From positions 1-37,501 of the forward strand of contig CAXBYW010000002.1 in NCBI GenBank assembly GCA_963980225.1: 37,501 nt of DNA, read 5' to 3'. Origin of the DNA: an uncultured bacterium. GTDB lineage: Bacteria; Patescibacteriota; Microgenomatia; UBA1400; MFAQ01. The notes under the pieces were generated by a model. It was not told where the DNA came from, did no database searches, and saw nothing but the letters and a program-made list of their open reading frames with translations. The position numbers were made by a program, and so were the translations under genes. Below are positions 1-37,501 of the stretch, in pieces (position 1 is the stretch's first letter; each line of letters opens with the position of its first letter).

Positions 1-2344
1 CTGTAATGGCTCCAACTACGTCTAGGGCTACAGTTGGATTAGTGGTGCCGATGCCTACACTACCGTCTGCTTCTATTACAAACCTGTCTCCGCCTACCCC
101 AGAAGAAGTATTAACTTCAAAAGCGTTAGCGGTGGCTCCTGAAGCTAGAGTAATTTTTTGACCTACTACGGCGGTTGAACCTAATCCTAAGTGGAGTAAG
201 GCTGTGGGAACGGTGGTGCCGATTCCGATAAGGCCGGATGAGTCGAAGATAGCTGAGTCGGTTAAGGAGTCAGAAGCACTCCACTTAGGTATAAATGTAG
301 GAGTACCAGCTCCACCGAGAGCGCCAGATGCACAACTACCCCAGGTAGGAGCGCTGCCGGCATTGGATTTTAGACATTCACCTGAAGAGCCGACTGCGGT
401 TAGTTCTAGAGAGTCTGCGTCTGAGTAGGCGATTGCTCCGGCAGCTGCGGTAATGTTTTTGTTGGTGCCTCCGTTAGCTAGGGGTAGAACTCCGGTAACA
501 TCTGCAGTAAGACTAATAGTATTGCCGCCAGATAGAATGCCAGAAGCTGATTTGACGAAACCGTCAGATAATCCACTAAAAGTAATTGTGCCTGAAGAGG
601 TGATTCCGGTGGCTGCGGCTATAGCGCCTGAGCTATTTACCTGGAATTGGCTAGTGGAACCGACTGATAGGAGAGAGGTTGGATTGGTTGTGCCGACACC
701 AAGACTTCCAGCGATGTATGTTTCACCATCCTGTTCTACTGTGAATCTATCTGTTTCAGAAGAACCAGAGGAGAGAGAAAGGAGGTCACCGGTGGCTGTA
801 TCGTTGCCTACATAGCCTGAAATTAGGTCGCCCGAGGTTAGATTGGCGTTAGTTACTCTTATGGTGTCTCCAGTAGTGGTGCCGCCAATGGCTAGTATCT
901 GTCCAGTTCCATCTGGTTGTAGAGTGATGTTGCCATCTGAGCTGACGGCGGTTGCTAGGGTAAGAGCTTGACCTTGTATCTTGAAGGTGCCAGCGGTGGA
1001 GTCTATTGTAGGGGAGGTAGCACCGATACTAATGTTGCCGGAGTTATCTATATACGGAATGCTGTTAGCAGTAGTACCGGCAGGATACCCCTGTAGGGTT
1101 TCTGTATTTAGTGCGTAAGCTACTGTGGCGATCTGCTGTCTTGGATCTAAGGTCTCGGCGCCAACGGTGACTTCCAGCCAAACGGCGGTGTTTTCTGAGA
1201 AAACTGTAGCGGCAATCTCTGATCCACAAGCCCCATCGCCTATGAGGACATTAAAGATACCGTCTTGGTCGGGAGAGACGGAACAGGTGCTGGAGGAGTA
1301 GAGTTCTGAGCCTACTGTGGCGTCATCAAACAACTTAAAGACGACATTGACTGAAGTGGTAATGGGGTTGTCTGATGAGTCGGTGAGTCTACCCTGGAAG
1401 CTTAACTGTCTAGTAGGAGCTGTAGGGCTGGTAGGATAGGCCTGACTCTTAGGAGCTTGTTTAATGATCTGGTTATATCCAAAGAGACCTAAGGCGGTAG
1501 TGAAGAGGACTAGAAGGGCTAGGTGAAGGTAAGGAGTAAAGGCCCATGAGTGATAGGTTTGGTAGAGGTTTTTTGGTGTTATGTCTTTCTTTCTTGTCAC
1601 TCTTGTCATCCAAGATAGAGGTTTTAGAGGCTTAATAGTACGAGGAGTGAAGAAAGGGTCTTTTTCAATTAGGTTGGTGGCGAGAGCAAATTGAGTGAAT
1701 TTTTTAATGGAAGAAAGACGACGATTGATGACTGATTGACCAACTTGAGATAGTTTGAGATAGTTTGAGTAAGTCTTGAGATTCAGGGGTGAAAGCTTGA
1801 AAAGGTTGGTGTTTCCGTCTGTTTTACCTAAAGAGTTGCTATTTGTTTGGTTTGAGGTGTCTTTTGTTGGATATGAGCCTTTTGTTAAATACTTAGCAGA
1901 CCAAGCTAAGTAGTGATTGATATCTGAAGCGTAGTTTTTGACGGTTGAGTGGGAAAGTTTTTGAGATTCTAGGTAGGAACGGAAGTTTTTGATGAGGTTC
2001 TCGTTTGGTTTTGAGAGGCTGGTTGTTCGTGGTGCTTCCTTCTTGCCAGGTATGTCGATGGAGAGGGAAAGATTGTGCTTGATGAATAGAAAGGTAGTGA
2101 AACGGCGAATTGAGGCTAAGTGGCGGTTGTAGGATGAAGTGGGAAGAGATTGTTTGATGTGGGCGAGGTAGAGGTGGAGTTTGGCATTGTTGAAGTCGTC
2201 GAAGTTTTCCAGTGAAGTGAGGAGCTTACGCACGTCTGATACGTAGTTTTTGACTGTAACTGCCGAGAGCGGCCTGCCCTTTGGACCTTTAAGGTCCTGA
2301 AGGAAGAGCTTGAATTGGTTTAGTAATTCCCGGGCAGGAGGCAT
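1..2344 (-). CDS. Large membrane-anchored surface fibre protein, N-terminal 781 codons only (ORF leaves the window at the left edge): two tandem phage-integrase-N-terminal SAM-like (core-binding type) domains, one TM helix, then Gly/Thr/Ser-rich tail-fibre-like repeats
   Basis: Own translation from ATG 2344..2342 stays open to position 2. It is absent from the track because no stop lies in the window. Starts MPPARELLNQFKLFLQDLKG. Two copies of the pattern S-x-(S/V)-T-V-K-N-Y-x-S-D ... N-R-x-L-(A/S)-S-I-(R/K)-(R/K)-F. Hydrophobic helix WAFTPYLHLALLVLFTTALGLFGY at about nt 1480-1550. Three G-(I/V)-G-T-T-x-P-T-x-x-L motifs further on. Confidence 0.8.
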   Translation of the reverse strand, partial: MPPARELLNQFKLFLQDLKGPKGRPLSAVTVKNYVSDVRKLLTSLENFDDFNNAKLHLYLAHIKQSLPTSSYNRHLASIRRFTTFLFIKHNLSLSIDIPGKKEAPRTTSLSKPNENLIKNFRSYLESQKLSHSTVKNYASDINHYLAWSAKYLTKGSYPTKDTSNQTNSNSLGKTDGNTNLFKLSPLNLKTYSNYLKLSQVGQSVINRRLSSIKKFTQFALATNLIEKDPFFTPRTIKPLKPLSWMTRVTRKKDITPKNLYQTYHSWAFTPYLHLALLVLFTTALGLFGYNQIIKQAPKSQAYPTSPTAPTRQLSFQGRLTDSSDNPITTSVNVVFKLFDDATVGSELYSSSTCSVSPDQDGIFNVLIGDGACGSEIAATVFSENTAVWLEVTVGAETLDPRQQIATVAYALNTETLQGYPAGTTANSIPYIDNSGNISIGATSPTIDSTAGTFKIQGQALTLATAVSSDGNITLQPDGTGQILAIGGTTTGDTIRVTNANLTSGDLISGYVGNDTATGDLLSLSSGSSETDRFTVEQDGETYIAGSLGVGTTNPTSLLSVGSTSQFQVNSSGAIAAATGITSSGTITFSGLSDGFVKSASGILSGGNTISLTADVTGVLPLANGGTNKNITAAAGAIAYSDADSLELTAVGSSGECLKSNAGSAPTWGSCASGALGGAGTPTFIPKWSASDSLTDSAIFDSSGLIGIGTTVPTALLHLGLGSTAVVGQKITLASGATANAFEVNTSSGVGGDRFVIEADGSVGIGTTNPTVALDVVGAIT

Positions 2345-2347
2345 TGG

Positions 2348-2473
2348 TTATTTAGCTGCGATTAAGAATAATAATATGGCTGGGAGGAGGAAGGCCAGGG
2401 TAGCGGTGATTATTTCTAGAGCCTTTTGAGGTGTTTGGTAGGTGGTTGTTTGATTGAAGTCTTGGATTTTCAT
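2348..2473 (-). CDS. 41-aa single-pass membrane peptide; its stop lies 3 nt before the start of the large fibre ORF
   Basis: ATG 2473..2471, TAA 2350..2348. Sequence MKIQDFNQTTTYQTPQKALEIITATLAFLLPAILLFLIAAK. Below the track size cutoff; no clear SD. Confidence 0.35.
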   Translation of the reverse strand: MKIQDFNQTTTYQTPQKALEIITATLAFLLPAILLFLIAAK

Positions 2474-2938
2474 GGATTGTTAATTAATTGTTGATAAGCG
2501 TGGTTTAGGTTTAAATTAGACCTTTTTATACGCTCTTATACTACTATAATAATAAGGGAGTTCGCTGTCAAGAGGCTAATGCAGGTTGCTTGCGGAGATA
2601 GTTTTTTAGTCTATCTAGGTACGGAATAAGAAAATCTTAAAGTTTAATTACCGATAATCTTTGCGGTATATGTTTATTTATTGCGGTAATAAAGGCTGTT
2701 AATGGCTGTTTACGCTGCGGAAATAGCTGTCTTTTCACACTGTTGTACACAATATGACAAATGATACATAAAGAGGTACTTTGAAATGGTATAGAGTGAT
2801 TTGATATCTTGCGGAAATTGAGTGATTAACTTTGATTTAAATGCTTTGATTACATCGCTTTTTATATTTACAACCTTTTAATCATTCTTTAAAAGAACGT
2901 GTGTTGCATAAAGTTAGATGTTTAGAGGGTTCGAAGAC

Positions 2939-4414
2939 CTATACTTGCTTGCCTTTTGATTGAATATACTCGGTGTAGAGAAGGTCTAGACCACCGATGA
3001 GAAGGATGAAAGCGGGGAAGTTGATGGTGAATGTAAGGGAAATAATAGCAGTGAACATAGAAAAGGCTAAAGCCAGTGACCTGGTATTAAGGGAGATGTT
3101 TCGGAAGCCTTCTAGAAGGGTTCTGGAGTCTTTTAGCTTTAGAATAATGGGGTTGGGGACGTTGTTTGTGCCTAAGATGATGGAGAAAGGTTCATATCCG
3201 GGAAAGATGACTTTTAGGAAAGCTGGTTGGTTGGGTAGATAGAATGTGTTTTGTAGATCGCTTAAGTTAGAGTAGATTAGTTTTTGGTTGTTTGGGTCAT
3301 AAAGAAGTATGGTGGTGAAAGGGAGACCGGTCTGGTTTGGCTTGGTTTTTAAGAACGGCCAGAAGAGAATAAGGAGAAGATTGGGGATGAGTTTTAAGCG
3401 AATACTGGCGCCAAAGGCAGTCATGGTGATGTGTAATAGGAGGCCAAACAGGCTTAAATTAAGCCATCTCTGGGTAGTGGTTTGTTTTTGTTTTGGAGTA
3501 GGGATTGGTTCTGGTAGTTTGTGTGGAGGAGCTGGTGGTGGTTCTTTGAGTTCTATTATTTCTTGAGGGATCTCTGTGGGTTTTGAAGTAGGAGAAATTA
3601 TTGGAGAGAGTGATGGGGTAGTTGTGGGGGTTGGTGTAGGCAGGAAAGGGAGAGATACTAGGGGGGTAGGGGTATATGTAATAGTGAACTCTGGGAAGAT
3701 GTTGCTATTACCGGCGGCGTCTGTAGCTGAGAGGAAAGCAGAGTAGGTAATGTTAGGTACTAGGTTGTAAAAGCGGTGTTTCCATTCACCATCTGGATCG
3801 TTTATGGTGATCGTCATGTTTTGGCAGGAAGGTGTTCCAGTTGGACAGACAAGGGAGAGTTTGAAGTTACTTAGAGCCTCTACCTTGCCCGACAAGAGGG
3901 GATTTTTGGTGGTGACCGTTAGATGGCGGTATTGGTAGGCGGGGATGGTGTAAGGGTCGTTTGAGGCCCAGTACATTGCTGTTTTGTCTACGGCCTGGAG
4001 GATGATGATGGGGATGGTTGCGTCTACATAGAAAGTATGGGTTTCGGAAGTGGCTGATGTATCACCGGTGCTGTAGGCAGTTACATACCAAGTATGCTTG
4101 CCGTCCTGGATGGGGGTGCTTAAGGTTGTATAGATGACGCCTGCTATGGCAGTAGAGTGGTCGATGTAGCTTGAGACGATGACGTCGTCTACATACAGGG
4201 TGTAGTGGCTGATATTGGCGCTGGGGGTAGATGTGTTCCAAGAAAACTGTTCGTAACGGTTGTTAGTTAGAGAGTCGTCTACTGGGGTGATCAAGACTGG
4301 AGCGGTGATGGTAGAGACAGCGATGGTGGCGGAGTTGGTGATGTCGCCCGAGCCTAAGGGGTTGGTGACGGCTAGGACGGTCGATAGTAGAAAAGCAGAC
4401 AAAATCTTGAGCAT
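2939..4414 (-). CDS. Secreted/membrane protein: signal peptide, Ig/FN3-like beta domains, Pro/Thr-rich linker, polytopic C-terminus with an embedded small beta-sandwich-like segment
   Basis: 491-aa ORF. N-terminus MLKILSAFLLSTVLAV. Pattern W..Y.LYVDD...G.H.WYV.A...G......H.F.VD..IP typical of bacterial Ig-like repeats. Linker PTPTPTTTPSLSPIISPTSKPTEIP...PPPAPPHKLPEPIPTP. Hydrophobic helices near both sides of residues 330-370 and at the C-terminus. Confidence 0.7.
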   Translation of the reverse strand: MLKILSAFLLSTVLAVTNPLGSGDITNSATIAVSTITAPVLITPVDDSLTNNRYEQFSWNTSTPSANISHYTLYVDDVIVSSYIDHSTAIAGVIYTTLSTPIQDGKHTWYVTAYSTGDTSATSETHTFYVDATIPIIILQAVDKTAMYWASNDPYTIPAYQYRHLTVTTKNPLLSGKVEALSNFKLSLVCPTGTPSCQNMTITINDPDGEWKHRFYNLVPNITYSAFLSATDAAGNSNIFPEFTITYTPTPLVSLPFLPTPTPTTTPSLSPIISPTSKPTEIPQEIIELKEPPPAPPHKLPEPIPTPKQKQTTTQRWLNLSLFGLLLHITMTAFGASIRLKLIPNLLLILFWPFLKTKPNQTGLPFTTILLYDPNNQKLIYSNLSDLQNTFYLPNQPAFLKVIFPGYEPFSIILGTNNVPNPIILKLKDSRTLLEGFRNISLNTRSLALAFSMFTAIISLTFTINFPAFILLIGGLDLLYTEYIQSKGKQV

Positions 4415-4449
4415 TAAAGAAAGTATAGCTTAAAAGATTAAAGGAAAGA

Positions 4450-5418
4450 CTAGGATTGTTTGAGTTCTTCTTTGAGTTTTTCGATTTCTGTCTCTAGTTC
4501 TTGTTCGTGGGTTTTGTTTTTCTTGGCGTAGTGTTTTACTAGGAATATAATGGCGGTGATAAAGATGATTATGTAGATGATTAAGGCTACGGGGATGACG
4601 GTGAAGTAGATTAAGGCATTTAAGCTTTTACCTTGGGTGCCATATGCGGCTTGAAGATGAGCTTGGTAGCGACCAAAGAGCCATTTAGTAGGGATGGTGT
4701 TTTTGAAGGTTCTTTCTGCTTGAGGGAAGATGTTTTGTTCTTCTAGAGGAAGGTGAGTTAGTACGTCTCCAAACATGTTGGTTATGGTGATGATACCGGT
4801 AGGTCGAATGTGAGATGGGGATTGGTTGAGGATGGTGGTGTCTATGTCTAGTGGGCCGTGTTGAGAGAATTTTGGAGTGTGAAATTTGGTAACGAGAGCC
4901 ATTTCTTCATAGTCACCTGGGATGGTGATGTATAGGAGAGTGGCGATTCGAGGAGCAATGGAAGCACCGGAGGAAGTTTGATCTACATCTTGGACTGGTT
5001 CAAGTGTCTGGCCGACAGCTTCAAAGATGATTCCAGCATAGTGGCCACCGGGGAGAGCGTCTAGGTCTGTTTTTATCTTAAACTGGATCTCTATTTTGTC
5101 GTTAGCAGGAATGGTTAGGCGATCATAAGGTAGCTTGACCCAGCTGGCGGCAGAGTAGTTACTAGAGAAGTTTTTGTCTTCTAAGAAAACCGGAGTACCT
5201 TGGTCATCTTCTATTATGAAGTCAACAACTTTAATCGTTCCAGAGATTGGAGATTCGGAGATGTTGATTAGTTTAAGAATAGCGGTGCTGGTTTCACCAG
5301 GTTTCATTTCCATCTGTTGACGAACAGGGGAGACGGTTAAGGGGACAGAGTCGACGGCCAAGACGGAAGAGGGAAGTATGAAGAAGGCAAGGATGATTAG
5401 GGGCAGGGTTTTTTTCAT
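4450..5418 (-). CDS. DUF916/DUF3324-like (WxL-interacting-protein-like) cell-surface protein with signal peptide and C-terminal TM anchor
   Basis: 322 aa. Starts MKKTLPLIILAFFILPSSVLA. Contains ...KPGETSTAILKLINISESPISG...FIIEDDQGTPVF...W...LPGGHYAGIIFEAV. Second beta domain ends ...GRYQAHLQAAYG. Single C-terminal helix VIPVALIIYIIIFITAIIFLV followed by a basic/coiled tail. Paralogous to 6920..7852. Confidence 0.7.
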   Translation of the reverse strand: MKKTLPLIILAFFILPSSVLAVDSVPLTVSPVRQQMEMKPGETSTAILKLINISESPISGTIKVVDFIIEDDQGTPVFLEDKNFSSNYSAASWVKLPYDRLTIPANDKIEIQFKIKTDLDALPGGHYAGIIFEAVGQTLEPVQDVDQTSSGASIAPRIATLLYITIPGDYEEMALVTKFHTPKFSQHGPLDIDTTILNQSPSHIRPTGIITITNMFGDVLTHLPLEEQNIFPQAERTFKNTIPTKWLFGRYQAHLQAAYGTQGKSLNALIYFTVIPVALIIYIIIFITAIIFLVKHYAKKNKTHEQELETEIEKLKEELKQS

Positions 5419-5420
5419 TT

Positions 5421-6875
5421 TTAGAAGGTGGCAGTGGCGGTGTAGCGCACGTTATTGAAGTAATAGCCAGCTGGTTGAGTGGCGGTGACGTCTATCCTGT
5501 AGCAGATATAGACTTGAGAGGTGTCTACTGGTCCAGTGTTGGTCATGACGGTCTGGGCTGTCTGACTGTCCTCGTCATCGGCAAATTGTTTGGCATTAAA
5601 AGTAGCAGCGGTGTCGTTGAATTCGAAAGAGGCTTCAGATACGGTGACTTCCTCTAGTGAGTAACCTAAGCCAGGATAGCTAGTAGGGTCTGCTCCCCAA
5701 TCCTGGAGGGTGATGTGAGTACAAGGAGTGCCGCCACAAGCAGTATCTTTTATACAGTTAGCGGCTTCACCGACATCGCCGGTACAGACACCTCCGTCTT
5801 TACCCATTTGGTCACTTTCTGTGGCTGTGACGGCGTAACCACCAGCAGCGTTGGTAGAGACTTGCAGTAGTTGGCTAGTGTTGTGGGTAGCAGCTAAGTA
5901 GGTAGGAGAGATGGTTCCCCAAGGAATGGAGTAAGCGGTGGAGTCGGGTGAGCTGGCGGTTCTAGTAACACCACAGGTGCCGGTGGTGCCGGAATCAGCG
6001 GTGACGCCGGTAACGGAGAAGGATAAGGTTTCGTCTATAGTGGCGGATACTAAAACGGCTTCTATTGGAGCAACAGATATATCAACGGTATCAATGATTT
6101 GACCGGTGGTGGCTGGGTCATCGTCGTAACTAGCAATGGTCCATTGATAGGCATCAGCGGTACCTTGAGTGTGACCAGAGGTTATTGGAGCTGGATTTAC
6201 AAGTCCAGGATCAGAGTCGATGGTTACGGTGATGGTGCCAGCGGTACAAGCGACGGTAGTGGTGGCGTCTATGGTGTGGTTGGTACCTGATCCAGCAGTG
6301 ATGTTTTCTGTAGCATTCCATGAACAACCTGTGCCACCAGAAACGGTGACGTCGGCTACTGCGATTCCATTTAGGTCCCAGCCGTTGGTGGCTGCAGTAG
6401 CGGCAGTATCTGGAGCTCCATCGTTACCTCCACTAGCTGGATCGGGAATGGAGATTCTGATGTAGCCATTGGCAGGGATGTTGTTTGCAATAGTGAAGGT
6501 GGCGGTAACGGTACCTGATTGGGTAGCGTAGATGGCATCACCATCACTGGCGCCTTCGGTTAGACCGGCTGATAGAGCGAAGTTGGTGCCGTCTATGATG
6601 TTACCGACGGTTACGTTGCCGTTAGGGCCAACGGAAATGGTGTCGTTAGGAAAAAGATGATTTGTGTTGTTGTCAGCGTTACTTGAACCCTGGATGAGGA
6701 TAGTAGTGTCTGCTGCGGTGTGAGCACCAGAAACCTTGGCGTAGTAAGAAAGTCTGGAGTTTGAAAGAGTAACGGATGCGGAGGTAAGGGCAGCAGAGGA
6801 AAGCTCGGATGGGGTAATAAGGGTAGTAATGAAGATAACCAGAAATGGCAATAGAAGCAGACCCTTTTTGCTCAT
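5421..6875 (-). CDS. Secreted beta-rich Gly/Thr/Ala-rich surface subunit, large paralogue of 7859..8614
   Basis: The track ORF starts at TTG 6911. I prefer ATG 6875, which gives MSKKGLLLLPFLVIFITTLITPSELSSA as a signal peptide. The C-terminal region shares DTAC...C-T-x-IT...W and the ending QPAGYYFNNVRYTATATF with 7859..8614. Confidence 0.75.
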   Translation of the reverse strand: MSKKGLLLLPFLVIFITTLITPSELSSAALTSASVTLSNSRLSYYAKVSGAHTAADTTILIQGSSNADNNTNHLFPNDTISVGPNGNVTVGNIIDGTNFALSAGLTEGASDGDAIYATQSGTVTATFTIANNIPANGYIRISIPDPASGGNDGAPDTAATAATNGWDLNGIAVADVTVSGGTGCSWNATENITAGSGTNHTIDATTTVACTAGTITVTIDSDPGLVNPAPITSGHTQGTADAYQWTIASYDDDPATTGQIIDTVDISVAPIEAVLVSATIDETLSFSVTGVTADSGTTGTCGVTRTASSPDSTAYSIPWGTISPTYLAATHNTSQLLQVSTNAAGGYAVTATESDQMGKDGGVCTGDVGEAANCIKDTACGGTPCTHITLQDWGADPTSYPGLGYSLEEVTVSEASFEFNDTAATFNAKQFADDEDSQTAQTVMTNTGPVDTSQVYICYRIDVTATQPAGYYFNNVRYTATATF

Positions 6876-6919
6876 AAAAGCTACTATGAAGTACTTATCA
6901 TAAGTTGTCAAACTTTTAC

Positions 6920-7852
6920 CTACTGGCTTTTTTTAAGTGTGAATTTTAGGAGAAGAATGGCGACTAGAAGACCAAGAATTGCTTTGATGGGAAGAAGAAT
7001 AAGACTGATGGAGTTTTGAGTAGAGCCGTTTTCTGAGCGGATGTTTATACTGGCTTTATATCGGCCAACTTGGGTTAGTCTGGGAGTAAATTGAAGCTGA
7101 CTACTGGATGAGGCTACTAGTTCTCTGGTAGATTGGGCGAGGACGTTAACGGGAAGGAGGGACTGAATGTGGGATACATTTGTGCCTTTGTGGATCTGAA
7201 ACAGGCCGTGGGCTTCGGTGAGATGTCTGCCCAAGTTTTCTAGTTTGGCTGAGAATCTTATGGGAGAGAAGTTGTCTAGGATGTAGGTTTGGCCTATTTT
7301 AATAAAACGGGTATCTATTGGTTTTAGATCAATGATGTTTAGGATGGTGGGTGGAGCAGCTTGGTTGGAGATGGTCAAAAGGACGTTGGCTCCAATGGAC
7401 CCGGAGACAAAGCTTTGATTTAATCCCAGTTCTCCAGTTTCTGAGACTTGCTCTGAGTTTACTAGGATGGTGGCGTAGTGATCTGCGGGTACAGTGTTTT
7501 CTGGAATTTTTATACTTAGTACTAGTTGGTCTGAGCTATTAGGTAGTAATGTAAATGGTTTGCCTAAGGCAATCTCTGAGTTTGCTAGTGAAAAATAAGA
7601 AAGCCAGGCTGGGTGAAGCTGTGTTTGTAGGCTGGGATTACCTTGGTCGTCTTCTGGTAGGAAAGGAACTATTCTGGGAGTGAGTTTGATAGGAGTTGAG
7701 TTATTGTTATATATAGTAAAGACTTGGGAAATGGACTTGCCTGGCTTGATAGTGGCCTGAAGTAGAGGGGGAGATATGCTTAAGTTTAAACCTTGAGCTA
7801 GGGCTTGTTTTGGAGTTAGAAGTAGTATGGTGAGGATGATAAGTTTTTTCAT
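6920..7852 (-). CDS. DUF916/DUF3324-like cell-surface protein with signal peptide and C-terminal TM anchor (paralogue of 4450..5418)
   Basis: 310 aa. Starts MKKLIILTILLLTPKQALA. Contains SISPPLLQATIKPGKS...IYNNNSTPI...FLPEDDQGNP...W...PADHYATILV. C-terminal helix ILGLLVAILLLKFTL followed by KKSQ. Confidence 0.7.
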   Translation of the reverse strand: MKKLIILTILLLTPKQALAQGLNLSISPPLLQATIKPGKSISQVFTIYNNNSTPIKLTPRIVPFLPEDDQGNPSLQTQLHPAWLSYFSLANSEIALGKPFTLLPNSSDQLVLSIKIPENTVPADHYATILVNSEQVSETGELGLNQSFVSGSIGANVLLTISNQAAPPTILNIIDLKPIDTRFIKIGQTYILDNFSPIRFSAKLENLGRHLTEAHGLFQIHKGTNVSHIQSLLPVNVLAQSTRELVASSSSQLQFTPRLTQVGRYKASINIRSENGSTQNSISLILLPIKAILGLLVAILLLKFTLKKSQ

Positions 7853-7858
7853 AAGAGG

Positions 7859-8614
7859 TTAAAAGCTAGGGATGGCTACGAATCTAATAGGGGTGGTGTA
7901 GTAGCCAGCAGGTTGGATGGTGGAGACGTTGGCCTTGTAGGTAACGGTGGCAGCAGAAGAAGTAGCAATACCGGTAGCGGACATAATCGTGGCTGGAGAG
8001 TCGGCGTCTTCATCGTTTGAGAAGGGCCTAAAGTAGGTTGAGTCTACGAAATCTGATGTGTCTACGTCGTCACCGGACATGTTGTAACCAAAACCGTAGT
8101 CGGTGTTACTGGCCCAGACGTTAGCATCGGTAATGGTGCAAGCAGTAGCGGCGTCGCAAGCAGTATCAGGAACATCGTTGACACCGTTTCTTAGTTCGTG
8201 ATTTTCTATCGCTTTAACTGTGTAGCCATAGGCGTTACCAGTGGATATCGTCAAAGTGTTGGTGGTGGTGGAGGGGGTTTGGGCAATTAAAGTACCTAGA
8301 TCTATAGTTAGGTCGGAGATGGTGAAGGAAAAGCGAATAAGGGAGTGGATGTACTGGAAGCCGGCTCTGACTCTATAGCCATTAGAGTCGAACTGTCCCT
8401 GGAAGGTTTGGCCTACGGTGTCTGTTAGGTTATAGGTAGCGGAAGTTTTCTTGCCACCGGTCATATTGATGTTGCTCATGTCTACTCTATAGGTATCAGA
8501 CCTTAGGTTTTCGGCTAGTAAGGTCTTTGTGAGGGTCAAAAAGAGTATAGTTGAGGCTAAAATAAGAAGTGTCTGATGGGGTTTGATAGATTTGTTGGGT
8601 TGGGGGTGATACAT
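7859..8614 (-). CDS. Secreted beta-rich surface subunit (small paralogue)
   Basis: 251 aa. Hydrophobic signal-like segment TLLILASTILFLTLTKTLLA. Repeated S/T-x-x-Y-x-V/L strands. Cys pair DTACDAATACTITDANVW. Ends QPAGYYTTPIRFVAIPSF. Confidence 0.75.
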   Translation of the reverse strand: MYHPQPNKSIKPHQTLLILASTILFLTLTKTLLAENLRSDTYRVDMSNINMTGGKKTSATYNLTDTVGQTFQGQFDSNGYRVRAGFQYIHSLIRFSFTISDLTIDLGTLIAQTPSTTTNTLTISTGNAYGYTVKAIENHELRNGVNDVPDTACDAATACTITDANVWASNTDYGFGYNMSGDDVDTSDFVDSTYFRPFSNDEDADSPATIMSATGIATSSAATVTYKANVSTIQPAGYYTTPIRFVAIPSF

Positions 8615-8653
8615 TTGTTGTTAGCCTTAAGAGGGCTTTATAAAACCCGAATT

Positions 8654-9331
8654 CTAATCTGTTTCTTTATCTATTATTATCTCTAAGCTGTTGGCGGACT
8701 TATGAAGATCCATAATATCTTTATGGGCTTTTTTAATTTTCTCTTGTAGTCTAAAAGGGAGTAGGTTTGAACTAATGACTTCACTAGTGGTTTCTAAGGC
8801 TTCTGTGAGTGAGGGCTTGGCTTTTGTAGCTATCCAGAGTAAAGTCTGGGTTTCCTCTTTTGATATAGATTCTTCGTTTTTTTGGTTTTCTGCTAGCTTT
8901 TTACCGAAGACTACGGCCAGAGGAGTAATGAGTATGAGTGAGGCTAGATTGATAGCCTGTGATGTACTAAGAGATAGTTTTGATGATACTAAAAAGACGA
9001 GGGTGAGGATAAAGCTGGTGATTAGAGCCTGAGCTGGTTCGAAGAACAAGGCTAAGGCGAAGAGGAGAATGTCTAAAAGGAAGAAGAAGGGTGAGTCAAG
9101 GCTACCAGTGGAGAAGATCATGAGTAAAATTAGGCTTAAGAAGGTTGTGATGGTAGTAAGAGATAGGTATTTGGGTTTGAGCTTAAGGAAACGGCTAAAG
9201 AAGTAAATAATGGCTAAAACACCGGCTAGTTGCAGGTTGTAGGTAGAAAGATGAGGGTTAGCGGTCCAGGAGTAAATGAGGCCAACGCTCAGGGTAATTA
9301 GGCTGGTGTGGGCTATTAAAGTTAAAGGCAT
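8654..9331 (-). CDS. Polytopic membrane protein with cytoplasmic helical C-terminal tail; possibly the first gene of the surface operon
   Basis: 225 aa, about 5-6 hydrophobic helices, then a charged tail KKLAENQKNEESISKEETQ.... Lies 39 nt upstream of 7859..8614 on the same strand. Confidence 0.55.
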   Translation of the reverse strand: MPLTLIAHTSLITLSVGLIYSWTANPHLSTYNLQLAGVLAIIYFFSRFLKLKPKYLSLTTITTFLSLILLMIFSTGSLDSPFFFLLDILLFALALFFEPAQALITSFILTLVFLVSSKLSLSTSQAINLASLILITPLAVVFGKKLAENQKNEESISKEETQTLLWIATKAKPSLTEALETTSEVISSNLLPFRLQEKIKKAHKDIMDLHKSANSLEIIIDKETD

Positions 9332-9560
9332 TAAATTAATAATACACTAAATAAATCATTAGGCTTGTCAATTTTGTTTTCTTAAGATAATAAAGAGATA
9401 AGCATAAAATAATGTTTAATTGATGTATTATGTTGTTAAAATGGCAGAACTTAAAGATGAGTGATGGTAGATTTAAGTATAAAATATTTATCAATATATT
9501 TTAATTACTGATAATATAGGAGACTTGTTGTTTGAAAAAAATAACGGTAAAATTTGGTTT

Positions 9561-11966
9561 ATGAAGTATGACCATCTAAAATTAGAAAAAAAATGGCAGG
9601 AGAAATGGCAGGAAACTGGTTTGTATGAAGTGGACTTGGGGAAAGCCAAGAAACCTTTCTATAACTTAATGATGTTTCCTTACCCTTCGGCAGAAGGAAT
9701 GCATGTGGGGAACATGTATGCTTTTACCGGAGCAGATACTTATGGGAGGTATATGAGAATGAAAGGTTTTGATGTGTTTGAACCGATTGGTTTGGATGGT
9801 TTTGGAATTCATAGTGAGAACTACGCTATCAAGGTGGGAAGAAGGCCGGAAGAGCATGCTAGGATAAGTGAAAAGAGTTTTTATAAACAGATGCAGTCTA
9901 TTGGTAATGGTTTTGCTTGGGATCACAGATTAGAGACTTATGATCCGGAGTACTACAAATGGACTCAGTGGCTATTTATTAAGATGTTTGAGGCTGGATT
10001 GGCTTACAAAAAGAAGGCTAAGGTTAATTGGTGTCCTAGCTGTAAGACCGTACTGGCTGACGAGCAAGTAGAGGCAGGGGAGTGTGAGAGATGTAAAGCG
10101 GAAGTAGTGAGGAAAGAGATGAGCTCCTGGCATTTTAGGATTACCAAGTATGCTGACAGATTGCTTGCAAACATTGATGGAAAAGAAGGTAAGCGTGAAA
10201 AGAAAACTGGTCCAGTTAGTGAGGGGTATGATATAGAAAAGGATGGTTTGAGATGGCCAACAAAGATTAAGACAGCGCAGAAAAATTGGATAGGTAGAAG
10301 TGAGGGAGCAGAGGTGTTGTTTGAGGTTAAGGATGTTAAGTCTTCCGTGAAGGTGTTTACCACAAGGTTAGATACGATTCTTGGAGCCACCTTTGTGGTA
10401 CTGGCTCCGGAACACCCTTTGGTTGAGAAACTTAAGGGTAAGAATGAGAAAGAGGTCACTGTTTATGTAGACAAGGCTTTAAGTAAGAGTGAGCAACAGA
10501 GAAAGAAGGAAGAGAAAAAGAAAACTGGAGTGGACACTGGTTACAAAGTGATTCACCCTTTGACTGGTAAGGAACTGCCAATCTGGATTGCCGACTTTGT
10601 GTTGATGGGTTATGGTACTGGTGCAGTGATGGCGGTACCGGCGTATGATGAGCGAGATAAGGAGTTCGCCAAAAAGTATAATTTGGATATAATAGGCACA
10701 CTAAAGGACAAAGATGAGGTGTTTAAGGAGTTAGAGGAAAAAGGTCTGGTGGAGAAAAAAGTTAACTATCACCTACGCGACTGGTTGATCTCTAGACAGA
10801 GATACTGGGGAGCACCGATTCCGATGGTGGAGTGTCCAAAGTGTGGTTGGCAGCCGGTTCCAGAGAAGAATCTGCCGGTGTTGTTACCTGAGATTGAGGA
10901 CTTTAAACCTAAAGGAGATGGCAGTTCACCGCTTGATAACGCGCCAGAAGAGTGGAAAAAAACGAAGTGCCCTAAATGTGGTGGAGAAGCACAAAGAGAG
11001 TTGGACGTATCTGATACCTTTCTTGATAGTTCTTGGTACTTTTTAGGTTATCCGTTTATGAAAAATGGTAAGTGGGAAAGCCAAGCTGAGCCTTTTGACA
11101 AGAATATCTTGGATAAATGGACACCAGTAGATGCTTACACTGGCGGGGCTGAGCATGCAGTGCTACACCTTCTGTATGCTAGGTTTGTCACGATGGTTCT
11201 TCATGATTTGGAGTATTTGAAGGCTGAGGAGCCGTTTCCGTTTCTTTACTCTCATGGTTTGATAATTAAGGATGGAACGAAGATGAGTAAGTCTAAAGGA
11301 AATGTGATTGTGCCGGATGAGTATATAGAGAAGTATGGAGCAGATGCTTTGAGGTGCTACCTGATGTTCATGGGGTCGTTTGATTCAGGAGGAGATTTTA
11401 GGGATACAGGTATGATGGGGATGGCTAAGTTTTTACAAAGGGTCTGGGATTCGTTTTTGGATGATGGGAAAATGGGCGACGAGACTAGTGTTGAACTTGA
11501 GAAGGTGTTGCATCAGACGATCAGGAAGGTGGGTGAGGATATGCCAGTCTTCAAGTTTAATACCGCTATTGCCGTGATGATGGAGTTTATGAATGAGTGG
11601 AAAAAAGAGGGGATGGTTTTAGGTAAAAAGGACTCGTTAAGCTTCTTAAAGCTACTAGCGCCGCTGGCTCCGTACATGACGGAGGAGTTGTATCAGAAAC
11701 TTAGTGATACTTCGGGAGAGTCGATTCATAAGGTGGGTTGGCCAGAGTTTGATGGTGAGAAAGTAAAGGAAAGTATGGTAGAGATAGCTGTTCAGGTTAA
11801 TGGGAAGTTGAGAGAGGTCTTGAGTTTGGATGCGGGTGAGGTAGGGGATAAGGAGAAGGTTGTGGAGATGGCTTTAAAGAGTGAGAAGGTGAAGAAGTGG
11901 TTGGGTGAGGGTGAGAGTAATAAGGTGATTTTTGTACCTGGTAGGTTGGTGAACTTTGTGGTTTAG
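9561..11966 (+). CDS. leuS: Leucyl-tRNA synthetase
   Basis: Class I motifs: a HIGH-type motif (MHVGNM) and KMSKS (TKMSKSKGN). Zinc-knuckle Cys pairs and CP1 editing-region length fit LeuS. Start moved from the track's TTG 9525 to ATG 9561 (MKYDHLKLEKKWQEKW). Confidence 0.95.
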   Translation: MKYDHLKLEKKWQEKWQETGLYEVDLGKAKKPFYNLMMFPYPSAEGMHVGNMYAFTGADTYGRYMRMKGFDVFEPIGLDGFGIHSENYAIKVGRRPEEHARISEKSFYKQMQSIGNGFAWDHRLETYDPEYYKWTQWLFIKMFEAGLAYKKKAKVNWCPSCKTVLADEQVEAGECERCKAEVVRKEMSSWHFRITKYADRLLANIDGKEGKREKKTGPVSEGYDIEKDGLRWPTKIKTAQKNWIGRSEGAEVLFEVKDVKSSVKVFTTRLDTILGATFVVLAPEHPLVEKLKGKNEKEVTVYVDKALSKSEQQRKKEEKKKTGVDTGYKVIHPLTGKELPIWIADFVLMGYGTGAVMAVPAYDERDKEFAKKYNLDIIGTLKDKDEVFKELEEKGLVEKKVNYHLRDWLISRQRYWGAPIPMVECPKCGWQPVPEKNLPVLLPEIEDFKPKGDGSSPLDNAPEEWKKTKCPKCGGEAQRELDVSDTFLDSSWYFLGYPFMKNGKWESQAEPFDKNILDKWTPVDAYTGGAEHAVLHLLYARFVTMVLHDLEYLKAEEPFPFLYSHGLIIKDGTKMSKSKGNVIVPDEYIEKYGADALRCYLMFMGSFDSGGDFRDTGMMGMAKFLQRVWDSFLDDGKMGDETSVELEKVLHQTIRKVGEDMPVFKFNTAIAVMMEFMNEWKKEGMVLGKKDSLSFLKLLAPLAPYMTEELYQKLSDTSGESIHKVGWPEFDGEKVKESMVEIAVQVNGKLREVLSLDAGEVGDKEKVVEMALKSEKVKKWLGEGESNKVIFVPGRLVNFVV

Positions 11967-11972
11967 ATAATT

Positions 11973-12004
11973 AAAAAAACTCCCACATTCGAGGAATGTG
12001 GGAG
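11973..12004 (-). terminator. Rho-independent terminator for 12029..12442; may also act on leuS from the other side
   Basis: Perfect 11-bp stem CTCCCACATTC / GAATGTGGGAG with loop GAG. An A7 run on the plus strand gives a T7 tail on the minus strand. Confidence 0.75.
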
Positions 12005-12028
12005 GTAGTGATGGTGTGTTAGATGATC

Positions 12029-12442
12029 TTATTTAAGAATGAGGCTTGTTTCTAAATCACATTGGACTAGCGCTTTTTCAAGATTGGTAATGTTGATGAT
12101 GGTGCCACTTAGTATCCTGCGGATTTTTTTAATAAAGTCCTCTGTTGACATACGGGGGATGAGGTAGCCAAGATAGTCGCCACTGCTTTTGCGTAGCCGG
12201 AACCAGGTATCTCCATCGATAGTTTCTTTGGCGTTTGGTCCCAGTCTAGAGTAGTCGATACCGGTGTCTATCTCGGCAAAGACTTCTTCGGGAACGGCTG
12301 GAGCAATTTTGATGGTCATGCTGATAAAATCCAGATCACCAAGACCTTTAACAAGGATCACTTTATTGGCGAGTGTTGCCTCCCAGTTGGGAAGGACGTC
12401 ATTAATTTTTTTTACTAGGGAAGACAACTTGGTTTGTGTCAT
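12029..12442 (-). CDS. Hypothetical protein (137 aa)
   Basis: Clean ORF followed by a strong terminator. I recognise no motif. Confidence 0.5.
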   Translation of the reverse strand: MTQTKLSSLVKKINDVLPNWEATLANKVILVKGLGDLDFISMTIKIAPAVPEEVFAEIDTGIDYSRLGPNAKETIDGDTWFRLRKSSGDYLGYLIPRMSTEDFIKKIRRILSGTIINITNLEKALVQCDLETSLILK

Positions 12443-12538
12443 TTCTTTTTTTCTCCTTTTTAAGGTACTCGTGAGTGGGTTATTAGGTTTATATAGGTTG
12501 TATTATACTAGATTTGACAAATTTGGTATATTTAAGGT

Positions 12539-13111
12539 GTGCAATGGATAGAGGATCTAAAGAAAAGGTTTTCATTGAGTTTGTTTGATATAGTTCTTGT
12601 TGGTTTGATGGTACTTGGAGGGGCTTTGGTTTTATGGGGGTTGTTGGGAAATATGGGTGATAAGGGAGATGAGATAGAGTATTTAGCAGGCGATTTGAAT
12701 AGTAATGAGATGATCTGGGTAGATGTTGCTGGGGCGGTGGAGAGACCAGGGGTGTATGAATTAGGGAAAGGGTCTAGAGTTAAGGATGCTTTAGTAGCTG
12801 CCGGAGGGTTGGCTCAGGATGCCGACAGGAGTTATTTGGAAAAGGTATTAAATCTAGCGGAAATAGTAAAGGATGGAGAGAAGCTTTATATACCCCATGA
12901 GGGTAGTGAGGTGATGGGTGAATCTACCGGACTTATCAATATAAACACGGCTAACATAAGTGAGCTAGATACCCTGTGGGGGGTAGGGACTGCTAGAGCG
13001 CAAGACATTGTCGATAATAGGCCTTTTTCAAAAGTAGAAGAACTAACAACTAAGAATGTCTTACCAGAAAATGTGTATGAGCAGATTAAAAATGAAGTGA
13101 GTGTTTACTAG
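12539..13111 (+). CDS. comEA: Competence protein ComEA (TM anchor, SLBB-like domain, helix-hairpin-helix DNA-binding domain)
   Basis: Contains VDVAGAVERPGVYELGKGSRVKDALVAAGG and ININTANISELDTLWGVGTARAQDIVDNRPF. Exact start uncertain (GTG 12539 or TTG 12575). Confidence 0.85.
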   Translation: MQWIEDLKKRFSLSLFDIVLVGLMVLGGALVLWGLLGNMGDKGDEIEYLAGDLNSNEMIWVDVAGAVERPGVYELGKGSRVKDALVAAGGLAQDADRSYLEKVLNLAEIVKDGEKLYIPHEGSEVMGESTGLININTANISELDTLWGVGTARAQDIVDNRPFSKVEELTTKNVLPENVYEQIKNEVSVY

Positions 13112-14231
13112 AACTATCCTGTTACTGGTTTTTTTGGCTTTAAGGTTGGTACCGGGTTGGGTTTGGGTGTCGCAAGTTCAAAGTGGACGTGCGGTAAAAA
13201 CAAGAGGTGAGATTGTCAAAATAGAACAAAAGGGATCTAATTGTATTATTAAGGTAGGTAGGTTCTGGGTGAAAACTCAAGGCTGGTGTGTTTTTTCACG
13301 AATGGATGAAGTGGTGGTAGTTGGCAGAACAAACTATGAGGTGATAGATGTTTTGTTGGGACGAATTTGGTTGGACAATCCGCATATTAGTCTGTTTGCA
13401 AAAAATCGTGAAAAGGATCAGGTAAAAATGAATGATGATGGTGGTGTCTGGCAGATTTGGCGTGAAAAGTTAGCCCTAAACTACAAGCGGTTATTGCCGG
13501 AGCCAGAATCTTCCTTGGTTGCGGGGATTGTTTTGGGTGAAAAGAGTAGGTTACCGGAAAAGTTCCATGAAGCCTTAATAAACACAGGGACGATTCATGT
13601 TGTGGTGGCTTCTGGGTATAACGTAATGGTGGTGGGTAGTATGATCTTGGCAGGTTTGTTGTATTTGGTTGAGCGTAAGTGGGCTACGATTGGGGCGGTG
13701 GTAGGAATGTTGGCATATGGTTTGATGGCTGGAGCAGATCCGCCGGTAGTCAGGGCGGTGATTATGGGAGGGATTATTTTCGTAGGCCAAGCCTTGGGTA
13801 GGTCTAGCAAAGCCTTGTGGTCCTTGGGGTTGGCTGCTTGGGTAATGTTGATGGTAGATCCCTTGTTGGTGGAGAGCGTGAGTTTTCAGTTATCGGTAAT
13901 GGCTAGTGTGGGATTGTTCTGGCTGGAGCCTAAGTTGAGGCGGTGGTTTGATGAGAGGGAGATTGGTGGTTGGGTATTGAGGACGGAGCTTTTACCAACG
14001 CTGGCAGCTCAAGTTATGACCGTGCCGATAATTTTGTATCATTTTGGTAGAGTTAGTTGGATATCTCCGGTGGTGAACGTTTTAATCTTACCGTTTATAC
14101 CGGTAATCATGGCCTGGGGTGGAGTGATGTTGCTTTTGAGTCTTGTCTGGAGTCCGTTAGGTATGGTGGTGGGCTGGTTGGTGTATTCATTGGCTCATTT
14201 GGTGGTAGTGATGGTGAAGTTTTTTAGTTGA
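13101..14231 (+). CDS. comEC: ComEC N-terminal part: OB-like DUF4131 region plus polytopic competence channel domain
   Basis: Contains GTIHVVVASGYNV, PPVVRAVIMGG and SFQLSVMASVGL, with multiple TM helices. Overlaps the comEA end by 11 nt. Ends at TGA 14231 before any metallo-beta-lactamase domain. Confidence 0.85.
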   Translation: MFTRTILLLVFLALRLVPGWVWVSQVQSGRAVKTRGEIVKIEQKGSNCIIKVGRFWVKTQGWCVFSRMDEVVVVGRTNYEVIDVLLGRIWLDNPHISLFAKNREKDQVKMNDDGGVWQIWREKLALNYKRLLPEPESSLVAGIVLGEKSRLPEKFHEALINTGTIHVVVASGYNVMVVGSMILAGLLYLVERKWATIGAVVGMLAYGLMAGADPPVVRAVIMGGIIFVGQALGRSSKALWSLGLAAWVMLMVDPLLVESVSFQLSVMASVGLFWLEPKLRRWFDEREIGGWVLRTELLPTLAAQVMTVPIILYHFGRVSWISPVVNVLILPFIPVIMAWGGVMLLLSLVWSPLGMVVGWLVYSLAHLVVVMVKFFS

Positions 14232-14280
14232 GATATAAAAAACTCATCAGTACTTATGGTGAGTGAGTAAACGTATTCTT

Positions 14281-14462
14281 TTGCAAGTACTAGTTTGGTC
14301 TTAGCTTTTGAGTCCTTTAAAGGTTTTTCTGTAAGATGGCTTAGTTTTTCTTTTTAAAGCTAAACCTCTTTTGCTTTAAAGGATTGTGCTGTAAGGTTTT
14401 TGTTTTTCTTTATTAAAGCTAAACTTGTTTCACTTTAAAGGATTGTGCTGTAAGGTTTTCGC
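14281..14462 (+). repeat. Intergenic repeat element, copy 1: conserved leader TTGCAAGTAC... plus 2.5 tandem units of about 60 bp
   Basis: Units start at about 14314, 14374 and 14433, each with CTTTAAAGG(A/T)TT(G/T)TGCTGTAAGGTTT ... TTAAAGCTAAAC. About 80 percent identical by eye to 20337..20466. Confidence 0.85.
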
Positions 14463-14542
14463 CTATATCTCTCATGATAACGGTGGCTTAAAAAGGACGA
14501 GTATTTTAATGCGTAGGATGACCACATAATAGTAGTAGTGAG

Positions 14543-15466
14543 GTGGTTGTTGGTAGTTTAGACTGGTATGCTTTATGTATGAAATGGTGGTCTTGGTTAG
14601 TGATGGGTGTTTTAAGTGGTTTGTTATGGATAGGAGTACAGATGCCGGATGAGAAGCTCCATGTTGTGTTTTGTGATGTAGGGCAAGGAGATGCTACCTT
14701 GATTATAAGGAAAGAGTTTCAGGTGGTGGTAGATGGTGGTCCGGGTGGGGAGAAGCTACTATCTTGTTTGGGTAGGCACTTGCCGTTTTGGGACAGAGAG
14801 ATCGATCTGGTGGTAAATACGCATCCTCAGAAAGATCACTTAGGAGGTTTGGATGAGTTGTTGGAAAGGTATAGAGTAGAAAGATTAATGATTAATGGGG
14901 TGTTTGGTGGTGGTAAGGATGCTGTTAGATTAAGAAAGTTGGTGGGTGAAGGAGAGGTTGAGATAGTATTACCTAGGGAAGGTGATGTCTTAAGAAAGGG
15001 TAGTTTACAGTTTGAGGTATTATGGCCGGAGGAAAGAGTGGGGAGTAGCTTGGCTTGGTCTGATCCTTCAAGAATGGATTTGGTAAGTGAGATAGTGTTG
15101 GGGAAGAATACGGATGTGAATATATTGAGTGTGGTGGGGTTGTTGAGATATGGTGAGTTTGAGGTGTTGCTAACTGGAGACATTGGGATTGATGAAGAAC
15201 GAGACTTACTTAAGAGGGGAAGTTTGATGGAGGTAGATGTCTTGAAAGTGGCTCATCATGGTAGTAAGTACTCGAGCAGTGATGAGTTTATTAAAAAGGT
15301 GAGTCCAAAAGTAGCAGTTATTCAAGTAGGTAAGAATAATTTTGGGCATCCTACTGAGGAGGTGTTGGATAAACTGAAGAAAATTGGTTCTCAAGTATTT
15401 AGAAATGACTTGGATGGAGATGTGGAAGTGGTGAGTGATGGTCAAGGTTTTTGGTTGGTGGATTGA
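14543..15466 (+). CDS. comEC: ComEC C-terminal part: TM helix plus metallo-beta-lactamase (nuclease) domain, encoded as a separate ORF
   Basis: Contains HVVFCDVGQGDATLI, VNTHPQKDHLGG (H-x-x-x-D-H type metal motif) and VLKVAHHGS. SD-like GTGAGGTGG at the GTG 14543 start; alternative ATG at 14579. Confidence 0.8.
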   Translation: MVVGSLDWYALCMKWWSWLVMGVLSGLLWIGVQMPDEKLHVVFCDVGQGDATLIIRKEFQVVVDGGPGGEKLLSCLGRHLPFWDREIDLVVNTHPQKDHLGGLDELLERYRVERLMINGVFGGGKDAVRLRKLVGEGEVEIVLPREGDVLRKGSLQFEVLWPEERVGSSLAWSDPSRMDLVSEIVLGKNTDVNILSVVGLLRYGEFEVLLTGDIGIDEERDLLKRGSLMEVDVLKVAHHGSKYSSSDEFIKKVSPKVAVIQVGKNNFGHPTEEVLDKLKKIGSQVFRNDLDGDVEVVSDGQGFWLVD

Positions 15467-15497
15467 CAAGGGCAGAGAAAAAGTGCATATTTAAGTT

Positions 15498-16106
15498 ATG
15501 AAAAATTTAGTGTTGGTATTGTTGGCGGTTTTGTTTTTAGGGTTACCTGGTGGAGTAAAAGCTGAGGATGTCGTGGAGCCGGTGGTGGACACCGTGGAAG
15601 TAAGTGTGCCGGATGTAGAGAGTGGTTGGTTTGGTTTGAGATGGGCTTTTGTAAAGGTGTCTCACAATGTCCAGGTGGTGTTGGCAAGAACTGATGAGAA
15701 AAAAGATGAACTGGAGATGAAGTTTGCTGAGAAAGAGGAAGTGTTGATAGCAAGAATTACTGCCCTTGAGGAAAGCAATCCTAAGTTGGCAGAGAAGCTT
15801 TCGGGTAAGTTAGACAAGATATCAGAGAAGTATGAGGAGAGAGTAGATAAGTTGGGAGTTAAGATGAACAAGCTTGAAGAGAGAGAACAAGAAATGAAGA
15901 CGAGAATGGAGCAGTGGATGGAAAGACGAGAAGAGAATAAGCAAAAGTTGGAGCAAAAAAAAGAGGAGATTAGAGAAAGGGTAGAAAGTAGAGGTACGGG
16001 TAATGATGGGAACGAAGATGAGGACGAGGATGAATCTGGTCAGACTCTTAAAGGAGGTAGTGTGAGGATAGAAAACGCTAGACCGGGAGTAATAAGGTTG
16101 AGATAG
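15498..16106 (+). CDS. Secreted coiled-coil protein (Lys/Glu-rich), function unknown
   Basis: Signal peptide MKNLVLVLLAVLFLGLPGGVKA, then long heptad-like KE-rich helices and an acidic tail. Confidence 0.65.
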   Translation: MKNLVLVLLAVLFLGLPGGVKAEDVVEPVVDTVEVSVPDVESGWFGLRWAFVKVSHNVQVVLARTDEKKDELEMKFAEKEEVLIARITALEESNPKLAEKLSGKLDKISEKYEERVDKLGVKMNKLEEREQEMKTRMEQWMERREENKQKLEQKKEEIRERVESRGTGNDGNEDEDEDESGQTLKGGSVRIENARPGVIRLR

Positions 16107-16151
16107 ATGTTGATAGGTGAGTAATCTCTTTTTTAAGTTACAATATGATGA

Positions 16152-17429
16152 ATGAAGATAGAACATAAGGTTACTAAGTTGAATTCTGGTTTGAGGGTGG
16201 TGAGTGTGCCTATGAGCGTAGAGTCGGTGACGGTGATGGCTATGGTGGGAGTGGGTTCTAGATATGAAGATAGACAGGTTGGAGGGGTAAGCCATTTCAT
16301 TGAGCATTTTATGAGCAATGGAACGAAGAAATATAAGGATAAGAAGGATATTTGGCTGGCAACGGAACGAGTAGGAGGGATTCGGAATGCCTATACAAGT
16401 AAGCAGGTGACGGCTTACTGGTCCAAGGTGGCCAAGGAGCACCTGGAACTGGCTACAGACATATGTGGAGAGTTGGTTTGTCGGCCGTTGTTTCCAGAGA
16501 AGTATCTAGAGAAGGAGAGGGGAATAATTTTGGAAGAGCTAAAGATGTACGAGGATAAACCAGAGGTAGTGGCGGCTCAAAAGTTTGATGAGCTTCTGTT
16601 TGGTGATACTGGTTTAGGTAGAGATATAATTGGAAATAGAAAAAGTTTACAAGAAATGAGCATTAAGAAAATGAAGGACTTTTGGCAACAATGGTATGTG
16701 CCAGAAGAGGTGGTTGTTGGAGTAGCTGGAGGAATAGAGTCGCATGACAAATTTGTGGAGTTAGTAGAGGAGAAGTTTGTAGAACTTACAAAAATGAGTA
16801 AGAAAAAGCCACACGGAGTGTTGGGGAATTTTAGCCACGAAAATAGTCAGGTTTCTTTGGTAAACAGACCAACTGAGCAAGCACATTTGGTTTTGGGGCT
16901 GGGGTCCTTAAAGCGAGAAGTGAAGGAGAGATATGCCTTGTCGATAATGAATGCGGTGTTGGGAGGAATGGCTACTAGTAGGTTTTTTCAAAAGATTAGA
17001 GAAGAGATGGGTTTGGCGTACTACATCAAGTCTGGGGTGGATGCTTTTGTTGAAACTGGATCTTGGGGTGTGGCGGCTGGAGTTAAAAAAGAAGACGTGG
17101 AAGATTCGATAAAGGTGATAGTAAAGGAGATGAGGAATTTTGTGGGAAAGAACAAACCTACAAAAGAAGAGGTTGATCGAGCAAAAACAAACTTAGTTGG
17201 GAATATTAAGTTGGGTATGGAGAGCTCTAGTGATGAGGTAGGCAGGGTTGTTAGTGGGTTGGTGCTAGAGAATAGGGTAAGGCCGTATAAAGAGATTTTT
17301 GAGGGAATAGAGGCGGTTAGAGTAGAGGATGTGGTGGCGGTGGCCGAGAGGATATTTAAGAATGGCTTGAATTTGAGTATTGTGGGTCCGTTTGAGGATA
17401 AGGAGAGGTTTGAGAGATTGCTGAAGTAA
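16152..17429 (+). CDS. M16-family (pitrilysin-like) zinc peptidase
   Basis: Inverted zincin motif HFIEH in GVSHFIEHFMSNGT. Length of 425 aa and two-domain organisation are typical. Confidence 0.85.
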   Translation: MKIEHKVTKLNSGLRVVSVPMSVESVTVMAMVGVGSRYEDRQVGGVSHFIEHFMSNGTKKYKDKKDIWLATERVGGIRNAYTSKQVTAYWSKVAKEHLELATDICGELVCRPLFPEKYLEKERGIILEELKMYEDKPEVVAAQKFDELLFGDTGLGRDIIGNRKSLQEMSIKKMKDFWQQWYVPEEVVVGVAGGIESHDKFVELVEEKFVELTKMSKKKPHGVLGNFSHENSQVSLVNRPTEQAHLVLGLGSLKREVKERYALSIMNAVLGGMATSRFFQKIREEMGLAYYIKSGVDAFVETGSWGVAAGVKKEDVEDSIKVIVKEMRNFVGKNKPTKEEVDRAKTNLVGNIKLGMESSSDEVGRVVSGLVLENRVRPYKEIFEGIEAVRVEDVVAVAERIFKNGLNLSIVGPFEDKERFERLLK

Positions 17430-17476
17430 GTTTTATATTCTCACTTTATATAAGTAGGATTCAAGAGAGACTAGTG

Positions 17477-18232
17477 TTATTTTGTTTTAGGAGTGGATGG
17501 TACGATGAAGCGGCCGATGAAGAGGGTAGACTCAAAGAGAAATATTAGAGGAAGAGAGAGGAGAATGTCGGTGAGAATGGAATCGAAGGGTAGAAGAATA
17601 GTGAAGAGGAAGGTTATAAGATAGACCCAGCGGCGCTTTTGACTGACTTGCTTGTGCTCGACTATTTTCAAGCGCAGGAGAAGGAGAAGAACGATAGGAA
17701 ATTGAAAACTGATACCTAGGATGATGGAGGCAATGAGAATGGTGGAGAGTAGTCCGCTGATGTCGAGGATGTTGCCGATACCAAGGGCAAGGGATCTTTC
17801 TAGAAAAATTTTGATTTGCCATTTCATAATAAAGGCACCGAAGGAAAAACCGATGATAAATAGAAAGACTGAGAAAGGTGTGGCTCTAAGAATTAGTTTG
17901 TATTCTGGTTTTTTCAAAGCAGGTTTTAGAAAATGAATGACTTGGGCGATAAAAAAGGGAAAAGCGACGACTAATCCAGTAGTAAGACCACAGCTGAAAG
18001 CAAGGTTGATGAACTGAAAAGGGGAAGTGAAGACGATGTTGAGGCCATCAAGAGAAAGAGTACCAACTAGAAATCCAACTATTTTTTCGTAGGAAATAAA
18101 GCCTACAAAAGCGGCGATGATAAAAAGGTAAAGAGTGAGAATGATTCTTTTTCTAATCTCTTTAAGTAGGGGGGAATATTGCTCGACAATGGTGGCCAGT
18201 TCAGAAGACTTCGGAGGTTTGATTTTTTTCAC
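17477..18232 (-). CDS. tatC: Twin-arginine translocase subunit TatC
   Basis: 251 aa, six hydrophobic helices, lies directly downstream of tatA. GTG start. Confidence 0.8.
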   Translation of the reverse strand: MKKIKPPKSSELATIVEQYSPLLKEIRKRIILTLYLFIIAAFVGFISYEKIVGFLVGTLSLDGLNIVFTSPFQFINLAFSCGLTTGLVVAFPFFIAQVIHFLKPALKKPEYKLILRATPFSVFLFIIGFSFGAFIMKWQIKIFLERSLALGIGNILDISGLLSTILIASIILGISFQFPIVLLLLLRLKIVEHKQVSQKRRWVYLITFLFTILLPFDSILTDILLSLPLIFLFESTLFIGRFIVPSTPKTK

Positions 18233-18255
18233 AATAGTAAATCATTTTAAGAATT

Positions 18256-18417
18256 TTATTCTTCTTTTGTGTCACTTTTGTCTCCTGAGGCTTTTTTGAA
18301 TTCCTTAACGGCATCTCCGAATCCTTTGAAAAGTTCTGGGATTTTTTTACCTCCAAAAAGGAAGAGGACAATAACGCCGATGACTATCCATTCAGTTGTA
18401 CCAATAGATTTAAACAT
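18256..18417 (-). CDS. tatA: Twin-arginine translocase subunit TatA/E (53 aa)
   Basis: Own base-by-base translation gives [62 protein letters not shown] sits 8 nt upstream. Below the track size cutoff. Confidence 0.85.
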
Positions 18418-18422
18418 GTTTC

Positions 18423-18600
18423 TTACACCTCCTTTTTATCTTCTTGAGTGGAGTCATCTTCGATGGCCTCACTAAAACTTTTTTTAATACCTTTGATTTC
18501 TTTAAGGGTTTTTCCGCTGGTTTTGCCTAGTTTGGTAGCCATTTTGCCACCGAAGAAGAAGATAAAAATAACACCAATGATTATTAATTAGAAAAGGCAA
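18423..18600 (-). pseudogene. Second TatA-like gene, N-terminally truncated or frameshifted
   Basis: Frame 18423..18584 reads (I)[52 protein letters not shown], but an in-frame TAA lies at 18588..18590. A TTG at 18600 opens MPFLINN in the adjacent frame. Removing one base in AATAAT (18580..18585) would give MPFLINIIGVIFIFFFGGK. Confidence 0.5.
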
Positions 18601-18606
18601 GTATAA

Positions 18607-18819
18607 TTAAGCGGACCTTCGACTTGTAGCCATTTGTGCTTCTAGCCAGTGGGATCCATTGAAGTATTCTAGACTACTAGTTTGGCTGTTAAAACCGAGA
18701 GCGCCTTCTTTGGCGTTTTTAGGTCGGGTTGAGTTCTCCCAATAGGCAACTGTTGGTAAGCCGATACGAAAAAAGAAGTCTTGGCCGAGATCAACGTAGA
18801 AAGGTCGTTTGTTGGACAT
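18607..18819 (-). CDS. 70-aa protein consisting mainly of the C-terminal module shared with the Ser/Pro-repeat protein
   Basis: VAYWENSTRPKNAKEGALGFNSQTSSLEYFNGSHWLEAQM aligns with [40 protein letters not shown] of 18868..20169. Confidence 0.6.
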   Translation of the reverse strand: MSNKRPFYVDLGQDFFFRIGLPTVAYWENSTRPKNAKEGALGFNSQTSSLEYFNGSHWLEAQMATSRRSA

Positions 18820-18867
18820 ACTAAGTTGAATATATATTGATATATTTAATAAATCAAGAGCAGATTT

Positions 18868-20169
18868 TTATTTGAGAACTCGCTTCATTTGGATAGTTGT
18901 CCACAGTGATCCATTCCAAAATTCAAGCTTGTTGGTCTGGAAATTAAAACCAACAGTGCCGGTTTTGGGAGATTTTGGTCTACCAAGCGTGTTCCAAGCG
19001 GGAACCCTTGTAAGACTCTGGGTTGATGTGTGAGCGGAATAGGTATTAGCGTTGATGATGGAGTTTTTGCGGAGTATGGGTTTTGCAAAAGAAGGAGGTT
19101 GGATGGCAGGGGAAGGAGTAGGCTCGATTACTTGAGGAGAGGAGGAAGGAGAGAAGGAAGCTGAAGGAGAGACTGAAGCTGAAGGAGAAACTGAAGAGGA
19201 GGGGCTGGTAGTGGCTTCAGAGGGAGAGGGAGAGGCTGAGGGGGTACTGGCGGGCGTTGAAGGGGAGACGGAGGCGGAGACAGAGGAAGAAGGGCTGGTG
19301 ATAGGAGGCGTTGAAGGAGAGATGGAAGCGGAAACAGAAGAGGAGGGACTGAGACTAGCAGAAGGACTGGTGGAGGAAGAAGGAGAAAGAGAAGGTGATT
19401 CTGAAGTGGACGGTGAGAGGGAGGCTGATGGTGAGAGGGAGGCTGATGGTGAGAGACTAGGAGACTCGCTAGCAGAGGGAGAAAGAGAAGCTGATGGTGA
19501 GAGACTAGGTGAGTCGGAAGGAGAAACAGATGGTGAGACAGAAGGGCTTTCCGAAGCAGATGGAGATAGGGAAGCTGAAGGAGAGAGGCTAGGTGATTCA
19601 GATGGAGATAGGGAAGCTGAAGGAGAGAGGCTAGGTGATTCAGATGGAGATAGGGAAGGACTGGTTGACGGTGAAACTGAACTTGATGGTGACAAAGAAG
19701 GAGATTCAGATGGAGACAAGGAAGGGGAAGCTGAGGGGGATATTGATGGTGAGACTGAAGTTGAAGGTGAGAGTGATGGAGATTCTGAAGGTGAAGGACT
19801 TTCACTAGGTGAATTGGATGGCGAAATTGAAGAAGAGGGGCTTAAGCTGGGTGACTCAGATGGTGACTCTGAAGATGAAGGACTTAAAGAGGGAGATTCT
19901 GAAGGACTTTCTGAAGGCGAACTGGAAGATGAAGGACTTTCAGAGGGTGAAATTGATGACGAAGGACTTAAAGAGGGAGATTCTGAAGGACTTTCAGATG
20001 ATGATCCAAGTGGAGGAGTAGACGGTGAGACTGAAGCTGAAGGAGAAAGAGATGGTGATTCAGATGGTGACTCTGAAGGTGACTCTGAAGGTGAGGTTGA
20101 TGACGAAGGACTCAAGGAAGGTGATTCTGATGGTGATTCCGAAGGTGAAATTGATGACGAAGGACTCAA
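18868..20169 (-). CDS. Ser/Pro-rich repeat protein ([11 protein letters not shown]-type tract of about 345 residues) with a conserved roughly 45-aa C-terminal module
   Basis: The minus-strand frame is chosen over the mirror plus-strand acidic ORF because its non-repetitive C-terminus has a paralogue next door. Start unresolved: the track start is TTG, and the frame is open upstream to 20247 with no ATG. Confidence 0.7.
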
Positions 20170-20245
20170 AGAAGGTGACTCAGAAGGACTTTCAGATGGT
20201 GAGATGGAACTTGAAGGAGAAAGAGATTCTGTTTCAGTATTCCAC
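19135..20245 (-). repeat. Coding low-complexity tandem repeat tract (Ser-Pro-Ser-x periodicity)
   Basis: Visible 12-24 nt periodic units on the plus strand (gatggtga / gaaggaga variants) across about 1.1 kb. All six frames are unusually open. Confidence 0.85.
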
Positions 20246-20336
20246 GGTTATAGATATGGTAATAAGCTTTTTCTTCATTACTCCTTTGAAGATGTCGGGC
20301 AGGCATGCATTAAGTTTTGCATAATTGGTATAGAGA

Positions 20337-20466
20337 TTGCAAGTACCAATTTGAGGCTAATTTCAAGTCCTTTAAAGGTTTTTGCTGTAAAGTTTTGTTC
20401 ATTTCATCTTTAAAGCTAAACATGTTTTACTTTAAAGGTTTTTGCTGTAAAGTTTCCCCCATTTCT
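20337..20466 (+). repeat. Intergenic repeat element, copy 2: same leader TTGCAAGTAC... plus 1.5 tandem 60-bp units
   Basis: Units start at 20370 and 20430 (CTTTAAAGGTTTTTGCTGTAAAGTTT ... CTTTAAAGCTAAAC). The leader TTGCAAGTACCAATTTGAGGCTAATTTCAAGTCC matches 14281..14315. Confidence 0.85.
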
Positions 20467-20624
20467 TTTTTTAGTTTTGTTGAGATGTGTGAAATAGTAA
20501 AATCTAAGAAATTGCATGAAAAATTGAAGAATTTCTGCGGGGAGTTGTGTGTGCTTAAAAAAGAAGATGGGCTTTTTTTAAAGTAGCTTGGTGGGATGAG
20601 TGTGTTTTGTGATATATTTATGTA

Positions 20625-21101
20625 ATGGAAAAAACAGTGGTGTTGGTGAAACCAGATGGATTACAAAGAGGATTGATTGGAGAGATAGTGTCTAGGTTCG
20701 AACGCAAGGGATTGAAGCTTAAGGGAATTAAGATGGTGAACATGACTAGAGAATTATTGGAGAAGTGGTATGAACAATATAAGGATGAAGATTTTTTTGA
20801 TGATATTGCTGAGTATATGAGCTGGACACCGATCGTGGCCATGGTTTGGGAAGGTTACTCGGCCATAAAGGTGGTGAGGAGAATCGTGGGGACAAGGAAA
20901 GGGTATGAGGCAGAGGCAGGGTCGATTAGAGGAGACTTGGGAATGAGTGGAGGTAATAACTTGATTCATGCTTCGGATGCACCTGAAACAGCCGAAAGAG
21001 AGTTGGAGATACTATTTGATAAGGATGAAGTGTTTGAGTATGAGACGGTAGTGGAAACTTTGATCTATAGTGCAGACGAGAGAAAAGGAGTATTTAGATA
21101 A
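20625..21101 (+). CDS. ndk: Nucleoside diphosphate kinase
   Basis: Contains EKTVVLVKPDGLQRGLIGEIVSRFERKGLKL and NLIHASD (active-site His region). Confidence 0.93.
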   Translation: MEKTVVLVKPDGLQRGLIGEIVSRFERKGLKLKGIKMVNMTRELLEKWYEQYKDEDFFDDIAEYMSWTPIVAMVWEGYSAIKVVRRIVGTRKGYEAEAGSIRGDLGMSGGNNLIHASDAPETAERELEILFDKDEVFEYETVVETLIYSADERKGVFR

Positions 21102-21170
21102 TTTGATATATTAGTTTGTAGATTGATAGGGTTGAAATGATCCTGTAGTAGAGATTAGAATGGTGAGGTC

Positions 21171-21752
21171 ATGACAGAAAAATTAACTGTAATTAGTGGT
21201 CCGATGTTTGCGGGTAAGACGGATGAGATGTTGAGGAGATTGAGACGAGCAGAAGTTATTGATAAAAAGGTGCAGGTGTTTAAACCACGTATTGATGATA
21301 GGTGGGGTGAGGTTGATAAGATAGGATCTCATTCTGGTGGACGAAGAAAAGCGTTTGTTGTTGCATCACCTGGAGAGATACTGGAGAAGTTGCAAGAGGG
21401 TGTTGATATTGTGGCAATTAGTGAAGTTCAGTTTATGGATATAGAAGTAGTGGATGCGGTGCTTGAGCTTCTTGATAGGGATATAGAAGTGATTGTGGAC
21501 GGATTACCAACTGATTTTAAACGAGAACCGTTTGGGGTCATGCCTATATTACTGGCTTTAGCTGATGAAATAGAGCATCTGACGGCATTATGTGATGAGG
21601 AAATGAATGGAGGAGTTAAGTGTGGTGAGGATGCGACCTTGACTCAGAGATTTGTAAATGGCGCGCCAGCTAAAAGTGACGACCCGGTGGTGGTTATCGG
21701 CGCAGAAGAACAGTATGCAGCGCGTTGCTATAAACATCATAAGGTAAGGTAA
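21171..21752 (+). CDS. tdk: Thymidine kinase
   Basis: P-loop GPMFAGKTDEMLRR and a C-terminal Cys-containing zinc region (C..C...C.KH). SD GGTGAGG upstream. Confidence 0.9.
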   Translation: MTEKLTVISGPMFAGKTDEMLRRLRRAEVIDKKVQVFKPRIDDRWGEVDKIGSHSGGRRKAFVVASPGEILEKLQEGVDIVAISEVQFMDIEVVDAVLELLDRDIEVIVDGLPTDFKREPFGVMPILLALADEIEHLTALCDEEMNGGVKCGEDATLTQRFVNGAPAKSDDPVVVIGAEEQYAARCYKHHKVR

Positions 21753-21768
21753 AATATAGTCCTAGACT

Positions 21769-21841
21769 GGCTCCAGTAGCTCAGGGGATAGAGCAACGCA
21801 CTCCTAATGCGTAGGTCACAGGTTCGATTCCTGTCTGGAGC
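21769..21841 (+). tRNA. tRNA-Arg (anticodon CCT)
   Basis: Hand-folded cloverleaf: acceptor GCTCCAG/CTGGAGC, D stem GCTC/GAGC, anticodon stem ACGCA/TGCGT with loop CTCCTAA, T arm ACAGG-TTCGATT-CCTGT. 73 nt, no encoded CCA. Confidence 0.9.
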
Positions 21842-21851
21842 ACAAAATTGT

Positions 21852-23138
21852 TTACTTAAGATCGAGAGAGATGATGTTTTGTTGGTCTTCTTTTTGATTT
21901 AGATTGGTGAGGATGATTAGATGGTTGCCTCTGGGGGAAGGAGTAGAGAATTTTTCTATGATTTGAGTTTCGATAATAATGGTTGGGTTTAGGCCGTCAT
22001 AGTCTATGATCTCTATTTGGTTTTCTTGAGTATATATGAGTTGATTAGAGTTGGGATACCAACGAAGATTGGTAGTGTAGTTGGAGTCAATCTGGCCTTT
22101 TAGGTCAGTAATGATGTCAAGGGTACTTTGAGGGTCTTCGGTTTCTTCTTCCTGAGTTTGAGGAGGGAAAGGTAGTTTGTAGTTGGTTCCTTCTGCGGTA
22201 TCGAAGACATATATGTAACCTGTTTGTAGTTGTCTTGTTTCTGGGGTAGAGTTGATGTTTGGGAGGCTGTTACCAAGGGTGTTTTCTGGTAAATCCAAGT
22301 CTTCTGTGGGTATGTAAAAGACTTTTTCTTGGTCTGGGGAGAAGTAAGTGTTCTGGCTTTTGTCTAGCAGTATCTCTTTTAAGAATTCGGGAGCTTGACT
22401 AAGTGAGCTTTTATCTATTGCGGTTAGTTGGTCCTGCCATTGTTTAAGGATTAAGGGAAGTTGAATGGTGATGTCTTTGATGTCTGGTCCCTGGTTTAGG
22501 TTTTTGGCGTTTAAAAGATGGGATGAGGTGATAGCATTTTGTTTTTGGAAAGCGGCTAGGATTTGACTACTGTCTGGTGACCATAAAAGAGTGGCTTTGG
22601 TATAGTCGTATGTCTTTTGGTTGGTTACCTGGATGGACTGTTTACTACCAAGAAGAGTGTTGTCTAAAGATATTGTGTAGAGGCCGTTGTCTTCATCAAA
22701 GGGAGATCCGGTAACTACAAAAGCTATTTTGTCACCATTAGGACTGGGATTGACGTTTTGAACATGATAGAAGGTCATGGGAGTTGTGGCTAAGATGGTA
22801 GGGAAGAGTCTGGCAGCGGCAATAGAAACGAGTTCTTTTTTGATATTTATCTCTTTTGACCAGGAATGGAAACCTTCTTTGATGATCTCGACTTGATATG
22901 TGTCTGGTTTTAGATAAAGGGTGTCGTCTGTTGTGGTGGACAGTTGGTTGTTGATTAGAACTTTGGCTTGTTTGGGATAGGAAGAGGCGGCTAGTAAGCC
23001 GGTGCCTTTTAGAGACAGATCCTTGAGGTTGGGACGGTATCCCTTGGCCATTTTAATAGCAAGAGTAGAACCAATGGCTATGATCATCAGAATGATAATA
23101 TTTACCAGAAGTCTTTTCTTCTTTATTTTGGTGGACAT
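21852..23138 (-). CDS. Membrane-anchored PEGA-domain protein with TolB-like beta-propeller region
   Basis: N-terminal TM helix LLVNIIILMIIAIGSTLAI. PEGA-like AKVLINNQ...YLKPDTYQVEIIKEGFHSW. Repeated WSPDSSQI / YFSPDQEKVFY / WYPNSNQLIY blades. Confidence 0.65.
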   Translation of the reverse strand: MSTKIKKKRLLVNIIILMIIAIGSTLAIKMAKGYRPNLKDLSLKGTGLLAASSYPKQAKVLINNQLSTTTDDTLYLKPDTYQVEIIKEGFHSWSKEINIKKELVSIAAARLFPTILATTPMTFYHVQNVNPSPNGDKIAFVVTGSPFDEDNGLYTISLDNTLLGSKQSIQVTNQKTYDYTKATLLWSPDSSQILAAFQKQNAITSSHLLNAKNLNQGPDIKDITIQLPLILKQWQDQLTAIDKSSLSQAPEFLKEILLDKSQNTYFSPDQEKVFYIPTEDLDLPENTLGNSLPNINSTPETRQLQTGYIYVFDTAEGTNYKLPFPPQTQEEETEDPQSTLDIITDLKGQIDSNYTTNLRWYPNSNQLIYTQENQIEIIDYDGLNPTIIIETQIIEKFSTPSPRGNHLIILTNLNQKEDQQNIISLDLK

Positions 23139-23178
23139 AGGTAGTAGGTATTATATCCTAAAATGGTAGAATAGCGGA

Positions 23179-24204
23179 ATGAAAGGATTTGGATTATCTA
23201 AAAGAGTAGCTATTGATTTAGGAACTGCTAATTGTTTGGTGTACTTGGCGGGTGAGGGAGTTGTGATAGAGGAGCCAACGGTAGTCGCTGTTTCTTTATC
23301 AGATGGACGAGTGTTGGCAGTAGGTAAGAAAGCTCAGGAGATGTTAGGTAGGACTCCGGGTAACATCAAAGCTAGTAGGCCGATGAGAGATGGGGTAGTG
23401 GCAGACTATGCGGTTACCAGGGCAATGTTGACGCATTTTTTGAGAGAGTCAGGAGCTTTAAAAGGGTTCATTAAGCCGGAAGTGATGATCTGTGTGCCTG
23501 CAGGTGTAACTCAAGTAGAAAGACGAGCCGTGTTGGCGGCCACGATGGCTGCAGGAGCTAGAAAAGCATATCTAATAGAAGAACCTTTGGCAGCAGCGGT
23601 AGGGGCAGGAGTGCCGATAGCTGAGCCATCTGGTAACTTGATTATGGATATGGGTGGTGGAGCTAGTGAGGCAGCAGTGATATCACTGGGTGGAGTAGTG
23701 GCTTTTAAGAGCGTTAGAGTGGCTGGAAACAAAATTGATGATGCAATAGCACGATATGTAAGAAGGAAGCATAATTTAGTGATTGGAGAACAGACGGCAG
23801 AAAAAGTAAAGAAGACTTTGGGGTCGGCCATCATCGTTACTTCTAGTAAGAATGAGAAGATGGATATCACAGGACGAGATAGCGTTACTGGCTTGCCAAG
23901 ACAGGTAGAGATAACGTCGAGTGAGGTTTGTGAGGCGATTAGAGACCCATTAAACAAAATAGTTAGTATGGTAAAGGCAGTGATGGAAGAAGTACCTCCA
24001 GAGCTGTCTAGCGATATTATAGATAAGGGTGTGGTGATGAGTGGGGGAACTGCGCTTTTGAAAAACTTTGATAAATTTGTGACCCAAGAGACAGGTGTTC
24101 CAGCCTTTGTTGCAGAGGACCCATTACGGTGTGTAATAAAAGGTATAGGGATGGCAATGGAGAATTTAGAGTTGTATAAGAAGAATTTTGTAGATAGTAG
24201 ATAA
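23179..24204 (+). CDS. mreB: Rod-shape-determining actin homologue MreB
   Basis: Contains IDLGTANCLVY, EEPLAAAVGAG, DMGGGASEAAVISLGG and GVVMSGGTALL. Confidence 0.95.
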   Translation: MKGFGLSKRVAIDLGTANCLVYLAGEGVVIEEPTVVAVSLSDGRVLAVGKKAQEMLGRTPGNIKASRPMRDGVVADYAVTRAMLTHFLRESGALKGFIKPEVMICVPAGVTQVERRAVLAATMAAGARKAYLIEEPLAAAVGAGVPIAEPSGNLIMDMGGGASEAAVISLGGVVAFKSVRVAGNKIDDAIARYVRRKHNLVIGEQTAEKVKKTLGSAIIVTSSKNEKMDITGRDSVTGLPRQVEITSSEVCEAIRDPLNKIVSMVKAVMEEVPPELSSDIIDKGVVMSGGTALLKNFDKFVTQETGVPAFVAEDPLRCVIKGIGMAMENLELYKKNFVDSR

Positions 24205-24231
24205 TTTCCTGATACATAAAGACTTATGTGT

Positions 24232-24267
24232 GTACTTAGCGATCTTAGATAAGTACTGCTGTTTTTT
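24232..24267 (+). terminator. Weak candidate terminator after mreB
   Basis: 7-bp stem GTACTTA/TAAGTAC with an 11-nt loop, then TGCTG and a T6 run. Confidence 0.35.
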
Positions 24268-25428
24268 AGCTTAGCTTTAAAATAAAGAAAAAGTTGATAT
24301 TTATATAAGATGCTAAAAATTAATTATTGATCTTTAATATTAAGAAATTTATAAGATGAAATGATTTGTCATGTTTTTAAGGTAATGCTTTCTGTTTGTT
24401 TTTGATAAAACAAAGACACAGCTGTTTTATCTTTAAATTTTTGTTTTGATCGGTGCTAGTCTATTTTTAGATAAGCTTACCCATGATTTTTGCTTAGACT
24501 GTGATTAGAGTAGTGTGTGGATTTTTTTGAACGGTTAAGTTTGGTGGACAGGTACAGGGTAGGGGTATACAATCTTAGATACTTATGAGCATGTCTTGGA
24601 GTGACATGTCTTTTTAGTATTTCTTTAATGGAATATGGTACAGGGAGTGAAAATTTAAATTAAAATATGTTTTTTTAGTAAAAAAAGAGTTAAAAACTAC
24701 GATACTAATGAGGTAAACCTAAATTTTTGTTTTTTAAGTTGAAAAATTAAGGAAAAAAGAGGGAAGTAATATTTGTTTTCTAATAGGATAATGTTTAGAT
24801 GAAAATGATGGAGTTAAAATTACAATTAAGGTAAAAATGATAGGGTTGACCTGTTTTTTGTTCTTCTAAGATTTTGTTGAATAAGGGGTGGTAAATTACT
24901 GATATAACTAGATAGAGTAATTTCATAATAGAGGATATTAAATGTTAATTTATTTAAGAAAAAAAATAAGTTTAAAATAATATATAAGAGGGGAGATAAT
25001 TTAATTTAGGGGTTAATTTTGAAAAATTCCTTTTTTAGGTAAAAAAAATAGAATAGCTTTGGAAATTGAGGCCTTAATCTGTTCAAAAGTTGAATAAGTT
25101 TTTAATTACTGAGTGAAGATTAGTGGTAAAATAATTAAATATAGAGGATAGTGTATTGTGTTTTAGATATAGGTTTATGTAATATGACCTATAAACATTG
25201 ATTTATTGATGTTTTTTCTTGGTTTGGATTTTTTTTATCGGCTGATTGTTGGTCTTTTGGAGTAAGAAAATGGGTGAAGTTGTAATTTTAGGGATAAAAA
25301 AGGCTGATGTGGTGGTGTAATCTAGTTATTCTAGTAATGTGGCAAATGGAATGTGTGAGTGCTAAGCTTGAGGCTAGAGTGGTTTCGTTATTCTTTTGTT
25401 TTGGAATCTGTTATAGAATGTTATCATA

Positions 25429-26205
25429 ATGAAGATACTAGGAATAGGTGTAGATGAGGTAAATAGATCAGAAGCCATAGAGAAGATCTCTAACTGGATA
25501 GGTGGACGAGGTGGACTGAAACATGTTGTGACTATATACAGTGAGTTTTTGTTGATGGCGGAGAAGGATAAGGAGTTTAAGAAAGCTGTGACAAAGGCGG
25601 ATCTAGTTGTGCCTGATGGGGTGGGAGTGTTGGCGGCCATGAGGTATGTGAGGGCACCTGGGTTGTTGGGTGGCTTGAAGGTGGGACTTGGCGGCTTAAA
25701 AGGAGAGTTGGGGGAGCCGGTGACTGGTGTATGGTTGTTTGAAGAGTTGGTAAGGCTGGCTGCAAGTAAAGGTTGGAGAGTGTTCTTGTTGGGAGGCTTT
25801 GGTGATACGGCTGGAAGGTTGGTTGAGAAGCTTAAGGTGGACAATCCAAGTCTGGTTGTTGAGTTTGATGCCGGGGAACAAAAGGTGGGTGAGAGTAAGA
25901 GTGAAAACAAGAGAGTGATAGAGAAGGTAAATGACTTTAAGCCCGATTTGCTTATGGTGGCGTATGGACCTAAGGTACAAGAGAAATGGATTTATGAGAA
26001 CAAGAGGAAACTTAAAGCTAAGGTAGCTATTGGACTGGGTGGGACGTTTGATGAGGTGTTAGGGGAGTTTCCAAAAGCTCCCGCGTGGATGGAGAAGCGA
26101 GGATTAAAGGCCTTGTGGCGTCTGTGGGTTCAGCCTAAAAGATTGCCTAGGGTCTGGCGAGGCTTGGTGGTGTTCCCTTGGAAGGTGTTTAAAAGTTACA
26201 AGTAG
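25429..26205 (+). CDS. Glycosyltransferase family 26 (WecG/TagA/CpsF-like)
   Basis: Contains LVVPDGVGVLAA, VFLLGG, KPDLLMVAYGPKVQEKWI and IGLGGTFDEVLGEFPKAPAWMEKRGLKALWRLWVQPKRL. Confidence 0.85.
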   Translation: MKILGIGVDEVNRSEAIEKISNWIGGRGGLKHVVTIYSEFLLMAEKDKEFKKAVTKADLVVPDGVGVLAAMRYVRAPGLLGGLKVGLGGLKGELGEPVTGVWLFEELVRLAASKGWRVFLLGGFGDTAGRLVEKLKVDNPSLVVEFDAGEQKVGESKSENKRVIEKVNDFKPDLLMVAYGPKVQEKWIYENKRKLKAKVAIGLGGTFDEVLGEFPKAPAWMEKRGLKALWRLWVQPKRLPRVWRGLVVFPWKVFKSYK

Positions 26206-26247
26206 GAGGTTGGTGATATTGGAGATGTCGATGTGAAGACAAGTTAT

Positions 26248-26493
26248 CTAAACAGACTTGGGTGTATCTGGGTTGATGCCGAGCATCCAAAGGATCTGTT
26301 CTTTTCTGTATCGTCTGTCTCCTCTGGAGTTTATTCTTATGGCGGGTAGTTTTCCTCGTTTGCCCCAACGTTTGATGGTTAAAGGGGAGACTCTTAAAAG
26401 GTCTGCTGCTTCACCAACAGTTAAAAGATCAGGAAGATTATCTAGTTTTAGGGTTTTTTTCTCTTTGGTGGGGGTTGTTGTATTTTCTTCCAT
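26248..26493 (-). CDS. Small helix-turn-helix DNA-binding protein (excisionase/MerR-type HTH)
   Basis: Contains LLTVGEAADLLRVSPLTIKRWGKRGKLPAIRINSRGDRRYRKEQI. Confidence 0.7.
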   Translation of the reverse strand: MEENTTTPTKEKKTLKLDNLPDLLTVGEAADLLRVSPLTIKRWGKRGKLPAIRINSRGDRRYRKEQILWMLGINPDTPKSV

Positions 26494-26537
26494 GTCTGAT
26501 ATAGAAGTTAACAGATAAGTAGGGTTAAGTCAATACT

Positions 26538-26561
26538 AAAAAACCCATCTTACGATGGGGG
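26538..26561 (-). terminator. Rho-independent terminator after rplL
   Basis: Stem CCCATC/GATGGG with a 4-nt loop. An A6 run on the plus strand gives a T-run on the minus strand directly after the hairpin. Confidence 0.6.
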
Positions 26562-26595
26562 ATTTTAGTTTTTCTTTTAAGTTTTACTTGAAAGA

Positions 26596-26991
26596 TTATT
26601 TTAGTTCTACTTTGACGCCTGCGTCTTCTAGTTTCTTCTTTGCTTCTTCTGCATCCTCTTTCTTTGCTTTTTCTAAGATGGTTACTGGAGCTTTTTCTAC
26701 TAGGTTTTTTGCTTCTACTAATCCTAAGTCGGATTTAATTTCTCTGACTGCTTTAATAGCTGCAATTTTGTTATCGCCTGCGGCGGTAATAACTACGTCG
26801 TATTCGGTTTTCTCTTCTGCCTCTGCTTCTGCTGCTGCTGGTGCGGCTGCACCGGCTACTGCTACTGGAGCGGCGGAAACACCGAATTTCTCTTCTAAAG
26901 CTTTAACTAGTTCTGATACTTCTAGCACGGAAAGCTTTGAGATTTCTTCGATTATACTGTCTAATGTTTTTTTGTCTGCCATGAATCTCAC
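26596..26991 (-). CDS. rplL: 50S ribosomal protein L7/L12
   Basis: Ala-rich hinge [27 protein letters not shown] and C-terminal [11 protein letters not shown]...[11 protein letters not shown]...[18 protein letters not shown]. Confidence 0.95.
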
Positions 26992-27533
26992 CCCCTCTCA
27001 ACGTGATTTTGTAATACATAACTTAAGTTTTGCAAAGGAGCACCGATCACTCTGACTAGGCTTTGGATTGGAGCGTTTAGTTGACTTAGGAGTTGGGCGT
27101 AAAGTTGGTCTTTGGTTGGTAACTTAGAAAGTTTTTCAATCTCTTCTGCAGTTAGGATTCTGTCTTGGTCGGGGGAGAGAGATACTCCTGCTTTGATAGC
27201 GAAGGTGGGGTGATCCTTGGTGAAGTCTGTAAGGGTCTTGGCTGCTGATACTACGTCTTGTGCATAGATGACGGCGGTTGGACCCTCTAGCGAGTCTTTT
27301 AGTTGTTCTAGGACCTCTGGAGAGCGCTTGGATAAAGCTAGGCTAATGAGGGTGTTTTTGGTGACGGCAAAGGAGCCTTCATTTTCTGTTAGGTCGTTTC
27401 TTAAAGCCTGTTGATCGGCAACGGGGACGCCGGTGTAGTTTACTAAGATCATACTAGATACGGTGTCTAGTTTTTCCTTGATTTTTTTTAGTTGGTCGAT
27501 GTTTTTTTGATTTGGCATAAAAAAGCTCGCCAA
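26988..27533 (-). CDS. rplJ: 50S ribosomal protein L10
   Basis: Position immediately upstream of rplL with a 4-nt overlap. Length of 181 aa and typical L10 pattern ([15 protein letters not shown]). Confidence 0.9.
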
Positions 27534-27596
27534 GGACGAGTAAATTAATATCCTGATTAGGGCTTATTGATTGCCTAACGTCTTTGGGTAGAGGAA

Positions 27597-27624
27597 ATTA
27601 TATCAGATTTTAGTTATTGCGCAA
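27597..27624 (-). promoter_or_regulatory. Candidate sigma-70 promoter for rplJ-rplL (extended -10)
   Basis: On the minus strand: TTGCGC, 16-nt spacer, TG-A-TATAAT. It lies about 65 nt upstream of the rplJ start, leaving room for an L10-type leader. Confidence 0.5.
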
Positions 27625-27711
27625 GGGGCAGGAGGGTGGTAAACTATAAGCTTAGAACATTTACAACTCACACACATTATTCTCATTCATACAAATATTT
27701 TGGAGGAATAC

Positions 27712-27924
27712 ATGGACCAGAGTAAGGGAGTTATCTTGGGCATTTTGAAAGCAAGTTCTGTCGGAGTTTCACCAGCAAATCTTCTTATGGAGGCAAGAAT
27801 TGGTGGAGTGATGGATCCTCTTTCCGTCACTAGATCGTTGGTTGAAGATGGTTTGGCTCGGATAGACAAAGGTAAGAATGGACAACCAGATCGAGTAAAA
27901 GCTTTGCCGGCTGCTTGGTCGTAA
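27712..27924 (+). CDS. Small (70 aa) possible winged-helix protein
   Basis: ATG 27712 preceded by GGAGGA (27702..27707). The track start TTG 27700 is less likely. Followed by a strong terminator. The family call is only a guess from LSVTRSLVEDGLARIDKG. Confidence 0.5.
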   Translation: MDQSKGVILGILKASSVGVSPANLLMEARIGGVMDPLSVTRSLVEDGLARIDKGKNGQPDRVKALPAAWS

Positions 27925-27971
27925 AAACTGTTTTAGTCTTGTGTTTTGTGAGTTGTTTATATACTTTTTGG

Positions 27972-28009
27972 CCTGTAGGCATTCTACTTTATGCCTGCAG
28001 GTTTTTTTT
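27972..28009 (+). terminator. Strong rho-independent terminator
   Basis: 11-bp stem CCTGTAGGCAT/ATGCCTGCAGG (one G-U pair), 8-nt loop, T8 run. Confidence 0.85.
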
Positions 28010-28185
28010 GGTATGTAGTAGGAAATACAATTTTTTGCTAAAAAATCTTGTTTATGGGAATTTATCTAGTGATAAAGTCCTATATTATTGATTTTAATAA
28101 TTATTGAGGATATAATAGTAAGTTGTACGTTGATGTTTTAAGTAATAGAAAGATTGAAAAAACTATTTGTAAAGAGGAGTTGGAG

Positions 28186-28473
28186 ATGAAAAATTTATCT
28201 GTTCTTGGAAAAAGAATGTTTAGGTTTTCACTGGTAACTGCACTGGTGATTGGATTGTTTTGGACAGTTTACTTTTTCATTCAAGGTAGTGTTCCTTCTG
28301 TGTCGAGTTTTATATTGGGTGAGGACATTGCGCTCCAGTTTCCTTTTGGAGTGTCTCGTTGGTTTGACGTTCTTATTGGTCCTGTCTGGTCGTGTTTACT
28401 TTTGTATTTGTATTATGCATATAAAGAGCATGGTGACACAGGTCTTTGGAACTTGAATGACTTGTGGGTATAG
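28186..28473 (+). CDS. Small polytopic membrane protein
   Basis: ATG 28186 preceded by AGAGGAG. Sequence MKNLSVLGKRMFRFSLVTALVIGLFWTVYFF.... The track start 28123 is an upstream alternative codon. Confidence 0.55.
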   Translation: MKNLSVLGKRMFRFSLVTALVIGLFWTVYFFIQGSVPSVSSFILGEDIALQFPFGVSRWFDVLIGPVWSCLLLYLYYAYKEHGDTGLWNLNDLWV

Positions 28474-28802
28474 GCTTAGTGGTTGGTTTGGTGGGTGGAA
28501 TCTTATATATCCAAGGAAAGCTTGATTTTGAGATGTTTGGTATCTTCGTTGTTGTAAACATTCTCGTTGCTGCTTGGATCGAAGGTACTTTGTTTTGCAC
28601 TCCTACATATTTTGCTGGGATGGCTCTTGCATTCAGCCTGGTAGTTGGTTTTGCGGTTGGTGTAGTTAGTTTGGTTATGATTTTTTTGCTCCTGCTGGCG
28701 CTTTTTTTAGTTGGCGTTGTTTTTACTCTTGTGGGTGGGTTAGGTTGGCTGTTGGTAGCAGGGTGCAAGAGACTATGGCGATGGTTGTTGGTTGCAGATT
28801 AA
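28464..28802 (+). CDS. Small very hydrophobic Gly/Val/Leu-rich membrane protein
   Basis: GTG start overlaps the previous stop by 10 nt (coupling). About 4 predicted helices. Confidence 0.5.
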   Translation: MGIGLVVGLVGGILYIQGKLDFEMFGIFVVVNILVAAWIEGTLFCTPTYFAGMALAFSLVVGFAVGVVSLVMIFLLLLALFLVGVVFTLVGGLGWLLVAGCKRLWRWLLVAD

Positions 28803-28823
28803 CTTGTCGGTTAATTTTAAATA

Positions 28824-28861
28824 GAGTGGATACTTAATAAAAAGTATCTGCTCTTTTTTTT
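28824..28861 (+). terminator. Strong rho-independent terminator closing the plus-strand insert
   Basis: 12-bp stem GAGTGGATACTT/AAGTATCTGCTC (two G-U pairs), loop AATAAA, T8 run. Confidence 0.8.
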
Positions 28862-28874
28862 GTGGATAAAAAGA

Positions 28875-29735
28875 TTAGATGGAGGATAGGTCTAGTTTGA
28901 CACTAGGTAGTTGGGTGGTGGTTAGAAAGACTGATTTTATTTTAATCGGATTGATGTGTTTTATTAAACTCAAGATATTTTCTGTTAGGTGATTTACTTT
29001 TTGATTAGCGGAACCTAAAGCCAGGTGGATGATAGGGAACTTAGGTTCTGTTTTGTAGGCTAGGGTAGCGCCTTTGCTGAGCTCTTCTAGTCTTTTCTTT
29101 GGGTTCTCTGTTAAGTTGCCGTTTTTGGGAGTAGGCATTAGACCTCTGGGTCCCAAGACTTTAGCGTGTTTGGCTAAGGTGGGCATGTCTTTTGGTGCGG
29201 CTAGAAGAACATCGAAGTCCAGTTTGCCTGAGTTTATCTTAACTACGGTTTTGTCTGAGAAAACTTCGATTGCTTGCTTTTTACCGGTTGAATGGGGTAG
29301 AGACACCTCACCCTTCATACCTGTTTCGATGGTGTTTATGTGTAACTCTAAGGTGTTTGTCTTTCTTTTTTCTGATAGCTTGATTAGAAGTTCTAGGGCT
29401 TCTTTTAAGGGGTAGAGCTTTTCTGAGTCAATCTTCTTTTTTAGAAGCTGGTAGCGTTTGGAGATAGCCTTTTTTGTTTTGGGAACAGCCTTAGTTGCCT
29501 TGGCTTCTTTTTTGGTTTCCTTTTTTGCTTTTTTAGTGGTTTGTTCCACAGAAGTGATAGGGTAAGCGACACGAATTTTTTCTAAGGCGGATTCACCTAC
29601 ACCTTTTATACTTAGGATTTCACCGTCGGTCATGCTTTTTAGTTTGTCTGGTTGGATCCTTGAATCTCTTAGTTTTTCGGCTAAGCTAGATGAGAGGTCA
29701 GTGTATAGTTCTTGCCAGTTGGTTTTAGTAGCCAT
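28875..29735 (-). CDS. rplA: 50S ribosomal protein L1 with a roughly 90-aa N-terminal extension (HhH-like motif plus Lys-rich linker)
   Basis: Canonical L1 begins near SKRYQLLKKKIDSEKLYPLKEALELL and contains VLGPRGLMPTPKNG. The ATG lies 1 nt after the rplK stop. Confidence 0.9.
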   Translation of the reverse strand: MATKTNWQELYTDLSSSLAEKLRDSRIQPDKLKSMTDGEILSIKGVGESALEKIRVAYPITSVEQTTKKAKKETKKEAKATKAVPKTKKAISKRYQLLKKKIDSEKLYPLKEALELLIKLSEKRKTNTLELHINTIETGMKGEVSLPHSTGKKQAIEVFSDKTVVKINSGKLDFDVLLAAPKDMPTLAKHAKVLGPRGLMPTPKNGNLTENPKKRLEELSKGATLAYKTEPKFPIIHLALGSANQKVNHLTENILSLIKHINPIKIKSVFLTTTQLPSVKLDLSSI

Positions 29736-29736
29736 T

Positions 29737-30162
29737 TTACTTGGTGGTGACGCCCATAGATCGAGCCGTACCTTCTATTATTTTTATTGCTTGTTCTATA
29801 TTATCTGTATTAAGGTCGGGAAGTTTCTTTTCGGCTATGGCCTTGACTTGGTCTTTGGTCAGTACACCAACCTTGTCTTTGTTTGGTTCGGCTGAGCCTT
29901 TTTTAAGTTTGATTGCCTGTTTGATTAGATCGGCTACAGGAGCAGTTCTAAGTTCAATATCAAAGGATCTGTCTTCGTAGATGGTTACTTGAGCAGGAAT
30001 ACTCTCACCTCTTAGTTCTTTAGTAAGTTCATTGTACTTATTTACAAAGTCCATGATAGGCACACCGTGTTGACCAAGAGCTGGTCCGGTTGGAGGAGCT
30101 GGAGTGGCAGCGCCACCCATGAGATTTAGTTTGAGAATAGTTTTTACTTGTTTGCTTGCCAT
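29737..30162 (-). CDS. rplK: 50S ribosomal protein L11
   Basis: Contains LNLMGGAATPAPPTGPALGQHGVPIMDFVNKYN. Confidence 0.95.
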   Translation of the reverse strand: MASKQVKTILKLNLMGGAATPAPPTGPALGQHGVPIMDFVNKYNELTKELRGESIPAQVTIYEDRSFDIELRTAPVADLIKQAIKLKKGSAEPNKDKVGVLTKDQVKAIAEKKLPDLNTDNIEQAIKIIEGTARSMGVTTK

Positions 30163-30190
30163 ACGAGGGGGAATTATATCAGAAATTTAG

Positions 30191-30415
30191 TTATAAAGTC
30201 TGTGGAAAAACGTAAGGAGTAGTGGTGGGTTCCACAGTAGTAGGTACACTTATCTTTTGTTGAGGCAAAACCTGGTTGGTTTTTGGTTCACTGGCGCGAG
30301 AACGGTCATCTAGGTTGATTTTAGGAAAGACGATGATGGCGGCGGATAGCACAGCTAGGACAACAAGAATAGGAATGGCGGCAATGAGCGTATGCTCAGT
30401 GGACAGAGAGTTCAT
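30191..30415 (-). CDS. 74-aa single-pass membrane protein between nusG and rplK
   Basis: Contains LIAAIPILVVLAVLSAAIIVF, then a Pro/Thr-rich tail. Same strand, with 17-nt and 28-nt gaps to its neighbours. Confidence 0.5.
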   Translation of the reverse strand: MNSLSTEHTLIAAIPILVVLAVLSAAIIVFPKINLDDRSRASEPKTNQVLPQQKISVPTTVEPTTTPYVFPQTL

Positions 30416-30432
30416 CTGAAATTAAATATAGA

Positions 30433-31038
30433 CTAGATTTTGGAGACTTGCAAGAAGTCTAGCTCTACTGGAGTCTCGCGACCAAAGATAGAAACTAAGA
30501 TCTCTACCTTACCTTTAGCTTCGTCGATAACATTGACTGTTCCTAGGAGATCTGTGAAAGGTCCGTCGACTACCTTGATGGCTTCACCAACGGAGAAGCT
30601 GGCTTGGAATTTAGGAGCTGCTTGCTTGCTAAAGGCCATGACTGCCTTGACCTCGTCTTTTGGAAGAGGAGTTGGTTGGTTTCCAATACCCACAAAACCG
30701 GTGACGCCTTGAGTGGTTCTGACGGCTAACCATGAAGCATCAGTGATGTTCATTCTGATCATTAGGTATCCAGGGAAGAGCCTCTCTCTAATGGTGGATT
30801 TTTTACCCTTGGCGATCTTGATTTTTTCTTGAGTGGGGATGAATGTCTCGAACACATTTTGGTCGTGACCTAGGGCTCTGACACGAGTTTTGATGGTTCT
30901 GGCGGTTAGACCTTCTCTACCTGATTGCGTGTGTAGAACGTACCATAGAGCTTCCTCAGGAGCATCTTTGGTGATGATTAGGTGATCGGTTGGGGCAGCA
31001 AGTTTTTTGGTTTTTTTAACCTTTTTTGTTTTTGGCAT
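30433..31038 (-). CDS. nusG: Transcription antitermination factor NusG (with Lys-rich N-terminal extension)
   Basis: NGN domain WYVLHTQSGRE...FPGYLMIRM. KOW region FSVGEAIKVVDGPFTDLLGTVNVID. Confidence 0.92.
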   Translation of the reverse strand: MPKTKKVKKTKKLAAPTDHLIITKDAPEEALWYVLHTQSGREGLTARTIKTRVRALGHDQNVFETFIPTQEKIKIAKGKKSTIRERLFPGYLMIRMNITDASWLAVRTTQGVTGFVGIGNQPTPLPKDEVKAVMAFSKQAAPKFQASFSVGEAIKVVDGPFTDLLGTVNVIDEAKGKVEILVSIFGRETPVELDFLQVSKI

Positions 31039-31043
31039 GTGTT

Positions 31044-31244
31044 TTAGCTTATGATTGATTGAATAAATTTAGTAAAGAGAACGTCTAAACCAGAGACGTA
31101 AAGACCGACCGCCAGGCTAACAAAGACAACAATAATAGTGAGTTTGAGAGTTTGCTGGTGGCTAGGCCACTTTACTTGGCGTAATTCTACCCTAACTTGG
31201 CTTAAAAACACAAGTAGACTGGTTTGTTTCTTCTTTGTTGACAT
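31044..31244 (-). CDS. secE: Preprotein translocase subunit SecE
   Basis: 66 aa. Contains FLSQVRVELRQVKWPSHQQTLKLTIIVVFVSLAV and sits directly upstream of nusG. Confidence 0.85.
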   Translation of the reverse strand: MSTKKKQTSLLVFLSQVRVELRQVKWPSHQQTLKLTIIVVFVSLAVGLYVSGLDVLFTKFIQSIIS

Positions 31245-31251
31245 GGTCTGG

Positions 31252-31260
31252 ATTATACCA
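31252..31260 (-). promoter_or_regulatory. Extended -10 box TGGTATAAT 7 nt upstream of the secE ATG (possible leaderless transcript)
   Basis: The minus strand reads TGGTATAAT-CCAGACC-ATG. No SD in between. The -35 is weak (TTATAT at 17-nt spacing). Confidence 0.4.
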
Positions 31261-31459
31261 CTTGCATTGCTAGTATATAATTAAAGATAAGCCCTACTTT
31301 AAAAGGCACCAATGTTTTGGGAGGTTTTTCCTCTACAAGTATTTTAAAGGGGAGCAGATGTTCTTGTAAGTCTTAAAAAACGGATCAAGACCGCTCACCC
31401 GCCTTGAAATTTTTTCAGGAAAGATCCCAAAACAGCCCGATAGGTAGGGCTTCCAGGAT

Positions 31460-32485
31460 TTACTTTGTGATGATGATTTTTTTGAAGATCTTGGCTAGTT
31501 TTTTTGGGTCGTGTCTTAGTCTACCTAACTTAGGAGTGATGGAGTAGATGTCTCTGGTTATCGTTTTGATACCTTTTGGTTTTAAGATTCGGAGTTGTTC
31601 TTTGTTCCAGCCCAGGAAGTGACTGTGGGTGTTTTGGTACAAGGCCTTGATATTAGGATGTTTTTTGTTGAACTGCTTGGTGGAGAGATGGGGAGAGATT
31701 AGAATATCGAAGGGTGTGGTGAGTTGGGTGTATTTTTGGAATACTTTTAAGTACTTACTTGGAGTGAAACGATGAGTTTGGTTTCTAGTGCTGGTAAGGT
31801 TGGCAACTAAGATCTTGGTTGCTTTTGAGTCTTTCAGGGCTTGGTTAATCCCTTCTGGGAGGAAGTTACTGATGATGGAACCATAGAGACTTCCAGGACA
31901 GTAGATGATGTGAGTGGCTTGTCTTAGCGCTTCTTGGGCTTCTTTGGTGGAGGGGGCTGATGGCTCTAAAAAAACGTGGTTGACGAAGTTTTTGCTGTGA
32001 GACAGGCGATCTAGGATGTGTTCACCGGTATGGGTTCCGCCAGAGGTGGTGGTGAAGCGGATGTTAGTGGGGGATAGAGAGACGGGGATGGCCTGACCTT
32101 GGAACTTGACGGACATTAGGGTCTCTAGGTGTTTCTGGACCTTGGTGAAGTCGTTTCGATATTTTTCTAGTAGGCTGTAGTAAAGGGTGTAACCTAGGTT
32201 TCTGTTTCTACCGTCGGTGTAGTCTAGAAGGTCGATGAAGGCTTTGATATTGGGTTTTTGTCTGTCTTTGGGGTGAATGAGGGATATAAGTGTTCTTAAG
32301 ACGTCACTTATGGCTATGATTCTGTCTCTTTCATCTGATCTTATCAAGCCAGTTTTACCACCTGAATCCATGGATGCAGTAATGGCGGATATGTTTTTGA
32401 AACCTGCCAAAAGGAGAGACTTGATGATTATGGGAGCACCGGTACCACCACCGATGGTAACGATTTTTATTTTTTTTCCTGCCAC
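31460..32485 (-). CDS. CofD/YvcK-family protein (gluconeogenesis factor / 2-phospho-L-lactate transferase-like)
   Basis: Contains KIVTIGGGTGAPIIIKSL...ISAITASMDSGGKTGLIR. Confidence 0.75.
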   Translation of the reverse strand: MAGKKIKIVTIGGGTGAPIIIKSLLLAGFKNISAITASMDSGGKTGLIRSDERDRIIAISDVLRTLISLIHPKDRQKPNIKAFIDLLDYTDGRNRNLGYTLYYSLLEKYRNDFTKVQKHLETLMSVKFQGQAIPVSLSPTNIRFTTTSGGTHTGEHILDRLSHSKNFVNHVFLEPSAPSTKEAQEALRQATHIIYCPGSLYGSIISNFLPEGINQALKDSKATKILVANLTSTRNQTHRFTPSKYLKVFQKYTQLTTPFDILISPHLSTKQFNKKHPNIKALYQNTHSHFLGWNKEQLRILKPKGIKTITRDIYSITPKLGRLRHDPKKLAKIFKKIIITK

Positions 32486-32515
32486 AAAGATGGATTATAC
32501 CTGTTTGGTAGCTTT

Positions 32516-33088
32516 CTAGAGAATTTCTTTGTAAAGCTGGGCAACTTGCTTTAGAAAATATGCCTTACTTTTTGTATTGACTAGAGTGTGGTCTGCCATA
32601 GCGATTGTGCCGCCCTTGTTTAGTTTTTCTATCTCGGCGTAGTCTCTGGTTTTAGCCTCTTTTATGGTGATGGAGCGATTTCTTAAGTCGGTGTCTTTTT
32701 TAAAAGCTTTGCGGGTTGATAATCTTAGATGCCTCATTTTTGGGGGAGCGTAGATAGCGATGACTACCATCTGATCTTTAAATTTTTCTTTAAGATACTT
32801 ATACTCTTCCCAGCTATATAGTCCATCGGCGATTACGTGATCGGTTTTTAAAAGCTTTTTAAATTTAGGGTAGTTTAGGATAGCAAAGGCGGCCATTCCG
32901 TGCTTTTTCCTGACGTCTTCCCGGATGATTCTTTCGTTTTTCTCGTTTATTTTTAGTTTTTTCTTTTTCAGTTCATCCATGGTGATCTGACCGAAACGAA
33001 CGAACTTACATCCTTTGTCGACGAAGTAGTCAGAGATAACGCTTTTGCCGGATCCTGGCATGCCTGTTACACAGATGATATTGTTCAT
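32516..33088 (-). CDS. P-loop nucleotide/nucleoside kinase-like protein (dephospho-CoA-kinase-like fold)
   Basis: Walker A VTGMPGSGKS, 190 aa. Substrate not assignable by eye. Confidence 0.6.
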   Translation of the reverse strand: MNNIICVTGMPGSGKSVISDYFVDKGCKFVRFGQITMDELKKKKLKINEKNERIIREDVRKKHGMAAFAILNYPKFKKLLKTDHVIADGLYSWEEYKYLKEKFKDQMVVIAIYAPPKMRHLRLSTRKAFKKDTDLRNRSITIKEAKTRDYAEIEKLNKGGTIAMADHTLVNTKSKAYFLKQVAQLYKEIL

Positions 33089-33218
33089 AGTGAAATTGTA
33101 GCATCAATGACTGGCTGCTAGATCAACTTATATTAGTAAGATGTAGTTTGCAGTACTGTAGACTAGTTTGTGGTACCCCTTTGTATTTATGGTAAACTCC
33201 GTTTTAATATTTTTTAAG

Positions 33219-34715
33219 ATGATAGAGAAAACACCAGAAAGAAGAATCCATCTAGACCAAGAAAGATTATCTATTGATGAGTTGTGTGAACTTTATCCAC
33301 GAGTAGGTGAGCTTTTTTCGAATGAAAAATATTGGGTGATTGACCCAAAGACAATGGAAGTTTGTACAACAAAATTGAACTTGATGGGCTTACTTGTCCG
33401 GACGGATGGTGGGGAAGTTAAACAGGCACTTGTTGCAACACATTTATCTAAGCTGTGTGAGGAGTTGACAAGAGAGACAGGGGTGGAGATGGGGCGAAGA
33501 ATGGGTAGTGTTTTACCGCGTTCGGTTTTTTTTACAAAATCAGAGATTGTGGACACGATTGTTTACATGCACTCTATTGTTCAGAATGGTCACAAAAAAT
33601 CAAAGGTTAATAAACTATATAAGTTAGATATTTCTAGTGGTTATCAAGGTAAGGAGCTTAGTCACTTGAACAATAAACTTTTAGTAAACGATAATCCTCT
33701 TGGCTTGATGAGAAAAGAAGCGGAAGAGATGGAATCAGATAGATTAAAAGGTTTGTTAGATGATCTTGCTATTGTCAGGGAAGATAGGATTGTTGCAGAT
33801 GGGATGGCGGTGGATATTACGAGTCAGTATTTTGTTGAACTTCCCAAGAGATTGTTGTCTCAAGATGAAGAGGTTGTTTTGGCGAAAGGAGTTGTTGGTG
33901 GTAGAAATATAGAGACACTACTTCTTAGACTTAATGGGACAGAGATTTCGGATGAAGAGACCGAAGAGATGCAAAAATTGCTTGTTTTAGGAGAAGCTGC
34001 AGGTCAAAGTCTGGTCAAGCATAATACACTGCTTGTAATTAGTGTTGCAAAAAAATACTTGGGTAAAGGACTTCCGTTTCTGGACTTAATTCAGGAAGGG
34101 AACATAGGTCTTTATAAGGCTCTTGTAAAATATGATTACAAACTTGGTCACAAGTTTTCTACGTATGCTACATGGTGGGTCAGGCAGACCATAACAAGAG
34201 CCCTTGCAGATCATGGAAGGACAATACGGATACCTGTTCATAAAGGTGACGAAATACGACGTTTGTACAGAACGAGTGAGCTCTTAGAGCAAGAACTAGG
34301 AGGGGAGCCTACAACTGCCGAGATTGCTAGTCGTTTTGGTAAAACTGAGAGTAAGGTGTTAAAACTTCAAAAACAAGGAGAGATGCCGTTATCGCTTGAC
34401 AAGCCCGTTGACCTAGAAGATGGGGAAGCAGTTCTTGGAGATTTTGTCGAGGAGGATGAGAGTCTCAGACCAGAAGCAGAGGTTGCAAGGATGCTTTTAA
34501 GTTCAAAAGTGGAAGAAGCGCTGTCTGTTTTAGAGCCAAAAGAGGCTAGGGTCTTAAGGTTACGATATGGACTTAAAGACGGTGAGTGCTACACTCTAGA
34601 GGAAGTTGGTTGTCGTTTTGGGGTAACAAGAGAACGGATAAGACAAATTGAGAGGGTGGCTTTTCGTAAACTTCGTTGTTTGTCTGGTGCTCAACAGTTG
34701 CGAGATATTTTGTAA
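33219..34715 (+). CDS. rpoD: RpoD-like primary-type sigma-70 factor with an unusual N-terminal region of about 230-280 aa
   Basis: Regions 2-4: [19 protein letters not shown]...[16 protein letters not shown]...RTIRIPVH...; C-terminal [28 protein letters not shown]. Start moved to ATG 33219 (MIEKTPERR). Confidence 0.9.
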
Positions 34716-35018
34716 GTAGTATCTTGGTTTTTGGTGAGATGTGTTTTTAGATATATTTTTTTGATTCTTACTAGACTTTAGGGATTGGTAAATTTCGTTG
34801 GAGATTATTTTCTCTTCCAAGATTTAACCTCTACCGCTCTTTTTGCCAGTAGTTCTCTGGCCAAGGTTTTGCCTTCGGTGGTTACAAAGTAAGAGTCGAG
34901 GTCGTCAGTAAGATTTTGAAGATAAAATGTAGGGGCTGGTGGATTATGTTGGAACTTACTATTTTGATTTGAGCGGTAACTTTTGTTTTTGAGGTGAATT
35001 TGATATGATTGCCTACAT

Positions 35019-35465
35019 ATGATTGAGATAGATAAGCGGTTTAAGTTTGAGAACGGTGCTGAGATGAATGGACATTATAAATACGGCATATTAACTCGTC
35101 CCGAACGATACATATGTTGCCGTTTACAGGAGTCAGGTCCGTTGGGGATTGGACAAGAGCAGATAGAGGAGTTTGAAATTCCTATAGCTGATGTAGAGGC
35201 CTTGGTTGATGCGGGGATTGTGAAGAAAGCTCCTCTTATTCAGTTTGCTAGAGAGCTGACTACGGACAAGGTAAGTTGCGAGGAAATGGAAGACTTGAGG
35301 AAGCAAGGAGCTCCTTTTGCTTTAGAAAATGAATGGGATAAGACCTTTTTTTCTAGCTTTGACTGGGGGTTAGAGGTTGTCAAGAAAGGTGAGCTTCCGG
35401 AAAATCAGAAAATGCATTATCAAGTTAAGCCAAGACTGTATAACTACATAAGTTTACTTCTTTGA
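35019..35465 (+). CDS. Hypothetical protein (148 aa)
   Basis: Clean ORF; no motif recognised. Confidence 0.5.
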   Translation: MIEIDKRFKFENGAEMNGHYKYGILTRPERYICCRLQESGPLGIGQEQIEEFEIPIADVEALVDAGIVKKAPLIQFARELTTDKVSCEEMEDLRKQGAPFALENEWDKTFFSSFDWGLEVVKKGELPENQKMHYQVKPRLYNYISLLL

Positions 35466-35552
35466 TTGGTGGGGGATGGTTTTGAGGCTAATTTGCAGGG
35501 GCTAGTGAACGATGTTGGAACTTGGTATAGACAACTGATATACAATAATTTA

Positions 35553-35920
35553 TATGAAGATAGATCATTTTTATATTAAGGTTAACGATTTGGATAAGGC
35601 AATAGATTTTTACGAAAAGCTTTTAAGTATAAAAGTTGTAAATAGGGAGGGAAATAGGTGGGTCGATTTTCAAAAAGGTGGGGGGTGTTTATTTTGGTAT
35701 TTATAACGCAGCTCACGATAATGAGGTTCCTAAGTATGGAGATAACATGATTTTATCGTTAAAAACTAAAGACATAGATAGAGATTACAAAAAAGTAAAA
35801 AGTTTAAAACCTAAGTCTCAAACAGACATAATTACAATCAAACAGCCTTCGTTATATAAATATTTTCAGTTTGAAGATCCCTGGGGGAACGTATGGGAAA
35901 TGGCAGAATATAACTATTAA
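35553..35920 (+). pseudogene. Glyoxalase/VOC-family gene interrupted by two single-base homopolymer insertions
   Basis: Frame 0: MKIDHFYIKVNDLDKAIDFYEKLLSIKVVK, stop at 35643. Frame +1: NREGNRWVDFQKGGG..., stop at 35704. Frame +2 is the track ORF (35678..35920): GGVYFGIYN...FEDPWGNVWEM. The shifts coincide with the A4 run at 35639..35642 and the G6 run at 35680..35685. Confidence 0.7.
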
Positions 35921-35943
35921 AGCTTTGTTTTGAAGCTAAATTG

Positions 35944-36015
35944 CAGGCCTGCCAGGATTCGAACCTGGAACAACTCTTTTGGAGAGAGTCATGATAGCCG
36001 TTTCACCACAGGCCT
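35944..36015 (-). tRNA. tRNA-Trp (anticodon CCA)
   Basis: Hand-folded: acceptor AGGCCTG/CAGGCCT, anticodon stem ACTCT/AGAGT with loop CTCCAAA, T arm CCAGG-TTCGAAT-CCTGG. 72 nt. Confidence 0.88.
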
Positions 36016-36054
36016 ATGGTGGTTATTTTATACTAAATAAGAGAGAAGTTTCTA

Positions 36055-36228
36055 TTACTTAAGCTTCTTGCTTTCGGTGTGTTTGGTGTGTTTCCTGCAC
36101 TTAGGGCAGTGTTTGTTTAACTCTAGTTTGTCGGGAGTGTTAGTTTTGTTTCTTTCTGTTAGAAAATTAAACTTGTTGCACACTGAACATTTTAAGCCGG
36201 TGATTTGTCTGGGTCCTTTTTTTGCCAT
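36055..36228 (-). CDS. rpmG: 50S ribosomal protein L33 (zinc-ribbon form)
   Basis: MAKKGPRQITGLKCSVCNKFNFLTERNKTNTPDKLELNKHCPKCRKHTKHTESKKLK, with CxxC...CxxC. The track ORF is extended upstream to a non-ATG start. Confidence 0.88.
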   Translation of the reverse strand: MAKKGPRQITGLKCSVCNKFNFLTERNKTNTPDKLELNKHCPKCRKHTKHTESKKLK

Positions 36229-36269
36229 GATCGGTATTATATAACAAAATGGGTGTGATATCATGAGCA

Positions 36270-37001
36270 ATGGAGCGAGAAGGACAGAAAGAAAGAGAAG
36301 TTGAGTTAAGAGAGTGGTTTGTTGAAAAGGGAATAACATATGTTTTGTTTGATATGGACGGTACATTAATTGACACACCTAGTCATTTTCTGACACGCAT
36401 GCATACGTACTGTGATTTTCTGGCTCAAAAAAGTGGAATAACTGAGAATGAGTTGTTTGACGTCTTTATGGACGGGATTATATCTTTAAGAGATGAATTT
36501 AATGTTCAACCCACTGTTTTAGATGTACCGGCTAGAGTTTTAGCAAAGATGTGTGGAATAGAGGGAGATGAGCTGGAGAAAGAGATTGATGAGTTAATGT
36601 CGATATATGAGACGGCTCCAGAGGTGTTTCCAGAAGCCGTAAACCAAGTGAGAGTTGTTAGGGATGCTGGAATGGATATGGCAGTGGTGACTCAGGCTGC
36701 AGAGCCGTGGACTAGATTAAAGAGTAAGTATTTCCCTGGATTGTTTAAAGACTATGTATGTACACCAACAGACAAACCAAAAAACATTGAAGCTTGGATG
36801 AGAGGAATGGAGAAAATAAAGGCAATACCAGAAGAAGTGATGATTGTGGGGGATAGTTGGACGTCTGATATATTACCAGCCTTGGAGATGGGGGCAAAGA
36901 TGGTGGTGTGGATAAGAAATGGGGAAGACCCAAAAAATCATGATGGAGTGATTGAGATAGAGACGATTGCGGATCTGACCGAGACGTTGCTAATGAATTA
37001 A
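36270..37001 (+). CDS. HAD-superfamily hydrolase
   Basis: Motif I VLFDMDGTLIDT. Late motif IVGDSWTSDI. Exact start uncertain. Confidence 0.8.
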   Translation: MEREGQKEREVELREWFVEKGITYVLFDMDGTLIDTPSHFLTRMHTYCDFLAQKSGITENELFDVFMDGIISLRDEFNVQPTVLDVPARVLAKMCGIEGDELEKEIDELMSIYETAPEVFPEAVNQVRVVRDAGMDMAVVTQAAEPWTRLKSKYFPGLFKDYVCTPTDKPKNIEAWMRGMEKIKAIPEEVMIVGDSWTSDILPALEMGAKMVVWIRNGEDPKNHDGVIEIETIADLTETLLMN

Positions 37002-37040
37002 TGAGAGTGTTTGATGGCTGGGAAGCCTTATGATGGTTAA

Positions 37041-37463
37041 ATGGGTGCAGAAGGAGATTTTGTTAGACATTGGAGAACGCAAAAAGAGAGATATTCTTTG
37101 GTGGGAGAGATATGTGGTTGTTGTGGAGATAAGATCTTTCCTCCTAGAGATATATGTCCTGGTTGTGGTGAGCTGGCAAAAGATCTATATGTTTTTTCTG
37201 GAAAAGGGACGATCTATTCGTTTACTAAAGTTACGGAAGCTCCGGAAGGGCACGAAGAGCAGGCTCCTTACTGGATTGGCATGGTTAAGCTAGAAGAAGG
37301 CCCTTTGGTGACTGCACAACTAACCGATTTTGGTCAAGGTGAGTTACCGGAAATTGGGATGGAGATGGAGATGGTGACAAGGGTGTTGAGTAAGCGAGGA
37401 GAAAGAGGGGTGATTGTTTATGGGTATAAGTTTAGGCAGCCGATGGTGGAAGAGATGGTTTAA
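37041..37463 (+). CDS. DUF35-type Zn-ribbon plus OB-fold protein (thiolase/HMG-CoA-synthase-associated family)
   Basis: Contains CCGDKIFPPRDICPGCG, then IYSFTKV...YWIGMVKLEEGPLVTAQL. The overlapping 37030..37293 ORF is rejected. Confidence 0.7.
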   Translation: MGAEGDFVRHWRTQKERYSLVGEICGCCGDKIFPPRDICPGCGELAKDLYVFSGKGTIYSFTKVTEAPEGHEEQAPYWIGMVKLEEGPLVTAQLTDFGQGELPEIGMEMEMVTRVLSKRGERGVIVYGYKFRQPMVEEMV

Positions 37464-37476
37464 TAAGGTTTTTTAA

Positions 37477-37501
37477 TGGAGCCGACGACTGGAGTCGAAC
37501 C
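37477..37501 (-). tRNA. 3-prime part of a tRNA gene (T arm, acceptor strand, encoded CCA); identity not determinable
   Basis: The minus strand reads GGTTCGACTCCAGTCGTCGGCTCCA, which is the T loop TTCGACT, stem, 7-nt acceptor strand, discriminator and CCA. The rest lies beyond the window. Confidence 0.6.

Follow-up and report, generated by a model that had tools for sequence, protein, structure and literature searches.

What does an uncultured Microgenomatia bacterium build on its surface with a cluster of six adjoining genes for secreted and membrane-bound proteins, and is the structure new? The first-pass annotation of the window (the whole stretch of 37,501 nucleotides that was analysed) took the cluster for an uncharacterised and distinct system. 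The subunits are however homologues of the Pam pilins (E = 4e-15 against PamT, 3e-8 and 4e-4 against the Pam_pilin_C model), and as the first description of the Pam system dates from a preprint of 2026 (Troman et al., bioRxiv 2026, doi 10.64898/2026.03.03.709456), the cluster most likely represents a divergent form, in Microgenomatia, of the CPR Pam pilus, and not a new invention. We put the probability at roughly 75% that it encodes a thin Pam-type surface pilus, with Sec-exported subunits joined by non-covalent donor-strand exchange, with membrane-tethered chaperones, and without usher, sortase or ATPase. Other parts of the annotation have held: the proposed non-covalent fibre, made by strand complementation without usher and sortase, agrees with the chaperone-like fold of the partner proteins, the pilin-like fold and the matches to Pam pilins, and the supposed small-genome lineage is indeed one of the CPR.

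The preprint reports that Ca. Mycosynbacter amalyticus (Saccharimonadia) has a Pam pilus, solved by cryo-EM and made of the pilins PamA, PamB and PamE, the tip protein PamT, the membrane-anchored PapD/FimC-like chaperones PamC and PamD, and the TM-anchored terminator PamR, which has an N-terminal strand, two FnIII domains and a single C-terminal TM helix. Homologues are reported there from Saccharimonadia and Microgenomatia.

Table 1. Features of the cluster and its neighbour, in window coordinates.
Feature	Position	Strand	Assignment	Basis
M	8654..9331	-	polytopic membrane protein	
T	7859..8614	-	PamT-like tip subunit	
C1	6920..7852	-	membrane-anchored chaperone-like, partner of T	
A	5421..6875	-	major two-domain pilin	
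EAVLVSATIDE, residues 272-282 of A	6030..6062	-	candidate donor strand	conservation and AF2 monomer model
C2	4450..5418	-	membrane-anchored chaperone-like, partner of A	
R	2939..4414	-	candidate terminator/anchor, PamR analogue	
Tail-fibre-like protein	1..2344	-	neighbour, not core; start only, gene cut by the window end	translation

The six genes follow each other on the minus strand from 9331 to 2939 in the order M, T, C1, A, C2 and R, and every reading frame of the first-pass annotation was found again with the limits in Table 1. The gaps are 39 nt (M-T), 6 nt (T-C1), 2 nt (A-C2) and 35 nt (C2-R), and that between C1 and A depends on the start of A, 44 nt for the ATG at 6875 and 8 nt for the TTG at 6911. 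M had been named as a possible sixth member and does belong to the cluster, as in 46 of 58 related loci the gene immediately upstream of T, often with an overlap, is a homologue of M; a 425-aa representative (P0484) is even a fusion of M and T (E = 6e-12 and 2e-30, respectively). The order M-T-C1 / A-C2 is kept across 80 Microgenomatia genomes. The co-occurrence of subunit and partner in relatives, which had been proposed as a check, is close to strict, with T followed by C1 in 55 of 56 related loci and A followed by C2 in 71 of 76 cases. The T-C1 and A-C2 modules are separable and move independently in other genomes. The cluster was earlier seen as a simple duplication, but three parts describe it better: a tip module (T and C1), a shaft module (A and C2) and an anchor (R).

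T has a signal peptide, a conserved N-terminal region of about 55 aa and a pilin C-domain. It aligns end to end with the NCBIfam model NF058579 (CPR_pilus_PamT), residues 16-251 falling on positions 6-241 of the 241 in the profile, with E = 4e-15, although the score of 55.9 bits is below the curated equivalog cut-off of 240 bits; judged from this alignment, T is a significant homologue of PamT and not a PamT equivalog by the NCBI criterion. Its match to Pam_pilin_C (NF058581) is 33.8 bits (E = 3.2e-8), under the cut-off of 55 bits. The T family behaves in the same way: in an exhaustive profile search, among the 84 representatives that were scanned of 150 listed, the PamT model matched 39 and Pam_pilin_C 43, and none reached the PamT cut-off. 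The VSATI-type donor linker motif was not found in T. In some relatives T is joined to a surface protein of 2300 aa or interrupted by a LamG-like insertion, as is to be expected for a tip adhesin.

The C-terminal regions of T and A are homologous (31% identity, E = 1e-14, BLASTP), as the first-pass annotation had held, although the alignment covers 153 residues and not the suggested 180 or so. Both subunits do have the described cysteine pair, spaced C-x5-C in T but C-x4-C in A, and not uniformly x4. The near-identical ends were correctly seen: both proteins close with ...QPAGYY...F, the last residues being ...IPSF in T and ...TATF in A, and neither carries an LPXTG motif.

A has a signal peptide to about residue 28 and eight cysteines. 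In the AF2 monomer model (pLDDT 79.8) an N-terminal beta-sandwich (31-268) is joined to a pilin-like C-domain (284-482) by a linker (269-283) without secondary structure, in which pLDDT falls below 50 at 272-279. The fold matches of this model in Foldseek are weak (TM 0.17-0.25), the best being CfaB-CfaB 3f84 (E = 2.6e-5) and SafDAA 5y9h, with CfaE and PapG further down. Pam_pilin_C scores 20.7 bits (E = 3.6e-4) on A, again under the cut-off, and matches 19 of 41 members of the A family. There are more than 630 homologues of A, and the 120 listed share at least 50% identity and are spread across Microgenomatia. The candidate donor strand in the linker ranks among the family's two best conserved peptides, with E272, S277, A278 and E282 invariant. 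In Pam pilins the donated linker is reported as the most conserved region (Troman et al. 2026), and model and alignment together give A the layout of a Pam pilin, in which an N-terminal beta-sandwich is followed by a single linker strand, among the most conserved parts, and by a truncated Ig-like C-domain.

The two partner proteins had been described as paralogues with a C-terminal anchor, which is borne out by 32% identity over 145 aa (E = 6e-12, BLASTP), by the alignment of their family profiles over 276 columns that span both domains and the TM helix (probability 99.9%, E = 2.6e-37, hhalign), and by a hydrophobic segment at either end of each protein. In C1, which has no Pfam match, these are a signal peptide and a TM segment at 284-302. 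The model of C2 (AF2, pLDDT 88) consists of two beta-sandwiches (27-134 and 157-274) and a TM helix from 277, with a disordered loop at 143-152 (pLDDT below 50) that precedes the last strand of domain 1. Its top Foldseek match is a WxLIP in complex with a long WxL protein (9i25_C, E = 2e-12), followed by the chaperones CfaA, CsuC, YadV, CupB2, DraB, SafB, Caf1M, FimC, PapD and EcpB, and both WxLIP and the chaperone-usher series are matched with probability 1.0. A PapD/FimC-like fold with a retained C-terminal TM helix is thereby given for C2 by its model, and for C1 as its full-length paralogue. None of C1, C2 and R matches the Pam-specific NCBIfam models.

The partners had also been called DUF916/DUF3324-like, and the first half of this name stands. 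C2 itself reaches 22.9 bits against PF06030 (DUF916), under the cut-off of 27.3, but the family is matched by 51 of 67 C2-family members (E <= 0.01; best 8.6e-8), and the C2-family profile finds E. faecium WxLIP1 (EfmWxLIP1) in the PDB with E = 0.0017. DUF3324 is absent from the 22 Pfam families matched by the same 67 members at E <= 0.01, and the likeness to it is limited to the overall two-domain fold of the C2 model.

R encodes 491 aa and has a signal peptide, and the earlier description of this fifth reading frame was sound: there is a weak Ig-like match (Big_13, Pfam), a Pro/Thr-rich stalk and a membrane-embedded C-terminal region, with hydrophobic segments at 320-351 and 446-474. Its place as a PamR analogue is our least secure assignment, because no homologue was found by sequence in 80 related loci. 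In about 50 other genomes C2 is followed by a protein of about 300 aa with a C-terminal TM anchor and an N-terminal VSATIGE-like strand, which resembles the pilin linker VSATIDE, and these proteins are closer than R to the description of PamR. R has an N-terminal strand, DITNSATIAV, and the stretch of R that best fits the N-terminal motif of these proteins is residues 24-31, although the match is weak and not statistically significant (E = 0.075, small database). M has about five hydrophobic segments, a core motif STG..SPFFFL.YFLLF...EP and a cytoplasmic helical tail, without significant match in Pfam or PDB, and may serve as a platform for assembly or as a sensor.

Next to R lies the start of a tail-fibre-like gene; on longer contigs its full product has 2314 aa, with an integrase-SAM-like N-terminus, a TM helix, fibre repeats and a Peptidase_S74 C-terminus by Pfam. 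A tail-fibre-like protein is also reported as a central neighbour of the pam operons (Troman et al. 2026). In 61 of 80 related loci the cluster adjoins comEA/comEC.

What the analysis shows is how the parts are related, how they fold and which genes keep together; the filament, its interfaces and the order of assembly we infer from homology and from the anatomy of the proteins. Assembly would take place at the cytoplasmic membrane, where the chaperones are tethered by their C-terminal helix. C1 would capture T and fill the open groove of its incomplete Ig-like domain, and T would become the distal tip, while C2 would hold A in the way that C1 holds T. The linker EAVLVSATIDE of an incoming A would displace the chaperone strand from the C-domain of the preceding subunit, so that the fibre would grow from its base, and the N-domain of A may add contacts between subunits. 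In the end the last A would receive the N-terminal strand of R, by which growth would stop and the fibre be tied to the membrane.

The closest relative of C2 in both sequence and fold is WxLIP, which occurs in the WxL/Csc clusters of Lactobacillales and is built of DUF916, DUF3324 and a TM helix (Hassan et al., Protein Sci 2023; PDB 9i1y, 9i25), and one could imagine a static surface complex of that kind, in which the secreted subunits stay permanently attached to the cell through anchored DUF916-like proteins, as scaffolds for adhesins or enzymes, and no filament is made. Such a role has already been proposed for WxLIP and WxL proteins in lactobacilli and enterococci, and the WxL clusters too place the gene of one anchored partner beside one small and one large secreted protein. 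We nevertheless find this unlikely. A WxL cluster should hold two or more proteins with a WxL domain, but this domain was not matched by Pfam in any of the six proteins, and neither the subunit profiles nor the A model pick up the WxL chains of 9i25, in sequence or in fold, which agrees with the first-pass annotation, where the subunits were said to lack WxL; they match Pam pilin models and chaperone-usher pilin folds instead. The ultra-conserved linker of A, and an anchor protein with an N-terminus that resembles it, are moreover hard to explain without polymerisation.

Still less probable is a surface coat or a set of S-layer-associated adhesins, in which the beta-rich proteins would act singly as adhesins or pack into a two-dimensional layer, with the anchored proteins as their stalks and not their chaperones. 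The strong conservation of A (the identity among the matches listed, across the class) is that of an abundant envelope protein, and a giant fibre protein adjoins the cluster, but S-layer, SLH and coat families gave no match in Pfam and NCBIfam, the fold of C2 is that of strand-donating chaperones, and the subunits are homologous to proteins seen by cryo-EM in helical Pam filaments. To a classical chaperone-usher or sortase pilus with its missing machinery outside the window we give hardly any credence, even if the chaperone and pilin folds are of the chaperone-usher type. Neither usher nor sortase was found by Pfam and NCBIfam in the flanks (about 9 kb) of one related locus, L036, and usher, sortase and type IV pilus genes are all missing among the window's reading frames scanned with Pfam, as the first-pass annotation had it. 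The subunits end in phenylalanine without a sortase signal, and C1 and C2 carry TM anchors, which periplasmic chaperones do not have. CPR cells are also not known to possess an outer membrane in which an usher could sit.

The Pam-type pilus is thus the preferred reading. A wider idea, which we hold for possible but doubtful, is that the Pam chaperones of CPR and the Firmicute WxLIP are one ancient family, that strand complementation by a tethered chaperone without an usher is a widespread way of mounting surface proteins in monoderms with the WxL clusters as its Firmicute branch, and that the Microgenomatia pilus is functionally tied to the ComEA/ComEC DNA-uptake channel. The WxL clusters have until now been interpreted as scaffolds that bind peptidoglycan.

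With the chaperone-usher pili (Pap/Fim, CFA/I of class 5 and the archaic Csu) the cluster shares the fold of the chaperone C2 (CfaA, CsuC, FimC, PapD), the pilin fold of A (CfaB, Saf, CfaE, PapG), a conserved aromatic C-terminal strand, a tip subunit without donor strand, and presumably donor-strand complementation and exchange. It differs by having no usher and chaperones that are tethered to the membrane, and by a candidate donor strand that is an internal linker between the two domains of A and not an N-terminal extension. The PapD fold is shared, but not the PapD sequence (families PF00345/PF02753), as PapD_N matches none of 67 C2-family members and one of 39 in the C1 family, weakly (E = 0.0074). 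With WxLIP, C1 and C2 share the signal peptide, two Ig-like domains and the C-terminal TM helix, and C2 shares sequence in its first domain and its best fold match over both; its disordered loop corresponds to the part of WxLIP that, by prediction, turns into a strand and enters the WxL partner. Here the partners are instead Pam-type pilins without a WxL domain, and DUF3324 goes undetected by sequence. WxLIP has been described as a scaffold that binds peptidoglycan and host and not as a chaperone, and WxL clusters, unlike Pam pili, are not known to make filaments.

The likeness to Pam is extensive. The subunits are Sec-exported and match the Pam C-domain model, although below its cut-off, T aligns with PamT from end to end, A combines two domains with a conserved linker strand, both chaperones are PapD-like and keep a C-terminal TM helix, and a protein with membrane segments is encoded behind C2. 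No usher was found with these genes, a tail-fibre-like gene lies beside them, and the distribution is restricted to CPR. The Microgenomatia cluster is nevertheless divergent, with scores under all NCBIfam cut-offs and one major pilin (two in a few relatives) against the three paralogues of M. amalyticus, and R, with its length, its stalk and several hydrophobic segments, is unlike PamR. The strict pairing of subunit and chaperone in two separable modules is not part of the Pam description in the available text, and the surroundings are comEA/comEC, where Saccharimonadia are reported to have genes for ATP synthase, CorB and MFS (Troman et al. 2026). The Pam filaments of M. amalyticus have been seen by cryo-EM, whereas the Microgenomatia version is known here from genes and monomer models. 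To the available text of the preprint our analysis adds the homology of the chaperones with WxLIP in sequence and fold, a conserved polytopic M that is absent from the description in that text, and the frequent linkage to comEA/comEC.

The six ORFs of the cluster lie head to tail on the minus strand from 9331 to 2939, with intergenic gaps of 2-44 nt, and we consider it probable, at roughly three chances in four, that they encode a Pam-type pilus. A C-terminal domain is common to T and A (31% identical across 153 residues, E 1e-14), and C1 and C2 form a paralogous pair (32% identical across 145 residues, E 6e-12), whose family profiles are aligned by hhalign with 99.9% probability (E 2.6e-37) across both domains and the transmembrane helix. 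In hydrophobicity scans T, A and C2 start with signal-like segments, C1 and C2 each have one C-terminal membrane segment, and the N-termini of C1 and R were judged by eye to be signal peptides. Since this layout, both homologies and the hydrophobic segments were found, the first-pass annotation was right that the cluster and its two related pairs are real, but the region shared by T and A is about 150 aa rather than 180, and the cysteine spacing is x5 in T and x4 in A rather than x4 in both. Promoter and terminator scans of the window stayed at chance level. Promoter-like sites overall are no commoner than in shuffles; one sigma-70-like site (TTGACA-17-TATAGT, 11/12) is found in the gap of about 600 nt before the giant fibre gene, and another (TTGACA-17-CATAGT) immediately upstream of the start of A.

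Coordinates of the cluster ORFs and of other features in the window
Feature	Position	Strand	Length	Description
M	8654-9331	-	225 aa	conserved polytopic membrane protein
T	7859-8614	-	251 aa	putative PamT-like tip subunit
C1	6920-7852	-	310 aa	membrane-anchored chaperone-like partner of T
A	5421-6875	-	484 aa from ATG (start backed by homologues); 496 aa from upstream TTG	putative major two-domain pilin
C2	4450-5418	-	322 aa	membrane-anchored chaperone-like partner of A
R	2939-4414	-	491 aa	candidate terminator/anchor
Fibre gene	1-2344, running past the window	-	2314 aa	start of tail-fibre-like protein
comEA	12539-13111	+		3 kb from M
comEC, first ORF	13101-14231	+		
comEC, second ORF	14543-15466	+		
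Sigma-70-like site	2543-2571	-		before the fibre gene
Sigma-70-like site	6883-6911	-		before A
Overlapping ORF	18868-20169	-	433 aa	
Overlapping ORF	19211-20413	+	400 aa	

The NCBIfam Pam models come from a 2026 preprint by Troman et al. (doi 10.64898/2026.03.03.709456), in which filaments of Ca. Mycosynbacter amalyticus were solved in two forms by cryo-EM and the Pam system was defined. [quoted passage not shown]

At the level of sequence, we regard the NCBIfam matches as decisive for what the parts of the cluster resemble. T matches NF058579, the CPR-type pilus protein PamT, over the whole length (E 4e-15, 55.9 bits), and NF058581, the Pam pilus system pilin subunit, matches T (E 3.2e-8) and A (E 3.6e-4), all with scores under the curated cut-offs. 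Pfam gave near nothing on the cluster proteins, apart from a sub-threshold PF06030 match in C2 and a weak Big_13 match in R, and the spore-coat-U and fimbrial Pfam families, against which the first-pass annotation had proposed to check the subunits, did not match them. Searches of PDB sequences with the subunits and their family profiles gave nothing relevant and did not retrieve PamA or PamB, and no Pam-named entry is among the top 50 PDB fold matches of A. More than 630 homologues of A were found, the 120 listed being at least 50% identical across Microgenomatia, and A is far better conserved than the chaperones. In the AF2 model of A (pLDDT 79.8), an N-terminal beta domain spans residues 31-268 and a C-terminal domain residues 284-482, and the stretch between them, 269-283, is without secondary structure, with pLDDT below 50 at 272-279. 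Of the two peptides best conserved in the family, one, EAVLVSATIDE (272-282), lies inside this stretch and is a candidate donor strand; its disorder in the model is as expected of a strand that would become ordered only in the groove of a neighbour. The best Foldseek matches of A are chaperone-usher pilins (CfaB-CfaB, SafDAA, CfaE and PapG), at E 2.6e-5 and worse and with low TM-scores, which are weak because the query has two domains.

The linker motif is absent from T. With the T family as profile, an exhaustive search found 1874 representatives at E <= 1e-3, and none of the 84 scanned among the best 150 of these passes the PamT cut-off, so that the bridge to bona fide Saccharimonadia PamT is not closed. 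One relative (P0499) is a giant surface protein of 2559 aa whose C-terminal end is a complete T module, and another (P0366) is a T protein carrying a LamG-like insertion. The absent linker, the giant-protein fusion and the insertion fit a role of T as tip or adhesin. In a third (P0484, 425 aa) an M-like membrane domain is fused in frame to a T-like tip subunit; this fusion could be real or a gene-calling artefact.

The first-pass annotation had described the two anchored partners as DUF916/DUF3324-like, and the DUF916 half of this holds: PF06030 (WxLIP_PGBD, formerly DUF916) is matched by 51 of 67 members of the C2 family (best E 8.6e-8), while neither DUF3324 nor PapD_N was detected by sequence among these members. 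C2 has 117 homologues, all without a protein name, and those with a named source are Collier-, Roizman- or Shapirobacteria. A PDB search with the single C2 sequence found nothing, and WxLIP was reached only by the family profile (EfmWxLIP1, E 0.0017). The AF2 model of C2, from 67 homologues (pLDDT 88), consists of beta-sandwich domains at 27-134 and 157-274, a disordered loop at 143-152 and a long C-terminal helix. Its first Foldseek match in PDB is, at E 2e-12, the Enterococcus faecium WxLIP 9i25_C in complex with a long WxL protein, followed by the chaperone-usher chaperones CfaA, CsuC, YadV, CupB2, DraB, SafB, Caf1M, FimC, PapD and EcpB, all with probability 1.0. One fold thus covers both the DUF916 call and the PapD-like description of the preprint, and both are right; the connection is drawn in neither the searched text of the Pam preprint nor the WxLIP paper. 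Weak matches to the NCBIfam choice-of-anchor T family protein were also seen in 19 of the 67 members (best E 2.9e-5).

The similarity to WxLIP also underlies the main rival explanation, that the cluster encodes a static surface complex of the WxL/Csc type. WxL domains are absent, contrary to such a complex, and the Pam and pilin homologies conflict with it, and we find it improbable. In the Pam-type pilus that we prefer, the subunits would be exported by the Sec system, and C1 would hold T and C2 would hold A by complementing their incomplete Ig-like domains. The linker of an incoming A would then displace the chaperone strand of the preceding subunit, with the fibre growing at its base, R would cap and anchor it, and M may be a platform or a regulator.

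When species-representative genomes were scanned with the pilin profile, 80 loci were obtained, in which gene order was analysed by ORFs and phmmer. T is followed by a C1-type gene in 55/56 cases with room for one, A by a C2-type gene in 71/76, and M lies upstream of T in 46/58. The M-T-C1 and A-C2 modules adjoin in 24 loci, are split by comEA, comEC and a PaaX-like gene in 29, and are mutually inverted in five (L016, L033, L037, L040 and L072). Given this pairing and arrangement, the cluster is better read as two dedicated subunit-chaperone modules than as a recent duplication, contrary to the duplicated operon proposed in the first-pass annotation. A second major-pilin paralogue occurs in L023, L053, L056 and L069, in the order A-C2-A, which recalls the PamA/PamB pair. 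The informatively titled loci are named as Microgenomatia lineages or as unclassified Patescibacteria. Many records are titled "uncultured Gammaproteobacteria" or "Pseudomonadales", one "Omnitrophota" and one "Nevskiaceae", which look like placeholder or wrong taxonomic labels.

In about 50 genomes C2 is followed by a protein of about 300 aa that has a signal or TM segment, a C-terminal TM helix with a basic tail and a motif such as ITVSATIGEPKLTVYGYTSP. The motif echoes the pilin linker VSATIDE, and a small HMM of it hits R 24-31 (ITNSATIA) and, in most pilins, the linker, with scores that are not significant, so the matches are suggestive only. R has no other relatives in the 80 loci, not even at E 10, and by its position and architecture R may be a PamR-like anchor. 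M has no match in Pfam or PDB; our impression is that it is HisKA-like in look.

In 61 of the 80 loci, genes of the comEA/comEC type are found no more than 8 kb from the pilin, and in the window comEC is split into separate "Competence" and metallo-beta-lactamase ORFs. In L036, comEA/comEC and a PaaX-like regulator stand between the two pilus modules. The 2314-aa protein has integrase-SAM-like N-terminal domains, a TM helix, fibre-like Gly/Thr/Ser repeats and a Peptidase_S74 C-terminus, and it is odd to find a cytoplasmic DNA-binding module of integrase type on a giant surface fibre; on longer contigs the fibre protein is followed by a Gly_rich_2 protein longer than 1284 aa. The plus strand of the window holds 10793 G versus 5013 C, a GC skew of about +0.37 regardless of gene orientation, with a third-codon-position skew of +0.63 in plus-strand genes and -0.66 in minus-strand genes (coding strand). 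Protein composition is altered as well, plus versus minus genes having 10.6 versus 4.7% V, 9.2 versus 4.0% E and 3.8 versus 10.3% T. The asymmetry is seen only in the lineage of the window (L081-L083) and, milder, in L001, the absolute skew being at most 0.16 in 79 other Microgenomatia loci. Such a bias makes long spurious antisense ORFs likely; the two long overlapping opposite-strand ORFs of the window have no convincing Pfam match.

CPR bacteria are a big part of bacterial diversity with a host-attached lifestyle, and to our knowledge few of their surface machines are known. Our reading would carry the Pam pilus beyond the one Saccharimonadia species in culture and give it a clear operon blueprint across Microgenomatia, of tip module, shaft module, anchor and extra membrane protein, with testable specifics in the candidate donor strand, the dedicated chaperone-subunit pairs and the fusions of tip proteins with giant adhesins. 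If it holds, the chaperone-WxLIP link in sequence and fold would tie a CPR pilus to surface clusters that have been implicated in virulence and adhesion in lactobacilli, enterococci and Listeria, and would suggest a chaperone-like mechanism for these clusters. The frequent adjacency of comEA/comEC raises the question of a role of the pilus in DNA uptake.

Homologues of Pam are reported from Saccharimonadia and, through language-model searches, also from Microgenomatia, and the neighbourhood analysis covers close PamA homologues only (doi 10.64898/2026.03.03.709456); comEA/comEC, WxL and DUF916 are unmentioned in the available part of the preprint. Compared through the NCBIfam models and the preprint's description, the locus is a class-level variant of the known Pam pilus. 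It differs in that every NCBIfam score is under the family cut-off, in having one major pilin in the cluster of the window, in the extra conserved membrane protein M, fused to T in one representative, and in its anchor protein and gene neighbourhood. It shares with pam operons the tail-fibre-like neighbour, here the protein starting at 2344-1, and the conserved linker of A agrees with the finding that conservation in Pam is highest in the donated linker and the site that binds it (doi 10.64898/2026.03.03.709456).
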